From an uncultured Fibrobacterota bacterium (GTDB taxonomy: Bacteria > Fibrobacterota > Chitinivibrionia > Chitinivibrionales > FEN-1185), in NCBI GenBank assembly GCA_963753345.1, contig CAVWBU010000016.1, forward strand, positions 96,001 to 160,000: a stretch of DNA of 64,000 nucleotides. The letters run 5' to 3'. A model generated the notes under the pieces. It was not told the origin of the DNA, searched no databases, and saw only the letters and a list, made by a program, of their open reading frames with translations. Positions within the stretch are counted from its first letter, which is position 1. The number at the start of each line of letters is the position of its first letter. The translations under genes were made by a program, and so were the position numbers. Of the stretch, positions 1 through 64,000 are shown piece by piece.

Positions 1-227
1 GGGCGGTCATCCTTGACGGAGGCAGCATCTGGAGGGACATTGAACACCCCTTTGACGTCCACGAAAACGGCGAAGGCGTGGGGTTCGGGCTCAGAATCAT
101 GGCGCCAACGCTCCTCCGCTGTGCATGCTTCGACGTTGTCTGGCCATTGCAGGGAAGCGAAAATCCCCTGCACATCCGGTATTCCCTCACCCCCGCCTTG
201 TACTTGTATCTTGACATGTACTATTAA
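1..227 (+). CDS. Partial (5'-truncated) probable BamA/TamA-like outer-membrane beta-barrel protein, C-terminal end
   Basis: Frame 3 is open from the window edge to TAA at 225-227 and reads AVILDGGSIW...GEGVGFGLRI...YLYLDMYY. The D-G-x-x-W and GxGxGLR patterns and the aromatic C-terminus resemble Omp85-family barrels. Not in the ORF track. Confidence 0.5.
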   Translation, partial: AVILDGGSIWRDIEHPFDVHENGEGVGFGLRIMAPTLLRCACFDVVWPLQGSENPLHIRYSLTPALYLYLDMYY

Positions 228-288
228 AGTTGAGAAGTTGATGAGGGAATCCGTGTATGCGTTGATGCGTAAATGCGTGAATAAAGTG
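225..288 (+). repeat. Degenerate 8-bp-period tandem tract
   Basis: taaagttg/agaagttg/atgaggga/atccgtgt/atgcgttg/atgcgtaa/atgcgtga/ataaagtg. Confidence 0.5.
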
Positions 289-330
289 AGGGAGCGGCGA
301 GTTGATGGTTATAAAAGCGATACCAACGGT

Positions 331-359
331 TTGACATGCTGCTCCGGAAACTGTATTTT
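331..359 (+). promoter_or_regulatory. Sigma70-like promoter for the U32-GGR-OSC operon
   Basis: TTGACA (331-336), 17-bp spacer, TATTTT (354-359). GGAGG RBS at 374-378 precedes ATG 386. Confidence 0.6.
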
Positions 360-385
360 CTTGAGGCTCCTACGGAGGCTCCTTA

Positions 386-1684
386 ATGAAATTCTCGGTT
401 GCGTGCAACTTCGATGTCGCCCTGCTGGAAGGCCTGAGGCCCTATCCTGTCTACGAACTTTTCGGCAAGTTGACCGTCGATCACTTCGGCGGTGGGCGGC
501 CGTCATTCTATCTTCCGGCGGTGAATTCCAACAGGCTGAAGGCATACGTCGACGCCTGCCATTGCCAAAAAATCGCCTTCAATTATCTGCTCAACGCGTC
601 AACCATGGGCAACGTGGAATTTACGCGACAGGGGCAGCGAAAGTTTACCGAGATGCTCGAGTGGCTCGACGCCATGGGCGTCGACTCGATAACCGTATCG
701 AGCCTGTTCTTCCTCAAGATCATCAAGAAGCGGTGCCCGCGGATCAAGGTGCGAATAAGTTCTCACAGCTTCACGGACACGCCGCGGAAGATACGGTTCT
801 GGGCAGACTCGGGCGCGGACTACATCGTGATTTCCGAAGTGGGCATCTACCGTGAATTCAAGGTGCTCGAGGCCATGCGGAAAGCTGCGGGCGACGCGGT
901 CGAACTGCAGCTCATCGTCAACAACTGGTGCAGGCAGGACTGCGCCATTGCCGGCATTCACGCGGCCGCTCTCAACGCCGCCTCGCAGAAGAATTCGCGC
1001 GGATTCCCGCTTGACTACTGCTTCATCTACTGCAATTATCTTCGTTTCACCGAGCCGGTCAATTTTGTGCGCGCCAACTGGATACGCCCCGAAGACCTTC
1101 ATTATTACGAGGACATCGGATACGAGAATTTCAAAATCGTCGAGCGCAACACCCCCACCAAGATCCTTGTGGAGCGCGTCAAGGCCTACTACAACCGGCG
1201 CTACGACGGGAACCTTCTCGATATGCTCCAGAACTACGCCTACCCCCACGAGAAGTTCTCGGAACGCGAGCTGGAATACTTTTCGACCTGGCGCCTGATC
1301 AAATATTTCCTGAAGCCGGCGGCCGTAAACCTTTTCAAGTTCATAAAGGTGATCAAGATCGGAAAGACCGCCAGCATTCTGTATCCGCTGCATGGCCCGA
1401 ACCCCGTTTTCATTGACAACCGGAAGCTCGACGGTTTTCTGGAGCGGTTCCAAGCAAGCGGCTGCGCGTCCCGCGATTGCAACGAGTGCCGGCACTGCCA
1501 TTCGTGGGCCGACAAGGCGGTGGCCATCGACCCGCAGTGGAATTCCGCACTCAAGGAAGTTTTCGACGAACTCCTGGGCGAATTGCACTCCGGCGCGTTC
1601 TGGGAACCGTATTACAAGTCGGCCGTCGGGTTCACCAAGAAGATGTCCAAGAATCTGCTGCGGCGCGCCGTGCGTTCCGCGTGA
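386..1684 (+). CDS. Peptidase U32-family Fe-S protein (UbiU/UbiV/RlhA/TrhP superfamily; putative O2-independent hydroxylase)
   Basis: FNYLLNA, GVDSITV, VRISS, LQLIVNNWCRQDC...YCFIYC, WIRPEDLHYYEDIG..FKIVER match the U32 barrel. Additional C-terminal CASRDCNECRHC cluster. Confidence 0.85.
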   Translation: MKFSVACNFDVALLEGLRPYPVYELFGKLTVDHFGGGRPSFYLPAVNSNRLKAYVDACHCQKIAFNYLLNASTMGNVEFTRQGQRKFTEMLEWLDAMGVDSITVSSLFFLKIIKKRCPRIKVRISSHSFTDTPRKIRFWADSGADYIVISEVGIYREFKVLEAMRKAAGDAVELQLIVNNWCRQDCAIAGIHAAALNAASQKNSRGFPLDYCFIYCNYLRFTEPVNFVRANWIRPEDLHYYEDIGYENFKIVERNTPTKILVERVKAYYNRRYDGNLLDMLQNYAYPHEKFSERELEYFSTWRLIKYFLKPAAVNLFKFIKVIKIGKTASILYPLHGPNPVFIDNRKLDGFLERFQASGCASRDCNECRHCHSWADKAVAIDPQWNSALKEVFDELLGELHSGAFWEPYYKSAVGFTKKMSKNLLRRAVRSA

Positions 1685-2787
1685 TGAAAAGCGACATCCC
1701 GATTTGCGTCATAGGCGCCGGGCCGTGCGGCTCGACAGCGGCACGGTTGCTCTCGGAGAACGGCTGCCGATGTGTCAAGCTCCTTGAAAAGAAGTCCTGG
1801 CCAAGGCCCAAGACGTGCGCCGGCGGTATCGGCCCCCGCGCACGTGCGTGGCTTTCCCGGCAGGGTCTGCTCGCGGATCTCACGCCCATGGCAGCGAGAA
1901 TTTCGAGTCTCTATTTCACGGCGCCGTCGGGCAGGAGCGCCCGCCTCGTCTCCCCGGGCGAGATGGCGCTGGTGGTTCCCCGTGACCGTTTCGACGACTT
2001 CCTGGTACAGCGAGCCGTACATGCCGGCGTCGATTTCAGGCCGTCCGTGAAAGTTACGGCAATTACTCGCCGCAAGGACGGCGTCGTTCTTTCGACTTCA
2101 GAGGGCGACATCGAAGCCGCCGCGGTCGTTGTTGCCGCCGGTGCGATAAGCGGCATTCCTGGAGCGAGCCCTTCCGACGGCCGCACCCTCTCCTCGATCA
2201 TGGTGCGCTATGCCGATTTTCCGCACAATCCTTCCGAGATGGAGATGATCTTTCCCTCAATTATTTCGCCGTTCTATGCATGGCTTTTCCCCGAGCCGGG
2301 CGGCAGCGTTAACATTGGAATGATCACGCGTGGTACGTTAGGGGCCTCGTCGCTGCATGAGGTGTTCGACGGTATCCTCGAACGGTATTTCGGTTCCCGT
2401 ATTTCTAACGCCCGGCTGGTGGGCCATCGGACAGGCGCGCCGGTCCGATGCTCTGGCCGTGTTGGACCGATGGTTGACGGCCGCGTATTGTGGGCGGGCG
2501 AAAACGCGGGGCTCGTTAACGGCGCGACCTGCGAGGGAATTCCCTATGCCCTGGAAAGCGGTGAGCTTGCCGCTGCCGCGATCGCCAGGGCGGCACCCGG
2601 GAACCTTTTCGACCAGAAATCCCTATGCTCCTACCAACGCGCGGCGCAACGCCGATTTTCCATGCCGCTTGGTCTTGCCGCGGCCTTCAGGGCCTTTATT
2701 GGAAGCGCGGCGTTTCCTCCGGCCGCCGACCTGGGCACACTTCCCCTATTCCAACGCCTCTCGGCTTTCGTGCTTGCAAAGGTATAG
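1684..2787 (+). CDS. Geranylgeranyl reductase-family FAD-dependent oxidoreductase
   Basis: VIGAGPCG Rossmann motif, KTCAGG, R-x-x-FDDFL, YAWLFP, AGENAGLVN...EGIPYALESG. ATG 1684 overlaps the U32 stop (TGATG). Confidence 0.85.
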   Translation: MKSDIPICVIGAGPCGSTAARLLSENGCRCVKLLEKKSWPRPKTCAGGIGPRARAWLSRQGLLADLTPMAARISSLYFTAPSGRSARLVSPGEMALVVPRDRFDDFLVQRAVHAGVDFRPSVKVTAITRRKDGVVLSTSEGDIEAAAVVVAAGAISGIPGASPSDGRTLSSIMVRYADFPHNPSEMEMIFPSIISPFYAWLFPEPGGSVNIGMITRGTLGASSLHEVFDGILERYFGSRISNARLVGHRTGAPVRCSGRVGPMVDGRVLWAGENAGLVNGATCEGIPYALESGELAAAAIARAAPGNLFDQKSLCSYQRAAQRRFSMPLGLAAAFRAFIGSAAFPPAADLGTLPLFQRLSAFVLAKV

Positions 2788-2790
2788 AAC

Positions 2791-4737
2791 ATGCCTTCAA
2801 CCGTCGCAACGGCCCGCGCAGCAATCGATCGCTCCCTGCGCCGTTTGGCCGAAATTCAAACCAGCCGGGGAGCGTGGGAAGGCGAGGTGGTGTGGTCTCC
2901 CGTTGTGTTGGCTCAATACCTCATCACGCGCACCATTGTTGGAAAACCGGCCCCGGCCGACTTGCACGCGGAATACCTGCGCCACTTTACAGCATGGCAA
3001 ACGCCGGACGGCGGATGGGGCTTGCATGCCGAGTCGCCGGCGTACCTATTCGTCACCACGCTCGCCTATGTTGCGCTGCGCATGATCGGCGTTCCGTCGG
3101 ATGATGCTCGCCTCGTGAGGGCCAGAACTCTAGTCCGCGCGCTCGGTACGCCGCTTGCCATTCCAACATGGGGCAAGGTCTGGCTCGCATTCTGCAATTT
3201 GTATGAATATGGGGGCATATATCCTCTTCCGCCCGAGCTGTGGCTGTTCCCCCGATTTTTTCCCGTTCATCCATCGCGTTTGTACTGCCACACGCGGCTC
3301 ATCTACCTGGGCATGAGTTACCTCTACGCTAAGCGGTTTCGTCGTCCCGCCGACCCGCTCTGCTACGCATTGCGCGATGAGCTTTACGGCCGGCCCTATG
3401 AGAGCATCGACTTTCGCACAGAAGGAAGACGGCTGTCGCAGCGCGACCTTTTCAAGGCGCCGTCCCGATCGCTCGCCGCGGGTTATGCGGTTTTGCGATG
3501 TGTGGAGCGATGGAGCCCGGCTGCTCTACGGAAGCGCGCTTGTGCGGTGGCGCTCTCAAGAATCGAATACGAGCAGCGGTCGACCAACTATGCAGCGCTA
3601 TCCCCTGTCAACGGTCTGCTCAACATCCTCGCTCTGTATGCGGCCGACGCGCGCCACCCCGATCTCGAGCCGTCGCTCGACGGAATGGAGCATTGGAAGT
3701 GGAGCGATGAAAAGGAAGGCGTGCGGTACAACGGGGCACGCAGCCAGACATGGGACACCGCATTCGTGGTGCAGGCGGTCGCGGCGGCAAACGCGGACGA
3801 TTCTTTTTCTCCTGCGCTCTCCAGGGCCGGAGCCTTTCTTCGCGAAAATCAATTGCGCGACGAGATCCCTAATGGACCGGCCTTCTACCGTGATACGTGT
3901 GCAGGCGGCTGGTGCTTTTCCGATGCGCGTCACGGGTGGCCGGTAAGTGACACCACCGCCGAAGCGCTGTGCGCGGCCCTTGCGCTGCGCGAGCGCGGGT
4001 TGGAAACCCTCGACGAACCCGCTCTAAAAGACGCGGTGCGGTTCATCCTCTCCCGCCAGAATCCCGGGGGCGGCTGGGGATCATACGAACGAAAACGCGC
4101 CGGCCTTGCGCTCGAACGCATTAATCCCTCCGAGATGTTCGGCAATTGCATGGTTGAGCATTCGTACGTCGAATGCAGCGCATCGGCCCTCGATGCGCTC
4201 GCCCGGTTTCGACGGGCATTCCCCTCGACGGAATTGACAAAAGCGATTAGCGCTTCAATGAAACGCGGCGAGCGCTTCCTTGTAAGGGCGCAGATGTCCG
4301 ACGGATCGTGGCCTGGATTCTGGGGCCTCAATTACACGTATGGCACGTTCTTCGCCGTGCGCGGCCTCCTGGCCTGCGGACGTCAGTCGAGCGACGGCGC
4401 GATCCGCCGCGCCTGCGACTGGCTCATTGCGCACCAGAAGTCCGACGGCGGCTGGGGGGAGCACTGGACCAGTACTGTTCAGGGACGCTATATAGAGCAC
4501 CCGCAAAGTCAGGTGATAATGACCGCTTGGGCGCTTTTGACCTTGCTTCTCGCAAAGGACCCGCGTCGCGCCGCAATCAATCGCGGTGCCGACCTGCTTA
4601 TTGCGCGACAACTGCACAACGGCTCCTGGCCCAAGGAAGGCGTCGCCGGCGTCTTTTTCAACACCGCCATGCTTCATTACGAGCTATACCGCGATTATTT
4701 CCCTCTCTGGGCGCTCGGTCTTTTCGAAAGGGAATGA
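2791..4737 (+). CDS. osc: Oxidosqualene cyclase-type (lanosterol/cycloartenol synthase-like) triterpene cyclase
   Basis: Six QW repeats, GGWGLH, IPTWGKVWL, PPELW..HPSRLYCHTR, SQTWDTAF, catalytic HGWPVSDTTAEAL (DCTAE-like, not DXDD), NPSEMFG..YVEC, GVF...YRDYFPLWALG. Confidence 0.88.
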   Translation: MPSTVATARAAIDRSLRRLAEIQTSRGAWEGEVVWSPVVLAQYLITRTIVGKPAPADLHAEYLRHFTAWQTPDGGWGLHAESPAYLFVTTLAYVALRMIGVPSDDARLVRARTLVRALGTPLAIPTWGKVWLAFCNLYEYGGIYPLPPELWLFPRFFPVHPSRLYCHTRLIYLGMSYLYAKRFRRPADPLCYALRDELYGRPYESIDFRTEGRRLSQRDLFKAPSRSLAAGYAVLRCVERWSPAALRKRACAVALSRIEYEQRSTNYAALSPVNGLLNILALYAADARHPDLEPSLDGMEHWKWSDEKEGVRYNGARSQTWDTAFVVQAVAAANADDSFSPALSRAGAFLRENQLRDEIPNGPAFYRDTCAGGWCFSDARHGWPVSDTTAEALCAALALRERGLETLDEPALKDAVRFILSRQNPGGGWGSYERKRAGLALERINPSEMFGNCMVEHSYVECSASALDALARFRRAFPSTELTKAISASMKRGERFLVRAQMSDGSWPGFWGLNYTYGTFFAVRGLLACGRQSSDGAIRRACDWLIAHQKSDGGWGEHWTSTVQGRYIEHPQSQVIMTAWALLTLLLAKDPRRAAINRGADLLIARQLHNGSWPKEGVAGVFFNTAMLHYELYRDYFPLWALGLFERE

Positions 4738-4762
4738 AATGACAATGCGCTCGCTTTGGGAT

Positions 4763-5458
4763 TCACTCACCTACCGGCATCCGGTACCCGACGCCGGATT
4801 CGGTAATAAACAATTTCGGCCGGGCAGGATCGGTTTCCAACTTCTTGCGGAGCTGAGCGATGTATACGCGAAGGTACTGGGTTTCTTCTGCACGGAATGG
4901 CCCCCAGATTTCCTTCATGAGGTGCCGATGCGTCAGGACCTTTCCGGCATTCTTGACGAATTGGATTAAAAGAGAATATTCCGTGGCGGTCAGCTTTGCA
5001 GGCGAACCGCCGACCTTTACCGTCCGGTTGACAAGATCTACAAACAAATCACCGTTTTTGAATTCCTTGACCTCATCGGCGCCCTCGCGGCCGCGCCGCA
5101 GGGCGACCCGGAGCCTCGCAATCAGCTCGTTGACGCCGAACGGCTTGACGACATAATCGTCAGCGCCCGCATCGAGCGCCGCAACCTTGCCTTTTTCATC
5201 GTCCCGTACGGAAAGTATGATGACGGGCACCATGCTCCATTCCCGTACCTGCTTGAGAACGGCGCCGCCGTCCATGTCCGGCAGGCCGAGATCGAGAACA
5301 ATGGCATCCGGGCGGTCGGTTGCCGCTTTGTAAATCCCTTCCTTGGCGGTCGGCGCCTCAAGGATCTGGTATCCGTTTGCCTCAAGCGCGACCCTGAGAA
5401 AACGCCGGATCTGGAGTTCGTCATCAATGATGAGTATTTTCTTTCCTTCAGCCATCAC
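4763..5458 (-). CDS. kdpE: KDP operon response regulator (OmpR family)
   Basis: Receiver domain (IIDDE, LDLGLPD, GADDYVVKPF) plus winged helix (YLRVYIAQLRKKLE..P...TESGVGYR). Follows kdpD. Confidence 0.93.
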   Translation of the reverse strand: MMAEGKKILIIDDELQIRRFLRVALEANGYQILEAPTAKEGIYKAATDRPDAIVLDLGLPDMDGGAVLKQVREWSMVPVIILSVRDDEKGKVAALDAGADDYVVKPFGVNELIARLRVALRRGREGADEVKEFKNGDLFVDLVNRTVKVGGSPAKLTATEYSLLIQFVKNAGKVLTHRHLMKEIWGPFRAEETQYLRVYIAQLRKKLETDPARPKLFITESGVGYRMPVGE

Positions 5459-8163
5459 GGCGCCTCTTCCGCTGAGAGCGGTTTGTGCTCGACGGGCAGC
5501 CGGATCAGGAACTGCGCCCCTTTGCCCGGCCGGTTCGCGGCCTCGACCGACCCGCCGTGCAATTCGACGAATCCTTTGACAATAGATAATCCGAGCCCAG
5601 TGCCGCCGGCCCTGGTGCCCGGGACCCGGAAGAATTTGTCGAAAATCCGGTGAATCGATTCTTCCGGCAGGCCCGGGCCTTCATCTTCAATGGCAAACAC
5701 CAGCGTCCCGGAGTCGTAAAAAGCTCTCATGTGGATCGATGTCCCCGGCTGCGTGTACTGCGCGGCATTAAGCACGATGTTGGAAAGAACCTGTTCCATG
5801 ATAATGCCGTCGAGTTTTACGAGCGGCACATCATCGGCAACCGTCACGCGAACCGTGTGCCCTGCGAGCTCCTCGGCAAGGTCGCCCAGGACCGCATTGA
5901 TGATGTCATGAACATCGCACCAATCCTTCGCAATCGTCAATCCGCCGGATTCGATCCGGGTCATGTCGAGCAGGTTTTCAACGAGCCTGTTCAATCGCGA
6001 AGAGGCAACCCTGATGTCTCCGACAAGAACGTTGCGCGATCGTTCGTCTTGGGCGACCGCAGCCTCCAGGAGGCTGCTTGACGCACCGGTAATTGCGGCA
6101 AGAGGAGTGCGCAATTCGTGGGAAATCGAATTGAGCAGGGTCTTGTTCAGACGTTCGGATTCCTCAAGCAGCCTCGTTTTTGCAGCCTGTTCCCTAAGAA
6201 CCGCCCGGTCCAGTGCGAAGGCCCACTGGTGCAGGAACATCATCAACAGGCCCTCCTGCTCTACGGGCATTTCCTTTGCGCCGGACGAAACAAGTCCGAC
6301 AACGCCCCTGCACGCCCCGTGCATCAGCAACGGATAGTATGCAGCCGTAGCGAACGGAAGGGTCGCCATGGCGTGCCCGGCCGGTTTCTTATTGGAAAAG
6401 ACCCATTTTGCGACACTCCACTCCTTGTCGTTGTCCGGGGCGAACGTACTCAAGTGATGCGGTTTTCGTCCCATCGATTCGGCCGTTTCGGGAAGAAACA
6501 ACGCGGCGCGCGCGCCAAAAACCGATGTCATGTTCTCCATGCCCGCCCGTGCAATGTCGTCGGTCGTTTCGGCGGCCGCGAGCTCTTTGACAAATGAATA
6601 AAGCGCGGCGGTGAGACGCTCGCGGCGCCGGACGACCGTCTCCTTGGTCCGTACCCGTGAGGTGAGCGTGCCGCTCACGAGCGCAACAATAAAATAGAGC
6701 GACACCAACAGAACATCGGACGCATGCGAAATCGAAAACGTGAAGACCGGAGGGATAAAGAAGAAATCCCAGAAAACCGCGCTTAAGCCCGCGGCAGCGA
6801 AAAGCGGTCCAAGTCCGGCGATAAGCGAAAGAAGCGAAATAATAAAGAGGAGAAACATGCCGACCGACCGGTAATCGATGTACGGTGAGGCCAGAAAACA
6901 GGCTGCGGTGGCGACGCAAACGGCAAGACAGGAGACCACATAGTCGCGCAACGGGGACGCGATCCCCGAAAGCATACCCAACCGGAAGGGCCTTTTCGGC
7001 GGAGCTCCGGCATCGCTCTTTACAACGTAGATATCGATCGCTCCGCTATCACGGATAAGTTTATTGACCAGGGACCCGCCATGCACAAGGTCGAGCACGG
7101 GGTTTGGCATCGATTTACCAATGACAATTTGCGTTGCATTGTTCTGGCGCGCGGCCCTCAGAAGGGCCCGCGCAATATCGTCGTCCGCGGTGGTGACCAG
7201 GGTCGCGCCGAGTTCCTGGGCGAGTTCGATGTTTTTCTTGAGTCGCTTTTCAGCCGTTGCGGACAGCGGCCGCGATGCCTGCACGTACACCGCAGTCCAC
7301 GGCGCCTCCATGGTGGCGGCGATGCGACGCGTCCATCGGATGAGCTGTTCGGAATACGGGCTGGGCCCGATGGCCACCATGAGCCTCTCCTTGGTTTTCC
7401 ATGGCCCGCTGATCCGGTTTTCCTCCATGTAATCCTTGAGTTGGAGGTTTACCCGGTCCGCGGTCTTGCGAAGCGCGATCTCCCGGAGCGCGGTGAGATT
7501 GCCTTTCTGGAAGAAATGCTGTGCCGCGGCTTCGGAACGCTCCGCGGTATATACTTTGCCTTCCCTGAGGCGGGCCAAAAGGTCGTCCGGCGGCAGGTCG
7601 ACAAGCTCGATTTCATCCGCCATGTCAAGAACACTGTCGGGCACCGTCTCGCGAACCGTGACACCGGTGATCTGGCGGACCGAGTCCACAAGACTTTCCA
7701 CATGCTGCACATTGAGGGTGGTGAGGACATTTATCCCATTGTCAAGCAATTCGAGCGTGTCCTGATATCTCTTGGTGTGGCGCATGCCTTCGGCATTGGT
7801 ATGCGCAAGCTCGTCGACAAGCACATACGCCGGCCTTGCGGACAGTACTGCGTCCAGGTCCAGGTCCGAAAGTCCTTTACCTTTGTAGGTTGTCTGCAAG
7901 CGTGGAAAAACGTTCAGTCCTGAGAGCAGGGCTTCAGTTTCTTCCCGGCCATGGGTCTCGACAATCCCGACGCAAACAGAAATGCCTCGTGCCTTTAAAG
8001 CCTGCGCGGCCTTGAGCATGGCATAGGTCTTTCCCACGCCGGCGCACATGCCGAAGAAGACTTTCAGCGTGCCCCGCAGTTTCGCCTGTTCGCTTTTTTG
8101 CATGGAAGCGAGCAGAACATCGGGATTTGGTCGATCAGGTCCGCTCATTTTTTGCAGATCCAT
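5455..8163 (-). CDS. kdpD: Osmosensitive K+ sensor histidine kinase
   Basis: KdpD N-terminal domain (GMCAGVGKTYAML, VDELAHTN), Usp domain, 4 TM segments, GAF, SHELRTPL and GTGLGL. Confidence 0.95.
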   Translation of the reverse strand: MDLQKMSGPDRPNPDVLLASMQKSEQAKLRGTLKVFFGMCAGVGKTYAMLKAAQALKARGISVCVGIVETHGREETEALLSGLNVFPRLQTTYKGKGLSDLDLDAVLSARPAYVLVDELAHTNAEGMRHTKRYQDTLELLDNGINVLTTLNVQHVESLVDSVRQITGVTVRETVPDSVLDMADEIELVDLPPDDLLARLREGKVYTAERSEAAAQHFFQKGNLTALREIALRKTADRVNLQLKDYMEENRISGPWKTKERLMVAIGPSPYSEQLIRWTRRIAATMEAPWTAVYVQASRPLSATAEKRLKKNIELAQELGATLVTTADDDIARALLRAARQNNATQIVIGKSMPNPVLDLVHGGSLVNKLIRDSGAIDIYVVKSDAGAPPKRPFRLGMLSGIASPLRDYVVSCLAVCVATAACFLASPYIDYRSVGMFLLFIISLLSLIAGLGPLFAAAGLSAVFWDFFFIPPVFTFSISHASDVLLVSLYFIVALVSGTLTSRVRTKETVVRRRERLTAALYSFVKELAAAETTDDIARAGMENMTSVFGARAALFLPETAESMGRKPHHLSTFAPDNDKEWSVAKWVFSNKKPAGHAMATLPFATAAYYPLLMHGACRGVVGLVSSGAKEMPVEQEGLLMMFLHQWAFALDRAVLREQAAKTRLLEESERLNKTLLNSISHELRTPLAAITGASSSLLEAAVAQDERSRNVLVGDIRVASSRLNRLVENLLDMTRIESGGLTIAKDWCDVHDIINAVLGDLAEELAGHTVRVTVADDVPLVKLDGIIMEQVLSNIVLNAAQYTQPGTSIHMRAFYDSGTLVFAIEDEGPGLPEESIHRIFDKFFRVPGTRAGGTGLGLSIVKGFVELHGGSVEAANRPGKGAQFLIRLPVEHKPLSAEEAP

Positions 8164-8504
8164 TGCGACATGATAATGATGCAGGCGATTGATCCTTTTT
8201 TTGCGATATCACCCGCATTAATTTCCCCGCTCAGTATCTTTCCTGATAAATAGTATCTTCCACCGAACGAAACCACTTCAATTCTTCCGGCTTCCTCCAA
8301 TTCGCAGGATTGTCCCGACCGAAATACGGTAAGGGTGTCGTGAATGGAAATTTCCTTTCTGATTTCTTGAGTGCCGCTCTGAAATAAGTGAACAACGCTG
8401 CCAAGGGGAAGATACCCGCTTTCCGCAAAATAGGACGTTGCGGCAATAGAGAAGAAAACGGCAAGAACCAATAGCATTACTATTGCTGACAAAATCTTTT
8501 TCAT
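8145..8504 (-). CDS. Hypothetical protein with N-terminal signal/TM segment, between kdpC and kdpD
   Basis: AGGAGG-type RBS before ATG 8504. N-terminus MKKILSAIVMLLVLAVFFSIAA is hydrophobic. Stop overlaps the kdpD start region. Confidence 0.55.
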   Translation of the reverse strand: MKKILSAIVMLLVLAVFFSIAATSYFAESGYLPLGSVVHLFQSGTQEIRKEISIHDTLTVFRSGQSCELEEAGRIEVVSFGGRYYLSGKILSGEINAGDIAKKGSIACIIIMSQWICKK

Positions 8505-8514
8505 AGCCACCCTC

Positions 8515-9111
8515 CTACCGGTGATGTGCTACACTGTCTACCATACGGTTCAGCCTGAGAACATTGACCCGCGGCATTCCCAATATTCCCAACTGGGGTT
8601 GTTCAATCGCTCTTTCGACCATTGCCGAAAGAGCCTCTTTCTGCAGCAGGGTCATGTGCCGCTGCTCTGCGACTCTGTTTATCTGCAAACGTGCGGCTTC
8701 GGGGCTGCTATGAGGATCCAATCCGCTGGCCGAAGAAAAGAGCATGTCGGGCGGCACGGCGGAATCCAACGCAATGCCGAACGTGTTCCGGAATTCTTTG
8801 CGCCGCGCCGCAACCGAATCTCTAAGCTGGAGACTTACCGAGCCCAGGTTGCTGGCGCCAGAAGGAAGCGGATCATACGAAATCGATGACGGACGGGATC
8901 TGAAGTATTTGGGTGTTGCAAAGGTCTGTCCAAGCAATTCCGATCCGACAATCTTTTCCCCAGCGGTAACAAGGCTCCCATTTGCCCGGAACGGAAAAAG
9001 ACATTGGGCAAGAGCCGTAACCGTCACCGTGTAGAGCACACCGCACGCCACGGTAAAAACAACATACATCCGTACCGCACCAATCAGATTTTTCATCATG
9101 CTTCCTGTCAT
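8515..9111 (-). CDS. kdpC: K+-transporting ATPase subunit C (true start may be 9099 or 9096)
   Basis: [43 protein letters not shown]. Confidence 0.95.
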
Positions 9112-11204
9112 ACAAGGCGAATGGCAGTAATCACCATATCGAGAAGTTTAATTCCCGCAAACGGCGCAATAAGACCTCCGCATCCGTACAGCCAGAGGTT
9201 GCGCGTAAGGATTTTCGCCGCAGCCATGGGCTTGTATCCGACACCCTTTACGGCAAGTGGAATGAGCGCAACAATGATGAGCGCATTGAAGATCACTGCG
9301 CTCAGTATCGCACTGTGAGGCGACGAAAGCCTCATGATATTCAAGACCGAAAGCGGTCCCGTGTGACCGCCCATCGCGAACAATCCCGAAAACATCGCAG
9401 GAAGTATCGCAAAATATTTTGCAACATCGTTTGCAATGCTGAACGTCGTGAGCGACCCGCGGGTCATGAGAAGCTGTTTGCCGATTTCGACCACTTCGAG
9501 GAGTTTCGTCGGATTGCTGTCGAGGTCGACCATGTTTCCGGCTTCGCGGGCAGCCTGCGTTCCGGAGTTCATGGCAACTCCCACATCGGCCTGTGCCAGG
9601 GCAGGCGCATCGTTGGTGCCGTCGCCAATCATGGCAACAAGGTGTCCCTGGGCCTGTTCTTCACGGATGCGAGCAAGCTTCGCTTCGGGTTTTGCCTCGG
9701 CAAGAAAATCGTCAACGCCCGCCTCGGCTGCGATTGCCGCGGCGGTAACAGCATTGTCACCGGTTATCATTACTGTTTTGATGCCCATGGTTCTCAGCCG
9801 TTCAAACCGTTCGCGAATGCCGCCTTTTACCGCGTCCTTAAGACGGATGACCCCGAGCGCATGATTGTTTTCGGCAACCACCAGCGGCGTGCCGCCCTGC
9901 TCGGCAACATTCTTCACAATGGAAAAAACCTGCAGCGGATACAAGCCGTCGTTTTCGAGAACGAATTTCAGTATTGATTCGGCGGAGCCCTTCCGGATCC
10001 TCCGCATGCCGCTGCCGGATGGGTCCGGAATATCCACGCCGCTCATTTGTGATTGCGCGGAAAAGGGCAGGAACTTTGCACGCGTCCCCGCTATGTCATG
10101 GCCTCGGATATTGAATTCATTCTTGACAAGAACAACAATGGAGCGGCCTTCGGGGGTTTCGTCGGCCAGCGACGCGAGCTGCGCGGCTTCCGCGAGGCGT
10201 TCGATTGTAGTGCCGGGCCCGGGGATGAGTTCGGCCGCCATCCGGTTGCCGATGGTGATCGTTCCTGTTTTATCAAGCATCAGCACATCCACGTCGCCCG
10301 CTGCCTCTATGGCCCTGCCGCTTGTGGCAAGCACGTTGTGGCGCAGAAGCCTGTTCATGCCGCTAATGCCGATGGCGCTGAGCAGCCCGCCGATGGTCGT
10401 GGGAATCAGGCACACCAGAAGCGACACGAGGACAGGGATCGACATGTCGGTTGCGCCCGTCTGACCCGTGGACTGCTCGATATAGCGGGCAAATGCCGGC
10501 AGTGTGGCCACGACGACGAGAAATACCAGTGTCAAGCTTGACAAAAGAATCGTCAGGGCTATCTCGTTGGGCGTCTTCTGGCGCACCGCCCCTTCCACCA
10601 GGGCAATCATTCTGTCAAGAAACGAGGTGCCTGCAGCGGACGTAACCCGTATCACAATGCGGTCGCTGATCACTTTGGTGCCGCCGGTCACCGCGCTGCG
10701 GTCGCCACCTGACTCCCGGATCACGGGCGCACTCTCGCCGGTCACCGCAGATTCGTCCACGCTGGCGATCCCCTCGACCACTTCCCCGTCCGCAGGAATG
10801 ATATCACCGGTTTCGCACACGACAACATCACCGGGTTTAAGGTCTGCCGCACTCACGGTCGCTTCTCCGCTCCCGTCCAATTTTCGGGCCATGGTCTGCT
10901 TCCGTGTTTTTCTCAGCGCGGCAGCCTGCGCCTTGCCCCTTCCCTCTGCGACCGCTTCGGCGAAATTGGCAAACAGCACCGTGAACCAGAGCCACAGGCA
11001 TATCTGGACGTCAAAAAAGATGGGCCTGCGGTGAATCATGTCCGACAGCGCCGAAAACGATGAAAGCAATGCTCCGACACCGACGATGAAAATCACGGGG
11101 TTCTTATACAGCACCCGGGGATCGCATTTTCTCAATGAGTCTGCAATCGCACCCCTGAGAATTGATGGAGAAACCGTCTTTATTTCTTGCGCCTGCTTTG
11201 TCAT
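9108..11204 (-). CDS. kdpB: K+-transporting P-type ATPase subunit B
   Basis: [20 protein letters not shown] phosphorylation site, GDGTNDAP. Confidence 0.97.
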
Positions 11205-11207
11205 AGG

Positions 11208-12899
11208 TCACATGCCCTTACCACTAAGAAGCATCAGGTGCTCGATGACCGGCCCGAGGCACAACGCCGGGAAGAAATTAAGCGCGCCCACAATGATCAC
11301 GACACCGATCAAGAGAACCACAAACAGCGCGCCGTCCGTGGGAAATGTTCCGCTTGACAATGCCATGGTTTTCTTCGAGCTCACCGAGCCTGCCACGGCG
11401 AGCATGGGGACAATCACGGAAAACCGCCCTGCAATCATAGCGAAAGCAGTTGTCAGGTTATAAAAAAGCGTGTTTGCGTTGAGACCTGCAAATGCGCTTC
11501 CGTTGTTGTTTGACGTGGAGGAAAATGCGTACAGGATTTCTCCGAACCCGTGCGTGCCGCCCGTGGAAAGCCCGGCAAGCCCTGCTTTGGTGTCACAGGC
11601 AAGTGCAGACAGCCCGAGCACCGTGATCGAAGAAAGTAACACGGCGATAACGGACATTTTTACTTCAAAGGAATCGATTTTCTTTCCGAGATATTCGGGC
11701 GTGCGGCCCACCATCAGGCCCGCGATAAACACCGCAAGAATCGCATAGGCTATCATGCCGTACATTCCCGAGCCCACGCCGCCGAAAACAACTTCACCGA
11801 CCATCATGTTGAACATGGCAACCATACCGGCCACGGGGGAAAGGCTTTCGTGCATTGCATTGACCGATCCGTTTGACGCAGCCGTGGTCGCGGTTGACCA
11901 GATTACGCTGTTTGTCACGCCGAACCGCAATTCCTTTCCTTCAAGCGAGACCGTTGTCCCGAGGACCTGATTGTAATGGAATTCACCATAGAGAGACGCG
12001 GCAAGGCCCAAAATAAATATTAATAGCATTGCAGTGAAAAGCGCCCAGCCCTGCCGCTGTGAACCGACCATTGTTCCAAATGAATAAGTCAACGCTGCAG
12101 GCAGCAGAAGAATCGCAAGCATTTCAAGGAAATTGGAAAGCGGCGTCGGGTTTTCAAAGGGATGTGCGCTGTTGACATTAAAGAACCCGCCGCCGTTCGT
12201 GCCGAGTTGTTTTATTGCTATCTGTGAAGCTGCCGGTCCGCGCGGGATCGTCTGTTTCTGTCCCTCCACCGTTGTTGCCGTCGCATACGGTGCAAATGTC
12301 TGGACGACCCCCTGGCTTGCGAGCACCAGGGCCAACACGAGAGAAAGCGGCAGCAGAATGTACACGGTCGACCGCACAAGATCGGCCCAGAAATTCCCAA
12401 TGGTCGACATTGACCGGCGCGACAGCCCCCGGGCCAGAGCCGCGAACACCGCCATGCCGGTCGCGGCGCTGAGAAAGTTCTGCACGGCCAGTCCCAGCAT
12501 CTGCGTGCAATAGGACAAGGTCGTCTCCCCCGCGTACGCCTGCCAGTTTGTATTCGTGACAAAGCTCACGGCGGTATTCAGACTCAAAGACCATGGGACG
12601 CCGGAAAGATGTTGCGGGTTGAGCGGCAATGACTTTTGAAATACCTGCAGGAGAAAAAGCGCAAGTACCGCGATTCCGTTAAACCACAGGAGGGCCCTAC
12701 AATACTGTTTCCAGGTCATCTCTTCTTGACTGTCAATTCCGCCTAGTTTATAAATGGCCTTTTCTAAATGAGAAAACGCAGGCGAAAGGAATGTCTTCTT
12801 GCCCATCAGAACCTTTGCCATAAAGGAGCCAAGGGGCGGGGTCAGAATACAGATCAATCCGATGTAAAGGGCAACCTGGATAACATCAGCAAAGTGCAT
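11208..12899 (-). CDS. kdpA: K+-transporting ATPase subunit A
   Basis: SFVTNTNWQ, LGTNGGG, SNGSVN, GRTPEYLGKK, NNGSAF selectivity-filter motifs. Confidence 0.97.
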   Translation of the reverse strand: MHFADVIQVALYIGLICILTPPLGSFMAKVLMGKKTFLSPAFSHLEKAIYKLGGIDSQEEMTWKQYCRALLWFNGIAVLALFLLQVFQKSLPLNPQHLSGVPWSLSLNTAVSFVTNTNWQAYAGETTLSYCTQMLGLAVQNFLSAATGMAVFAALARGLSRRSMSTIGNFWADLVRSTVYILLPLSLVLALVLASQGVVQTFAPYATATTVEGQKQTIPRGPAASQIAIKQLGTNGGGFFNVNSAHPFENPTPLSNFLEMLAILLLPAALTYSFGTMVGSQRQGWALFTAMLLIFILGLAASLYGEFHYNQVLGTTVSLEGKELRFGVTNSVIWSTATTAASNGSVNAMHESLSPVAGMVAMFNMMVGEVVFGGVGSGMYGMIAYAILAVFIAGLMVGRTPEYLGKKIDSFEVKMSVIAVLLSSITVLGLSALACDTKAGLAGLSTGGTHGFGEILYAFSSTSNNNGSAFAGLNANTLFYNLTTAFAMIAGRFSVIVPMLAVAGSVSSKKTMALSSGTFPTDGALFVVLLIGVVIIVGALNFFPALCLGPVIEHLMLLSGKGM

Positions 12900-12910
12900 T
12901 GTTGTCTCCG

Positions 12911-12997
12911 CTAGAATTTCTCAGGATAGAGAATGGAATAAACAAGGTACATGCCCAGCAGGAATACGACCATAATAATGAGCACCGTCCCGACCAT
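12911..12997 (-). CDS. kdpF: K+-transporting ATPase small subunit F (28 aa, MVGTVLIIMVVFLLGMYLVYSILYPEKF)
   Basis: Hydrophobic peptide ending in YL.Y.L.PEKF directly upstream of kdpA, with AGGAGG RBS. Below the ORF-track size cutoff. Confidence 0.9.
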   Translation of the reverse strand: MVGTVLIIMVVFLLGMYLVYSILYPEKF

Positions 12998-13065
12998 GAT
13001 GTCCTCCTGTTTATGAAAATTACGGAATAATGTATTGGGAAAATCTAAAAATGCAGGCTAAACCT

Positions 13066-13084
13066 ATAAGGAAAACATAAGGAA
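13066..13084 (-). promoter_or_regulatory. Putative KdpE-binding direct repeat
   Basis: ATAAGGAA at 13066 and 13077 (11-bp period, typical OmpR-family spacing), upstream of kdpF. Confidence 0.45.
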
Positions 13085-13171
13085 GGTTGGCACAAGGACT
13101 ATCGGACTACACATGTATGATCGAGGCCCTGAAAATGGCAATCGAAAAGCAGGCAGCCGCGTATGACCTGA

Positions 13172-14887
13172 TCACAGACGGATCTTCCGCATACCGCACA
13201 TTGTCGCACCGGAAATCTTGATTATGTAAACTCCCCTGGACAACGCACGCAGATCAAGCCGGGTCTGCCGTGCCGTCATCTGTTGCCGCATCAGCAAAAC
13301 GCCATTCAAGGCGTAGATGGACGCCGTGCCCGGTTGATTAACGGTTATCACGCCGTTGACAGGACCGGAAAACAGTCCGGCATTATTGTATTGTTTCGCC
13401 GGTGCGGCGGTTGTCACTGCGGTGTTGTTCGTGATAATCACGCAGCCGGATGCCGGCACGGAAATCTGCGTGCCGACCGGGGTGAAGGTGATTGACTGCT
13501 GCGCAATGCTCCCACTGTTGGTGACGCTGCCGCCGCCGCTCGTATTGACCACGTTCCAGCCGGTGCCGCTCAGCGCGTAATTCATCGCCGCGCCCGATGT
13601 GTTGCACAGGACCATCCCGTTCTGATAGTCCCTCTTGAAAAGGGACGCGGAACCGGAGCCGGCCACGCGCAAGCTGTCGATGACCGACGGGACCCGGCTC
13701 TGGTCGCCGAGGTTGATTTCGTATTCCGGGAACCAGCTCGGCGCGCCCGGACCGAGAATATTGACAAAACTGTTTTCGTTCTTCACCAGCATGTACATGC
13801 CGGTGCGCCGGTATCGCTCGGCCTGTGTTGTGTCGTAAAATTGCGCAATAAGAATCTTGCCCCTGCCGGTAAGATGCTTGACGGCCCGCGAGAGGGTGAG
13901 ATACATGTCCGACCCCGTGGCGTTGCCGAAGCTTTCCAGCATCGCACCGTCGATCGTTTCACCGCCCGCATCGCCTTCCATCCAGGCCGGATCGTACCAG
14001 CCGGTGGTCATCTGGTCAACGTTGGGAATGATGAGATAATCAACGGACGACGTATGAAATCTTTTGTAAATTGACTTCCAGTACCCGAGGTACTGGGCGT
14101 TCATCCAGACGGCAAAGTCGCCAAGCGAGGCAATGGTGTAACCCGCGGGCCCGAACGGGCTCAGGTACCAGTTGAAATTGTGCGGCGCCGGATCGCCCGC
14201 GGCCGGATTGTAGAGTCCGGGAACCATGGTCTCCACGCACACGTCAAAGAAGCACCCTTCGTCCTGCTCGCCGGCCATCCAGTTGATCGTGACGTCGGCA
14301 ACGTACTTCTGCCAGTCCGCATTTTCCAGACACATCGTCCATTGCGGATCGGTGTGCCAGACCCGGTTGTTCGGATCCACGCTCGTGTAATGCTGGAACA
14401 TCTGTTCGAACCGCGTGCTACCCTGCGCTATGCCCGCGGCCGCGAGCCAGGGCGCAAAACAGCTGTCCCATTCCGACACCCATCCTTTGGGCGTGCACGA
14501 GGTGATGAGCGCGGTGCCGTGCGGAAGCGGACAGTCATTGTCGTTCTGGGGATTGATGCCGTTTGACAGATGGTAGATCACGCAGAGAAAATTGGCATTG
14601 TACGCGCGGTAATCGGCGACCTGATTCGCCGCCATTTTCTGGCTCGCCACATAGTTCTGGGCAATGAACTGGATTTTTCCGGCAGGCTGACCGAACAGCT
14701 CATCGGCCCATACCAGGTTGTATTTCTTTGTTGACGGCACGTAACGATTTGCCGGCAGTTTCATGGCGGCGGTGATGGGAGACGCCGACGTGCCGCCCGG
14801 AGGCCAGGACTGCACCTGGGAAAAAGACGGCTTGGCAAGAGAACTCATCATCAACACCGCGGCTGCAAGAACTGCGGCTGTTTTCAT
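13172..14887 (-). CDS. Secreted putative glycoside hydrolase (GHL15-like) with C-terminal sorting domain
   Basis: Signal peptide; GCFFD, IDGAMLESF, WFPEYEINLG, FKRDYQNGMVLCN; C-terminal IYALNG...LSRGVYIIKI. Confidence 0.55.
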   Translation of the reverse strand: MKTAAVLAAAVLMMSSLAKPSFSQVQSWPPGGTSASPITAAMKLPANRYVPSTKKYNLVWADELFGQPAGKIQFIAQNYVASQKMAANQVADYRAYNANFLCVIYHLSNGINPQNDNDCPLPHGTALITSCTPKGWVSEWDSCFAPWLAAAGIAQGSTRFEQMFQHYTSVDPNNRVWHTDPQWTMCLENADWQKYVADVTINWMAGEQDEGCFFDVCVETMVPGLYNPAAGDPAPHNFNWYLSPFGPAGYTIASLGDFAVWMNAQYLGYWKSIYKRFHTSSVDYLIIPNVDQMTTGWYDPAWMEGDAGGETIDGAMLESFGNATGSDMYLTLSRAVKHLTGRGKILIAQFYDTTQAERYRRTGMYMLVKNENSFVNILGPGAPSWFPEYEINLGDQSRVPSVIDSLRVAGSGSASLFKRDYQNGMVLCNTSGAAMNYALSGTGWNVVNTSGGGSVTNSGSIAQQSITFTPVGTQISVPASGCVIITNNTAVTTAAPAKQYNNAGLFSGPVNGVITVNQPGTASIYALNGVLLMRQQMTARQTRLDLRALSRGVYIIKISGATMCGMRKIRL

Positions 14888-14902
14888 GACGGTTGCCTCT
14901 TT

Positions 14903-15559
14903 CTATTTCACGGGCTTTGCATTGACCAGCGTTCTCAGCGTTTCCAGCGGAACAAGGCCGTCAAAACGCTTGCCATTAATATAAAGCGTCGGCGTCACCG
15001 ATATACCCATTTTCCCCGCGTCCCTTACCTCACCGGCAATGGCGTCGCCATGTTTTCCGGCACGCAGACAATTTTCAAAGGATGCGGCGTCGAGACCCAT
15101 CTGCCGGGCCAAAGCAACAAATGTCTCATCCGTCAAATCCGCCTTGAGTCCGAACATGGCGTCACTGTATTCCCAGAACTTTCCCTGATCTCCGGCGCAC
15201 TCGGAAGCTTCAGCCGCTTTCGGAGCAAACGGGTGATTGCTGAGCGGGAAATGACGGTACACCCATCGAACGTCCGCCTCGTTGATGATCGTGCGCATGG
15301 ACTGATGGAATTGCGCGCAAAAAGGGCATTGAAAATCGGCATACTCAATCACCGTGTATTTGGCGTTCGGGTTGCCGCGAACATGATCGGAGGGTACAAC
15401 CTTCGGCGCCGGTGTGAACGCAAATCGAATCCCGGCGAGTGCATTCGGGTTCCGCTGCTGTATCACGAGGATGACATTGGTGAGGACACTGAAGATCAAC
15501 AGGACTAAAAGGAAGTTCTTTGAGAAGATTTCTGTTTTCTTTACCTCCGGCTGTTTCAC
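14903..15559 (-). CDS. Membrane-anchored DsbA-family thiol:disulfide oxidoreductase
   Basis: N-terminal TM segment; G.PNA..TVIEYADFQCPFC, YRHFPL, AAEASECA..QGKFW, cis-Pro loop VTPT. Confidence 0.9.
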   Translation of the reverse strand: MKQPEVKKTEIFSKNFLLVLLIFSVLTNVILVIQQRNPNALAGIRFAFTPAPKVVPSDHVRGNPNAKYTVIEYADFQCPFCAQFHQSMRTIINEADVRWVYRHFPLSNHPFAPKAAEASECAGDQGKFWEYSDAMFGLKADLTDETFVALARQMGLDAASFENCLRAGKHGDAIAGEVRDAGKMGISVTPTLYINGKRFDGLVPLETLRTLVNAKPVK

Positions 15560-15672
15560 GGTTCCGCCTTGGAATCAACATCAGCTTGACAAAGGCCGAC
15601 ATTGGGTCACGTCAATTGCAATGGTAACACGGCGCTTTCGGCACGTATGGCATACGCTCCGGTCGGAGATAT

Positions 15673-15954
15673 CTATGACCCGCTGCAATAGTCGTATGTC
15701 GTGCATGGAGGATTGGTCGGGAGGCTCTGATAGCATTTGCCTGAGGCGCTTCCCGAATTGCAATGATACGGGTATCCGTTGGGACAGCACTTTGACGAAC
15801 CGCTGCAATACGTGTACCCTGAATTGCAGCCGGTTACGCCGGCAAGCGGGTTTGTGCAACTGATGCAGGCGATGGCAAACAGCCCCAGAACCGGTAACGC
15901 CACCACTGCGCGAACATATAACCTGATTGCAGACCTGGATTTCAAGTACGACAT
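15673..15954 (-). CDS. Small cysteine-rich putative lipoprotein (8 Cys in the mature part)
   Basis: AGGAGG RBS; signal peptide ending in lipobox-like IACISC; mature region C-X6-C-X5-CC-X7-C-X8-C-X9-C-X5-C; consensus promoter upstream. Confidence 0.7.
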   Translation of the reverse strand: MSYLKSRSAIRLYVRAVVALPVLGLFAIACISCTNPLAGVTGCNSGYTYCSGSSKCCPNGYPYHCNSGSASGKCYQSLPTNPPCTTYDYCSGS

Positions 15955-16062
15955 AACCACTGCCTCCTGTTCTTGGTGATCGAATTTGTCTATCCCTGGG
16001 ACGGGCCTTCGCAGCCCCGTTCCCCGCTTACGCCGGCTTTCGAGCCGGTGTTCCCCATTGGG

Positions 16063-16091
16063 ATTATACGGTCCATGGGGCTCGGTGTCAA
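16063..16091 (-). promoter_or_regulatory. Consensus sigma70 promoter for the Cys-rich lipoprotein/dsbA unit
   Basis: Minus strand TTGACA (16091-16086), 17 bp, TATAAT (16068-16063). Confidence 0.75.
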
Positions 16092-16181
16092 ATTAAAAAG
16101 AGTGACGGAACGTTTTCGGCGGATGGGGAAAAGAGGAGGAGCCTTCCAACACGGGCCATCTTGATAAATGCATCATTTTCA

Positions 16182-17285
16182 TCACGGAAATACCACTCTC
16201 AATCCCGGCACTTTCCTCATCACCACCGTCACGGTCACGCACACCACGAGCGTGAGAACGGCGGTCATCGGAATTCCGAGTATCGGATGCACGAATGTCG
16301 CGTCAAGAGTAAAACCCGGAAGGTGTCCCTTGAGGATCTCCAGGACCAGAATGTGCATCAGGTAAACGCTGAAACTCGCGCCGCTCACCGCCGGCACAAT
16401 CCCGTAGAGCCGGGGCGCGGCGCGGCGCACGGCGTCGAACGGAAGGGATTTACAGACAAGAAATATACAGGCCGCGGCGACGACAACAGTGGGGCTCAGA
16501 AAATCCTGGAACGTGGCGTCGTAGGCGCTGCGCAGTCCGTGCGAAAGCATGTAGCCGGACAGGGTCGTTGCGACAAGGCATAGCGCTGCGACGAGCGCGA
16601 GCCACGCCGCTGTTCTTTTGCCCGGCCGCAGGTCGCGCAAAAAGTTTCCAAGCAGGAACGCGCCGAGGAACCCTCCGGCGACCATGATGGGAATGCCGAT
16701 TGCTATTCCCCAGAAATGGCGGACCAGCGGATACAGGCACGCGCCCGCGAACCACAGCGCAAGCAGATACGTGTAATTCGAGCGCGATGCGTGTTTCGCG
16801 TAAACGCGGAACACCGGCGTTGCAAGATAGATGCCGGCGATCGTATAGATGAACCACAGGTGATAGTAAACCGGGCCTTCGACGAACTCGCGCGCCAAGC
16901 GGGCAAACGAATGGGCCGAGACATGTCCGTGCGTCTTCCAGAAAAAGTACACGCTCCCCCACACGACAAACGGCACGACAATCCTCAGAAACCGCTTCCG
17001 GAAGAAAAGCATCATGCTTTCGTCCTTTGACGGCGACAGGAGAAGGAGCCCGCTCACCATAACAAACAGGGCAATGCTGGGACGTGCGAACGAATAGATG
17101 ATGTTTGCCGTCCACCACCAGCCGAGAGAATACTCCGCCGGGTGCTGCGCGATGGGCGAAGCGACGTGCAGGAACACGATTGACACTGCGGCAAAAGCGC
17201 GGAGCGCGTCGGCAAATTCGATGCGCTTATCCACGGAGACGGCGTTCTTCTCTTGACCCGGGATGTCGGTGATGATGATGTTCAT
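16182..17285 (-). CDS. Acyltransferase family 3 (O-acetyltransferase-like membrane protein)
   Basis: DALRAFA..SIVFLH, LFVMVSG.LL, FFRKRFLRIVVP, YHLWFIY, SFSVYLMH; about 10 TM segments. Confidence 0.88.
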   Translation of the reverse strand: MNIIITDIPGQEKNAVSVDKRIEFADALRAFAAVSIVFLHVASPIAQHPAEYSLGWWWTANIIYSFARPSIALFVMVSGLLLLSPSKDESMMLFFRKRFLRIVVPFVVWGSVYFFWKTHGHVSAHSFARLAREFVEGPVYYHLWFIYTIAGIYLATPVFRVYAKHASRSNYTYLLALWFAGACLYPLVRHFWGIAIGIPIMVAGGFLGAFLLGNFLRDLRPGKRTAAWLALVAALCLVATTLSGYMLSHGLRSAYDATFQDFLSPTVVVAAACIFLVCKSLPFDAVRRAAPRLYGIVPAVSGASFSVYLMHILVLEILKGHLPGFTLDATFVHPILGIPMTAVLTLVVCVTVTVVMRKVPGLRVVFP

Positions 17286-17453
17286 GGCTTATTATTATTA
17301 TTCGTTTTTCTTCGTACAAAAATAAATATAGCTTGTGGGGGAGGTATCCCCCTGCCTGCGGCCGCCTTCGGCGTCCTCCGTCACCCCCTCCTGGGTGCAC
17401 CCCAAGTGGGAGCAATGGCAGAACCAGATACCTGTGTGGGGGCACCCACGAAG

Positions 17454-17509
17454 AATAGTTGAGGAGTTGAGAGGAAAAAGCGTTGAAAAGTTGAAGCGTT
17501 GAAAAGCAA
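17454..17509 (+). repeat. Degenerate 8-bp-period tandem tract (consensus ANNNGTTG)
   Basis: aatagttg/aggagttg/agaggaaa/aagcgttg/aaaagttg/aagcgttg/aaaagcaa. Confidence 0.55.
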
Positions 17510-17531
17510 TGCAAATGATATTGGTTGATAT

Positions 17532-17759
17532 CTGCGAATGCGGTTTGGCGCGAGAAGAAGATTGACTTAATAGAATTCCTCTGCTGCGCGTTAGGTGGAC
17601 CGCAGGGTGCGCACGAGCGCAGGGCCGGCCGACCCCGGCCGAAGGCCATAGGGGCGGACCGGCACCGAGGCCGAACGGCCGAGCCCGGAGGGAGACCGAC
17701 CCACCAATGTAGCGACGTAGCGCGCTACATTGGCGGGGAACGCCCAACTCCTGTCATGA
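17532..17759 (+). repeat. Structured dispersed repeat, copy A
   Basis: Homologous to the reverse complement of 31053-31301. 17580-17609 matches 31223-31252 (reverse complement) at 28/30 bases. Shared CGAGGC..GAAC.GCCGAGCCCG.AGGGA and AACGCCCAACTC blocks. Confidence 0.75.
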
Positions 17760-17837
17760 CTTGTAGCGTGGCGGGGCGCCCAACTCCTTTCTCTTGTTGT
17801 GGTTATAATCCCCAGCGCATTTGATATATTTATCATT

Positions 17838-18542
17838 ATGAAAATCGCAGTGCACCAGCCGCAGTACATGCCCGGACCCGCGTACTTCCACAAGATGGCC
17901 TCGGCCGACCTTTTCGTTTTTCTCAATGACGTGCAGTTTGAAAAGAACGGGCTGCAGAACCGCAACCGGATCCGAAACGCCGAATCTCGGCAGTGGTTCA
18001 CCGTGCCCACCCTGTACCGTTTCCCGCAGAAAATAAACGAGGTCGAGGCCGATTTCACGCACAACTGGCAGAGAAACCACCTGCATTCTCTTGACGCATG
18101 CTACGGCGCCGCCCCGTTTTACCGGAACTACATTCCGCTGTTTGCCGAGTTCTTCTGCGCTCCGGCAAGCCGGATCGACAGGATCGGCATCGATTCGGTG
18201 CGGCTGCTTGCAGGCATCCTAGGCATCAAGACCGAAACCGTGCTGTCCTCCGATTACCGTTTTAAGGGAAAGGGAACGGAACGACTGGTCGCCATGTGCC
18301 GGCACTTCAAGGCCGGCACCTACCTTGCGGACCAGGACGAGGGCGATTACGTGGACATGACGCTGGTGGAAAGCGCGGGCGTCAAGGTGGAATTTCTTGA
18401 TTTCAAATGCCCGGCGTATCCCCAGCACCGTTCAAAAGGGCACGAGGACTTTATGCCCGACCTGTCGGCCGTGGACCTTGTCTTCAACTGCGGCCCCAGG
18501 AGCCTCGGGATCATCATGGGCGCGCTGGGCGCGCAATCATGA
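17838..18542 (+). CDS. WbqC-family protein
   Basis: VHQPQYMP, DLFVFLNDVQF.K...NRNRI, WFTVP, YPQ...F.PDLS.VDL.FN.G. Confidence 0.88.
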   Translation: MKIAVHQPQYMPGPAYFHKMASADLFVFLNDVQFEKNGLQNRNRIRNAESRQWFTVPTLYRFPQKINEVEADFTHNWQRNHLHSLDACYGAAPFYRNYIPLFAEFFCAPASRIDRIGIDSVRLLAGILGIKTETVLSSDYRFKGKGTERLVAMCRHFKAGTYLADQDEGDYVDMTLVESAGVKVEFLDFKCPAYPQHRSKGHEDFMPDLSAVDLVFNCGPRSLGIIMGALGAQS

Positions 18543-19225
18543 CAAAAGGGAAACGGCCCGTCGACATAAGGGCGGTGTTCGGCGCGGTGAAAAAGGAATT
18601 CGCGCGGCATCGCGTCCCCGTGGTCGACCTCGTGGAGATGCAGACCAAAGACCCGTTCAAGGTGCTCGTGACGACCATCCTCAGCGCGCGCACCAAGGAC
18701 GAGACCACCACCCAGGCCTCCCGCAGGCTGTATTCCCGGGTTGCCGATCTTGACGAACTGGAAAAGGTCCCGCAAAGAGGGCTGGAAAAACTCATATTCC
18801 CGGTCGGGTTCTACAGGACCAAGGCGCGCCACCTTAAACAGCTGCCGGGCGCCATACGGCGCCTGTTCGGCGGCAGGATTCCGGATTCCGTGGACGAGCT
18901 TGTCCAGCTGCCGGGCGTCGGCAGGAAGACCGCCAACCTCGTGGTCGCTGTGGCGTTCGGCAAGCCGGCAATCTGCGTGGACGTCCACGTTCACAGGATA
19001 TGCAACAGGCTCGGGTATCTCTCGACAAGGAACCCGTTTGAAACGGAAATGAAGCTCCGCGCAATCCTTCCGCCGGACCTGTGGATCATGTTCAACTCGT
19101 ACCTTGTTTCATTCGGCCAGCACACGTGCTTTCCGGTGAACCCGCGCTGCGACCGGTGCGCCGTTGCCGCGCACTGCAACCGGGTGGGCGTGCGCACCAA
19201 ATACCCTCCGAAATCCTTTGCATAG
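18539..19225 (+). CDS. nth: Endonuclease III (HhH-GPD DNA glycosylase)
   Basis: PFKVLVTTILSART.D, GFYR.KA, LPGVGRKTAN, VDVHVHR, C-X6-C-X2-C-X5-C 4Fe-4S motif. Confidence 0.93.
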   Translation: MTKGKRPVDIRAVFGAVKKEFARHRVPVVDLVEMQTKDPFKVLVTTILSARTKDETTTQASRRLYSRVADLDELEKVPQRGLEKLIFPVGFYRTKARHLKQLPGAIRRLFGGRIPDSVDELVQLPGVGRKTANLVVAVAFGKPAICVDVHVHRICNRLGYLSTRNPFETEMKLRAILPPDLWIMFNSYLVSFGQHTCFPVNPRCDRCAVAAHCNRVGVRTKYPPKSFA

Positions 19226-19307
19226 CGCTGCGGCTTTTGTATTTTGATGGTTGCGGTCCGGCCCTTGTCGGCCGCGGCGCATTTCTTCAATACTACTGGA
19301 GGACGTC

Positions 19308-19970
19308 ATGGCAGACCTACCGAAAAAAGGATTTTCCGCTGCGGACCCGGACGACGAAATCGACCTTGAAGCGCTTGTCAAGAAAGCTCCGCCGCCGCAG
19401 GCAGCTCCCGTGAAACAGGCCGCGCCCCAAAGCATCCAGCCTCCGAGACAGGAAAAACCGCGGGCGCCCGCTCCGCAGGCGGAAGAATTCGACGTCCGGA
19501 GCTTCCCTCATGCCGCGCCCGCCGAACCGAAAAAACAACCAGGGCCTGCGCAGCCTTTGCGGATGGAACCTGAGGACTCGGCCGGCTACGACCAGGAAAC
19601 CGAATTCGATCATCCGGCGCACCGGCAGAAGGTCCGAGTGCTTCCCTCTCTCCCTACTCTTATCCTCATCATCATCGTTTCGGTGGCCACCGCTTTCGTT
19701 ACCGGAATCATCGTCCACCTGACAGCGCCCACGCTCGACACCAAGATGCAGGAGATCCTCTCAAACCAGGAAAACAACAGCGTCAAGGTGAACAACCTGG
19801 ATCAAACAGTGTCCAGAATGGCCGACGACATTAAAGCCCTTCAGACCAAGCCCCAGCCCGCGCCCGCACCCGCCGCGCCAAAGAAGCATGCGGCCAGACC
19901 AAAGCCAGCTCCCGAGACAGCTCCTCCTGCGCCCGAACCCGCCGCAGAGACCCCGACCCCGGCGGAGTAG
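19308..19970 (+). CDS. Pro/Ala-rich single-TM hypothetical protein with short coiled coil
   Basis: GGAGG RBS; one hydrophobic segment (LPTLILIIIVSVATAFVTGIIV); low-complexity PAP linkers. Confidence 0.7.
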   Translation: MADLPKKGFSAADPDDEIDLEALVKKAPPPQAAPVKQAAPQSIQPPRQEKPRAPAPQAEEFDVRSFPHAAPAEPKKQPGPAQPLRMEPEDSAGYDQETEFDHPAHRQKVRVLPSLPTLILIIIVSVATAFVTGIIVHLTAPTLDTKMQEILSNQENNSVKVNNLDQTVSRMADDIKALQTKPQPAPAPAAPKKHAARPKPAPETAPPAPEPAAETPTPAE

Positions 19971-20043
19971 ACTTGGGTATGCGTCTCAGCGACGGCGCTG
20001 AGACGCCATGCCATCCTGCAGAACCGTTTCGTGAAAGCCGCCG

Positions 20044-21060
20044 ATGAAGGAAGCCGCCTACTATTCCGTGGTGTCGGCCGAGGGCAAGAAACTCCGGTGT
20101 GACCTGTGCCCCCACCGTTGTCTCTTGACAGACGGCAAGACCGGCATCTGTCTCGCCCGAAGGAACACGGGCGGCATCCTGTATTCCCTCGTGCACCTCA
20201 GGCCCGTTTCCGCCGCCATAGACCCCATCGAAAAGAAACCGCTGTACCATTTTCATCCGGGAACGCGGATTTTCTCAAGCGGGCCCAACGGCTGCACGTT
20301 TAAGTGCCGGTTCTGCCAGAACTGCGAGATTTCGCAGACCGTGCTTTCGGTGCGGGAAATCGCCGCTGCCGCATTTGTCAAATCGATCCTGGACAGCGGG
20401 ACCATCGGCATCGCGTACACCTATTCGGAGCCGTTCGTATGGTTCGAAACCATCATGGAAATAGGCGCCGTTGTCCGGGAGCACGGCCTCGTTAACGTCA
20501 TGGTCACCAACGGTTTCATGGAGCAGAAGCCGCTTTCGGACCTTCTCACGCTTGTTGACGCAATGAACATCGACATCAAGTCGATGAACCCGGCGTTCTA
20601 CCGGCGGCTGTGCAAGGCGCGGCTCGAACCGGTTCTTGCGGCATGCGAAACAGTCAAGAAGAAATGCCATCTCGAAATCACCAACCTTCTCATCCCGGGC
20701 GAGAACGATTCCGAGAAAGACATTTGCCAGCTTGTGGACTGGGTCGCCGCCAATCTCGGGCGCGACACTCCCCTGCACTTCTCGCGGTACTTTCCGCGCT
20801 ACCAAATGGATGCGCCGCCGACGCCGGCCGCAACCCTGCTGCGCGCCCACGCCATAGCGATCCGGAAGCTCGACTACGTCTACCTGGGAAACATGGATTC
20901 ACAAATCGGAAGCGACACCCGCTGCCCGTCGTGCGGCACGGTACTGGTCCAAAGGAACGGATATTCCATATCTGTCAACAAGTCGCTCAGAAAAGAGACA
21001 TCAACCGGGAAAGCGTCTTGCCCTTCCTGCAACCGCGCCACGAACATCATTCTCGACTGA
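20044..21060 (+). CDS. amrS: AmmeMemoRadiSam system radical SAM enzyme
   Basis: CDLCPHRC, DPIEKKPLYHFHPG, GCTFKCRFCQN, AYTYSEP, PLHFSRYFP, C-terminal CPSC pairs. Confidence 0.92.
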   Translation: MKEAAYYSVVSAEGKKLRCDLCPHRCLLTDGKTGICLARRNTGGILYSLVHLRPVSAAIDPIEKKPLYHFHPGTRIFSSGPNGCTFKCRFCQNCEISQTVLSVREIAAAAFVKSILDSGTIGIAYTYSEPFVWFETIMEIGAVVREHGLVNVMVTNGFMEQKPLSDLLTLVDAMNIDIKSMNPAFYRRLCKARLEPVLAACETVKKKCHLEITNLLIPGENDSEKDICQLVDWVAANLGRDTPLHFSRYFPRYQMDAPPTPAATLLRAHAIAIRKLDYVYLGNMDSQIGSDTRCPSCGTVLVQRNGYSISVNKSLRKETSTGKASCPSCNRATNIILD

Positions 21061-21157
21061 CTGCGTTCCCGTTAGCTCCCCCGCTCCGTCCACAGAATGT
21101 ATTGGCGCGTCCGGCGCGTGAGCACGCTAAGCAGGGCCGCGATGCCGGCGGTAAAAA

Positions 21158-21823
21158 CTACGGGGTGGTTCCGAGATCGAACCATTTCGCGATGACCCAG
21201 AGGGACGGGTTCTGCGGGTCCTTTTCGAGATAGAACACCTGTTCTCCTATGTCAACATAATAGTCGGCGACCGTCTGGTCTCCGGTGTTGACGCGCACCA
21301 GGAACTCGCCGTCGCGTACGATAACCTCGGCGTACTGGGTGCCGTCCGGAGCTTTGAAGTAATTGATGGCGTTGGTGTCGATGGGTTGCGGATTCACCTG
21401 CAGGCTGATATCTATCGCGTCGGCAAAGAGATTCTCGTGGATCTCAATCTCGTCATCGTAGGTCCAATAGTACATCTGCGAAATTCCCTTTACCTCCCGC
21501 ACGTAACTGAACATCGAATCGATGGTCTCGAGCAGCGCGTCCCCATGCTCCTTGGCGTAATCGGCCTGGAAACTGGGGGACACGTAGAATCGGAAATCCT
21601 TCAAGGGAGAAAACAGGTCCATAAAGAGGCCGATCTGGCGGGTTTCGTACGCCGTGAAAAGCTGCTGGATCGTGCCCGCCGGTGTGCTTCTCCCGATACC
21701 GGCGGTCTGCGGTTCCCCGGTCTGCGGAAAAAACGGGTCGAAGCATCCGTGCAGGAGCAGGCACAGCGCCACCGCGGCTGCAGCCCGCCCTCCGAACGAT
21801 TTCCTATGGTTCGCCTTCGCCAT
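21158..21823 (-). CDS. Hypothetical lipoprotein (NTF2/SnoaL-like C-terminus possible)
   Basis: Lipobox LLHGC followed by FDPF; ends W.I.KW.D. Similar in style to the adjacent lipoprotein. Confidence 0.65.
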   Translation of the reverse strand: MAKANHRKSFGGRAAAAVALCLLLHGCFDPFFPQTGEPQTAGIGRSTPAGTIQQLFTAYETRQIGLFMDLFSPLKDFRFYVSPSFQADYAKEHGDALLETIDSMFSYVREVKGISQMYYWTYDDEIEIHENLFADAIDISLQVNPQPIDTNAINYFKAPDGTQYAEVIVRDGEFLVRVNTGDQTVADYYVDIGEQVFYLEKDPQNPSLWVIAKWFDLGTTP

Positions 21824-21836
21824 TTTCAATCCCGCG

Positions 21837-22361
21837 CTAGTATTCGGGTACAAAAAGCGGATGGAAGATGGATCTGCCCGGATACTTGTCTTTCCAATAA
21901 ACGATGCACCATGTGTTCTTGCTGGCATTAAAGATGAATTTGAACGACGCGTTGTCGTCGAACGTGTATGATTTCGGCGGGATCATCAGCGTATCCCGCG
22001 CCGCGACATGATAGGCGCGGTCCACATAGAACGTGTCGCCGATGGTGAAATCGGACAGGGAATCCGGCGTCCACGATACCGCATCGATGGCAAACCTGTT
22101 CCAGACGTCATGGAGATGGTCGATGAGCATCTTCCTGTCGAAAATATTGTCGTTGATATCAACATAGATCGCCGTGTCGTAGAAAATGTCGTTGTAGTCC
22201 ACCTTGGTGATCTGTTTCCCCGTGTTCCACAGGATCGAGGCGAAATTGAACGGGTCCACGATTGCTGTGCTCGAAGGGTACTCGGCCGGACGCGGATCGA
22301 ATAGGCCGCAAGAGACGATTGAAAGCACGCCGGCGGCAAGGAGAAGTACGGTCTTACGCAT
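21837..22361 (-). CDS. Hypothetical lipoprotein
   Basis: MRKTVLLLAAGVLSIVSC lipobox, GLFDPR, W.I.YW.D. Confidence 0.7.
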   Translation of the reverse strand: MRKTVLLLAAGVLSIVSCGLFDPRPAEYPSSTAIVDPFNFASILWNTGKQITKVDYNDIFYDTAIYVDINDNIFDRKMLIDHLHDVWNRFAIDAVSWTPDSLSDFTIGDTFYVDRAYHVAARDTLMIPPKSYTFDDNASFKFIFNASKNTWCIVYWKDKYPGRSIFHPLFVPEY

Positions 22362-22362
22362 G

Positions 22363-24387
22363 CTAAAAGACCCCGGTTAGAGAAACATGTATGTCCCAGA
22401 TGTTTTCGTGGACGTCGAAGGTCCTTCCGAATGCGGCATGGAATTGCAGCCGGCGCTCGAGCATGTACGATACCGATGCGAACGGCGTCACGCGCGAGCC
22501 GGCAGTGGGAAGAAGCGAATAATCCCGATTGAGCACGTTGAACTCCCTCAGATCATTGTACTCATAGGAAAACCCCGCGGCCAGCTGCCCGGTGTTCTGC
22601 ACGGTTGCCGCCGCCGTGAGTTTGATCCCGTGTTGCCATGACTTGTCGACAATGGCATAATAGTCCCCCTCGGTGGATGCCGCCGGTGAATTTGCAAGCA
22701 CGGAGGAATCGATGTACTCCCTTGCGTTCCACCAGCCGAAGTCACAGTAGGTTTCCTTCCATTCGGCCATGAAGGTGAGCCATGAGGCGGCGGCAACATC
22801 GAACAGAAACAGCGACGTCCATTTGCGGGAGTACGGCGGCGGCGAGCCCCGTTTGGTTTCGGGAAATTCGTAACTCGTCACCTTTGCGTCCGCGCTCATG
22901 GCCTCCGAGAGCGTGCACCGCTGCGCCACAACGAAACCGGCGCTTCCGCCCACGCGGTAAAACTGGTCGATGGTGTTGTCGCCGCTCTTTTCCTTCTTAA
23001 TATAGTTCGTAAGATTCTTTGAATACTCTCCAAACAGCGACGCCTTGCCCCACGACGAGGGAATCGGCACGAGCGTGAGTCTCTGCCTGTTGACAATGAT
23101 GTCGTTGTCGAGCGGCGGGTCGGGACGGATGGTATCGCGGCCCGAAACGTAGAAAACCGGATAGTCTTTTGAGTACCTCGAAATGTCGAACGTGTATTCG
23201 GCGCCGATGCCGTTCTTGAAGTACTTCTGGAGCGTATGGATCATCGCGGCGCGAAATCCCGTGTAATCGTCGAGGCTGGCCAGCTGCCCTTCGAGGTTCA
23301 TCAGCTGAAGCTGCGGGGTGAGCGTGGCGGACCCGCCTTCATCGGCGGTAAGCGAATGCTTTTCCTCACGTTCCCAGTCGATCTTTATCCCTCCCGCATA
23401 GGTCACCGGGAACATGGAATCCGTTCCGAGGAGAAAATTGACCGAATTATCGGTGTTCTTCTTGTCGCCCCATACGTCGCGGTACGACAGCGTGTGCTCG
23501 GCGTACGTATATACCGCTTCCGGAATAAGAAACAGCCTCGGCTTTCCCTTGATGCCGGCGCTTACCTGATACGAACGCTCGGTCTTCTCCGGATCGTCGA
23601 TGAACTGCGGCTTGCCCTGGGCCTGACCGAGGAACGCGTCTCTCCCGTTTGTCAATGAGTCGGCATACGCCACGAAACAGCTGTCGCCGGTGGGAAGGGA
23701 CGCGTGAAAAAAGGCGAAACCCGTTCCGGACACCAGGCGGGACGTCCCCATGGACCTGCCATAGCCGCGCACGTTTACAATGAGGGGGATTAACGGGAGC
23801 GGTTTCGTCGGAGAGCCGATTTCCCCCCCGGCATAAAACCCCTTGTCGCGGGAAATAGCGTCGTATTCGGCGGCGTTCACCACGCCGAGGCTGTCCGTCC
23901 ATGCCCTCGCCGTTCCGCCGCCGTGCACGCTCACCGGTATGCCGAAGGGGTTCGCCTCAAGAACAGGCCCGGCTTCTATTGAACCGAGAATGCCCTCCCG
24001 CGACGTGCGCTGGTTCAGGATGAGCACGGGCGTCCATTCGAGCCCGGCCGACAGGCCCAGCGGAAACCGCTTTCTGACAAAGCGGCCCGAAAGGTCATAA
24101 AACTGATCCTCGGTGTTGAATCTTGAATCGTTGATCAATTCGTAATCGACGTTCTGATCCACGCCCAAGGACGCGCTGTTGCTTGTTATGGTCACCGAAT
24201 CTTTCGATTTGAACGTGCGGATATACAGATTCTGGTCCGATCCGTAGGCGGTGCGGTTTGAATCGGCCTGCGGAACCGGCGTGGGAACGACCAGTATCTG
24301 CGGCCACGAATTAACCTGGCAGGGTGCGGGAAGCGCGGCAAACGCTGCACAGGCGGCGGCAGCGACAGGGATCAGGGCTTTTCGCAT
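22363..24387 (-). CDS. Hypothetical exported, probable outer-membrane beta-barrel protein
   Basis: Signal peptide MRKALIPVAAAACAAFAA; alternating beta-strand pattern; terminal Phe (SLTGVF). Start overlaps the rsmA end. Confidence 0.65.
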   Translation of the reverse strand: MRKALIPVAAAACAAFAALPAPCQVNSWPQILVVPTPVPQADSNRTAYGSDQNLYIRTFKSKDSVTITSNSASLGVDQNVDYELINDSRFNTEDQFYDLSGRFVRKRFPLGLSAGLEWTPVLILNQRTSREGILGSIEAGPVLEANPFGIPVSVHGGGTARAWTDSLGVVNAAEYDAISRDKGFYAGGEIGSPTKPLPLIPLIVNVRGYGRSMGTSRLVSGTGFAFFHASLPTGDSCFVAYADSLTNGRDAFLGQAQGKPQFIDDPEKTERSYQVSAGIKGKPRLFLIPEAVYTYAEHTLSYRDVWGDKKNTDNSVNFLLGTDSMFPVTYAGGIKIDWEREEKHSLTADEGGSATLTPQLQLMNLEGQLASLDDYTGFRAAMIHTLQKYFKNGIGAEYTFDISRYSKDYPVFYVSGRDTIRPDPPLDNDIIVNRQRLTLVPIPSSWGKASLFGEYSKNLTNYIKKEKSGDNTIDQFYRVGGSAGFVVAQRCTLSEAMSADAKVTSYEFPETKRGSPPPYSRKWTSLFLFDVAAASWLTFMAEWKETYCDFGWWNAREYIDSSVLANSPAASTEGDYYAIVDKSWQHGIKLTAAATVQNTGQLAAGFSYEYNDLREFNVLNRDYSLLPTAGSRVTPFASVSYMLERRLQFHAAFGRTFDVHENIWDIHVSLTGVF

Positions 24388-25157
24388 GACAGCCTGTACA
24401 GTTCGAGCCATTGGTCCGCACTCAGGTCTTCGGCGCGCGCGCCGGCAGGGATTCCCATGCCGCACAACAACCCTGTCCAGCGGTCGCGGCCGCCCTCCCT
24501 GCCCAGCACATTCGCGAGCATCTTTCTTCTCATTCTGAAACCGCGGTCCACAAAGGAAAAATAGTCCTGCCATCGCGACACGCGAAGTTTGGTATCCAGG
24601 TCCTTTTCGACAAGGATCTGAAAGACGGTGGAATCGACCTTCGGCTTGGGAAAAAACGCCCCGGCCGGAACATGGAACAGGATCTGCGGCTTCCCGAAAA
24701 ACCGGCAGAACACCGTAAGAAACCCGTTTTCTTTGGTATGCGGGCCGGCCGCGATCCTCTGCGCAACCTCGCGCTGAACCATGAAGGTGCACGATAGAAT
24801 ATTGTTTCCGTGCAAAAGCGTCTTGCGGAGTATCATGGCGCCGATTGAGTACGGCAGATTCCCCACCACGTGAAGAGGGAACCCCGCGGCGCCGAAATCA
24901 AAACCAAGCACGTCGCATTGGTGGATAGTCCACGCTCCCGGCCCGAGCGCGGCGGAAAGCGCGGAGGCTGCGTCCGGATCGATTTCCACGCAATGCACAC
25001 CGGGAAACCGCTTGACAAGATGGAACGTGAGCGCGCCCTTCCCCGCACCGATTTCGAGCACGTTCTCCTGCCCGGAGGCGGGAACGCTTGCGGCAATGCG
25101 CCGTGCGTGCGAGACCGACGTGAGAAAATGCTGGCCGAGGTGTTTCTTGGGACCCAT
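24372..25157 (-). CDS. rsmA: 16S rRNA m6,2A1518/1519 dimethyltransferase
   Basis: KKHLGQHFL, VLEIGAGKG, EID, VGNLPY, MVQREVA.R, F.PKPKVDS, RRKML, RAEDL. Confidence 0.95.
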   Translation of the reverse strand: MGPKKHLGQHFLTSVSHARRIAASVPASGQENVLEIGAGKGALTFHLVKRFPGVHCVEIDPDAASALSAALGPGAWTIHQCDVLGFDFGAAGFPLHVVGNLPYSIGAMILRKTLLHGNNILSCTFMVQREVAQRIAAGPHTKENGFLTVFCRFFGKPQILFHVPAGAFFPKPKVDSTVFQILVEKDLDTKLRVSRWQDYFSFVDRGFRMRRKMLANVLGREGGRDRWTGLLCGMGIPAGARAEDLSADQWLELYRLSCEKP

Positions 25158-25262
25158 GGAACATCACCCGCATCCCGATCCATCACACGCGATCAATTTG
25201 ACAATGGCCGTCATACAACGTAGTTTTCAAGTACGTCATCGTTGAAGAAAAAGGAGAACCCC

Positions 25263-25667
25263 GTGAAGAAAACAGCATGCATTGCCGCGGTATGCGCCCT
25301 CTTGATCTGCGCCCTGTCGTGCCAGAAAAAAGAACCCGCCGCACAGACCGCCCCGGCCGCCGAGCCTTCGAAGGTCGAATTCGTGCCTCCCGCGGATTCC
25401 TCGGTGACGATCGACCAGATGAAGAAATGGATCGTGTGCAACGTATACCTCGATTCGCTCAGCCTCCTGTACAAGGATTCTTTTTCGGTAAACGACCCCG
25501 CGAAGCAGATGGCCTGTCAGGACCGCTTTGTGAAATCGGAAGACAGGATCTGCGTCCGCCTCGGCATCACCGGCGGCTACGCGGAATACCTGTGGATACT
25601 CCGGAATCTCGGCAACCCGAAAAACAAGCGGATCGTCGACTCGCTCAAACTGGCGACCTACAAATAA
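25263..25667 (+). CDS. Hypothetical lipoprotein
   Basis: AAGGAG RBS, GTG start, lipobox ALSC followed by QKKEPA. Confidence 0.7.
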   Translation: MKKTACIAAVCALLICALSCQKKEPAAQTAPAAEPSKVEFVPPADSSVTIDQMKKWIVCNVYLDSLSLLYKDSFSVNDPAKQMACQDRFVKSEDRICVRLGITGGYAEYLWILRNLGNPKNKRIVDSLKLATYK

Positions 25668-25694
25668 CCTTGTCGCACGCGGTGCGCAGGCCGC

Positions 25695-27317
25695 TCAGAA
25701 ATACACCCCGCCGTTCACCTGGACTATCGACCTGCCGTCGAATTCGTAGTCGTACCTGACATTGACGCGAAACAACCCGAACTGGTCGAAGGTCCAGAAC
25801 AGCCCGAGCCGCGTGACGGCTTCGAGGCCGTCCTTCTGAAGAAACACCCTGTGCGGAGAATCCGGCGGGTTCACCGTCCCCGAGTCCTGGAACACGTCGG
25901 TGATGTTTCCGCCGCGCTGTTTGTGGTTGGTCCTCGCGTTTGTGAAGCTGATGCCGAGCGAGTTCCGCTGTGACAACCGCGTTTCGCACGAAAGCGCGAG
26001 CAGGTCGGAGTTGGGGCCGAGCGGCGCGCCGAGGCACACGTTGAAATTATCGTAGCGGTGGCTGCCGCCGTAGAAGTGCGTGTAGACCCACGGTTCCACC
26101 CGGCAGTATTCCGCGGACGCAGTCAACTCGCGCGAAAGCAGGCTCGTAAAGTACTGTCCGCCCACGTCGAACGCCCACTTGTTGCCCCAATCGTCGGAAA
26201 ACAGCGTCCACGGGGCGGTCATATCGTCGATAAAAAACTCTCCGTACCATCTGAAGTCGTCCGGAAAAGCAATATTGCAGTCGAACGACAGCGCCTTGTT
26301 GTCCCTGTCGCCCAGGTAGTGCTCCGTAAAGACATAGGGAACAAACGGAATCATATAGGCGATTTCCCAGTCACGGGTCACGCCGTAATAGTCTTTTCGC
26401 AACGCATTGGGAGACGTGGAATCCTGCTGATTGGTGGTGCTTCCGTTGATCACCACTTCCGTGAGCCCGAGGGTGAGCCGGTTCTTGAGCAACGGCACGT
26501 TGATCCTGTGCGTGTAGAAAAACTTGGGTTTGTCGCTCTCGCTCTCCAGCTTCCCCACGGTCTGCGTGTAGTCCATGATGCCGAACGACAATTGACCCCG
26601 CACATACGTTTCCGGAGGCGCATACCCCGAGAACGTGAGCGGGCTCACCAGAGCGGGCCCCTGCTTTATTTTGTCAATCCCGGCGTCAAGACGGAACGGC
26701 GGAGCAATGTACACCACCCCGCCCCGCAGCATATCGGACGACCGCACCCTGCTTGAGTCGGCCCTTCCATACAGGTTGTACGGCACGCCGTCGTACGGCT
26801 CGTAGGTGCTGGGATGGTACATGGTGTCGGACCTGTAGTCGGTCCAGACCTCGACGCCCGAGTAGAACGACAGGCTTAACAGGTTCGCATTGAGCGTGGG
26901 CGCGGCCGTGCCGCGGACGTATCCGGCGTTGTTCGCTCCCACCGAAACGGCGTCGGTGTCGGTGAGGTCGAGATGCACGTTTACATGCGCGTCGGTTTTC
27001 TTCGACTTCCATTTGAGCAGCCCGCCGCCGGAAGAAATCCGCTTCCTGAGCGCCGCTGCGTCGAACGTTTCGGCCGGAAGCAGCCTGCCCGCGGCGGCAA
27101 GGGAATCTGTTTTGTCAAGAAAGGCGAGCGCGTCGCACACGGTCATGGGCTGGCAGAAGAACGACGCGGGAAGCGCCACGCCGTACCTGCTCGAAATGCG
27201 GTACATGAAGTTGTCGGCGGCGGGGTCTATCTTGAGCGCGGGACAGAACTCGGCGCGCAGCGGCAGCACGCACGCGACGACGGCAATCACGAGTGAAGGA
27301 AGCCTGGCGGTGGCCAT
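25695..27317 (-). CDS. Capsule assembly Wzi-like outer-membrane protein
   Basis: Signal peptide; K.FYTHR, LGLTEVV, GDRDNK, YGEFFIDD, EY.RV.PWVYTH, LG.PLGPNSD; terminal Phe. Confidence 0.7.
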   Translation of the reverse strand: MATARLPSLVIAVVACVLPLRAEFCPALKIDPAADNFMYRISSRYGVALPASFFCQPMTVCDALAFLDKTDSLAAAGRLLPAETFDAAALRKRISSGGGLLKWKSKKTDAHVNVHLDLTDTDAVSVGANNAGYVRGTAAPTLNANLLSLSFYSGVEVWTDYRSDTMYHPSTYEPYDGVPYNLYGRADSSRVRSSDMLRGGVVYIAPPFRLDAGIDKIKQGPALVSPLTFSGYAPPETYVRGQLSFGIMDYTQTVGKLESESDKPKFFYTHRINVPLLKNRLTLGLTEVVINGSTTNQQDSTSPNALRKDYYGVTRDWEIAYMIPFVPYVFTEHYLGDRDNKALSFDCNIAFPDDFRWYGEFFIDDMTAPWTLFSDDWGNKWAFDVGGQYFTSLLSRELTASAEYCRVEPWVYTHFYGGSHRYDNFNVCLGAPLGPNSDLLALSCETRLSQRNSLGISFTNARTNHKQRGGNITDVFQDSGTVNPPDSPHRVFLQKDGLEAVTRLGLFWTFDQFGLFRVNVRYDYEFDGRSIVQVNGGVYF

Positions 27318-27372
27318 GGTCTAAAAATACTCCCGAGAAAACCTCACCGACGCGGGAATCGCGAACCCGCGC

Positions 27373-28386
27373 TCAGTTCGCGTACTTCTTCTGAATGTCG
27401 GCGATATACCTGAGGTGCTTCTTCACATAGGAGATTTTCGTATACGGCTCGGGCACGGGGCTGGCAAGCGCCTTTCTGCAGTACGCAAGGCATTCGTTCC
27501 TTCTGCCTGCCGCATCGCTTCCGCCGACCAGGATCTGATACCCGGAAAGAAGGTCGGACCAGTTCACGGGAACGCGCTTCTCCGACATCGCGACAAGCTT
27601 CCTCGCCCACGTCATCGCCGCGGGATAGTCCTTCTGCCAATAGGCGATGCGCGCCTTGAGCCGTATGAAGATCGTGTTCGCCGGGAGTTCGGCAAGCACG
27701 GCGGATGCGATGGAATCCGCCGCACGATATTCGTTCCGTTCGATCAGGACCCAGCACAGCGAGTTCTTTGCAGAATAGGAATAGGGAAACTCAGCACCCG
27801 TGGCGAGGCGAATCTGTTCCAGCCCTTCTTCCCGCCGGTCCTGAAAAAAGGGCAGCCATTTGAGGTTCTGGCTGATGTAATAGTTAAAGATGCCGAGCCC
27901 CAGATAGGCCGGATAATATTCCGGCATCGCCTTGATGACGCGCTTGAACGCGCCGATCGAAGACGCGCCGCTCTTGACGGCTGCGGGCCAATTTCCCACT
28001 TTTGCCTGTATCACGCTGACGCCGCCCTGGATGTTGCCGATGTAAAAGAGGCACAGCAGGGAGTCCCGTCCGTTCTTCCCCGCCAGCAGCCCGGAAAGGT
28101 TCTTTACGGCGGCATTTGCCCTTTCCAAATAGTAATCGGCATCAATCGTGTAGGACTCGTAATCGAGTATCCTGGTCTGTTCGGCGGCCAGCAGAAGATA
28201 GGCGGCTTCGGCATTGCGGGGGTCGACCCGAAGGATTTTCTCAAGGGAGTTTTCGGCCGACGCGTACTGCTGATTCACCAGGTAGATCTTGGCGGAATCA
28301 AGAATTCGGCCGGTATTCACCGGCTGGCCCGCAACATGGAACCACGCCGCCAGGACAGCCAGGACGGCGCATGAACTCTTTCTCAT
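27373..28386 (-). CDS. Exported TPR-repeat protein
   Basis: Signal peptide; TPR-like helices (DP.NAEA.Y, P.Y.PAYLGLG..NY). Start taken at ATG 28386, uncertain. Confidence 0.7.
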   Translation of the reverse strand: MRKSSCAVLAVLAAWFHVAGQPVNTGRILDSAKIYLVNQQYASAENSLEKILRVDPRNAEAAYLLLAAEQTRILDYESYTIDADYYLERANAAVKNLSGLLAGKNGRDSLLCLFYIGNIQGGVSVIQAKVGNWPAAVKSGASSIGAFKRVIKAMPEYYPAYLGLGIFNYYISQNLKWLPFFQDRREEGLEQIRLATGAEFPYSYSAKNSLCWVLIERNEYRAADSIASAVLAELPANTIFIRLKARIAYWQKDYPAAMTWARKLVAMSEKRVPVNWSDLLSGYQILVGGSDAAGRRNECLAYCRKALASPVPEPYTKISYVKKHLRYIADIQKKYAN

Positions 28387-28663
28387 CGTCTGAGCGTCGA
28401 TTAGGAAGCAGCGCATGGGAATGAAAAGAAGGTTTCGGGCATGGCCCCTAAAATATGATATGCAGGCAGCGGTTGAACACAAACGCTCACCTCCAACTAA
28501 TAATATTTTTATTCGGGCGGTTACAATACTATATTATTCTCAGAAGTTATCGGTTCTCTCCGAGAGCCTGGTTCATCGTTTTTCTTCGTTCCACAGGAGT
28601 TGAAACGTTAAAATAGAGGAACCATCCTTTCACCCCCATCCAAGACTCAAAAGGACCTCCCGT

Positions 28664-31042
28664 ATGAAAATCACACCCGTATTGTCAAGACATGTGCGAT
28701 CCGCGGTTCTCTCTCTTGCGGTGTTCGGATACCTGTGCCCGTTGCTCGCGCAGGGTCTGTCGGGCGAGTACCTCGTAACCCAGCGGTGGCGGGACATGTT
28801 CTCGCGGTATTCGCCGCTCACCAACCCGGCATTGTTGACGGAAGATAATTACATCGACGTGCGGGCGTGCGGCGCATTTCCGCTGCAGGGAGCCTATCAG
28901 CTCGGCGAGGTGGGCGTCACCATCCCGAGAGGTCTGTACGAATCGTGGGGCGTCACGGTGGCTGCCCTGGGATCGGGCGGCGTGCAGCAGACCCAGGCCG
29001 TGGGAAACGAGATCCAGGTGGTGGACAGCGCCCTGCTCTACGACGAAAAATTCCTTGTCATGGGCACCTATGCAAACAACATCTGGGGCGGCCTGAGCAT
29101 CGGAGCGAACCTCGGATTCACCATGAGCACCAATTACGGCTCTCCGTATTACAATCTCAGCGGCGACGTGGGGCTCACCTATAGGCTCCTCAGGAGCCCC
29201 GTCTTCGGCGATCACGTGGTCGGACTCGCCCTGCAGAATATTCTGGAACCCATTCTCGACAACCTGAAAGATTCGGCGCTGAGCGAACCGAGCTACACCA
29301 ACAACCTCAAGCTGACGTGGCTCGGCTATTTTCTGGAGAAGCAGATCGACGCCGGCCTTGACATAAGCGTAAAGAACATCTACAGCACCCTGGCGCACGC
29401 GAGCCAGGTCCTCCACACCGACAGCGGCGACGTGATCGGCAAGAACAGTCTGGAATACGACTACAATTTCCGGGTGGGAGGATGGATCCTGCGCATCCTC
29501 AACATCTACTTCCTCATGGGAAATATCCGCCAGCCCAACGAATACTACGGGTTTGCCGCGGGTGTCAATGTGCCCCACCTCAACCAGGGACGCGATCTCC
29601 AGTTTCTGTTCCAGTACATCGGCATGCCGTACACCGAAGACGTCTCCACCTATTCCTTCTATCTGCGCGGCGAAGTCGGCATGCACCGCGAGGAAGTGTA
29701 TGCCCGCAAAATGGCGCGCGTTCTCGACCTGGCCCCCAACGAGCTTTACAACCGCGCCTGCAAGCTGTACTTCGAGGCGAAATACTGGGACGCCTTCTTC
29801 CTTTTCAGCCAGATTCTTGTCCAGTTTCCCACGTTCTTCAAGAACGACTGGGTGCAGTACTATCGCGGGGCCTGTCTGGAAAAACTTGACATGAGAGACC
29901 AATCGAGCCAGAACTATCAGGCGACCAAGAAGGACTACCCGAAAAGCTCGGTGGTCCCCTATGCCGATCTGGGGCTCATGCGTCTCGCCTACCGAGACGA
30001 GAATTCGGCCGTGGTGGGAAGCCAATTCCAGTTGCTCAGCGCGCCGGGCGTGCCCGACTCGCTCAAGTTCCACGCTTACTACCTCATGGCCGAGCAGAAC
30101 ATGAGAGACAAGAACTATCCGCAGGCGATCCAGATGTTTTCGCTCATTCCGGACAACCACCCGGAATATCCGTTCGCGCAGCACTCGCTCGCCATCGCCT
30201 ATGTGCTCACCTACAACATGGAAGAGGCGCTCAACGCGCTCGGCAACTGCATCGAGGCCAAGGTGCAGACCAACGAGCAGCGCGAAATCGTGAACAGGTC
30301 CTACGTGTTCCTCGGTTACATGTTCTACGAGCAGCTGGCGCTGTCCAAGGCGGTCACCGCGCTCCGGTCGGTTTCAAACATGAGCTATTACTACGAGGAC
30401 GCGCTGCTCGGCATGGCCTGGACCGCGCTTCGCGCGCGCCAGTGGGCCGACTGCATCTCGTACGGCCAGGCACTGCAGAAGACAAGCGCGAAGCCCACGC
30501 TCCAGTGCGAAGGCGCGCTCCTGGAGGCATACGCCCACCTCATGCAGAAGGACTACGGCCAGGCGCTCTCGGTGCTCACCGCGGCCTCGGCAAAAGCCAA
30601 GGCGCTCAGGTCGATGACGGTGGACACGCTCGAAGCAGAGCAGGTGAAATACCGGGTGAACAGGAAGACCTACGAGGTGCTCGCCTTCGACGTGAACAAG
30701 ATTTCGCTGGAGCTGCCCTCGTCCACCGTACTGCACGAGGTCGACAGCCTGCACAAGGTGCAGGGAGACGGCAAGGGCAAAATCGACAAGTACATGATCT
30801 TTGCAAACGAGTATTACCGGTCTTCGTTCTTCGCCCGGAACCTCGATGTTGTCAAGAGCGACATCGAATACGCGCTCGCGATCGTGCAGAAGATTTCGCA
30901 GCAGTCGAACAAGGCCGAATCGGAGCAGAAGATGGAGCAGAAGCAGAAGGAGCTCGACAGCCAGATCAATAAGTTGAAAGAGCAAATGAAGAATCTGGAG
31001 CCGGGGAAACAGGAAAAGCCTGGGACGGAAGAGAAGAAGTAG
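28664..31042 (+). CDS. Exported protein: N-terminal PorV/PorP-like beta-barrel fused to TPR repeats and a C-terminal coiled coil
   Basis: Signal peptide; NPALL, LSIGANL, DVGLTY, VGLALQNI barrel-type motifs; multiple TPRs from about aa 355; Q/K/E-rich tail. Confidence 0.65.
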   Translation: MKITPVLSRHVRSAVLSLAVFGYLCPLLAQGLSGEYLVTQRWRDMFSRYSPLTNPALLTEDNYIDVRACGAFPLQGAYQLGEVGVTIPRGLYESWGVTVAALGSGGVQQTQAVGNEIQVVDSALLYDEKFLVMGTYANNIWGGLSIGANLGFTMSTNYGSPYYNLSGDVGLTYRLLRSPVFGDHVVGLALQNILEPILDNLKDSALSEPSYTNNLKLTWLGYFLEKQIDAGLDISVKNIYSTLAHASQVLHTDSGDVIGKNSLEYDYNFRVGGWILRILNIYFLMGNIRQPNEYYGFAAGVNVPHLNQGRDLQFLFQYIGMPYTEDVSTYSFYLRGEVGMHREEVYARKMARVLDLAPNELYNRACKLYFEAKYWDAFFLFSQILVQFPTFFKNDWVQYYRGACLEKLDMRDQSSQNYQATKKDYPKSSVVPYADLGLMRLAYRDENSAVVGSQFQLLSAPGVPDSLKFHAYYLMAEQNMRDKNYPQAIQMFSLIPDNHPEYPFAQHSLAIAYVLTYNMEEALNALGNCIEAKVQTNEQREIVNRSYVFLGYMFYEQLALSKAVTALRSVSNMSYYYEDALLGMAWTALRARQWADCISYGQALQKTSAKPTLQCEGALLEAYAHLMQKDYGQALSVLTAASAKAKALRSMTVDTLEAEQVKYRVNRKTYEVLAFDVNKISLELPSSTVLHEVDSLHKVQGDGKGKIDKYMIFANEYYRSSFFARNLDVVKSDIEYALAIVQKISQQSNKAESEQKMEQKQKELDSQINKLKEQMKNLEPGKQEKPGTEEKK

Positions 31043-31052
31043 TTCTTTTAAA

Positions 31053-31301
31053 TCAAGACATAGAGTTGGGCGTTTCCCTCCCCCTCGACAAGCTCGGGGT
31101 CGGGCCGGTCCACCCCTTCGGGTGCTTCCAAGGGTCGTCCCTGCGGGCTCGGCTGTTCGCCTCGTTGCCGCCTGTCCTTAGTCGCCTTCGGCGAAGGATC
31201 AGGGCGGCAATTCGCTTTGGCTCACCCTCCGGTCCACCTAACGCGCGGCAGAAGAAATCCTTCCAGTCAAATTTATCTCTCGCGCCAATTCGAATCCTCA
31301 G
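31053..31301 (-). repeat. Structured dispersed repeat, copy B, with an embedded REP-like CCCCTCGACAAGCTCGGGG palindrome
   Basis: Reverse complement aligns in blocks with 17532-17759. Lies between convergent genes. Confidence 0.75.
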
Positions 31302-31327
31302 GAAGAAATCCGCGGCATAATCATTAA

Positions 31328-31417
31328 ACCTCACTCCTTCTCCTAGCGGAGACAGCGAAGCTGAGGCGAGTAGGACCGCATGATGAGCCGCGAGCCAACG
31401 GGACGGGGGATGAGGTC
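31328..31417. repeat. Possible second REP-like palindromic element
   Basis: Imperfect terminal inverted repeat ACCTCACTCC ... GGGATGAGGT enclosing small hairpins (CAGCGAAGCTG). Confidence 0.35.
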
Positions 31418-31453
31418 AAACAATCACAAGATAAATGGCGGCTGTCGGAACTG

Positions 31454-33511
31454 TTACTTCACAATAGCAACCTTCGAAGCTTCAAATTCCTTCCCCGCCT
31501 CAAGTACGCAGCAATATATTCCCAGCTTGACTTTCCTTCCGTTTTTTAATGAAATCTCCGCTTCGTAAACTCCCGCACTTTTGTATCCGTCAACAATCCG
31601 CGCCGCCATCCTTCCGCGGGCATCATACAGTGAAACCGTAATGCGGGACGGAAGCGGAACGCGGTATTGTATGATCAGGCATGACGCGTCGGACCGTGCG
31701 GAAATGGAATATCCCGCTGGAACAAGAGTCTTCCCTGCTCCCCTTAAAACAACTCCCGCTCCCGGCGGATCAAACCCGTTGACAAACCGGTATCCCGCCG
31801 GTATCCTGCTCAGGTTCGCGTTGTTGAACGCGCCGGGCGGCGACGCCGGATCAAAGGGCGGCCAGGCAAGGGTGCCGAAGAACCAGGGCTTGGACGTCCG
31901 GTAATAACTTGACGGTATCGAATGGTCGGTTATCGTGGAGTCCCACAGAATGCTCTTTGTCAAATAGTCGTAGTTGCCGTGCCGGATCATGGTGTTCTTT
32001 ACATTAAGGTCGAGTTCCTGCAGCGTGTTCCCGCCGGTGCCGTGGCTGTCGCCGCCGGGCTGGTTTGCCGACTGTTTGGTGTAATCCGGCGGCGTCGTGG
32101 GCCCCCACGTCAGGGAAAAACCGTTGTTCCCCATGTTGGGGAATCCCAGTTTGTAAATGACCTGCGACGTATAATTGAACGATTGCACCGGCTGAAACAG
32201 CCCGCTCGCGCTGAATGCACTCGTTCCGAGAATATTTCCCACCAGGTTGAAGTAGTTGTTCCACCTGCCCACGTTGACCGCCATGAGGTTCGTCGTTGCA
32301 GTGGGGTGCGTGGCCGTAAACCAGTTGCGGCAGACCGTGATGTGGCTCGTTGACCCGAAATACCCGTCGCTCCCCACGCCGCCCGCAATGTTTCCCTCAA
32401 CAAGGTTCATCATGTTGTGCGGGCCGTGGCTCACGCTCAGATCCATGCCCGCCATGGTGCTGTCGCCGGTGTTTGCATCGTAGACGAAATTGTAGGCGAT
32501 CGCGTTTCCCGCGCACCCGCCCTTGGAGTCGCCCAGAATAATTCCGGGAAACCCGCCGTTGTAGGCTATGTTGTCTTCGATGAGGTTGAAGGAACAGTCC
32601 TGGTAGAGATCGATGCCCTCGTGATTGGGCCCGCCCCCCACCACGGCGTGCGTGTAATTGTGGCGAATTTCGCCGCCGACAAAACAGACAAGAAACATCT
32701 GCCGTCCTGTCGAATTCTTGATCTCGACGTTCTGTATCCAGCACCCCCACGACTGGTCGAACTCGATGCCCGCCCACGACACCTTGTTGCAATCCACGGT
32801 CAGGTCTTCCACGCCGGTGTTGCACAGCGGCGGTATCGAGTACTGCACGAGCACGGGCGACGCGGTGAAACTGAAGGGCAACGGCGGCGAGACCGTTACC
32901 GTGGTCGCGGTCTTGGCAGTCACCCTGAATACGGCCGACATGAGCCTGTTGTTCGTGGTGGGTGCGGTGGCGGCAATAACGTAGCTGAGGTCGTTCTGTT
33001 CCACTCTGACAAGATTGCCCACCTTGATTGCCGAAGTGTTCCCCACCGTCACCACCGAACTTCCTTCGGTGGCGCCGGCCGTGATCGCCAGGCCCGAGTC
33101 CGGCCGCGGCCAGTCTGCAGTGCCGAGCAGCAGGACCTGATTGTTCGAATCGGCCATGAGCACCGTTTTTCCCATGCCCGCGCCGCGTATCGTTATGTTC
33201 GCCGCATAGGCGCGGTACACGCGGCTGTCAAGCAGGTAGGTGCCCGACGGAATGTACACAACCTGTCCGGCCGGGCATGCGTCTATGGCAGCCCCGATCG
33301 CGGTTGATGCGTCCACTGTTCCCGTCCCGTACGCAGCCGAATCCACGGTTGCGCCGATTGCCGTGCGGTGCGGAATCCCGCCTGCAACGCCGGTGACTAC
33401 GCCGGGTGTCCAATCACACGTTCGGTCCGGCGGGATAATCTGGGAAGAAACCGGGCCCGCCATCAGGACCGTAAATAAAAAACCAGTGAGAACCTTCTCG
33501 AACAAGCGCAT
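31454..33511 (-). CDS. Secreted pectate-lyase-3/beta-helix polysaccharide-active protein with C-terminal sorting domain
   Basis: Signal peptide; DASTAI.AAIDACPAGQVVYIPSGTY, ITIRGAGMGKTVL; repeated N-L-(I/V)-E-(D/G)-N coils; C-terminal LYDARGR...GIY. Paralog of 58479-60648. Confidence 0.75.
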   Translation of the reverse strand: MRLFEKVLTGFLFTVLMAGPVSSQIIPPDRTCDWTPGVVTGVAGGIPHRTAIGATVDSAAYGTGTVDASTAIGAAIDACPAGQVVYIPSGTYLLDSRVYRAYAANITIRGAGMGKTVLMADSNNQVLLLGTADWPRPDSGLAITAGATEGSSVVTVGNTSAIKVGNLVRVEQNDLSYVIAATAPTTNNRLMSAVFRVTAKTATTVTVSPPLPFSFTASPVLVQYSIPPLCNTGVEDLTVDCNKVSWAGIEFDQSWGCWIQNVEIKNSTGRQMFLVCFVGGEIRHNYTHAVVGGGPNHEGIDLYQDCSFNLIEDNIAYNGGFPGIILGDSKGGCAGNAIAYNFVYDANTGDSTMAGMDLSVSHGPHNMMNLVEGNIAGGVGSDGYFGSTSHITVCRNWFTATHPTATTNLMAVNVGRWNNYFNLVGNILGTSAFSASGLFQPVQSFNYTSQVIYKLGFPNMGNNGFSLTWGPTTPPDYTKQSANQPGGDSHGTGGNTLQELDLNVKNTMIRHGNYDYLTKSILWDSTITDHSIPSSYYRTSKPWFFGTLAWPPFDPASPPGAFNNANLSRIPAGYRFVNGFDPPGAGVVLRGAGKTLVPAGYSISARSDASCLIIQYRVPLPSRITVSLYDARGRMAARIVDGYKSAGVYEAEISLKNGRKVKLGIYCCVLEAGKEFEASKVAIVK

Positions 33512-33594
33512 GGGTGCCTCCGTGATTGTTTCAACCGTGCCCCATCCCCTGCCCTTTTCCCTGGAGCAAAGAAGGGTGTGTCGTTTCACTTCAC

Positions 33595-33632
33595 ACTATA
33601 CCGTTAACGGCGATTTTTGTCAATGTTGACAA
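33595..33632 (-). promoter_or_regulatory. Sigma70 promoter with overlapping palindromic operator
   Basis: Minus strand TTGACA (33623-33618), 17 bp, TATAGT (33600-33595). Inverted repeat TTGTCAA-TG-TTGACAA (33617-33632) covers the -35. Confidence 0.6.
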
Positions 33633-33689
33633 TGCGGATGCGCAACCTGGGGGGAGGTCTGACGGGATGGAACGGGCGCGGTTCAGCGG

Positions 33690-34358
33690 TCAGCTTCTGA
33701 ATCGTCCCGCTCCATGACGGATGATGGAGCCTTCGATCATGTAAATCACATCCTCGGCGATATTGGTGGCGTGGTCGGCGATGCGCTCGAGGTGGCGTGA
33801 AATGGTGAGCATCTGGAGGAGATTGTCCACGCTGTCGGGCGACTGCAGGATGCCGCTCTTGACTTTTTCGAACATGTCCTTGTAGAGCGCGTCGACCTCG
33901 TCGTCCGACGCGCACACCTCCAGCGCGAGCCTGGGGTCGAGGTTGACAAGCGCGTCGAGGCATTTCTTGAGCATGAGCCTCGCCTTTTCCATCATGTCGG
34001 GGAAATTCGAGGTAAAGGCGAAGTCGGGCCGCTCGGCGAGCACGAGCGACCGCTCCGCGATGTTCACGGTGAGGTCGCCGATGCGCTCGAGGTCGCTGTT
34101 GATCTTGAGCACCGCGACGATGAAGCGAAGATCGGTGGCGACCGGCTGGTGAAGCGCGAGCACCTTGAGGCACTCCTCTTCGACCTCTATTTCCATTATG
34201 TCAACAGCCTTGTCCATGTCGATCACCTTTCCGGCCAGTTCGGCGTCCCGTTTCTCAACCGCGCGCACCGCGCGCTCCACGTTCTCCTCGACCATTGCGG
34301 ACAGCCGGAGGATTTTCTTCTTGAGGTTGTCGATTTCTTTCTGTAAATGTACCGCCAT
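33690..34358 (-). CDS. phoU: Phosphate signalling protein PhoU (copy 1)
   Basis: LALHQPVATDLR, DLERIGD..VNIA, DDEVD, RHLERIADHATNIAE. Confidence 0.95.
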   Translation of the reverse strand: MAVHLQKEIDNLKKKILRLSAMVEENVERAVRAVEKRDAELAGKVIDMDKAVDIMEIEVEEECLKVLALHQPVATDLRFIVAVLKINSDLERIGDLTVNIAERSLVLAERPDFAFTSNFPDMMEKARLMLKKCLDALVNLDPRLALEVCASDDEVDALYKDMFEKVKSGILQSPDSVDNLLQMLTISRHLERIADHATNIAEDVIYMIEGSIIRHGAGRFRS

Positions 34359-34372
34359 ACATGGTTCTCCTG

Positions 34373-36190
34373 TTAGGTCGTCGGCTTTGCAAGCGGCAGT
34401 GCGACGGTAAACGTGCTCCCTTTTCCAACAGCGCTTTCCACGCTCACCCGCCCCTTGTGGGCCAAAACGATATGTTTGACAATAGAGAGTCCGAGGCCGG
34501 TCCCTCCCAGCTTCCTGCTCCGCGCTTTATCGACCCGGTAGAATCGCTCAAAAATCCGTTCAATGTGCTCCTGGGGAATCCCGATGCCCTCGTCGCGCAC
34601 CGAAATAACAGCCTCACCGCCCGAGACTTCACCCTTGATCCACACGGTCTTTTTCTCGTCGCTGTAATTGATCGCGTTGTCGATAAGGTTCACCACCGCC
34701 TGTTCGAGAAGCGACTTTTCCATAAGCGCCGTTATTGTCTTGTCGCATGAGACTTCGAGCGTGATGTTCTTGAGCGACGCCTTGTGGCGGCAGGTGTCGG
34801 CGGCGGTCAAAACGACCTCGGAGAGCGCCCCCGGGGAAAGATCTATGGCCTGGCGTTCGGCATCCCGCTCGATGCGCGACAGCGACAGCAGGTCTTCAAC
34901 GATCGAATTGATGCGGTCCACCTGGCCGGAAATGATGGAAAGAAACCGCTCCGCTTCCGCGCGGTTGTCAAGGGCCCCGGACTGCAGCGTTTCCACGTAC
35001 CCCTTGATCGACGTGAGCGGCGTGCGGAGCTCGTGTGACACATTGGCGACAAAATCCTTGCGGACGTTCTCAAGCCGCTTTATCGTTGTGATGTCGTTGA
35101 CCACCATGAGCGCCCCTATGGTCCTTCCCTCACCGTCGCGAAGCGCGCTGCCGTGCAGTTGAAGAAACAGCTCCAGGTCCTTTTGAGCGCCATTGCCGCG
35201 GCTGTTGCCGCGCACCGGCAGAAGCAGCTCGCATTCGGCCGGGCCTTCGGCCTTGAGCGTGGCGATCAGGAAATCCTGCACTTCGATGTTCCGGAGCGCC
35301 TCGCCGATCCACTTTCCCTTGCTGTGCTCGCGATCTATGGAAAACAGCTCGGCTGCCGCGCTGTTGATGGTGATGATCCGTTCCTCTGCGTCAATCGCCA
35401 CCACGCCTTCGATCATGCTCGACAGCACGGCGTCAAGCTCGTTCTTCTGACGCGTGATGGTAGCGAGCCGGTCGCTCAGCTGCCGCGCCATTTCGTTGAG
35501 CCCGGCTGCAAGGTCTGCGGCCTCTTCGTAACCGGATACGGGAAGCTTTGTACCGAAATCGCCGCCTGCAAAACGCTGCGCGCCCCGTTTCATGGCCGTA
35601 ATAGGCGCGCTGATGTTTCTTGACACAAGGTAACTCACCAGCGCCGCAAACAGCGCCATGACCAGCACCGCGACAGCGATCCGGCCGTAAAGCGCGCCCA
35701 TCGCGTTTTTGATGACCGCGACCGGGAACGCAGTGCGGACCACCTGCGCCACCGCGCCGCGGTAATACACGGGCACCGCAACGTACATGAGTTCCTGCTC
35801 GAGCGTGTAACTGTAGCGGTCCGAAACGCCAGTGGCGCCTCCAAGCGCGGCCACGATTTCCCGGCGATTCGCGTGGTTTTCCATGGAATCCGGGTTTTTC
35901 TCCGAATCGCCCAGCACTTTTCCATTCGGCGCGATAATGGTGAACCGCGTATGGACTTTTTTTGCGAGCGCCTTGCACAGGGAATCGGTGTTAGCCGGGG
36001 ATAAGGAGACGAGATGCTGCTCCATCTGGCTTGCAATGAGCCAGGCGCGGGCCTTGAGATCTTCAACGACCTGCTGGGTGTAGAATTTCGAATAGGAATC
36101 CGATGCATACCACGTGATGAGCGCCGCCGGAATGCCCATGATCAGCAGGTAGGTAAAAAAGAGGAGCCATACAAGTTTTCTCGGCCACAT
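34373..36190 (-). CDS. phoR: Phosphate regulon sensor histidine kinase (TM-HAMP-PAS-HisKA-HATPase)
   Basis: MENHANR.E, RKDFVANVSHELRTPLTSIKG, RIFERFYRVDKARSR..GGTGLGL. Confidence 0.9.
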   Translation of the reverse strand: MWPRKLVWLLFFTYLLIMGIPAALITWYASDSYSKFYTQQVVEDLKARAWLIASQMEQHLVSLSPANTDSLCKALAKKVHTRFTIIAPNGKVLGDSEKNPDSMENHANRREIVAALGGATGVSDRYSYTLEQELMYVAVPVYYRGAVAQVVRTAFPVAVIKNAMGALYGRIAVAVLVMALFAALVSYLVSRNISAPITAMKRGAQRFAGGDFGTKLPVSGYEEAADLAAGLNEMARQLSDRLATITRQKNELDAVLSSMIEGVVAIDAEERIITINSAAAELFSIDREHSKGKWIGEALRNIEVQDFLIATLKAEGPAECELLLPVRGNSRGNGAQKDLELFLQLHGSALRDGEGRTIGALMVVNDITTIKRLENVRKDFVANVSHELRTPLTSIKGYVETLQSGALDNRAEAERFLSIISGQVDRINSIVEDLLSLSRIERDAERQAIDLSPGALSEVVLTAADTCRHKASLKNITLEVSCDKTITALMEKSLLEQAVVNLIDNAINYSDEKKTVWIKGEVSGGEAVISVRDEGIGIPQEHIERIFERFYRVDKARSRKLGGTGLGLSIVKHIVLAHKGRVSVESAVGKGSTFTVALPLAKPTT

Positions 36191-36195
36191 GGCGG

Positions 36196-36888
36196 TTACG
36201 CTTCCTCCTTGAACCGGTACCCCACGCCGCGCACGGTCTCGATATAGTCACCCGCCTCGCCGAGCTTCCTGCGCAAACCGACAATGAGAACGTCGACCGA
36301 ACGGTCGGTGACCGGGTAATTGTCGCCGCGCACGCCCTCCACAATCTGATACCGCGAAAACACCCACCCCGGCCTGCCTGCAAGAAAATGCAGAACGCGG
36401 AATTCCATGTTGGTGAGTTCCACGGCCTTTCCGGCGATAAGCACCTCGCGCCGGCCCGGATGTATGGTGATGTTATGAATTGTCAAGGGCAATGAATCGT
36501 CCACGGTCTCGGCGCGCTTTCGCCGCAGCACCGTCTTGATGCGTGCGACAAGGATCTTGGGCGAAAACGGTTTTACAATGTAGTCATCGGCGCCGAGTTC
36601 GAGCCCGGACACGATGTCCGATTCCTCGCCTTTTGCCGTGAGCATCACCACCGGAATTGTCTGCGTCTTCTCACCCTTCTTGAGCGCCCTGCATACGTCA
36701 AGGCCGTCCATGCCCGGCAGCATAAGGTCGAGCAGGACAAGGTCCAGCTTCTCGGCGCGCGCTTTCTTAAGCGCATCCTCGCCCGACAGCGCGGCTATGG
36801 TCTTGAACCCTTCCTTGTTCAGGTTGTAGGCGATAAGCTCCTGGATTTCCTCTTCGTCTTCGACAACGAGGATTCGTTCACGCGCCAT
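36196..36888 (-). CDS. phoB: Phosphate regulon response regulator PhoB/PhoP
   Basis: ILVVEDE, LLDLMLPG, MLTAKGEE, GADDYIVKPF, RSVDV.I..LRRKL, IETVRGVGYRF; sits between phoU and phoR. Confidence 0.9.
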   Translation of the reverse strand: MARERILVVEDEEEIQELIAYNLNKEGFKTIAALSGEDALKKARAEKLDLVLLDLMLPGMDGLDVCRALKKGEKTQTIPVVMLTAKGEESDIVSGLELGADDYIVKPFSPKILVARIKTVLRRKRAETVDDSLPLTIHNITIHPGRREVLIAGKAVELTNMEFRVLHFLAGRPGWVFSRYQIVEGVRGDNYPVTDRSVDVLIVGLRRKLGEAGDYIETVRGVGYRFKEEA

Positions 36889-37015
36889 AGCAACTCCGTT
36901 TTCTCGCGGTTCGGCCGCCCGAAGTTTTGCGGAAAAAGCTCGGGAACAAACGCTTCCCTGTATCATAATATAATGCACGGGCCCGCACGGCGCCCCCGCC
37001 GTCCCTGCCTGCCCC

Positions 37016-37696
37016 TCAGTTGGAAAACGGCGGCACGGTTGTGTCGGTGTGGTGCTTCACCATCCGGGCCTGATCGTGGAAGATTTCTTCCTCTGCGATA
37101 TTCGTGGAAAGGTCGGCAATCCGCTCGAGGTTCTTGCTCACGCGGATGTATTCGATGGCAGGCTCGATGAGCCCCGGGTTGGCCTTGGCGATGTCGATGG
37201 ATTTGAGGATAATGGACTTGTTCATCCTGTCGATTTCATCGTCCTTGAGAAGCTGGGCCCTTGCAAGTTCTGAATCCTTTGTGAAGAAACTCTGCAGCGA
37301 ATTGGCGAGCATGGTGGTCACGGTTTCGGCCATGCGGAAGAGCTCGGGAAGTTCCTCCATGGTCCCGACCGATGCGCACCGCTTCGCGGATTCCGCGATA
37401 TTTACCGCGTGGTCGCCGATGCGCTCGAGCCCGTTGTTGATTTTCTGTATCGCAAGCACCAGCCTGAGGTCCACCGCAACGGGCTGCTGGAGCGCGAAGA
37501 ACCTCACAATGTCGTTGTCGATGGTGATTTCAAAGGTGTTGATGGTGTTCTCATTGTCAAGCACCGATTGCGCCGCCGCGATGTCCTTGGCAAGGAACGC
37601 CTGAAGCGACGCCTTTACCGCCTTTTCCACAGCCTGGGCCATGGACTGCAGGGTGTCCATCACTTGCTGTAATTCTCTTTCAAAGTGTCGTTCCAC
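37016..37696 (-). CDS. phoU: Phosphate signalling protein PhoU (copy 2)
   Basis: QPVAVDLR, LERIGDHAVNIA, DDEID, KNLERIAD..TNIAEE. Confidence 0.93.
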   Translation of the reverse strand: MERHFERELQQVMDTLQSMAQAVEKAVKASLQAFLAKDIAAAQSVLDNENTINTFEITIDNDIVRFFALQQPVAVDLRLVLAIQKINNGLERIGDHAVNIAESAKRCASVGTMEELPELFRMAETVTTMLANSLQSFFTKDSELARAQLLKDDEIDRMNKSIILKSIDIAKANPGLIEPAIEYIRVSKNLERIADLSTNIAEEEIFHDQARMVKHHTDTTVPPFSN

Positions 37697-37720
37697 AGTG
37701 ATTCCTTTGTTTCGAAAATA

Positions 37721-38497
37721 TCAGCCAAACCGGCCTGTTATATAATCCTCTGTGCGCTTTATTTTTGGCGAGGTGAATATGGTGTTTGTCGTGTTGAATT
37801 CAACAAGTTCCCCCAGGTAAAGAAAAGCCGTGTAATCGCTCACGCGCGAGGCCTGCTGGAGGTTGTGGGTCACCATGATGACGCAGTAGTCCCGGCGCAA
37901 CTCTTCGATGAGCTCGTCGATCTGCCCCATGGAAATCGGATCGAGCGCCGATGCCGGTTCGTCAAGGAGCACGATCTCCGGCTTGATGGCGATGGTGCGC
38001 GCGATGCACAGCCGCTGCTGCTGGCCGCCCGAGAGGCTGAGGCCGCTCCGGTGGAGAATGTCCTTCACCTCGTTCCACAGCGCGGCCTTGCCCAGCACCT
38101 GCTCCACCAGTTCGTTCATTTCGTGGCGGGGCAGCCGCCGGTACAGGCGAACCGGAAACGCGATATTGTCGTAAATCGACATGGGAAAGGGCGTGGGCCG
38201 CTGGAACACCATGCCGATCTTGGCGCGAAGCGCCGACACCGTAACGCCTGGGCTTATGATGTTCTCCCCGTCGACCATCACCTTCCCTTCGGCGCGCTGG
38301 CCCGGGTAAAGGTCGTACATTCGGTTGAGCACCCGCAACAGCGTCGATTTTCCGCATCCGGAGGGGCCGATGAGCGCCGTGACGCTGCGGTCCGGAAAAT
38401 CCAGGGAAATGTCCTTGAGCGCCCGGACGTCGTTGTAAAAAAAGTTGAGCCGTTGCGCGGAAACCTTTATCTGCGTGGCTGCAGAGCCGTTGTTCAT
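37721..38497 (-). CDS. pstB: Phosphate ABC transporter ATPase
   Basis: [57 protein letters not shown]. Confidence 0.97.
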
Positions 38498-39345
38498 GTC
38501 TTCCTCCGGACAAACAGGAAATACCGGGCGAAAATGCTGAGCGCGAGCACGGTCACGGTGATAAGCAGCGAGCCCACCCATGCGAGACGCTGCCAGTCCT
38601 GGTAGGGACTCATTGCAAACTGGAATATCACAATAGGCAGAGTTGAAATGGGCGTGTTCATGGAAAATGCGGTGAACTGATTGTTAAGCGACGTGAACAG
38701 CAATGGCGCAGTCTCCCCGCTGATGCGCGCCAGGGCGAGAATGATGCCCGTGACAATGCCCGGGCGCGCGGCCCGCCAACCGATGCTTACGATCATTTTC
38801 CAGTACGGGCAGCCCAGCGCGATGGTCGCCTCGCGGAGCGTATCGGGCACGAGCCGCAGCATGTCTTCGGTGGTGCGCACAATCACCGGCAGTGCAATAA
38901 AGCATAAGGAAAGCGCGCCGGCCCATCCGGAAAAATGACCCGCCGGAAGCACCACAATTCCGTAGACGAAGAGGCCGATGATGATGGACGGTGCGCTCAA
39001 AAGGATATCGTTGCAGAACCGCACAACCTGACCGAACCTGGAGGTTCGCCCGTATTCTGCCAGAAACGTTCCTGCCAGAACGCCGATCGGTATTGCAAAC
39101 AGGATCGCAAAAAACACGACGAGAAGGCTCCCCACGATCGCGTTGAAAAGTCCGCCGTTGCTTCCGGGCGCCGGGGTGCTCATGGTGAAAATCGCAGGCG
39201 AGAGTGAGCGCACGCCATCCGCCACGAGTTTCAGGAGAATCGCCGCAAGCACGCCGATCGAAACAATCACCGCCAGGTGAAACAACCCTATCATGAGTCG
39301 GTTGACAAGGCGGCGCCTGCTCAGAATGCCGGGATCCACTTTCAT
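38494..39345 (-). CDS. pstA: Phosphate ABC transporter permease
   Basis: [44 protein letters not shown]. Confidence 0.95.
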
Positions 39346-40367
39346 ACAGGTATCTTGCGGTTTACCGAGTGAAGAAGAATTCTGGTTATCACCAGCACTA
39401 CGAACGTGATGGCAAACAAAATGAGACCCAGCGCAAGGAGAGAAGACAAATACATTTTACCGAACGCTTCGGTAAACTCGTTGGCCAGGGTGGCCGATAT
39501 GGTGGTCCCCGGCGCAAACAGGGACAGTTGGATGCGGTGTGCGTTGCCTATGACGAACGTGACGGCCATGGTTTCACCGAGCGCACGTCCGAGTCCGAGC
39601 ATTATCGCGCCGATGATGCCGGTTTTGGTATAGGGCAAAATAATGCGGTAGCAAACCTCCCACACCGACGCGCCTGTGCCGTATGCCGCTTCGCGCAACG
39701 GAACGGGTACGGTGGCAAACGCCTGAAGGCTCACGGAGGCGATGAACGGCAGGACCATGATGCTCAGAATGAGCCCTGCGGTGAGCATGCCGATGCCGAA
39801 AGGAGGGCCCGCGAAAAGCGCTCCGATTATGGGAATCGGGCCGAGCGCGTTGATGACTGCCGGCTGAATGACTTTTGACATGATCGGCACAAGAACGAAC
39901 AATCCCCACATGCCGTATATAATGCTGGGGATCGCGGCAAGCAATTCAATGGTTGTGGTGAGAACGGATCGAAGTCGAAACGGGCACAGCTCGTTAAGAT
40001 AGAACGCCACGCCAAGGGCCAGCGGCGCCCCGATTGCAACCGCAACTATCGATGTTATGAGTGTGCCGGTGACTGCGGGCAGGGACCCGAATTTGTCGGT
40101 GACCGGGTTCCAGGAACTGCTGAAAATAAAGGACAGACCGAAGGTCTTGAAAGCGGGAAAACTCTGATAGCAAAGGATAACGAAGATCCCAGCCATCACC
40201 AGAACAACCAAAAGTGCAGCAGCCCTGGCAATGAGGCCGAAAAACGGTTCAAACCCGCTTCCAAAGGCAACCAGCCTTGGTCTTGGAAGGGCCTTGAGCT
40301 TTGCGTGTTCGGCAGCGTTGAGAGTCTCTGACGCCATGTCGCCAGCCGTTAAGGTTTCTTCCATCAT
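39342..40367 (-). CDS. pstC: Phosphate ABC transporter permease
   Basis: WNPV..FG, IELLAAIPSIIYGMWG, LGRALGETMAV, ANEF.EA. Confidence 0.95.
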   Translation of the reverse strand: MMEETLTAGDMASETLNAAEHAKLKALPRPRLVAFGSGFEPFFGLIARAAALLVVLVMAGIFVILCYQSFPAFKTFGLSFIFSSSWNPVTDKFGSLPAVTGTLITSIVAVAIGAPLALGVAFYLNELCPFRLRSVLTTTIELLAAIPSIIYGMWGLFVLVPIMSKVIQPAVINALGPIPIIGALFAGPPFGIGMLTAGLILSIMVLPFIASVSLQAFATVPVPLREAAYGTGASVWEVCYRIILPYTKTGIIGAIMLGLGRALGETMAVTFVIGNAHRIQLSLFAPGTTISATLANEFTEAFGKMYLSSLLALGLILFAITFVVLVITRILLHSVNRKIPV

Positions 40368-40450
40368 GACTTTGGCCGTTTTTCCAAAAATTTCACCCTG
40401 GTGGGCGACAAACCATGCAGACTTCGGCTTGAAAAGTGAATAAGGAAAAT

Positions 40451-40499
40451 CTTATAATCCTGTTAGGATCTTGTTAGGAAAAGGTTACAATTCTGTTAT
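40451..40499 (-). promoter_or_regulatory. PHO-box-like array upstream of pstC
   Basis: (G/C)TTA units at 40451, 40462, 40473, 40484 and 40495 (exact 11-bp period); reads TAAC/TAAG on the coding strand. Confidence 0.75.
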
Positions 40500-40517
40500 G
40501 TGTTTCTCTTGGGTAAT

Positions 40518-40545
40518 AGAGGCCGGCCCTGTAGGGCCGGCCTCT
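40518..40545. terminator. Strong GC hairpin between the porin gene and pstC (terminator or mRNA stabiliser)
   Basis: AGAGGCCGGCCCT-GT-AGGGCCGGCCTCT, 13-bp inverted repeat, with no clear U-tract. Confidence 0.55.
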
Positions 40546-40566
40546 TGCCCGTTGGATGTTCTGCAC

Positions 40567-41769
40567 TCAGTAGTCGAATTCACCGTTGAGAAAGACCTTG
40601 TTCGCGGTAATGCTCGCGCCCAGAACTCTGGGTTTCACGCGCTGATAGTCGAGCGCGAATTTCACGTTCTTGACCGGCGAATACTGCACACCGGCGAGCA
40701 TCGTCTGGCCATCGTTGGTGCTCCAGTAATTCCTGGAAGAAGCGAGGTCAAACCTGCCAAACACCTCAAGTTCCTTTATGATGTTGTACATTGCGTACAG
40801 GGAAACGCCGTTGGCGTCGTGGAGCCTGATGCCCCCCTGGCTCACCTGGTTGTCGTATTCCAGGCCGATCTTTGCCTTGTCGAGAATGTTGTACCCGACA
40901 AACGCGGCAATGGTTTTCTGTGCAGAGTCCTGGGTATTTTTCCGTTCGGGCATCCAGTCGCCGTACACGTAGATGGTCAGGTCCTTGATGGGATTGGCCT
41001 GCACCGCACCGGCAACCTTGTAGTCACCGAATGCATCCTGATTTGCTTTGTACCCTTCGCCGTTGGTGACCCCGAGCGTGATCTTAACCAGGTCCAGGAT
41101 ATTGACCATTGCCTTTGCGCCCAGATCCGCGCTGGACTCCCAACTCAGCTGATCCATGAGAGTCTTATAGACATACCGATGGCCCCAAAACGACTCCATC
41201 ACGTCAAAGGCGAAATAGGACATCTGTCCAGCGGTGATGGTCGTCAACGGGATCCCCTTGAATGCGACGTATGCGGTCTTCACGTATGCAATATAGGAGT
41301 CGTTAATTTTGAGCGACAACGGACCCTCCACCGACACTGTATTAAGATTGGTGGTTTTACCCGTATCCACTTTAACGGTACTACCCACGTTACTGTTGTT
41401 GGGTGCCGTATACGGATCGATGCGCTGAACATCCAACATCGCTTCCGTTGAGAATGCCTTGTTGATTTTGTAATCGTAACCAAGGTACACACGGGTCAGT
41501 TCAATCAGTGATTTTTCCGTTAGGGTGGCTGGAGCGTTCTGGGTTACATCATAGTTCCAGTCCGCATAGATCTTCCCTATGACTTTTCCCTCAGGCTTGT
41601 CTTCCGCAGGTTTCGGGGCCGGAGCCTTTGTTTCGGCCGGGGCTTCCACGGGAGCAGCCTGAACCGCCGCCTGGGTCGTATCCTGGGGCTTGTCTTGCGC
41701 CGATGATGCCATGACACCACCTGCGGCAAGCACACACGACAGAATCATTAATACGGTTGTGATGCGCAT
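40567..41769 (-). CDS. Outer-membrane porin (probable phosphate-selective, OprO/P-like)
   Basis: Signal peptide; ELTRVYLGY, YVKTAYV, SSADLG, GVTNGEG, EVFGRFD; ends in aromatic FDY; located between pstS and pstC. Confidence 0.75.
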   Translation of the reverse strand: MRITTVLMILSCVLAAGGVMASSAQDKPQDTTQAAVQAAPVEAPAETKAPAPKPAEDKPEGKVIGKIYADWNYDVTQNAPATLTEKSLIELTRVYLGYDYKINKAFSTEAMLDVQRIDPYTAPNNSNVGSTVKVDTGKTTNLNTVSVEGPLSLKINDSYIAYVKTAYVAFKGIPLTTITAGQMSYFAFDVMESFWGHRYVYKTLMDQLSWESSADLGAKAMVNILDLVKITLGVTNGEGYKANQDAFGDYKVAGAVQANPIKDLTIYVYGDWMPERKNTQDSAQKTIAAFVGYNILDKAKIGLEYDNQVSQGGIRLHDANGVSLYAMYNIIKELEVFGRFDLASSRNYWSTNDGQTMLAGVQYSPVKNVKFALDYQRVKPRVLGASITANKVFLNGEFDY

Positions 41770-41836
41770 TTTCTTTCATCCTCCTATTATTGGTTATCGG
41801 AAATGTGATGGATTCGTTTGCCTTAGAAGAATCGCG

Positions 41837-42889
41837 TTACTTTGCGTAAACCGCTTTTCCGTCCTGCGCCTTGATCTGATCCGCCCAGGTTTTTTCCACT
41901 ATGTCAATAACCGCCTGCGGAATCGGAACATAGTCGAGTTCCTCGGCCATCTTCTGGCCGTTGGCATAGCACCATGCGAAAAAGTTCAAGGCTTCGAGGG
42001 CCCTGTCGGGTTTTTCCTGGGACGTGTGCATCAGGATGAAGCTTGCGCCCGTGATGGGCCAGCTCTCTTTGCCGGGCTGATCGGTGAGCACAAGGTAGAA
42101 GCCGGGGGCGTTCTTCCAATCTGCATGAGCTGCGGCCGACTGAAACGTGCCGCTGCTGGGATTAAGGAAACCGCCCTCGTGGGAAGCCAGCATGGTGTAG
42201 GCGAGCTTGTTCTGAAGCGCATAGGCATATTCCACGTACCCGATCGCGCCCGGCGTCTGTGCGGTAAAGTTCGCCACGCCTTCGTTGCCCTTGCCGCCGA
42301 TGCCCACCGGCCATTCGACAGAAGTGTTGTTGCCGACTTTGTCTGCCCAATCCTTACTCACTTTCATCAGGTAGTTCGTAAAAAGGAACGTCGTCCCCGA
42401 CCCGTCAGAACGGTGCACCACGGCAATGTCCTGAGCGGGAAGTTTTACGCCTTTGTTGAGCTTTACAATCGCCTTGTCGTTCCACTTCTTTATCGTGCCG
42501 AGATAAATATCTGCCAGGACCGCACCGGTAAGTTTCACTTCGCCGGCCTTTATTCCCTGGATGTTGACAACAGGAACCACGCCGCCCATAATCATGGGCC
42601 ACTGTACCAGGCCGTCCTCTTTGAGCTTGTCCGGCTTGAGCGGCATGTCGGATGCGCCGAAATCAACGGTCTTTGCCTCGATCTGCTTGATGCCGCCGCC
42701 CGAGCCGATGGACTGATAATTAAGGCTTATGTCCCTCTGCGCCTTGTAGGCCTCCGCCCACTTCGAATACACGGGATACGGAAACGTTGCGCCCGCTCCG
42801 GTGATTTCTCCCGCCGACGCGCTCAAAGGCATGGCCAGGCATGCCAGCGACAGCGCCAGACCACCAACCTTGACGATACGTGCCTTCAT
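41837..42889 (-). CDS. pstS: Phosphate-binding protein
   Basis: GAGATFPYP, YQSIGSGGG, DFGASD, HRSDGSGTT, GKGNEGVA, GYVEY. Confidence 0.97.
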   Translation of the reverse strand: MKARIVKVGGLALSLACLAMPLSASAGEITGAGATFPYPVYSKWAEAYKAQRDISLNYQSIGSGGGIKQIEAKTVDFGASDMPLKPDKLKEDGLVQWPMIMGGVVPVVNIQGIKAGEVKLTGAVLADIYLGTIKKWNDKAIVKLNKGVKLPAQDIAVVHRSDGSGTTFLFTNYLMKVSKDWADKVGNNTSVEWPVGIGGKGNEGVANFTAQTPGAIGYVEYAYALQNKLAYTMLASHEGGFLNPSSGTFQSAAAHADWKNAPGFYLVLTDQPGKESWPITGASFILMHTSQEKPDRALEALNFFAWCYANGQKMAEELDYVPIPQAVIDIVEKTWADQIKAQDGKAVYAK

Positions 42890-43081
42890 GGCAGACTCCT
42901 TCTGTTAATGGTGAAACGTTAAACCGAATATGAATACAAAGGGTTTCCTGCTGACAATGGGTTGTTAGCATCCCGTGAGTGATGCCGCAGCCCTGTGTGA
43001 CGTTATGGCGTTCGCCGCCTAATGTGCCATTGGTTTCGCAATCATGGATTTTGCAGAACGCTAATAAAATCACTGGCAACC

Positions 43082-43119
43082 GTTATCGCACGATGTGGAA
43101 CCGATTAGTTTTTCGTTAG
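43082..43119 (-). promoter_or_regulatory. PHO-box-like repeats upstream of pstS
   Basis: GTTAT 43082, ATTAG 43104, GTTAG 43115 (multiples of 11 bp). Confidence 0.45.
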
Positions 43120-43177
43120 CGGAATTTCCAGCCGGCAACTGCGCCACGAACGAAAGACCCTTGGTCCCTTTTCGAGT

Positions 43178-43320
43178 AAAGAACCACGGCCATAGGCCGT
43201 GGCTTTGATGAGGGGGTGTAACCCCCGAAATCAAAGAAAAGCGCGTAAGCGCTTTGGCGTAACATTGTGCACCACGCCCATAGGGCGTGGTCTGTTTTTG
43301 AGAAAACGCCGAAGGCTTTT
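43178..43320. mobile_element. IS200/IS605-end-like non-autonomous palindromic element (PATE/MITE-like)
   Basis: Twin hairpins CCACGGCC-ATA-GGCCGTGG (43184-43202) and ACCACGCCC-ATA-GGGCGTGGT (43271-43291) flank further hairpins. No transposase ORF. Confidence 0.55.
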
Positions 43321-43416
43321 CTCTACTGCTTGTCCACGCTGCACAAAATCAACAATGCACCTCTCCAGGATTTTGTGAACCGGACACCTCGGAAAGGACG
43401 ATTCCCGAACCTGCGA

Positions 43417-44079
43417 TCACTCGTAAATTGCGAAATGCTTTCCCCGGTATCTTGGCTGCCGCCATGCATTAATCCTGTCCGGAAAGTCGGAGACCACTCC
43501 GTCAATTTCCATTGCTTCCATGAGAAGAAATTCCTCTTCGCTGTTGACAACCCGCGCAACAACTTCCACGCCATGGTCGTGGCATTCCTCGACAAGTCCG
43601 GACGTCACATGGCTCTTGTCCACAAAAACGCAATGCGCCCCCATTTGCGCAGCATACTGTATCGCCACGAGGGGCGCCCCCAGAACAATGCAGCCGATGC
43701 GGATATTCGGATCGTAGCTTTGCACCGTCTTGACCATGGTGAAATCCTGGCTTGACACAATAAACTGCGCATACTTCCAGGTCCTGCGGAATATGGCATT
43801 GTGGATTTGCCGGACAACGTGTGACGCGGCCTGCGCTCCGCTTATGGTGATGTGGAGGCTTGTGCTGCCTTCCGCAATTCTTATCGCATTAGCAAGCAGG
43901 AATGTTCCGCGCAGTTCATCCGCAGGGGCCAGCAGGTGGGTATCGGGATCGACCGGCATGCAGCCTTCATCGCCCACATCCACACCCACCCAATCTGCAC
44001 CCGCATGCACCGACCTGACAACGCACGCAACCATATCGCCCGCTTCGGCGCAATTTGCAAAACATTGTAGCCGCGCCAT
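43417..44079 (-). CDS. Glycerophosphodiester phosphodiesterase-fold protein, catalytic residues degenerate
   Basis: GADWVGVDV, IVSSQDF, C-terminal HGVEVVARVVNSEEE...IDGVVSDFPDR match GDPD. HRG and ENT motifs are absent. Confidence 0.65.
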   Translation of the reverse strand: MARLQCFANCAEAGDMVACVVRSVHAGADWVGVDVGDEGCMPVDPDTHLLAPADELRGTFLLANAIRIAEGSTSLHITISGAQAASHVVRQIHNAIFRRTWKYAQFIVSSQDFTMVKTVQSYDPNIRIGCIVLGAPLVAIQYAAQMGAHCVFVDKSHVTSGLVEECHDHGVEVVARVVNSEEEFLLMEAMEIDGVVSDFPDRINAWRQPRYRGKHFAIYE

Positions 44080-44352
44080 GATGCATCCCCTGTTGTCAAG
44101 CTTAACGATCCATGAAAGCGCCGGCCAGCAGCCTCGTAAGGGTCGGACCGATATTGCCGCGCGCTTCGGCGGGCATGCGGGTTCCATGGGATTTGAAGAG
44201 CTTTGTGAAAAAATCGGCGCTTAATCCTGAAAGAAAAATGGAAGGGAAGGCAAGCACGGAGGTTTTATTGCGAGAGGAAGTGCTTGCCCCCCTTCGAAGA
44301 AGACGACTGCAGAGAATGCCCTGTTCGCGCACGCGCTGAAACCGGAGCATGA

Positions 44353-44715
44353 TCATTCCTGGAATGCGAGCGCGCCGCGCCTGCGACCCACCGTCGAACG
44401 CGCATAGTGGGGGTACATGACAAAGAGGTGTCCCGGATTGTCGCCGGCCTCGATTGGCACGTCGGTGAGCACGGACTGTGAAAACCCTTCACTTTCGGCA
44501 ATGAGCGAATACACCGCAGGGGACACGTTGATGATAACAAAGTTCCCGTTCCCGTCGGTGTATGCGAACCGGCCGGTCTCGCGAATCCACACACGGCTGT
44601 GCCCGATGCCGGTTCCGTCCATGTCAAGGACCTTGCCGCGAATGTGGCCGAGCCTCGGGTCCATGCCCGATGTTCCGCTGCTCAAGTCGGCATTGAAGGT
44701 GAAGACGTAATTCAT
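44353..44715 (-). CDS. Carboxypeptidase-regulatory-like (prealbumin-fold) domain protein
   Basis: IRGKVLD..G..I....V, TDGNGNF.I.NV.PAVYSL.A..EGF; GGAGG RBS. Confidence 0.75.
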   Translation of the reverse strand: MNYVFTFNADLSSGTSGMDPRLGHIRGKVLDMDGTGIGHSRVWIRETGRFAYTDGNGNFVIINVSPAVYSLIAESEGFSQSVLTDVPIEAGDNPGHLFVMYPHYARSTVGRRRGALAFQE

Positions 44716-44762
44716 TGGTTCCTCCTTTTCTCTTTTTCCACCTATAAAAATGCCTTGCAGAA

Positions 44763-44800
44763 ATTAGGCCGTTCTGAGGTCTTTGTTAGAAATTCGCAAG
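44763..44800 (-). promoter_or_regulatory. PHO-box-like repeats upstream of the 44715 gene
   Basis: ATTAG 44763, CTGAG 44774, GTTAG 44785, GCAAG 44796 (11-bp period). Confidence 0.45.
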
Positions 44801-44913
44801 AAACCTCCACCAACCGCAACCGCTTGTGGTGCAAGCCGGTGCGTCATGGCGCGCAGGGCAAAAACCCTCTCGGGCACAAAGGCCGACCGCGCCACACCAC
44901 GCACCGCAATACA

Positions 44914-46122
44914 TTAATTCGTTTGCCCGTTTGCATGATCGGCATCCACGCGATGTTTCCCAAAAGCGGGAATCAGTTGCGAGGAAAAGAACGAAACGAG
45001 CGGCACCGTCAGAATAACGGCGATGCTGCCGCTAACGGCTTGAATGATGTAGATGGCGATCATATTGTTGTTTATCAACTGATAATACTTTACATTCCAG
45101 GAATAGAGCAGGATCAAAATATTGAGCGATGTTCCCGTGAAGGCGATAATAAGGGTATTTGCCATGGTACCCATCATGTCGCGCCCCACGTTCATGCCGG
45201 AATTGAACAACTCCTTGGCCCCCAGCCTGCTGTTACTTGCATGCACTTCACGCACCGAAGCTGCGATGGAAATGGCAATATCCATGATGGCGCCCAGCGA
45301 GGAGATAAGGATCGCCGCGAACAAAAGTTCGCCGGCCTTCATGTGCGTCTTTCCCGCAATCTGGATGAGCACGTCAGCCTCATTGGCGCTGAACCCTGAA
45401 AGGTGGGCGATTTTCAGGGCCGCCAGGAGAAAAAGCCCCGACGCCGCAACCCCGGCCATTGTGCCGAGAATGGCGGAAAAAGTCTTGGCGGTAAAACCTC
45501 CGAGCAGGACCAGCGTCACGCAAAGGCTCACCACCACCACGCCGATCGAAGCAAAGGCGGGAGAATAGCCCCGATACAGCATGGGAATAAAAAGGAAGAT
45601 GATACCCGTAAAGGTGAAAATGATTCCCAGAACGGATCTGACACCCCGGCTTCCACCAATGGCGCAGAGAACCGCGAAAAACAAAAGGACCAGCGCATAG
45701 AGGTAGAATTCCCTGTCGTAACTGTAAATCCAGGCATCGTAGGTATTCTTATTGGCGGTGTCGATGCAGACGATTACCCTGGTGCCGGCCCTCGCTCTCA
45801 CATTAATGGAGTAGTTGAGCGTGTTCCGGGCAGATATTACCTCGCCTTTGTGCTCGCCGGTGAGAACCTTGATTTTAAGTGCCTGAAACCCCACGTCCAG
45901 ATCGGTGGTTTTATCTCTTGTCAATGCTTCTTTCTCCACCGCCATAACGCGCGCTTTTTCATACCGGACATAGGCGCCGGAAGCCGAGCTGTACAAATGA
46001 GGGATTCGCGTCTGGTGGTTAAAAAGGAATATCAGACCCAGATAAATCGCCAACGCCGCGCATCCGGCAAGCGTTCGCACAATCTTACTGTTTGTTAACT
46101 TTTTTATTGTCAGGTTGATCAT
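44914..46122 (-). CDS. YibE/F-family membrane protein
   Basis: SLGAIMDIAISIAA, SGMNVGRDMMGTMANTLI.AF.G, GSIAVILTVP. Confidence 0.9.
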   Translation of the reverse strand: MINLTIKKLTNSKIVRTLAGCAALAIYLGLIFLFNHQTRIPHLYSSASGAYVRYEKARVMAVEKEALTRDKTTDLDVGFQALKIKVLTGEHKGEVISARNTLNYSINVRARAGTRVIVCIDTANKNTYDAWIYSYDREFYLYALVLLFFAVLCAIGGSRGVRSVLGIIFTFTGIIFLFIPMLYRGYSPAFASIGVVVVSLCVTLVLLGGFTAKTFSAILGTMAGVAASGLFLLAALKIAHLSGFSANEADVLIQIAGKTHMKAGELLFAAILISSLGAIMDIAISIAASVREVHASNSRLGAKELFNSGMNVGRDMMGTMANTLIIAFTGTSLNILILLYSWNVKYYQLINNNMIAIYIIQAVSGSIAVILTVPLVSFFSSQLIPAFGKHRVDADHANGQTN

Positions 46123-46155
46123 TCTTCGTTCTTTGCGCCGCCATTGCGCGTCTAA

Positions 46156-46190
46156 GCAATAATCCACCCGCGCAGCAGGTGGATTATTGC
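46156..46190. terminator. Intergenic hairpin between the phosphatase and YibE/F genes
   Basis: GCAATAATCCACC-9 nt-GGTGGATTATTGC, 13-bp perfect stem. Confidence 0.5.
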
Positions 46191-46204
46191 CGAGAAATAA
46201 GTAA

Positions 46205-47851
46205 TCAGGGCTGGATCAACGCCAACGGCAGGTTCCCTCTGTGAGGCCCACTGATCCTGAGCAGGTAAAAGCCGGAGCGCAGAGATCCCGACAAAGGAAC
46301 CTGTTGTGCGCTGCCCGTAAAGACTCTTTTCCCCAGATCCATCACCTTTGCGCCAGAAGCGCTGAAGATTTCGAGGCGGGCCGTTCCCTCCAATCCCTCG
46401 ACCATCAAGAATCCTTGGAACAAACGGGCAGCCAGAGACACACCGAGCCGGCCGGCCTTGGAGGTCGGCATGGCCTTGACAGAACCATTCTTGATAATGG
46501 TGTAGCTGTCGATCGGCGCTGCCTGATTGCTTGCGTTGATCGCGTAGGTGACGATGGAAAACGTATCGCTGTGGATCTTGACGCAGGAGAATGTCGGCTC
46601 GTTCTGCTGCCAGTAGAATGCAGAGTATACCGGGAGGGTTGTATCCCCGTTTACCACGAACGATGAGTTGATCGGGTAGAATTTGCTGCCGCTTCCGGAA
46701 TTAAGGGTCATGTAAAGGGTACCCTGGGGATTTACGGTTTTATTTGTTTCCCCGGTTCTCGACACGGGCAGTCCTCCGAGCATCTGGTACGACCTGTTGT
46801 AGGTGTGGTCGTGACCCGACATGACAACGTCGATGCCATACTTGTCAAAAACCGGCGGATACGCGCTCCTTCTGAATAGAATATCGGCGTCCAAAGCGTG
46901 ATCTGCATCGCTGTATAAAGAATGATGGAAGTTCACGATTTTCCACATGGTCTTCGGGTTGAGCGCTATGGCCTGGCCGATAAAGACATCGTGCGTCGCG
47001 GCGCTTTGGGTGTTGCTGTTGATCACCATGAACAGGGTGTTGCCATAGGTAAACCAATAGTCGCCGTCGTTTCCGTATGCGGTGGCTCCGTCCTGCGCCG
47101 ACTGGTTGGGCAGGTTATAGTGGTACCCGTAATAATGGCCAAGACCGTAGTCATGGTTTCCGTCTATTGTGGCGACGGGGAGGCCAAGCAATTGCGGCGG
47201 GCTGAAGTAGCCGTTGTACTGCGGATCGTCACCCGCTTGCGACGTTGTATTATCGATCTGATCGCCGAGTGAAAGCATAAAGCTGGCATTTGAAACCGAT
47301 TGCGTTGCGACGGCAACTGCATTCTGCCAGCCGAGAGTGTCGTAACCAAGAACGTCGCTCGCTTGCGCGGGGGGTTCGAGCGCACCGCCCGTTGAAGCAC
47401 CGATCTGCGGATCGCCCACCGCGATGATGGTGAAGGATCCGGTGTCTCTGGTCTGGATCGTGTGAAAATCGCTCCACGTCGAGTCGTGGCCGACGCGGTA
47501 CGTGTAACTGGTGGAAAGCGCAAGCCCGGTCACCGTCACCTTGTTCTGATACCATCCGGCCAAAATGACTCCCGCGGTTGAATCATAGAGCGCTTGAGAC
47601 GACATGTTGCCGGTGAATTTCGCAGTATCGCCGCCGCTTGTTTTGACGATTTGAACCGCGGGCGTGTGAGGCGCAGCAGTTGCCCAGGAGAAGCAAAGCT
47701 GCGAGGCATCGCTGCCCGGAGTGATGTTGAGCCAGGAATTGGGGACGTGCACTCCATCGGGAACGCCCGCAATCGCGGGTGCTAATGAAAGCAAAACTAT
47801 CGCCAGTGGCGCCAGCAGTAACTTCCTGCATTTTCCGAGTTTGATAGACAT
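46205..47851 (-). CDS. Secreted purple-acid-phosphatase-like metallophosphoesterase (FN3-like N-domain, C-terminal sorting domain)
   Basis: Signal peptide; TGL...TSYTYRVG; GDPQ, GDQID, GNHD, FHH, GHDH metal ligands; IFSASG...SGFYLLRI tail. Confidence 0.88.
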   Translation of the reverse strand: MSIKLGKCRKLLLAPLAIVLLSLAPAIAGVPDGVHVPNSWLNITPGSDASQLCFSWATAAPHTPAVQIVKTSGGDTAKFTGNMSSQALYDSTAGVILAGWYQNKVTVTGLALSTSYTYRVGHDSTWSDFHTIQTRDTGSFTIIAVGDPQIGASTGGALEPPAQASDVLGYDTLGWQNAVAVATQSVSNASFMLSLGDQIDNTTSQAGDDPQYNGYFSPPQLLGLPVATIDGNHDYGLGHYYGYHYNLPNQSAQDGATAYGNDGDYWFTYGNTLFMVINSNTQSAATHDVFIGQAIALNPKTMWKIVNFHHSLYSDADHALDADILFRRSAYPPVFDKYGIDVVMSGHDHTYNRSYQMLGGLPVSRTGETNKTVNPQGTLYMTLNSGSGSKFYPINSSFVVNGDTTLPVYSAFYWQQNEPTFSCVKIHSDTFSIVTYAINASNQAAPIDSYTIIKNGSVKAMPTSKAGRLGVSLAARLFQGFLMVEGLEGTARLEIFSASGAKVMDLGKRVFTGSAQQVPLSGSLRSGFYLLRISGPHRGNLPLALIQP

Positions 47852-48185
47852 GGGTTTCTCTCCTTCATGAAATTTCTTTTTGTCCTAGGATGATTTTCGC
47901 AATACAAAATTTGTCAAATGAGCTTCAAACTATTGAAATGACCGTTTGTCTGCGAACCAGACCATTTTTTTTGCAAGACCGTATTGCTGCAACGTGCTGG
48001 AATAATTCCTCCTTTTCCTGAAACCTTGCAACGAATTTCGACTCCACATCGATGTTTCGCATCAACCACCTCCTCCTTGCTTTGTTGCCTTGCAACAAAA
48101 TGTTTCGTGTTTCCCCAACATATCACCGGACCGACGATGTCGGCATTACCTCACCTTGTGCCGCGTTAAAATATCGCAGGCAGGA

Positions 48186-48223
48186 ATTAGAACGTGGTGT
48201 CAATCCGGTTATTTGTTTGTTAG
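48186..48223 (-). promoter_or_regulatory. PHO-box-like repeats upstream of the metallophosphatase
   Basis: ATTAG 48186, GTTAT 48208, GTTAG 48219 (multiples of 11 bp). Confidence 0.45.
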
Positions 48224-48304
48224 GAGACCGGCGTCGCGCTTTAGTTGTATTTGTCAATTATGATAAGAGTAGTGACGGGCTTTTGTCCGGGAAACAGGGC
48301 AAGA

Positions 48305-49195
48305 CTATACTGAGGAAACCGGATACATTTCCTGCGAAGAATTCTGCAGCCCACGCGGCGGTTCGAGGAAACACGAGAGCTCTTTGTCCTGGATCAGAAG
48401 CATCTCCCGCGCCGCCGGCCGCTGCGACCGGCATTCAGCGTCAACAGCGGTTTCCATTTTCTTGAGGTCAACGGGGAAAAGCTCGGCGGCCAGTCGGCAG
48501 CATTGCGCCGCTGTTTCATGCCTGACGCGGGAGAAAAACGGCGTTTCGCCGGGGATAAGACACGATGAGAACCCCTCGTCGTACGGAATGGAAAAAGGCA
48601 CCACCCGGCCGGGATAGCGCTTCTGCAGAGCGGCAAGCGGACCGGCCGGGTTGGGCAACTCCCGGAGGTAATTCGGGACAATCTTCCACTTCATCTTTGA
48701 ACCCAGTGCCGACGAAAGTTTTTCAAGGCTTCGAAGTGACGGCATACAAAGATCGGTGGGAACGCATATTTCATCCGCGGCACGAAGCGAGATCTCCTGA
48801 ACGCGGCCCATGCCCGGCGGCGTGTCGATTATCACAAAATCGTAGGCAGCTTCCAGATTGAAAAACCTGAACCGCTTCCTGAGGTGTTCCGGATCGGAAG
48901 TGCCTCTGTCGCACCAAGCCGTGGACAAAGCAGCAGCGTCGAGGTTCGGTGCCGCATTCTTTCTTATGACCCGTTCAAGGATGCCGGACGCGCAGACCTT
49001 TGAGGTCCGCAGCGACGGCTCCTCCCTTTCCGCTCCACCCATCGCATCGGACAAATGGTTCTGGCAGGAGTCCATGTCCACGGCCAAGACGCGGTATCCG
49101 GCAAGGGCCAGCAGGCGGCACATCATGAGACCCAGGGCAGTCTTTCCTGTGCCACCTTTATAATGGAATAGGGTGACGGTTTTCATGGTGCTCAA
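48305..49195 (-). CDS. Orphan ParA/MinD-family ATPase
   Basis: KGGTGKT deviant Walker A, RVLAVDMD, YDFVIIDTPP. No parB adjacent. Confidence 0.8.
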   Translation of the reverse strand: MSTMKTVTLFHYKGGTGKTALGLMMCRLLALAGYRVLAVDMDSCQNHLSDAMGGAEREEPSLRTSKVCASGILERVIRKNAAPNLDAAALSTAWCDRGTSDPEHLRKRFRFFNLEAAYDFVIIDTPPGMGRVQEISLRAADEICVPTDLCMPSLRSLEKLSSALGSKMKWKIVPNYLRELPNPAGPLAALQKRYPGRVVPFSIPYDEGFSSCLIPGETPFFSRVRHETAAQCCRLAAELFPVDLKKMETAVDAECRSQRPAAREMLLIQDKELSCFLEPPRGLQNSSQEMYPVSSV

Positions 49196-49563
49196 TTGTT
49201 TTTACATTGCGGTGAAGAACTTTTTTCACAACGTATGGTTGCAATATAGACGAACAAAAATGTTTATCCATGAGATTCTTATTAGAATTCTGCGAGACAG
49301 GGCTACAGGGCTGTTTGGGAAGTACTTTGAGAAGCTAAAGAGGATAATTGCACCGCTCGTAACCATTATGGAGGCAAATAGAATTAATAAGGCGGCAGAT
49401 TAAAATGATACCTGATTAACCTCAACCAATTTCTAACAAAACCCTTACTAAATCATCATACATCCAGGATATTTTAAAATCGCGGTACTTAAAATAAGGA
49501 TTTTTCAATAAAAAATATTGAAAAATTCTGCACACAAACAATTATTCTCAAAAGAGGTACGAC

Positions 49564-49770
49564 ATGGCTACCAAACAAAGAATCAGCATTAAACTTGTTC
49601 CTTCCCGGAAGCCAGACATTTCCGGCGATCCTGACCAATTAAAAGCTGAAATTGAAAAGCGTGCCAAGGAAATTTTTCTCAAGCGTCAGAAATCACAGAT
49701 GCCGGGAGATGAGCTTTCCGATTGGCTTCTGGCGGAAAAAGAGGTAGCATCGAAGGCTCTTGCATCCTGA
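49564..49770 (+). CDS. DUF2934-like small protein
   Basis: I.KRA.EIF..R...G..L.DWL.AE.E pattern; GAGG RBS. Confidence 0.8.
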   Translation: MATKQRISIKLVPSRKPDISGDPDQLKAEIEKRAKEIFLKRQKSQMPGDELSDWLLAEKEVASKALAS

Positions 49771-49928
49771 AATAATCCGGACTTCAAAGGGATCAATAGC
49801 AGACATGCCTTTTTGTCCTATCGAAAGCGGCCCTGTAGCGCGGATGGCGCTCCACTGGACACCGGACGGGCGCATGCTTTACATTCGCCCCATACCTTAC
49901 CATTTCTTCTGCTGAAAGGAAAATAGCC

Positions 49929-50549
49929 ATGGACGAAAAAAATGCCCTTTCGTCATTCCCGTACGTAAAGCTTTCGATCCCCCATTCTCCCACATCCAAC
50001 CGGTTGACCGCGTTTTTCAGGATATTCTGCGCTCTCCCGGTCATGGTCTTACTTGTCTTATTGTCCGGTTTTCACACAAAGGATGTTTCCTGGGCGGCGC
50101 CCGGCACCCTGGTTCTGCCGACCCTCCTTGTAATTTTGTTCAGAAAGAAGTATCCGCAGTGGTGGTTCGACTGGAATGTTGCATTGACAAAATTCTCAAT
50201 GAGGGTCATGGCCTACCTTTTATTGCTACGCGACGAGTATCCCGCGCTGTCGGAAGAACAATCCGTCATCGTGGAATTAATGTATCCCGACGCTTCAAAA
50301 GACCTGTCCAGGGGAATGCCGCTCGTGAAATGGTTTCTTGCAATTCCCCACCTGATAATTCTGGCATTTCTGTGCATTGCCGCAATTCTCGTATCGATCA
50401 TAGCCTGGTTTGCGATACTCTTTACAGGCAGGTATCCCGCCAAAATCCATGAATTCGTGGTTGGGGTTGCGAGATGGGGATTGCGGGTAAACGCATACGC
50501 TTTTTTACTTATTACGGATGAATATCCGCCATTTACGTTGTCGGAATAA
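49929..50549 (+). CDS. DUF4389-like membrane protein
   Basis: Duplicated ILF..YP..WFD.N...RV.AY..L..DEYP motif, ending in YPPF. Confidence 0.85.
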   Translation: MDEKNALSSFPYVKLSIPHSPTSNRLTAFFRIFCALPVMVLLVLLSGFHTKDVSWAAPGTLVLPTLLVILFRKKYPQWWFDWNVALTKFSMRVMAYLLLLRDEYPALSEEQSVIVELMYPDASKDLSRGMPLVKWFLAIPHLIILAFLCIAAILVSIIAWFAILFTGRYPAKIHEFVVGVARWGLRVNAYAFLLITDEYPPFTLSE

Positions 50550-50595
50550 ATCACAAAGGTATGGCGGGCCAACTAGATATATAGGGAGAAAATGG

Positions 50596-50898
50596 ATGGA
50601 TATCGAATCACCATGGTATTTGAAGAAGTCGCCTTTGGGTGCGGCATATCAACATTTTTCAAGCGTTGCCGGGAGCGAAACAGTCCTCAATGCAAAGACG
50701 AAGGAACTGATCCGGTTGGCCATCGCGTCGGTATTTAGATGCAACCATTGCACCGAGCATCATATCAAGGATGCGCTTGAAGCTGGTGCCACAAAGGAGG
50801 AGATAGCTGAATCGTTGCTTCTCGCTTCGCTGCAATCCGCCGGAACCCAGCTCAATTGGAATAAAGAACTATTTGAAAAATATCTGGGCGATACATAA
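50596..50898 (+). CDS. Carboxymuconolactone decarboxylase/AhpD-like protein
   Basis: L.AKTKELI.LAIA...RCNHC..HH...AL.AGAT.EEI.E. Confidence 0.88.
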   Translation: MDIESPWYLKKSPLGAAYQHFSSVAGSETVLNAKTKELIRLAIASVFRCNHCTEHHIKDALEAGATKEEIAESLLLASLQSAGTQLNWNKELFEKYLGDT

Positions 50899-51032
50899 AT
50901 CAACGATGACGGGGTTGGGTTCGGAACTCCACTCGTGTCCCACCGATAGTAAAACACCCGCTTTGCCGGGCGAAAAACCACCATTCTCGTTGTGACGAGC
51001 CGAATGGCAAAACCCTTTGTCCACACAAAGAA

Positions 51033-51081
51033 CTAAACGTATTCCAACACTCGCGTAACAATCGGCGGCTATCTTTCTAGC
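51033..51081 (+). promoter_or_regulatory. PHO-box-like repeats upstream of the PHP-glycosyltransferase
   Basis: CTAAA 51033, CCAAC 51044, GTAAC 51055, CTAGC 51077 (multiples of 11 bp). Confidence 0.4.
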
Positions 51082-51133
51082 AAGCAATTGGCAAATGGCA
51101 ACGAACCGTTTATCCGCCACCGGGAGGTTGACA

Positions 51134-53591
51134 ATGGCAAAGGCCGACTGTCATGTCCACTCAAGTTTTTCCGAGCGTCCGTCCGAATGGTTCCTGCAGC
51201 GCATCGGCACCCGTGAATCGTACATAGATCCGGCCGAAGTCTACGCCGCCGCGAAGCGCGCGGGGATGGATTTCGTGACCATCACCGATCACAACGTCGT
51301 CGAGGGCGCTTTGCGCCTGCGCGACCGGCACCCAAACGACGTTTTTACCGGCATGGAGGTTACCTCCTATTTCCCGGAAGACGGCGCGAAAATTCACGTG
51401 CTGGTGTGGGGGCTGGAACCGGAACACGTTCCGGTCATTGACAGAATACGAACCAGCATATACGACCTCAGGGGATATCTGCGGGAACAGAAGCTGGCCC
51501 ACTCCGTGGCGCACCCAACGTTTTCCGTGAACGGGCTCCTCACGCTCGAACACGTGGAGCGGCTGTTTCTCCTGTTCGATCATTTCGAAAGCGCAAACGG
51601 CTCCCGAGCGCGGCTCGACGGCGAGGTACTCGCCAGGGTATTCGCGTCCCTGTCCCCGCGGCGCATCGAAGACCTGTGCGACCGCTATTGCATCGAGCAG
51701 CTCCCGGGCGAACCGTGGCGCAAAGGGCTCACCGGCGGATCGGACGATCACAGCGGACTCTTTGTCGGCTCGACCTACACGGAAGCCGACGCGCGCACGC
51801 CGCAGGAGTTTCTCTCACGCATTGCGGAAAAAAAGACGCGGGCGCAGGGCCGCCACAACGATTATCGCGGCCTGGCGTTTTCGATTTACAAAGTGGCATA
51901 CGATTTCTCCAAATCGCGCGCGCCCATCGCCGGCACGCTCATGGGGTCGATCAACGCGCTCCTGTTCGACCAAAAGCCGCTCGACCTTAAGCGCCGCATC
52001 GTGTTTGACAGAATGAAATTCTCCAAGGCGGGACGCGAAGACCCGCTCCGCAGGCTTCTTTCCCGCCTGGTGGACGATCTTCAGCAGCACCGCACCGGCT
52101 CGACCGAGGAAAAACTCGAACTCATCAGCGAGGCCATCACCGAGGCGTCGGACCTTGTCTCTGCGCGGCCTGTTTGAAAAGCTGGGCGGCGACCTGACCT
52201 CGGGCGACCTCATGGGCGTACTCCGACATGTCTCGAGCACGCTCCCCGGCGTCTTCCTGTCCATTCCCTTCTTTACGTCGATGAGCGTCATCAGCGCATC
52301 GCGCGAGCTTCTCGACGCGCTCGCCGAATCGTACATCGGCGCGGAGCACCGGCGGGGCAAACGCATCCTGTGGTTTACCGACACCTTTCTGGAGCTTTCC
52401 GGCGTGTGCGCCACCTTGCAGGAAATGTCGCGCCTTGCCTGGGAGCGCGGCCTTGACTTGACGATTGCGACATGCCTGCCTCCTCCTTCCGAGCGCACGG
52501 CCGCGGTGCCTGCCAACGTGCTCGACCTGCCGTGCATCTTCTCGCACACGCCGGAATTCTTCAGCACCTACACCCTGAGGGTTCCGTCGGCGCTTGCGTC
52601 CATCCGCGCGTCGAGCGCGGCCGCTCCCGACGAAATTTACATTTCCACGCCGGGCCCGGTGGGCCTTGTGGGCCTGCTTGCATCCAAGCTGCTGCATATT
52701 CCCTGCACCGCGGTGTACCACACCGACTTCACGCGCCAGATGCGCCAGATCCTCGGCGACGCCACCATGTGCCGGATCACGGAGGAATTCGTCAACTGGT
52801 TCCATTCGGCCGCCGATTCCGTTGCGGTGTCCACCGACGAATACGCGGAGCTCATGGTGCAGCGCGGGATTCCGCGGTCGAAAATGCGGCGCTTCAAACG
52901 CGGCATCGATCCAAACACGTTTGCGCCCGACCCTTTTGGCACGGCGTACCTGGAAAAAACTTTCGGCATACGGGACGGCGTCACGCTGCTGCACGCGGGA
53001 CGGGTGAGCAAGGAGAAAAACCTCGATTTCCTCGCCGACGTGTACGAAGCGGTGCTTGCAAAACGGGAGGACATCAATCTGGTGATTGCGGGCAACGGGC
53101 CCTATATTGACGAATATAAAGAACGCATGGCCGCACATAAGCGCGCGCATTTTTCCGGCCGCATCGAACGTTCAACGCTGCCCCTGCTCTATTCAGGGTC
53201 CCATCTGCTCGTGTTTCCCAGCGTGACCGAAACCTTCGGCCTCGTGGTGCTCGAAGCCCAGTCGTGCGGCCTGCCGGTTCTGGTTTCCGATTTCGGCGGC
53301 CCCAAGGAAATCATCAAGGACGGCGCCACCGGCTACATTGCCGAGGCAAACAACCTTGACGACTGGGAAAAGAAGATACTTGGCGTCGCCGCCATGATCG
53401 AATCGTATCCCGATCTGTACCGGGAAATGCGGGCTGCGGCGCGCCGTCACGTGGCGCTCACCTACGACTGGAACGTTGTATTCCAGGATATTTTCTCCGC
53501 CGGCCGCCGGCCTTCGGGCGCAGCCCCGGCGCGCGACCCGTCGGCGGCGTATGCCGACATCCTTGCCGTCGGCGAAGCGGCGGCGCGCTAG
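51134..53591 (+). pseudogene. PHP-domain / GT4 glycosyltransferase fusion, split by an apparent +1 frameshift near 52154-52160 (or a sequencing error)
   Basis: First ORF has DCHVHS, TITDHN, AHP, GGSDDH (PHP domain). Second ORF has WFTDT..SGV, YHTDF, RGID...F.P, GRVSKEKN, ETFGLVVLEA..CGLP (GT4). Removing one base from GACCTTGTCTCTG joins the frames. Confidence 0.75.
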
Positions 53592-53601
53592 GACGCTTTC
53601 G

Positions 53602-55344
53602 ATGCCCAATGCCCCTCCTGCGGCGGGAAAGGGCCTGCTGTACATCGCCGACTCGCTTTCGGCGTTCGCGCTTCCTTCCCGCCTGCCCCCGGGCGCAACC
53701 GTCAACTGGTCGAAAACGCCGTTTCCCCTTCTCGAACGAAACGGTCGCCTGCCGTTTACAACATGCGAAAGAATCCTGAGACGGTTCGAATCCTACTGCG
53801 GCGTGATCGCTTCGCTCGGGTTTAACGCCGTATCCGTCGACGACGTCGCGCATTTCACTGCGCAACAATGGTATCCCGACCGTCTCAAGGTAAAGATCGC
53901 CGATTACGCCGGGCTGCTCGTCCGTCTGTGTGAGGCCGCGGAACACGCCGGTCTGTCGGTGTTCGTCACGACCGACGCGAATTTTTCTTCCGGCAACAGG
54001 CGTAGGGCAGCGCCCACCGACGCCGCCTTGCTTGCCGAGGCGTGCAGAAATCTCTTTGATCGGTTTCCCGCCCTGTCTGGCGTTATTCTCCGTATCGGCG
54101 AGTGCGACGGGCTCGACGTGGACCACGAAATGCGCTCGAACCTTTCGGTCCGCACGCCTGCGCAGGCACGGTCATTCTTGCGTCATCTTTTGCCGCTCTT
54201 TGAGGAACACGGAAAAACGCTTATCGTTCGAACATGGACCGTGGGCGCGTTTCCCGTGGGCGATCTGATGTGGAACCCGGCAACCTATCACGCCGTGTTC
54301 GACGGCATGGCAAGCCCGGCGCTTGTCGTATCGCACAAGTACGGCACCACGGATTTCTTCCGTTACCTTGCGCTTAACCCGCTCATTTTCGAGGGGACGC
54401 AGCGCAAGCTGGTGGAATTCCAGGCCCGGCGGGAGTACGAGGGGTTCGGCGAATTCCCTTCCTTTGTCGGCGACTACTACGAGCGCCTCCGCCGAAAATT
54501 GACACGGTGCGAAAATTTCGCCGGGATTATGGTGTGGAGCCAGACCGGCGGGTGGTCCAGGTTCCGTTCCCTCACCTTCATGCCCGGCTCGTCGATGTAC
54601 AACGAGATAAACACGGCGGTCACGGTGTCGCTGTTTGCCAACGGCGACGGCGTTGATGCCGCGATTTCCCGGTATTGCCGGCTGCGCGCGCCGCACCTGG
54701 ACGCCGCGAAACTCCTGCGGCTCCTCCGTCTTTCGTCCCAAGTCATCGAGTCTCTGTGGTACATGCCGGAATTCTCAAAACGCTCCATTTTCTTCAGGCG
54801 GACCCGCGTGCCGCCGCTCTTGTGGGTTTTCTGGGACACGATTGTGATAAGCGCAACGCTGCGTTTGTTCGTGAGGCGGTTCGCGTCCGGCAATGGTGCG
54901 GCGAACCACACCGCGGACGCCCTTGTCAAAATTGACGAAATGCAATCCATAGCTGTGAAGATGAATCTCGACCAGAAACCTTTTGTTCTCATGCGACGGA
55001 CAATGCAGTTGCTCGGGCTGGCGCGCGAGTATTTCCTTGGCAATCCAACCACCGTCCTTGTCGGACGGATACGGGATGAAGTTGATGCCTACAAAAGGGA
55101 TTTTCCCCGGGCGCAGCGGTTCTCCGTGGTGTGTGACTTCGGTTCCCCGCATGTCGAAACGACAATGCTATGGCTGATGTTCCGCATGCTGCCGCGCACC
55201 AGCCCGCCGTACAGGCTTTCCGACAGGCTCCTTTTCAACCGGCTTGCGGCGGTGGTTGTACCATTTGTGAAGGCATGGAACAGACGCCGCCTTCCCGCCT
55301 TTGTCCGGGAAAGGGGCATGGGGTTTGAATCGCTGTTGCGATAG
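53602..55344 (+). CDS. Hypothetical protein, possible glycoside-hydrolase-like TIM barrel
   Basis: GFNAVSVDD, GVILRIGECDG, RTWTVG, KYGTTDFFRY, EFQARREYEG. No signal peptide. Starts 10 bp after the GT stop. Confidence 0.6.
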   Translation: MPNAPPAAGKGLLYIADSLSAFALPSRLPPGATVNWSKTPFPLLERNGRLPFTTCERILRRFESYCGVIASLGFNAVSVDDVAHFTAQQWYPDRLKVKIADYAGLLVRLCEAAEHAGLSVFVTTDANFSSGNRRRAAPTDAALLAEACRNLFDRFPALSGVILRIGECDGLDVDHEMRSNLSVRTPAQARSFLRHLLPLFEEHGKTLIVRTWTVGAFPVGDLMWNPATYHAVFDGMASPALVVSHKYGTTDFFRYLALNPLIFEGTQRKLVEFQARREYEGFGEFPSFVGDYYERLRRKLTRCENFAGIMVWSQTGGWSRFRSLTFMPGSSMYNEINTAVTVSLFANGDGVDAAISRYCRLRAPHLDAAKLLRLLRLSSQVIESLWYMPEFSKRSIFFRRTRVPPLLWVFWDTIVISATLRLFVRRFASGNGAANHTADALVKIDEMQSIAVKMNLDQKPFVLMRRTMQLLGLAREYFLGNPTTVLVGRIRDEVDAYKRDFPRAQRFSVVCDFGSPHVETTMLWLMFRMLPRTSPPYRLSDRLLFNRLAAVVVPFVKAWNRRRLPAFVRERGMGFESLLR

Positions 55345-55387
55345 GAAATGGGTCTCGTTTCCAGCGATGCGGGATGATTCGCACGGT

Positions 55388-55425
55388 CTTACAAACCTCT
55401 TACGCAAAGCTAACACTTTTCTAAC
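55388..55425 (+). promoter_or_regulatory. PHO-box-like array upstream of pyruvate kinase
   Basis: CTTAC 55388, CTTAC 55399, CTAAC 55410, CTAAC 55421 (exact 11-bp period). Confidence 0.7.
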
Positions 55426-55556
55426 AAGCGAATTCTATATAGATTGAAACAGTCCCGCAGATGGCAAACACGCCCTATTATTACCACTCTGTATTGAAGA
55501 ACCCCGCGCCAAGTCGCGGGGATTGCGCGGGCTGTGGCATTCAAGAAATAACGTTC

Positions 55557-57530
55557 ATGAAACCAAAGTCTTTGCCCGTCCAGAACATGAAACCCGCATC
55601 GGATCCCCTTGCAGGAGCCATGACGATGGACAACCTCCTGCGTTCCCTAAGGCATATGAGGGCCGATCTCCTTTCAATCAATGACCGTTTTGCCCAGGTC
55701 GTGGAAAGGCTTCACCCTACCTACCGCGATAGCGCTAGGAACCTTCTCGGGTACCTGTCTCTTCGCCGGCACGACATCCGCGAAATCCAGGACACGCTCG
55801 CCGGACTCGGGCTTTCGTCGATGGGCCGAGCCGAAGCGCACGTGCTTGCAACCCTCAATTCGGTGATCCGCACGGTGTGCTCACTTGCCCGAAGACGGTG
55901 GACTGAGCATCCGTCACTAAAGGTGCAGATCACCCGCGAACGGGGCAGGCAGATTCTCCGCGAGCACACCGAGGCGCTGCTCGGCCCGGCGCCCACTGGA
56001 CGGTCGACCAGGATCATGGTGACCATGCCGTCGGAAGCCGCCGGCGATTACGGCCTTGTCAAGAGCCTCGTGTCACACGGCATGAACTGCATGCGGATCA
56101 ACTGTGCGCACGACCACGAGGCCGGCTGGCAGGCGATGATTGACAACCTCAGGCGCGCACAGCGCGAGACCGGGATGGTCTGCCGCGTGCTTATGGACCT
56201 TGCCGGTCCCAAGTTGCGCACGGGTCCGCTTGCGGCCGGGCCCAAAGTAGTCAAATGGCGGCCCAGGCGCGATGCGCTCGGAAAAGTGACGGCGCCTGCC
56301 CGCATCTGGCTCAAGACCATTGACGGACAGGAACCCTCCCTCGCCGGTCTCGATGCAGTGCTTGCCGTTAACGAAAAATGGCTTTCCCGCATCAAAAAAG
56401 GCGACACCATAGTCTTCACCGATTCGCGCAAGGCCGAGCGGCGTATGAAGGCAGTGCTCTCCGGCAACGGCGGGTGGCTTTGCGAAAGCGAACTCACGTC
56501 GTATGTCACCGAGCGGGTCGTTTTCACCATCAAGCGCGAGGCCAGGGCCGCGCAGGCCTGGACGCGCGTGGTGCTGGAGAACGTGCCCGAAAACGCGGCA
56601 CCTCTTATTCTGCAACGCGGCGACACGCTCGTGGTCACTCCGGACAGCGAACCGGGCAGGCCCGCAATCACCGATGCGCGCGGCAGGGTGATCTCCCCCG
56701 CCGCCATCGGGTGCACGCTTCCCGCGGTTTTCTCAGACGTCAAGGTCGGCCACCGGATATGGTTCGACGACGGCAAGATCGGCGGCGTGGTGAAGAAGCG
56801 CGCGCCGGGCAGACTTTTTGTCGAAATCGTTCATGCGCGGCCAAAAGGGGAACGGCTGCGCAGCGAAAAGGGCATCAACCTTCCTGACACCACCCTCAGA
56901 ACCTCGGCGCTCACGGGAAAAGACCTGAGCGACCTTGCCTTTGCCGCCCGCCATGCCGACATGGTGGGAATGTCGTTTGTCCAGCGAATCTCTGATGTCA
57001 AGCTGCTCCAGGAACACCTCGCCGCGGAGGGCGGCGGTCACATCGGCATGGTGCTCAAGGTGGAGACGCAGAAAGGATTCAGCCAGCTTCCCGACCTTCT
57101 GCTCGCGGCGATGCGCAGCGAAAAAGTGGGCGTGATGATCGCGCGCGGCGACCTTGCCGTGGAATGCGGCTGGGAGCGTCTCGCCGAGATACAGGAAGAG
57201 ATCCTCTGGATCTGCGAGGCCGCGCACGTGCCCGTGGTGTGGGCAACGCAGGTTCTGGAGACCGTCGCAAAAGACGGAGTTCCCTCGCGCGCAGAGATCA
57301 CCGATGCAGCCATGGGCCAGCGCGCCGAATGCGTCATGCTCAACAAGGGTCCGCACATCCTCGAAGCGATCCGCATCCTTGACGACATCATGCGCCGCAT
57401 GCAGTCGCACCAGCGCAAGAAACGCACGCTCCTGCGCCGCCTCAGTTTCTGGTCGAGCCCCAAGCGGCACCTTGCCTCGCTCCAGTCCCTGCCGGGCGGG
57501 TATGCGTCGCCGCTGCAGTTGCATTGGTAA
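55557..57530 (+). CDS. pyk: Pyruvate kinase, long variant (N-terminal helical extension, enlarged B domain, no C-terminal regulatory domain); start uncertain (55461, 55557 or 55587)
   Basis: IMVT, RINCAH, DLAGPKLRT, DDG, KGINLP, LKVET, IARGDLAVE, ATQVLE, PSRAEITD, CVMLNKG. Confidence 0.88.
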   Translation: MKPKSLPVQNMKPASDPLAGAMTMDNLLRSLRHMRADLLSINDRFAQVVERLHPTYRDSARNLLGYLSLRRHDIREIQDTLAGLGLSSMGRAEAHVLATLNSVIRTVCSLARRRWTEHPSLKVQITRERGRQILREHTEALLGPAPTGRSTRIMVTMPSEAAGDYGLVKSLVSHGMNCMRINCAHDHEAGWQAMIDNLRRAQRETGMVCRVLMDLAGPKLRTGPLAAGPKVVKWRPRRDALGKVTAPARIWLKTIDGQEPSLAGLDAVLAVNEKWLSRIKKGDTIVFTDSRKAERRMKAVLSGNGGWLCESELTSYVTERVVFTIKREARAAQAWTRVVLENVPENAAPLILQRGDTLVVTPDSEPGRPAITDARGRVISPAAIGCTLPAVFSDVKVGHRIWFDDGKIGGVVKKRAPGRLFVEIVHARPKGERLRSEKGINLPDTTLRTSALTGKDLSDLAFAARHADMVGMSFVQRISDVKLLQEHLAAEGGGHIGMVLKVETQKGFSQLPDLLLAAMRSEKVGVMIARGDLAVECGWERLAEIQEEILWICEAAHVPVVWATQVLETVAKDGVPSRAEITDAAMGQRAECVMLNKGPHILEAIRILDDIMRRMQSHQRKKRTLLRRLSFWSSPKRHLASLQSLPGGYASPLQLHW

Positions 57531-57585
57531 AGCACCACGCGAAAACGTAATCCGCAGCCTGTGGATAACTCCAACCGGAAAAACA

Positions 57586-57613
57586 ACGGCGCCGGTGTAG
57601 CAGCCGGCGCCGT
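57586..57613. terminator. Hairpin downstream of pyk
   Basis: ACGGCGCCGG-8 nt-CCGGCGCCGT, with an A-tract on the 5' side. Confidence 0.5.
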
Positions 57614-57953
57614 CTCCTCCGCATGTTTCCATGCGGACTAAGCCCCATCGTTTTCCCTGCTCGCCTTGGCTGGAACACTGCATCCTCGGTGGAACGGCGG
57701 CAGGAGGCGGGAAACACTAAAGAAAATGCCGCCGTTGTGTTAGGAAACAATGACTTTCGGGTTTGAATTTCATAAGACATTTGCTGAGTTCCGCCGCAAA
57801 CACTTTCTTCGGCATAACGGAGATATCCACTCTTCCAATTATCCTTGCGCCCGATGCAGGCATGAATTGATTTCTGGCAGATTCTTCCCGGTTTGTCGGC
57901 CGGCGATCATTGCAACTTGTGATGGAAAACTCGTCAAAAAAAGGATCGAATCC

Positions 57954-58401
57954 ATGAGCGTCACCGCTGCAGAAGCAGTCGGTTATATCGAGAAATCATC
58001 GTATGCGCTGCTGGTGACCGTAGGGGAAGACAACAAGCCTTCCGTACGGGAGATAGGTCCCTTTGCAAATAGCGGCCTTGACATCTATTTTGTGACGCGC
58101 ATTGATTCGCAGAAAGTCAAGCATATCACCGTCAATCCCTTTATCACGCTTTACTTTCCGAATACGAATCAGGCTTACAAAGGAATTCAGGAGCATTGCC
58201 ATTTCCGGAAAAGCCGCGCGTGTTCCTGAGGGAGATGAATTTAACGAAGTTCTGGATAAAATTGGTCGGAAATCGCCCGGCTATAGGAACTATATCCTCA
58301 ACGGGGGATTCGGCATTTGGACGGTGTACAAAATGACAGCCCAATCGTTACAATCCACCGACTATTCAAAATCAACCAGAACGGTTAAGGAAGAGGTATA
58401 A
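57954..58401 (+). pseudogene. Pyridoxamine 5'-phosphate oxidase-like split-barrel protein, +1 frameshift near 58175
   Basis: LVTV..D.KP.VR, IYF.T...SQKV..I..NP...L in one frame; SIAISGKA in the next. CAGGCTTACAAAGGAA reads QATKE if one T is removed. Confidence 0.7.
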
Positions 58402-58478
58402 TTTTGCGCTTGGCAATGGTGAAGATTGCATAGTAGCCACCCACCGGACATTGCCTCAAGAACAATGGAGGAACATAC

Positions 58479-60648
58479 ATGAATCCATTTCCAAACTTAA
58501 AAAATGCGCTTTGGGCTGCCTTCATGGTCATGACCATCAGCATTCCGTCATCAAGCGTGATCCTGCCCTCCGACCGCGCCACTGCGTGGAATCCCGGGCT
58601 TATGTCGGTCGGCGGCATCCCGAACCGCACGGCCATTTACACGACCCTGCAGGCTTCCGCCTACGGCGATGGCGCACAGGATGCAAGTGCCGGCATTCAA
58701 GCCGCCATCGATGCCTGTCCTGCCGGTCAAGTGGTAAAACTCTCGGCAGGAACGTTTACCGTGAACAACTACCTTCTTGTCAACAAAGGCATCACACTCC
58801 GCGGGGCCGGACCCGACAGTACAATATTGCAGAAGACCAATGGTGCTAAACCGCGCACGTCACCCATGCAGCCGGTGGATCCGAGCTCTTATTCCTATGA
58901 CCCACAACCTGTAATCATAATAGGCCCCAACCGTTGGCCGAAAGTTGACGAAACCACTTCGCAAAATCTTGCCGCAGACGGCAGCCAGGGCGCAAATTCC
59001 GTAACGTTGGCAAATGCCACCGGGTTCTCGGCAGGCCAATTCGTATTGCTTGACGAGCTTTCCGGCGCCTCGTGGCAAAACACTCCCACGGGTTTTCCCT
59101 CCAACGCGAAGGTTTGGCAGGGTGACCGCGTTGCCTGGAACATGCATTTGCCAATGCAGCAGTGGCAGGATGACAACAGTTATTCGGATGCAACCGGGCC
59201 TTACGACTTGAACGGAACCACCAGGACTCTGCCCAATGCAATGTCATGGTTCTCTCGGACCGACCGGCCCACGTGCGAAATAAAGGAAATTGCCTCTGTA
59301 AACGGGAACGCCGTCACCTTCACGACGCCCCTGCATATTTCCTACCGGACAAGCCATACCGCCCAGCTTACCCGGTACACCGGCGACAATGTTCATGTCA
59401 AGAATGCGGGCGTCGAAGACGTTACCGTTCTCGGCGGCGCGGACGGCCAGGTCCGGTTCGAAGCCGCCGCCTATTGCTGGGCCAGAAACATCGAGAATAC
59501 GCAATGGATCGGTGAGGGTTTTGCGGTCAACAACTCATTTCGCATAGAGATTCGCGACTCCTACATTCATGACGGTTCATGGCCTGAGCCGGGAGGCGCC
59601 GGTTATGCCATCAGTTTCGCGGACGCGGCTTCCGAAATCCTTGTGGAAAACAATATCAGCATCAACACGTGTAAAGTTATGGTTGTCCGCTCCTGCGGAG
59701 CCGGCAGCGTGTTCGGCTATAATTATACCGATGACAGCCTGGGATTTCGACACCCCGACCTGGGTTGAGGTGGGCATCAATGCTTCGCATATGGCCGGAC
59801 CTCACCATGTCCTCTTCGAGGGCAACTATTCCCCCAACGCCGACAACGATTACACGCATGGAAATTCCATCTATATCACCTTCTTCCGCAATTGGCTGTC
59901 CGGGCAGCGAAGGAGCTTCACCGATGCGGGGAATGTGAGGGCCGCGGGCCTTGCTTACGGATCATGGTGGTTTTCCTTTATCGCTAATGTGCTTGGACGC
60001 CAGAACCAGATGAGCGGCTGGGTGTACGAAGATCCTGCCATGACGGGGAACAATGCCGACTGGCGGGATCAGGATATATGGAAACTTGGTTATGATCCGG
60101 AACGATGGGACATGTACGCCGATCCCCTGACGCTCTCGACCGCTATCCGCCACGGCAATTTCGACTATGTCAATAACAGCATTAAATGGGATTCTTCCAT
60201 TTCGGATCACACGCTGCCGAACTCGCTTTACCTTGCTGCAAAACCGGCATTTTTCGGCTGCCGCACCTGGCCGTGGGTGCAGCCGGAAGGGGCGACCAAG
60301 TTGTATTCCCTGCCTGCCAAAGACCGGTTTGAGGGATTGGACCCGTGTGGAAATCGGGTCAAACCCGACATGACCGGTGCGGCAAATAAACCGGGCCTGT
60401 CTCTCCGGTATGCACCCAATCAGTTCATGGGAACACTGTTCATCTCTTACACGCTCGACAAAACCGTGGAAGTCCGTTTGGCCATGTACGATTTGTCTGG
60501 CAAACTGGTAAGAAACCTTGCAAACGGAATGCAGGCGGCAGGCGCTCACAGCCTATTCTTTAAGCGCGGGAACTTGACAAGGGGTGTTTACCTGCTGCAA
60601 CTTAAGGCCGGTGACCACATGATTGCGATAAGAACTTTGGTGTTGTAG
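58479..60648 (+). pseudogene. Secreted pectate-lyase-3/beta-helix protein with C-terminal sorting domain, +1 frameshift near 59738
   Basis: Paralog of 31454-33511 (P.DR...W.PG..GGIP.RTAI, AAIDACPAGQVV, IRHGN.DY....I.WD..I.DH.(I/L)P.S.Y...KP.FFG...WP). GACAGCCTGGGAT reads DSWD if one C is removed. Confidence 0.75.
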
Positions 60649-60957
60649 AAAAGGAATTGAGAAATAGCCATCAGAATGATATTAAATGCGTGACAAGAAA
60701 TATCTGTGGAGTAGGGACGGCATTTTGCGCTGCAAGTCGTGGTAGCGCCGGAAGTTTCCGAACAATTACACAAAATGTACCCCCTTCTCAATTCCTATCA
60801 CTCCCGCTTTGAGCATTATAATACCAGAACCATCCTATTTTTGAAAAACTTTTCTCAATTCCAACAATCCACTCTCCCCTTTTTCAAGAATACCAAACCA
60901 CATAATGGCCTATTCTTTGCTCTTTCTATTTCCCATCTTAGCAAAGGAGATTGCCCA

Positions 60958-61380
60958 ATGAATATCAAAAGGTATGCAGTTGCCTGTTTCGCAGTATTTA
61001 TTGTCTTAAGTCTTATTGATTTGTTATTCGATTTCCTTTTGCTTGGACCGATAAACCATTCTTTGAAGAATGTCTGGCGCCCGGACATGATACATTGGCT
61101 GGAGCCGGTCACCTATCTTTCTGGGTCAATACTGTTTGTGCTCTTATTAACGCATATACATAACGTGAAGGGTGTGTCAGGCGGCGTCCTCTACGGGCTG
61201 CTTGTCGGCCTTCTGGTAAGCGGAGTACATTCGTTCGGGCAATATGCAACCTACCCGATTCCGTTTGTCCTTGCCGTTTTGTGGTTTGTAGAGGGACTTG
61301 TTCAGTATGCAATTGCAGGGATCGTCACTGCGCTTATTTGCAGACCGAAGATACAGCACGATTCCAAAATCAAAACTTAG
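60958..61380 (+). CDS. Small four-TM membrane protein (DUF1761-like)
   Basis: AAGGAG RBS; hydrophobic segments with the pattern G..GG.LYGLLVG..., Y.T.PIP..LA..W. Confidence 0.7.
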   Translation: MNIKRYAVACFAVFIVLSLIDLLFDFLLLGPINHSLKNVWRPDMIHWLEPVTYLSGSILFVLLLTHIHNVKGVSGGVLYGLLVGLLVSGVHSFGQYATYPIPFVLAVLWFVEGLVQYAIAGIVTALICRPKIQHDSKIKT

Positions 61381-61385
61381 AAATA

Positions 61386-62163
61386 ATGGCAACTAGCGTT
61401 CTCAACCAGTCCCATGGACGATATTTCGTCGTTGCCCTTCTCATCTGCTTTTTCCATCCTATCGCCGTCATAGCGGGACCGCCCTTTCGTACCGACGATC
61501 CGGAGCCGGTCGATTATCTTCATTGGGAGTTTTACGGTCGCTTCGCAAGTGACGAGCAATCAGGATGGAATTTCCGGAACAGCTCCTCATGTTGAAATAA
61601 ACTTCGGCATTTTCAAGGAGACGCAGATTCATCTGATTGTTCCGCTCTCCTTCAACCATCCTCGCACCGGCATTTCCACGTATGGCCCCGGAGATGTTGA
61701 AATCGGGTTAAAATACCGTTTTGTCAATGAGACACCGGTCGTTCCCCAAATCGGCGCATTCCCTTTGATTGAAATCCCTACGGGAAACGCCGCAAGAGGA
61801 TTGGGCGTCGGCAGCGTGCAGTTCTTTTTGCCGTTGTGGCTGCAGAAAAGCTGGGGACCCTGGACAACGTACGGCGGAGCCGGCTACCTGGCCGGCGTCA
61901 CCTTACCTGCGGCAAATTCATGGTTCATCGGATGGGAAGGTCAGCGCGACATTTCGGAAATCCTCACCATTGGAGCGGAGGTCTTTACCACTCTATTTCC
62001 ATTGAAAAGTTCGGAAAACGAAGTCGGCTTTGCTGTCGGCGCGATCGTGAACTTCAACGAAAACCATCACCTGCTTCTTTCTGCGGGAAGAGACATCGTT
62101 GGCACGAGCGATCTTCTTCTTTATGCCGCTTATCAGTACACCATCGGCCCGCTTCCAAAATAA
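61386..62163 (+). pseudogene. Exported beta-barrel 'transporter'-like protein, +1 frameshift near 61536
   Basis: Signal peptide then AGPPFRTDDPEPVDY.HWE.Y; next frame PHVEINFG, GDVEIGLKYRF, P.IEIPTG...GLG.G, FLPLWLQKSWG. TACGGTCGCT reads YVA if one G is removed. Confidence 0.75.
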
Positions 62164-62174
62164 TCAGGATTGAT

Positions 62175-62942
62175 ATGCAAACCATCACGCGAAAAAGTCT
62201 ACTTTACAGAAGCGGGCTTGGCTTTTATTGCCTGAACCATGTTCAGGGCTGCAGTCACGGGTGCCGCTATCCCTGCTACGCCTTTTCCATGGCTATGCAT
62301 TATGGCCGAGCAGCGGATTACAAGGCGTGGTGCCAGCCCAAATTGGTGGCCAACGCCTTGGAGCTGTTGGATAAGGAACTGCCGAAGTTCCGGGCCAAGG
62401 CCGACAGCAGCCCTGGTGACGAAGAATTCCGGATCCACCTGTGCCTGACCACTGATCCTTTTATGGTTGGATGGCCGGAAATCCAGTCCATGAGCCTTCG
62501 GATTATTGAAAAAATCAATGCCGTCGGTCTGGACTGCGATGTCTTGACAAAGGGTGTGCTGCCTAAGGAATTGGCCGGGTCTTCTTTCAGCAGGAAAAAC
62601 CGCTACGGCATCAGCATTGTTTCGCTGAACGAAGATTTCCGCAAACGCTGGGAACCGGGCACAGCTCCCTATCCGGACCGCATCAGCGCATTACGCTTCC
62701 TGCACACAAAAGGCAACTCGACCTATGCGCATGTCGAGCCATACCCCACGCCCAATATTATCCGGCAGGATTTGGATGCTTTACTGAAGGCGGTAGGTTT
62801 TGTGGATGCTGTTTATTTCGGCGGCTGGAACTACAGCACTCTGGCCGGAAAGTATCCAGATCGTTCGGGATTCTACGCGGAGCAGACGAGGAAGGTAAAA
62901 GCATTCTGTAGCAAACATGAAATTGATTGCGAGATGAAATAA
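62175..62942 (+). CDS. Radical SAM protein, spore-photoproduct-lyase-like/Rv2578c-type
   Basis: LNHVQGCSHGCRYPCYA (CX3CX3C variant), TDPF, VLTKG, WEPG......RI.AL, EPYP. Confidence 0.8.
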   Translation: MQTITRKSLLYRSGLGFYCLNHVQGCSHGCRYPCYAFSMAMHYGRAADYKAWCQPKLVANALELLDKELPKFRAKADSSPGDEEFRIHLCLTTDPFMVGWPEIQSMSLRIIEKINAVGLDCDVLTKGVLPKELAGSSFSRKNRYGISIVSLNEDFRKRWEPGTAPYPDRISALRFLHTKGNSTYAHVEPYPTPNIIRQDLDALLKAVGFVDAVYFGGWNYSTLAGKYPDRSGFYAEQTRKVKAFCSKHEIDCEMK

Positions 62943-62972
62943 TCCCGCGACGCTTGCCATTCGGCAAATGCG

Positions 62973-63713
62973 CTATTGAACCACAACAGCCGCGTTTGCA
63001 TCAAACGGATTGGTGCGGAGCGCGAACGAGAAAAGGTAGGGGTAGTTCTTCTGCAAGTGCCGCATGTAGGCGACCCATTGACAGACAAGCAAAACATAGG
63101 CGCGATTCATGTCGGCGACAAGATGGTCGAGGTCCGATTTCGGCAGGCGGGAAAAGTCCTCCCGGTAGGTCAGCTCTTCGAGCAGGTGAAAGGTCGCCCA
63201 GAGGAGCTCGGTGAACTCTTCATGCTCAAGCAGGTTCTGGTTTTCCAGCAGTCCCAGCAGAAATTCCCGTTCGGTCGCCATTGTTTCTTTCAATGCGGCA
63301 AAATCGACATTCCCGGCTTCCAATCCGCTGCGGTAGCCGGCGAGCCGAGAGGCAAGGGACCTGAATTTCTCATCGGTCCAGGTTTTCCCCACGACAAGCT
63401 CGGCACGCATGGATCCGATGAAAGGGTCCCAGGCCGAAAACCGCTTCAGGAGAGCAACGCCGAACTGGCTGAAAAATGTACCGATCACCATGTTCTGCTT
63501 GTGAATCCGCTCCTGTTTTTCCACCGAACGCAAGACCCGCTCCAGAATGAGGGTGACCAGCAGCACCTGCAAAGGCAAGAAGGCGATGTCCTGCAGCAGG
63601 TAAAAACCCATGTCACGAGTGTCGTGAAAGACAAGGTATTGAACCAGGTACAAAATGCCTGATAGAGCAATGAGGCCCGCAATAAATATGAATCTGAGAA
63701 GATTGGAATTCAT
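62973..63713 (-). CDS. Conserved hypothetical membrane protein
   Basis: Two N-terminal TM segments; AFLP.QVL.VT..L, NMVIG.FFS, LLENQNLLEHE.FT.LL.A.FHL.EEL, YPYLFS.A.R.NPF. Confidence 0.8.
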   Translation of the reverse strand: MNSNLLRFIFIAGLIALSGILYLVQYLVFHDTRDMGFYLLQDIAFLPLQVLLVTLILERVLRSVEKQERIHKQNMVIGTFFSQFGVALLKRFSAWDPFIGSMRAELVVGKTWTDEKFRSLASRLAGYRSGLEAGNVDFAALKETMATEREFLLGLLENQNLLEHEEFTELLWATFHLLEELTYREDFSRLPKSDLDHLVADMNRAYVLLVCQWVAYMRHLQKNYPYLFSFALRTNPFDANAAVVVQ

Positions 63714-63795
63714 GTTCGGTTTTTAGTCGGTAATTATGTTGATTGCTCAGGTGCAGCCAGGCAGCTGATTTGATGTAACGTCAGCGCATCAGCCC

Positions 63796-64000
63796 CTATT
63801 TCGCCGCAGGCGCAAGCGCATTCTCCACCGCCTTGCTCATCGCCTTGGTGTTGACTGTTGCGCCTGAAACAACGTCGATTTGCGGTGATTGCTTTTTGAT
63901 GATTGCCGCTTCGGCCTTTTCGTTGAAGTCCTTCATGATCGCCATCCGCTTGTTGGTGTTCTTCACAGCGGTGATCGCATGAGACTTCACGGTCACCTGC
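63796..64000 (-). CDS. Partial FMN-binding (flavinylated) domain protein
   Basis: V.V....I..V, II..QS..IDVVSGAT..T.A...AV.NAL; SGAT is the ApbE flavinylation motif. Runs off the window end. Confidence 0.8.
   Translation of the reverse strand, partial: QVTVKSHAITAVKNTNKRMAIMKDFNEKAEAAIIKKQSPQIDVVSGATVNTKAMSKAVENALAPAAK

What the first reader, a model, noticed from the sequence alone, without database searches (positions are those of the whole stretch)
331..4737. U32 Fe-S protein + GGR-type flavoprotein + oxidosqualene cyclase: candidate oxygen-independent sterol/triterpenoid pathway
Seen: three tightly coupled genes (TGATG overlap, then a 3-bp gap) behind their own TTGACA-17-TATTTT promoter, closed by the convergent kdpE. 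The cyclase has OSC-type motifs (VSDTTAE, YCHTR, NPSE.FG, YVEC) rather than the SHC DXDD motif. There is no squalene epoxidase in the operon. Established: OSCs need 2,3-oxidosqualene, normally made by O2-dependent squalene epoxidase, which is often encoded next to osc in bacteria. Characterised U32 proteins (UbiU/UbiV, RlhA, TrhP) are Fe-S enzymes that hydroxylate without O2 in a prephenate-dependent way. Inference: the U32 protein occupies the epoxidase slot and, possibly with the flavoprotein, oxygenates squalene anaerobically, or else hydroxylates the cyclised product. If true, 3-hydroxy triterpenoids could be made without O2, which bears on the use of steranes as oxygen/eukaryote biomarkers.
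Basis: partly seen in the sequence, partly recalled or inferred. Interest (0 to 1): 0.93.

Follow-up and report, generated by a model that had tools for sequence, protein, structure and literature searches.

The report
Sterol cyclase paired with oxygen-free oxygenase
A three-gene operon joins a sterol-forming cyclase to an iron-sulfur enzyme of a type that adds oxygen atoms without O2, and the same pairing recurs across several bacterial phyla that lack the normal O2-dependent squalene epoxidase, so sterol precursors may be made without molecular oxygen.

Summary
Window 386-4737 holds three tightly coupled genes: a divergent U32-like Fe-S TIM-barrel protein ("U32L"), a geranylgeranyl-reductase-family flavoprotein, and a true oxidosqualene cyclase (OSC).

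The U32L-OSC link is real and conserved. Of 80 loci from other genomes that encode a U32L relative, 40 hold an OSC. Another 35 genomes have an OSC elsewhere.

In a sample of 401 Myxococcota genomes, U32L is in 14 of 49 OSC-positive and 3 of 352 OSC-negative genomes. Among the OSC-positive ones it is in 7 of 10 without a squalene-epoxidase (SE) match and 7 of 39 with one.

A fused chorismate mutase/DAHP synthase gene, which makes prephenate, abuts U32L in 34 of 80 loci, in two independent domain orders.

I read U32L as an O2-independent, probably prephenate-dependent enzyme that supplies the cyclase's oxygenated substrate (confidence about 0.5). The flavoprotein is more likely a sterol side-chain reductase (Bsr-like) than a partner in oxygenation.

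Open problems:
- the host genus has a caa3 oxidase;
- no squalene synthase was detected in it;
- no chorismate mutase was detected in it;
- a second U32L clade coexists with SE.

Nothing here is biochemically tested. No paper in the searched library links U32 to sterols.

The parts
331..359 (+). sigma-70-like promoter candidate, TTGACA-17-TATTTT
   Evidence: Read directly. It is joint best (10 of 12 matches) of 6 sites in 1-5600, against 1.9 expected from shuffles. This is a consensus match only, not shown to function.
374..378 (+). GGAGG ribosome-binding site 7 nt before the gene 1 ATG
   Evidence: Read directly.
386..1684 (+). U32L: a 432-aa divergent U32-like Fe-S TIM-barrel protein, the proposed O2-independent oxygenating enzyme of the sterol pathway
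   Evidence: PF01136 at 38.3 bits over residues 86-150 only; no NCBIfam family. The AF2 model has pLDDT 83.3 and pTM 0.84. Its best Foldseek PDB match is the U32 peptidase Mk0906, 5d88 (E 3.5e-8, TM 0.70 on the target). The family profile hits 5d88 at E 6e-7. C182, C186 and C216 are invariant in 77 of 77 aligned ORFs (76 from other loci plus the window's own); C212 in 71 of 77; C360, C365, C368 and C371 in 76 of 77. Relatives are 55-87% identical across phyla.
1684..2787 (+). GGR-family flavoprotein (367 aa), probably a sterol side-chain (C-24-type) reductase
   Evidence: TIGR02032 at 166.5 bits, over its 158.8 cut-off; MenJ model at 68 bits. The ATG overlaps the gene 1 stop. Homologues occur in 18 of 49 OSC-positive Myxococcota genomes, 11 of them without U32L, and in two cases inside SQS-SE-OSC clusters. 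The Bsr precedent is in bioRxiv 10.1101/2024.11.01.621555 (section 6 read). Orthology to Bsr was not tested.
2791..4737 (+). oxidosqualene cyclase (648 aa)
   Evidence: TIGR03463 at 814 bits. 489.5 bits to human lanosterol synthase 1w6k against 165.9 bits to SHC. The catalytic Asp lies in VSDTTAE. In the printed 1w6k alignment the window's CHTRLIY, GSYERKR and YVECSAS pair with the human stretches that I recall as holding H232, Y503 and C533; the residue numbers are recalled, no call printed them. It is the only cyclase in the genome.

Best explanation
The operon is a horizontally acquired sterol cassette. I propose that gene 1 (U32L) is an O2-independent oxygenating enzyme. It belongs to a tight, highly conserved subfamily of a U32-like Fe-S TIM-barrel family. 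Its proposed job is to turn squalene into the oxygenated substrate, 2,3-oxidosqualene or an equivalent, that the adjacent cyclase needs. It would thus do the work of the O2-dependent squalene monooxygenase, most likely with prephenate as oxygen donor, as in UbiU/UbiV, TrhP and RlhA.

Gene 3 then cyclises that substrate to a protosterol of the lanosterol, cycloartenol or parkeol type. Gene 2 probably saturates the side-chain double bond.

Shown:
- the gene structure and the families;
- the U32-type fold and the conserved cysteines;
- the recurrent U32L-OSC synteny;
- the co-occurrence with OSC;
- the enrichment where SE is missing;
- the chorismate-mutase linkage.

Inferred:
- the substrate (squalene);
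- the product (an epoxide);
- the oxygen donor (prephenate);
- independence from O2.
For: (1) Synteny. A scan with U32L returned 80 loci from Fibrobacterota, Spirochaetota, Myxococcota, Bacteroidota and Pseudomonadota MAGs, 55-87% identical. An OSC lies in 40 of the 80. In the larger U32L clade (A) it lies directly downstream on the same strand in 32 of 45 loci with at least 2.5 kb of downstream sequence, plus 7 loci with shorter flanks.

(2) Co-occurrence. Of the 40 genomes whose locus shows no OSC, 35 have an OSC-level match elsewhere, so 75 of 80 U32L genomes carry an OSC. In an even sample of 401 Myxococcota genomes, OSC is in 49. High-scoring U32L is in 17, of which 14 are OSC-positive. 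That is 14 of 49 against 3 of 352, Fisher p = 1.4e-11; related genomes overstate such a p-value.

(3) Complementarity with SE. Among those 49 OSC-positive genomes, 10 lack an SE match. U32L is in 7 of these 10 and in 7 of the 39 with SE (p = 0.003). The 3 genomes with neither U32L nor SE are a contig-end fragment, a divergent 458-bit cyclase and a 3.1-Mb bin. In the U32L tree, 46 of 58 clade-A rows come from genomes without an SE match. The alternative epoxidase family (FA_hydroxylase) is missing from 28 of 45 SE-less U32L genomes, including this one.

(4) Prephenate link. A CM_2+DAHP-synthase fusion (NF009239, 503 bits) lies directly upstream on the same strand in 30 loci. In 4 Bacteroidota loci a fusion with the opposite domain order lies directly downstream. 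Prephenate is the O donor for UbiU/V, and TrhP and RlhA also need it (PMC10990095 and PMC5727448, passages read).

(5) Other neighbours are squalene and isoprenoid genes: two SQS_PSY genes plus an amine oxidase (hpnCDE-like), a prenyl synthase, DXS, DXR, IDI2, and thiolase with an HMG-CoA-synthase-like gene.

(6) The adjacent OSCs carry the epoxide-type D-C-T-A-E motif, like those next to SE. Epoxy-substrate cyclases are reported unable to use alkenyl substrates (PMC12324236, passage read).

(7) Fold and cofactor. The fold is a U32-type TIM barrel. Four conserved Cys follow the same strand as the CX6CX15CX3C motif of the genome's canonical TrhP-like U32.
Against: - A second U32L clade (B, 18 rows) occurs only in genomes that do have SE. 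It is never directly upstream of OSC (0 of 14 loci with enough flank). In L058 it shares a cluster with SE and OSC. So U32L is not simply a replacement for SE. A dual O2-dependent/independent arrangement, as in ubiquinone synthesis, would fit, but so would a different step.
- Twelve of 58 clade-A rows also have an SE match, in some cases a few kb away (L046, L051).
- This genome and two congeners each have a full-length (about 475-bit) COX1 match; in this genome the locus is typed caa3 with CoxB beside it. In all, 7 of 11 SE-less U32L genomes checked have some haem-copper oxidase. The hosts are therefore not shown to be anaerobes.
- No SQS_PSY member was found in this genome or in the other 3 Fibrobacterota. 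It was found in only 1 of 9 Spirochaetota-clade genomes, against 45 of 49 OSC-positive Myxococcota. The squalene source here is unknown.
- No chorismate mutase was detected in this genome, although a prephenate dehydratase is present. The window operon has no CM-DAHPS neighbour.
- U32L is remote from characterised U32 enzymes. It has no NCBIfam hit, hhalign probability to the genome's TrhP-like protein is 3.9% over 118 columns, and the Cys spacing differs (CX3CX25CX3C).
- All characterised U32 hydroxylations are on aromatic or heteroaromatic rings, not alkenes.
Confidence: 0.5

Rival explanations
1. U32L acts after cyclisation. It hydroxylates or otherwise oxidises the sterol, for example a methyl group on the way to demethylation or another ring or side-chain position, without O2. 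The epoxide would be supplied by something else.
For: Clade B U32L coexists with SE in 18 of 18 tree rows. In L058 it sits in one cluster with SE and OSC. Sterol maturation has several O2-dependent steps that an anaerobic enzyme could replace (general knowledge).
Against: It leaves the epoxidation unexplained in 46 of 58 clade-A rows that lack SE. Many clusters hold no sterol-specific gene other than OSC, for example Spirochaetota U32L-OSC-DXS-prenyl synthase-IDI2-DXR. This genome has no P450. Clade B occurs in Archangiaceae and Myxococcaceae MAGs; cultured members of Myxococcaceae as treated in that paper are reported not to modify cycloartenol further (10.1101/2024.11.01.621555, passage read).
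Confidence: 0.15
2. The cyclase in SE-less genomes takes squalene itself, and U32L then puts in the 3-hydroxyl or another oxygen. Alternatively the products are oxygen-free triterpenes and U32L serves another purpose.
For: No SE and, in 28 of 45 genomes, no FA_hydroxylase member. The Fibrobacterota OSC has Thr instead of Cys after the catalytic Asp, giving VSDTTAE.
Against: The U32L-adjacent OSCs otherwise carry the same D-C-T-A-E motif as OSCs next to SE, and the His and Tyr at the columns I recall as the deprotonation residues of lanosterol synthase are unchanged (residue roles recalled). None has DxDD. Epoxy-substrate cyclases are reported not to cyclise alkenyl substrates (PMC12324236, passage read).
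Confidence: 0.1
3. U32L works upstream, in forming the C30 substrate. It would be part of a squalene-synthase-independent route from prenyl diphosphates, possibly delivering an already oxygenated product.
For: SQS_PSY was found in 0 of 4 Fibrobacterota and 1 of 9 Spirochaetota-clade U32L genomes, against 45 of 49 OSC-positive Myxococcota. In Spirochaetota the operon carries a prenyl synthase and MEP genes but no SQS.
Against: In 12 Myxococcota loci U32L sits beside hpnCDE-like squalene synthesis genes, so it is not redundant with them. There is no precedent for such chemistry in this fold. The chorismate mutase linkage points to oxygen transfer.
Confidence: 0.07
4. U32L is a housekeeping or regulatory protein, or a peptidase as annotated, that merely travels with isoprenoid clusters. 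The flavoprotein or an unknown O2-dependent enzyme makes the epoxide.
For: Public annotation is 'U32 family peptidase' or 'collagenase-like PrtC'. Gene 2 belongs to the same flavoprotein superfamily as SE (FAD_binding_3, E 7e-14).
Against: U32L is 55-87% identical across phyla, with eight near-invariant Cys. Gene 2 homologues are present in only 12 of 80 loci and also occur in clusters that already have SE. The co-occurrence statistics also argue against it.
Confidence: 0.08

Closest known systems
UbiU/UbiV (O2-independent ubiquinone hydroxylases, U32 family)
   Same: Same Pfam family (PF01136) and U32-type TIM-barrel fold. Four conserved Cys at the corresponding place, as for their [4Fe-4S] cluster. 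The substrate is a polyprenyl lipid. There is a link to prephenate supply. In clade B, U32L coexists with the O2-dependent flavin enzyme, as UbiU/V coexist with UbiI/H/F (PMC10990095, passages read).
   Different: No match to the UbiU or UbiV NCBIfam models. Cys spacing is CX3CX25CX3C instead of CX6CX15CX3-4C. There is an extra C-terminal CX4CX2CX2C motif. It is a single gene rather than a U/V pair. The proposed substrate is an alkene, not an aromatic ring. The context is a sterol cyclase.
TrhP and RlhA (prephenate-dependent tRNA and rRNA hydroxylation, U32 family)
   Same: Fe-S-dependent, O2-independent, prephenate-requiring hydroxylation (PMC5727448 and PMC10990095, passages read). The genome has its own TrhP-like U32 at C16:85397-86632 (274 bits).
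   Different: Those enzymes act on RNA. U32L aligns to the genome's TrhP-like protein only over about 118 columns, with hhalign probability 3.9%.
Squalene monooxygenase (SE/Erg1/Smo) and the alternative epoxidase AltSQE
   Same: The proposed reaction is the same, squalene to 2,3-oxidosqualene. U32L holds the same genomic position next to OSC that Smo holds in many Myxococcota (10.1101/2024.11.01.621555, passage read).
   Different: No sequence or fold relationship. SE is a flavoprotein and AltSQE a di-iron membrane enzyme, and both need O2 (AltSQE's properties are recalled). U32L is an Fe-S TIM barrel.
Bsr, the bacterial sterol C-24 reductase (GGR family)
   Same: Gene 2 is a GGR-family protein inside a sterol cluster, with the MenJ model among its best hits. 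Bsr is described as a GGR homologue clustering with MenJ and co-localised with sterol genes (10.1101/2024.11.01.621555, section 6 read).
   Different: Orthology was not tested, because no Bsr sequence was on hand. Gene 2 is only 28-42% identical to the Myxococcota homologues found.
Bacterial SQS-Smo-OSC sterol clusters (Myxococcota, Bacteroidota, Methylococcales, Gemmata)
   Same: An OSC of the same family and neighbouring isoprenoid genes.
   Different: Here there is no Smo and no SQS in the genome; U32L stands in the neighbouring position.

Membership tests
Peptidase_U32 / U32 Fe-S hydroxylase family (gene 1) | Match to PF01136 above the gathering score | tested here: met
   38.3 bits against a cut-off of 22.4, but only residues 86-150 match profile positions 3-67 of 233.
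Peptidase_U32 / U32 Fe-S hydroxylase family (gene 1) | U32-type TIM-barrel fold | tested here: met
   The AF2 model has pLDDT 83.3. The best Foldseek PDB hit is 5d88, U32 peptidase Mk0906 (E 3.5e-8, TM 0.70 on the target). The profile hits 5d88 at E 6e-7.
Peptidase_U32 / U32 Fe-S hydroxylase family (gene 1) | Four-Cys motif for a [4Fe-4S] cluster (CX6CX15CX3-4C; seen in the genome's own TrhP-like protein, literature form recalled) | tested here: inconclusive
   Four Cys (C182, C186, C212, C216) are conserved in 71-77 of 77 sequences, directly after the equivalent strand. The spacing is CX3CX25CX3C. Cluster binding was not tested.
Peptidase_U32 / U32 Fe-S hydroxylase family (gene 1) | Match to a curated model of a characterised member (TrhP, UbiU, UbiV, PRK15447) | tested here: not met
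   0 NCBIfam families at E <= 0.01. The genome's canonical U32 scores 274 bits on TrhP.
Peptidase_U32 / U32 Fe-S hydroxylase family (gene 1) | Prephenate-dependent, O2-independent hydroxylation | not testable with these tools
   Indirect only: a chorismate mutase/DAHP synthase fusion is adjacent in 34 of 80 loci, in two domain orders.
Oxidosqualene cyclase (gene 3) | Score on TIGR03463 osq_cycl above its cut-off | tested here: not met
   814 bits against a cut-off of 851. The general squalene/oxidosqualene cyclase model TIGR01787 scores 529.5 against 322.7, which is met. Only 2 OSC hits in the three surveys reach 851 (G036 859.1; G211 912.6), so the cut-off is strict.
Oxidosqualene cyclase (gene 3) | Closer to solved OSC than to SHC; catalytic Asp in a V-x-D-C-T-A-E-type motif and no DxDD | tested here: met
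   489.5 bits to 1w6k against 165.9 bits to 1gsz. The motif is VSDTTAE, with Cys replaced by Thr in this genus only. The His and Tyr at the columns I recall as human H232 and Y503 are kept, read from the printed alignment.
Oxidosqualene cyclase (gene 3) | Cyclises 2,3-oxidosqualene to a tetracyclic protosterol | not testable with these tools
   Inference from family membership only.
Geranylgeranyl reductase family / Bsr (gene 2) | Score on TIGR02032 GG-red-SF above its cut-off | tested here: met
   166.5 bits against 158.8.
Geranylgeranyl reductase family / Bsr (gene 2) | Orthology to the characterised Bsr of Sandaracinus amylolyticus | not tested
   No Bsr sequence was on hand, and the homologue list carries no such name. 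Indirect: homologues sit in SE-OSC clusters without U32L.
Squalene epoxidase (considered for gene 2) | Match to the PF08491 SE domain | tested here: not met
   PF08491 is not among the 10 Pfam families hit by gene 2. The whole genome has no PF08491 match.

The most novel reading that the evidence does not exclude
U32L is an O2-independent, prephenate-dependent squalene epoxidase, or an equivalent activator of squalene. Bacteria in several phyla can then make protosterols with no molecular oxygen at all. In lineages that also lack any SQS_PSY enzyme (Fibrobacterota, Spirochaetota), a further unknown route supplies the C30 chain. The first committed, supposedly O2-obligate step of sterol synthesis would then not be a reliable oxygen marker, and protosteroid fossils would not need O2 or eukaryotes.
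Probability: 0.45. Interest if true: 0.97.

Novelty: new variant of a known kind. Interest (0 to 1): 0.9.

Why it matters
Sterol synthesis is treated as strictly O2-dependent from its first committed step. A 2025 preprint on cyclase evolution says so outright and builds evolutionary scenarios on it (PMC12324236, passages read). Steranes and protosteroids are used as oxygen and eukaryote markers on that basis.

A dedicated Fe-S enzyme that replaces squalene monooxygenase would have several consequences:
- It would remove the O2 premise for protosterols.
- It would extend prephenate-dependent oxygen transfer from aromatic rings to lipid alkenes.
- It would explain why OSC genes occur in genomes without any epoxidase.
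- It would give a testable gene for anoxic sterol production in peat, sediment and groundwater bacteria.

The hypothesis can be tested directly with existing E. coli squalene-producing strains.

Tried and rejected
- First ORF clustering attempts failed. Greedy longest-ORF picking dropped true genes in these G+C-rich loci, and single linkage merged families. I replaced them with clustering that requires 75% mutual coverage.
- The careful tree did not finish in time. The quick IQ-TREE tree with SH-aLRT support is used.
- Five loci (L031, L051, L057, L071, L072) are not in the tree. For the counts I assigned L071 to clade B and the other four to clade A by hand, untested.
- Four of the ten 'far' OSC rows (L104, L105, L108, L109) were wrong-strand ORFs and were ignored.
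- Fused forms: the search for longer proteins gave none at E <= 1e-20. The tool calls this weak evidence.
- Profile comparison with the genome's canonical U32 gave only probability 3.9%.
- Gene 2 homologue names gave no link to Bsr.
- DUF116 as a pathway-specific partner: it is adjacent in 16 of 80 loci, but it is in 74 of 201 genomes of the host phylum regardless of OSC. I therefore do not claim it as part of the system here.
- AltSQE-type epoxidase as the missing enzyme: rejected for 28 of 45 SE-less genomes, which lack the family. It is not excluded for the other 17.
- Expression: no RNA holder is listed for the operon.
- Earlier scan notes: none by place or by sequence.
- ERG4/ERG24 search: the control rang nowhere, so that blank says nothing.
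- No complex prediction was run, because I make no binding claim.
- Literature searches that found no paper linking U32 or prephenate to sterol or oxidosqualene synthesis. These cover only the held library (PMC under CC licence and bioRxiv). Supplements could not be seen, including the U32 subfamily table of PMC5727448 and the gene tables of 10.1101/2024.11.01.621555, and they might list this gene.

Full report
**Anatomy.** Window 331-4737 holds a compact three-gene unit on the + strand.
- A TTGACA-17-TATTTT site (331-359) and GGAGG (374-378) precede ATG 386. The site is joint best (10 of 12 matches) of 6 promoter-like hits in 1-5600, against 1.9 expected.
- Gene 1 (386-1684, 432 aa) ends in a TGA that shares a base with the ATG of gene 2 (1684-2787, 367 aa).
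- Gene 3 (2791-4737, 648 aa) starts 3 bp after the gene 2 TAG.
- The next gene is convergent: kdpE, followed by kdpD and kdpC.
- The gene upstream, in the contig before the window, is a weak BamA-like secreted protein.

**Families.**
- Gene 3 is an oxidosqualene cyclase. It scores 814 bits on TIGR03463 (cut-off 851) and 529.5 on TIGR01787. It scores 489.5 bits to human lanosterol synthase against 165.9 to squalene-hopene cyclase. In the printed alignment the catalytic Asp motif and the His, Tyr and Cys that I recall as H232, Y503 and C533 all have counterparts. The Cys after the Asp is Thr in this genus only (VSDTTAE).
- Gene 2 is a geranylgeranyl-reductase-family flavoprotein (TIGR02032, 166.5 against 158.8).
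- Gene 1 matches Pfam Peptidase_U32 over only 65 residues and no NCBIfam model.
- An AlphaFold model built on 46 relatives (pLDDT 83.3, pTM 0.84) has the U32 peptidase Mk0906 as its best PDB match. The family profile finds the same entry.
- Four Cys (182, 186, 212, 216) are conserved directly after the strand that, in the genome's canonical TrhP-like U32, precedes its CX6CX15CX3C motif. A second group (360, 365, 368, 371) is conserved in 76 of 77 sequences.

I call the gene 1 protein U32L.

**Recurrence.** A scan of one genome per species with U32L gave 92 confirmed relatives. The best 80 were kept (55-87% identity), all from MAGs of Fibrobacterota, Spirochaetota, Myxococcota, Bacteroidota and Pseudomonadota.
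- An OSC lies in 40 of the 80 loci and a gene 2 homologue in 12.
- Typical gene orders:
  - Fibrobacterota: U32L-GGR-OSC.
  - Spirochaetota: U32L-OSC-DXS-prenyl synthase-IDI2-(DUF116)-DXR.
  - One Myxococcota type: hpnE-SQS-SQS divergent from prenyl synthase-CM/DAHPS-U32L-(GGR)-OSC.
  - A second Myxococcota type: a sigma-54 activator and a histidine kinase upstream, and thiolase with an HMG-CoA-synthase-like gene downstream.

**Two clades.** A quick maximum-likelihood tree splits U32L into two clades with 100% SH-aLRT support.
- Clade A (58 rows, including the window) has an OSC directly downstream in 32 of 45 loci with at least 2.5 kb of flank, plus 7 with shorter flanks.
- Clade B (18 rows, about 485-510 aa with a C-terminal extension) has none in 14 such loci.

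**Co-occurrence.**
- Of the 40 genomes without an OSC in the locus, 35 have an OSC-level match elsewhere. Four have none and one has only a 104-bit match.
- In 401 evenly drawn Myxococcota genomes, 49 have an OSC.
- Seventeen have high-scoring U32L, of which 14 are OSC-positive. Six further genomes have only lower-scoring paralogues (184-387 bits), and none of those is OSC-positive.
- Among the 49, SE is matched in 39. U32L is present in 7 of the 10 without SE and in 7 of the 39 with it (Fisher p = 0.003). Kinship inflates such tests.
- In the host phylum, OSC was found in 3 of 201 genomes, all in the host genus. The cassette is therefore a recent acquisition there.

**SE and other epoxidases.**
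- The host has no PF08491 match.
- SE matches occur in 9 of 50 genomes (L002-L051) and in 24 of 30 (L052-L081).
- Mapped on the tree, 46 of 58 clade-A rows lack SE and 18 of 18 clade-B rows have it.
- In many clade-B genomes SE sits beside the OSC, as the places show.
- The FA_hydroxylase family, to which I recall the alternative epoxidase belongs, is missing from 28 of 45 SE-less U32L genomes, including the host.

**Prephenate link.**
- In 30 loci the gene immediately upstream of U32L on the same strand is a chorismate mutase + DAHP synthase fusion (NF009239 at 503 bits).
- In 4 Bacteroidota loci the gene immediately downstream is a DAHP synthase + chorismate mutase fusion with the domains in the opposite order.
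- The linkage holds in both clades: 20 of 57 clade-A loci, 11 of 18 clade-B loci and 3 loci not in the tree.
- Prephenate has been shown to be the oxygen donor for UbiU/V-dependent hydroxylation, and TrhP and RlhA also require it (PMC10990095 and PMC5727448, passages read).

This is the strongest independent hint about mechanism.

**Gene 2.**
- Homologues (E <= 1e-25) occur in 18 of 49 OSC-positive Myxococcota genomes. Eleven of those lack U32L.
- In G453 and G428 the homologue lies within a few kb of SQS, SE and OSC.
- A GGR homologue, Bsr, was shown to reduce the sterol C-24 double bond in myxobacteria (10.1101/2024.11.01.621555; abstract and section 6 read).

I therefore assign gene 2 to side-chain reduction, not to the oxygenation. 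Orthology to Bsr was not tested.

**What does not fit.**
- Oxidase: the host has a caa3-type cytochrome c oxidase (CtaD 636 bits, with CoxB). Two congeners have a COX1 match of the same score (about 475 bits), so it is not contamination. It has no cytochrome bd. Of 11 SE-less U32L genomes checked, 7 have some haem-copper oxidase. 'Anaerobe' is therefore not established. Near-identical DNA occurs in peat and freshwater-sediment metagenomes of two studies, and some Spirochaetota loci have nrdD-nrdG next door.
- Squalene synthase: no SQS_PSY gene was found in the host by family search, by tblastn, or by a custom HMM run without filters. None was found in the other three Fibrobacterota. Only 1 of 9 Spirochaetota-clade genomes has one, whereas 45 of 49 OSC-positive Myxococcota do. 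The host does have FPP synthase, DXS and DXR.
- Chorismate mutase: none was detected in the host, though prephenate dehydratase is present.
- Coexistence with SE: clade B, and 12 of 58 clade-A rows, come from genomes that also have SE.

**Wider family.**
- An exhaustive profile search found 2057 representatives at E <= 1e-3 and 616 at E <= 1e-30. Only three score above 470 bits, so U32L proper is one tight subfamily within a broad, uncharacterised family.
- In Myxococcota the paralogues sit among B12-binding radical SAM genes.

**Literature.** Seven searches found no paper in the held library that connects U32 or prephenate with sterol or oxidosqualene synthesis. That is an unchecked AI note, not independent support. 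The sigma-54 activator and kinase genes in my Myxococcota loci agree with it.

**Verdict.**
- That U32L is a sterol-pathway gene is very likely (about 0.9).
- That it supplies the oxygenated cyclase substrate without O2 is the best single explanation (about 0.5).
- Prephenate as donor is plausible.
- The role of the flavoprotein is reassigned to side-chain reduction.
- The squalene source in this genus is unexplained.

Noticed in passing
whole genome G000; genomes of L002-L005, L010, L011, L018, L019, L023, L024, L027: OSC-bearing Fibrobacterota (4 of 4) and Spirochaetota-clade genomes (8 of 9) have no SQS_PSY family gene, against 45 of 49 OSC-positive Myxococcota that do. The source of the C30 substrate in these lineages is unknown.
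   Followed up: partly
L005:7080-7958, L023:7493-8035, L014:6674-8275, L030:14317-15144 and 12 more loci; host copy at G000 C46:28773-29648(-): A DUF116 gene lies in 16 of 80 U32L loci, including all 9 Spirochaetota-clade loci. DUF116 is a membrane-anchored, Cys-rich protein with a ferredoxin-like CxxCxxC motif (PMC5898192, passage read). It could be an electron acceptor. In the host phylum, however, it is common regardless of OSC (74 of 201).
   Followed up: partly
L113-L119 (Myxococcota genomes G337, G155, G352, G307, G447, G470); also L061:6533-7996: Lower-scoring paralogues of U32L (31-38% identity) sit among one to four B12-binding radical SAM genes, in genomes without an OSC. The broader family has 616 representatives at E <= 1e-30 and no known function.
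   Followed up: partly
G000 C16:85397-86632(-), about 10 kb before the window start: A canonical U32 protein (411 aa, CX6CX15CX3C) scores 274 bits on the TrhP model. The genome therefore carries both a standard and the sterol-linked U32 type, yet no detectable chorismate mutase.
   Followed up: partly
G000 C40 (L099:6019-9490, - strand): A caa3-type cytochrome c oxidase locus (CtaD, CoxB, subunit IV-like). A COX1 match of the same score is present in two congeners.
   Followed up: yes
L039 (Leptospirales MAG): This locus has two cyclases: an OSC downstream of U32L and, on the other side, an SHC-type cyclase with a D-T-D-D-T-A-E motif. It is also the only Spirochaetota-clade genome with an SQS_PSY gene.
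   Followed up: no
L018:3953-6931, L019:3980-7042: Anaerobic ribonucleotide reductase NrdD and its radical SAM activase lie just upstream of the TetR-U32L-OSC cluster in two Spirochaetota loci.
   Followed up: no
window 4763-9111 (- strand): kdpE, kdpD and kdpC, plus a small ORF (8145-8510) between kdpD and kdpC. This is an ordinary potassium-uptake regulon with no evident link to the operon.
   Followed up: partly
Myxococcota loci L012, L015, L016, L025, L030 and others: Several recurrent ORF families near U32L have no Pfam or NCBIfam match: u11 (437 aa), u7 (156 aa), u22 (367 aa), u29 (599 aa), u30 (339 aa), u38 (263 aa) and u40 (327 aa). Some may be antisense shadows in G+C-rich DNA. DUF3419 recurs in 12 loci.
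   Followed up: partly
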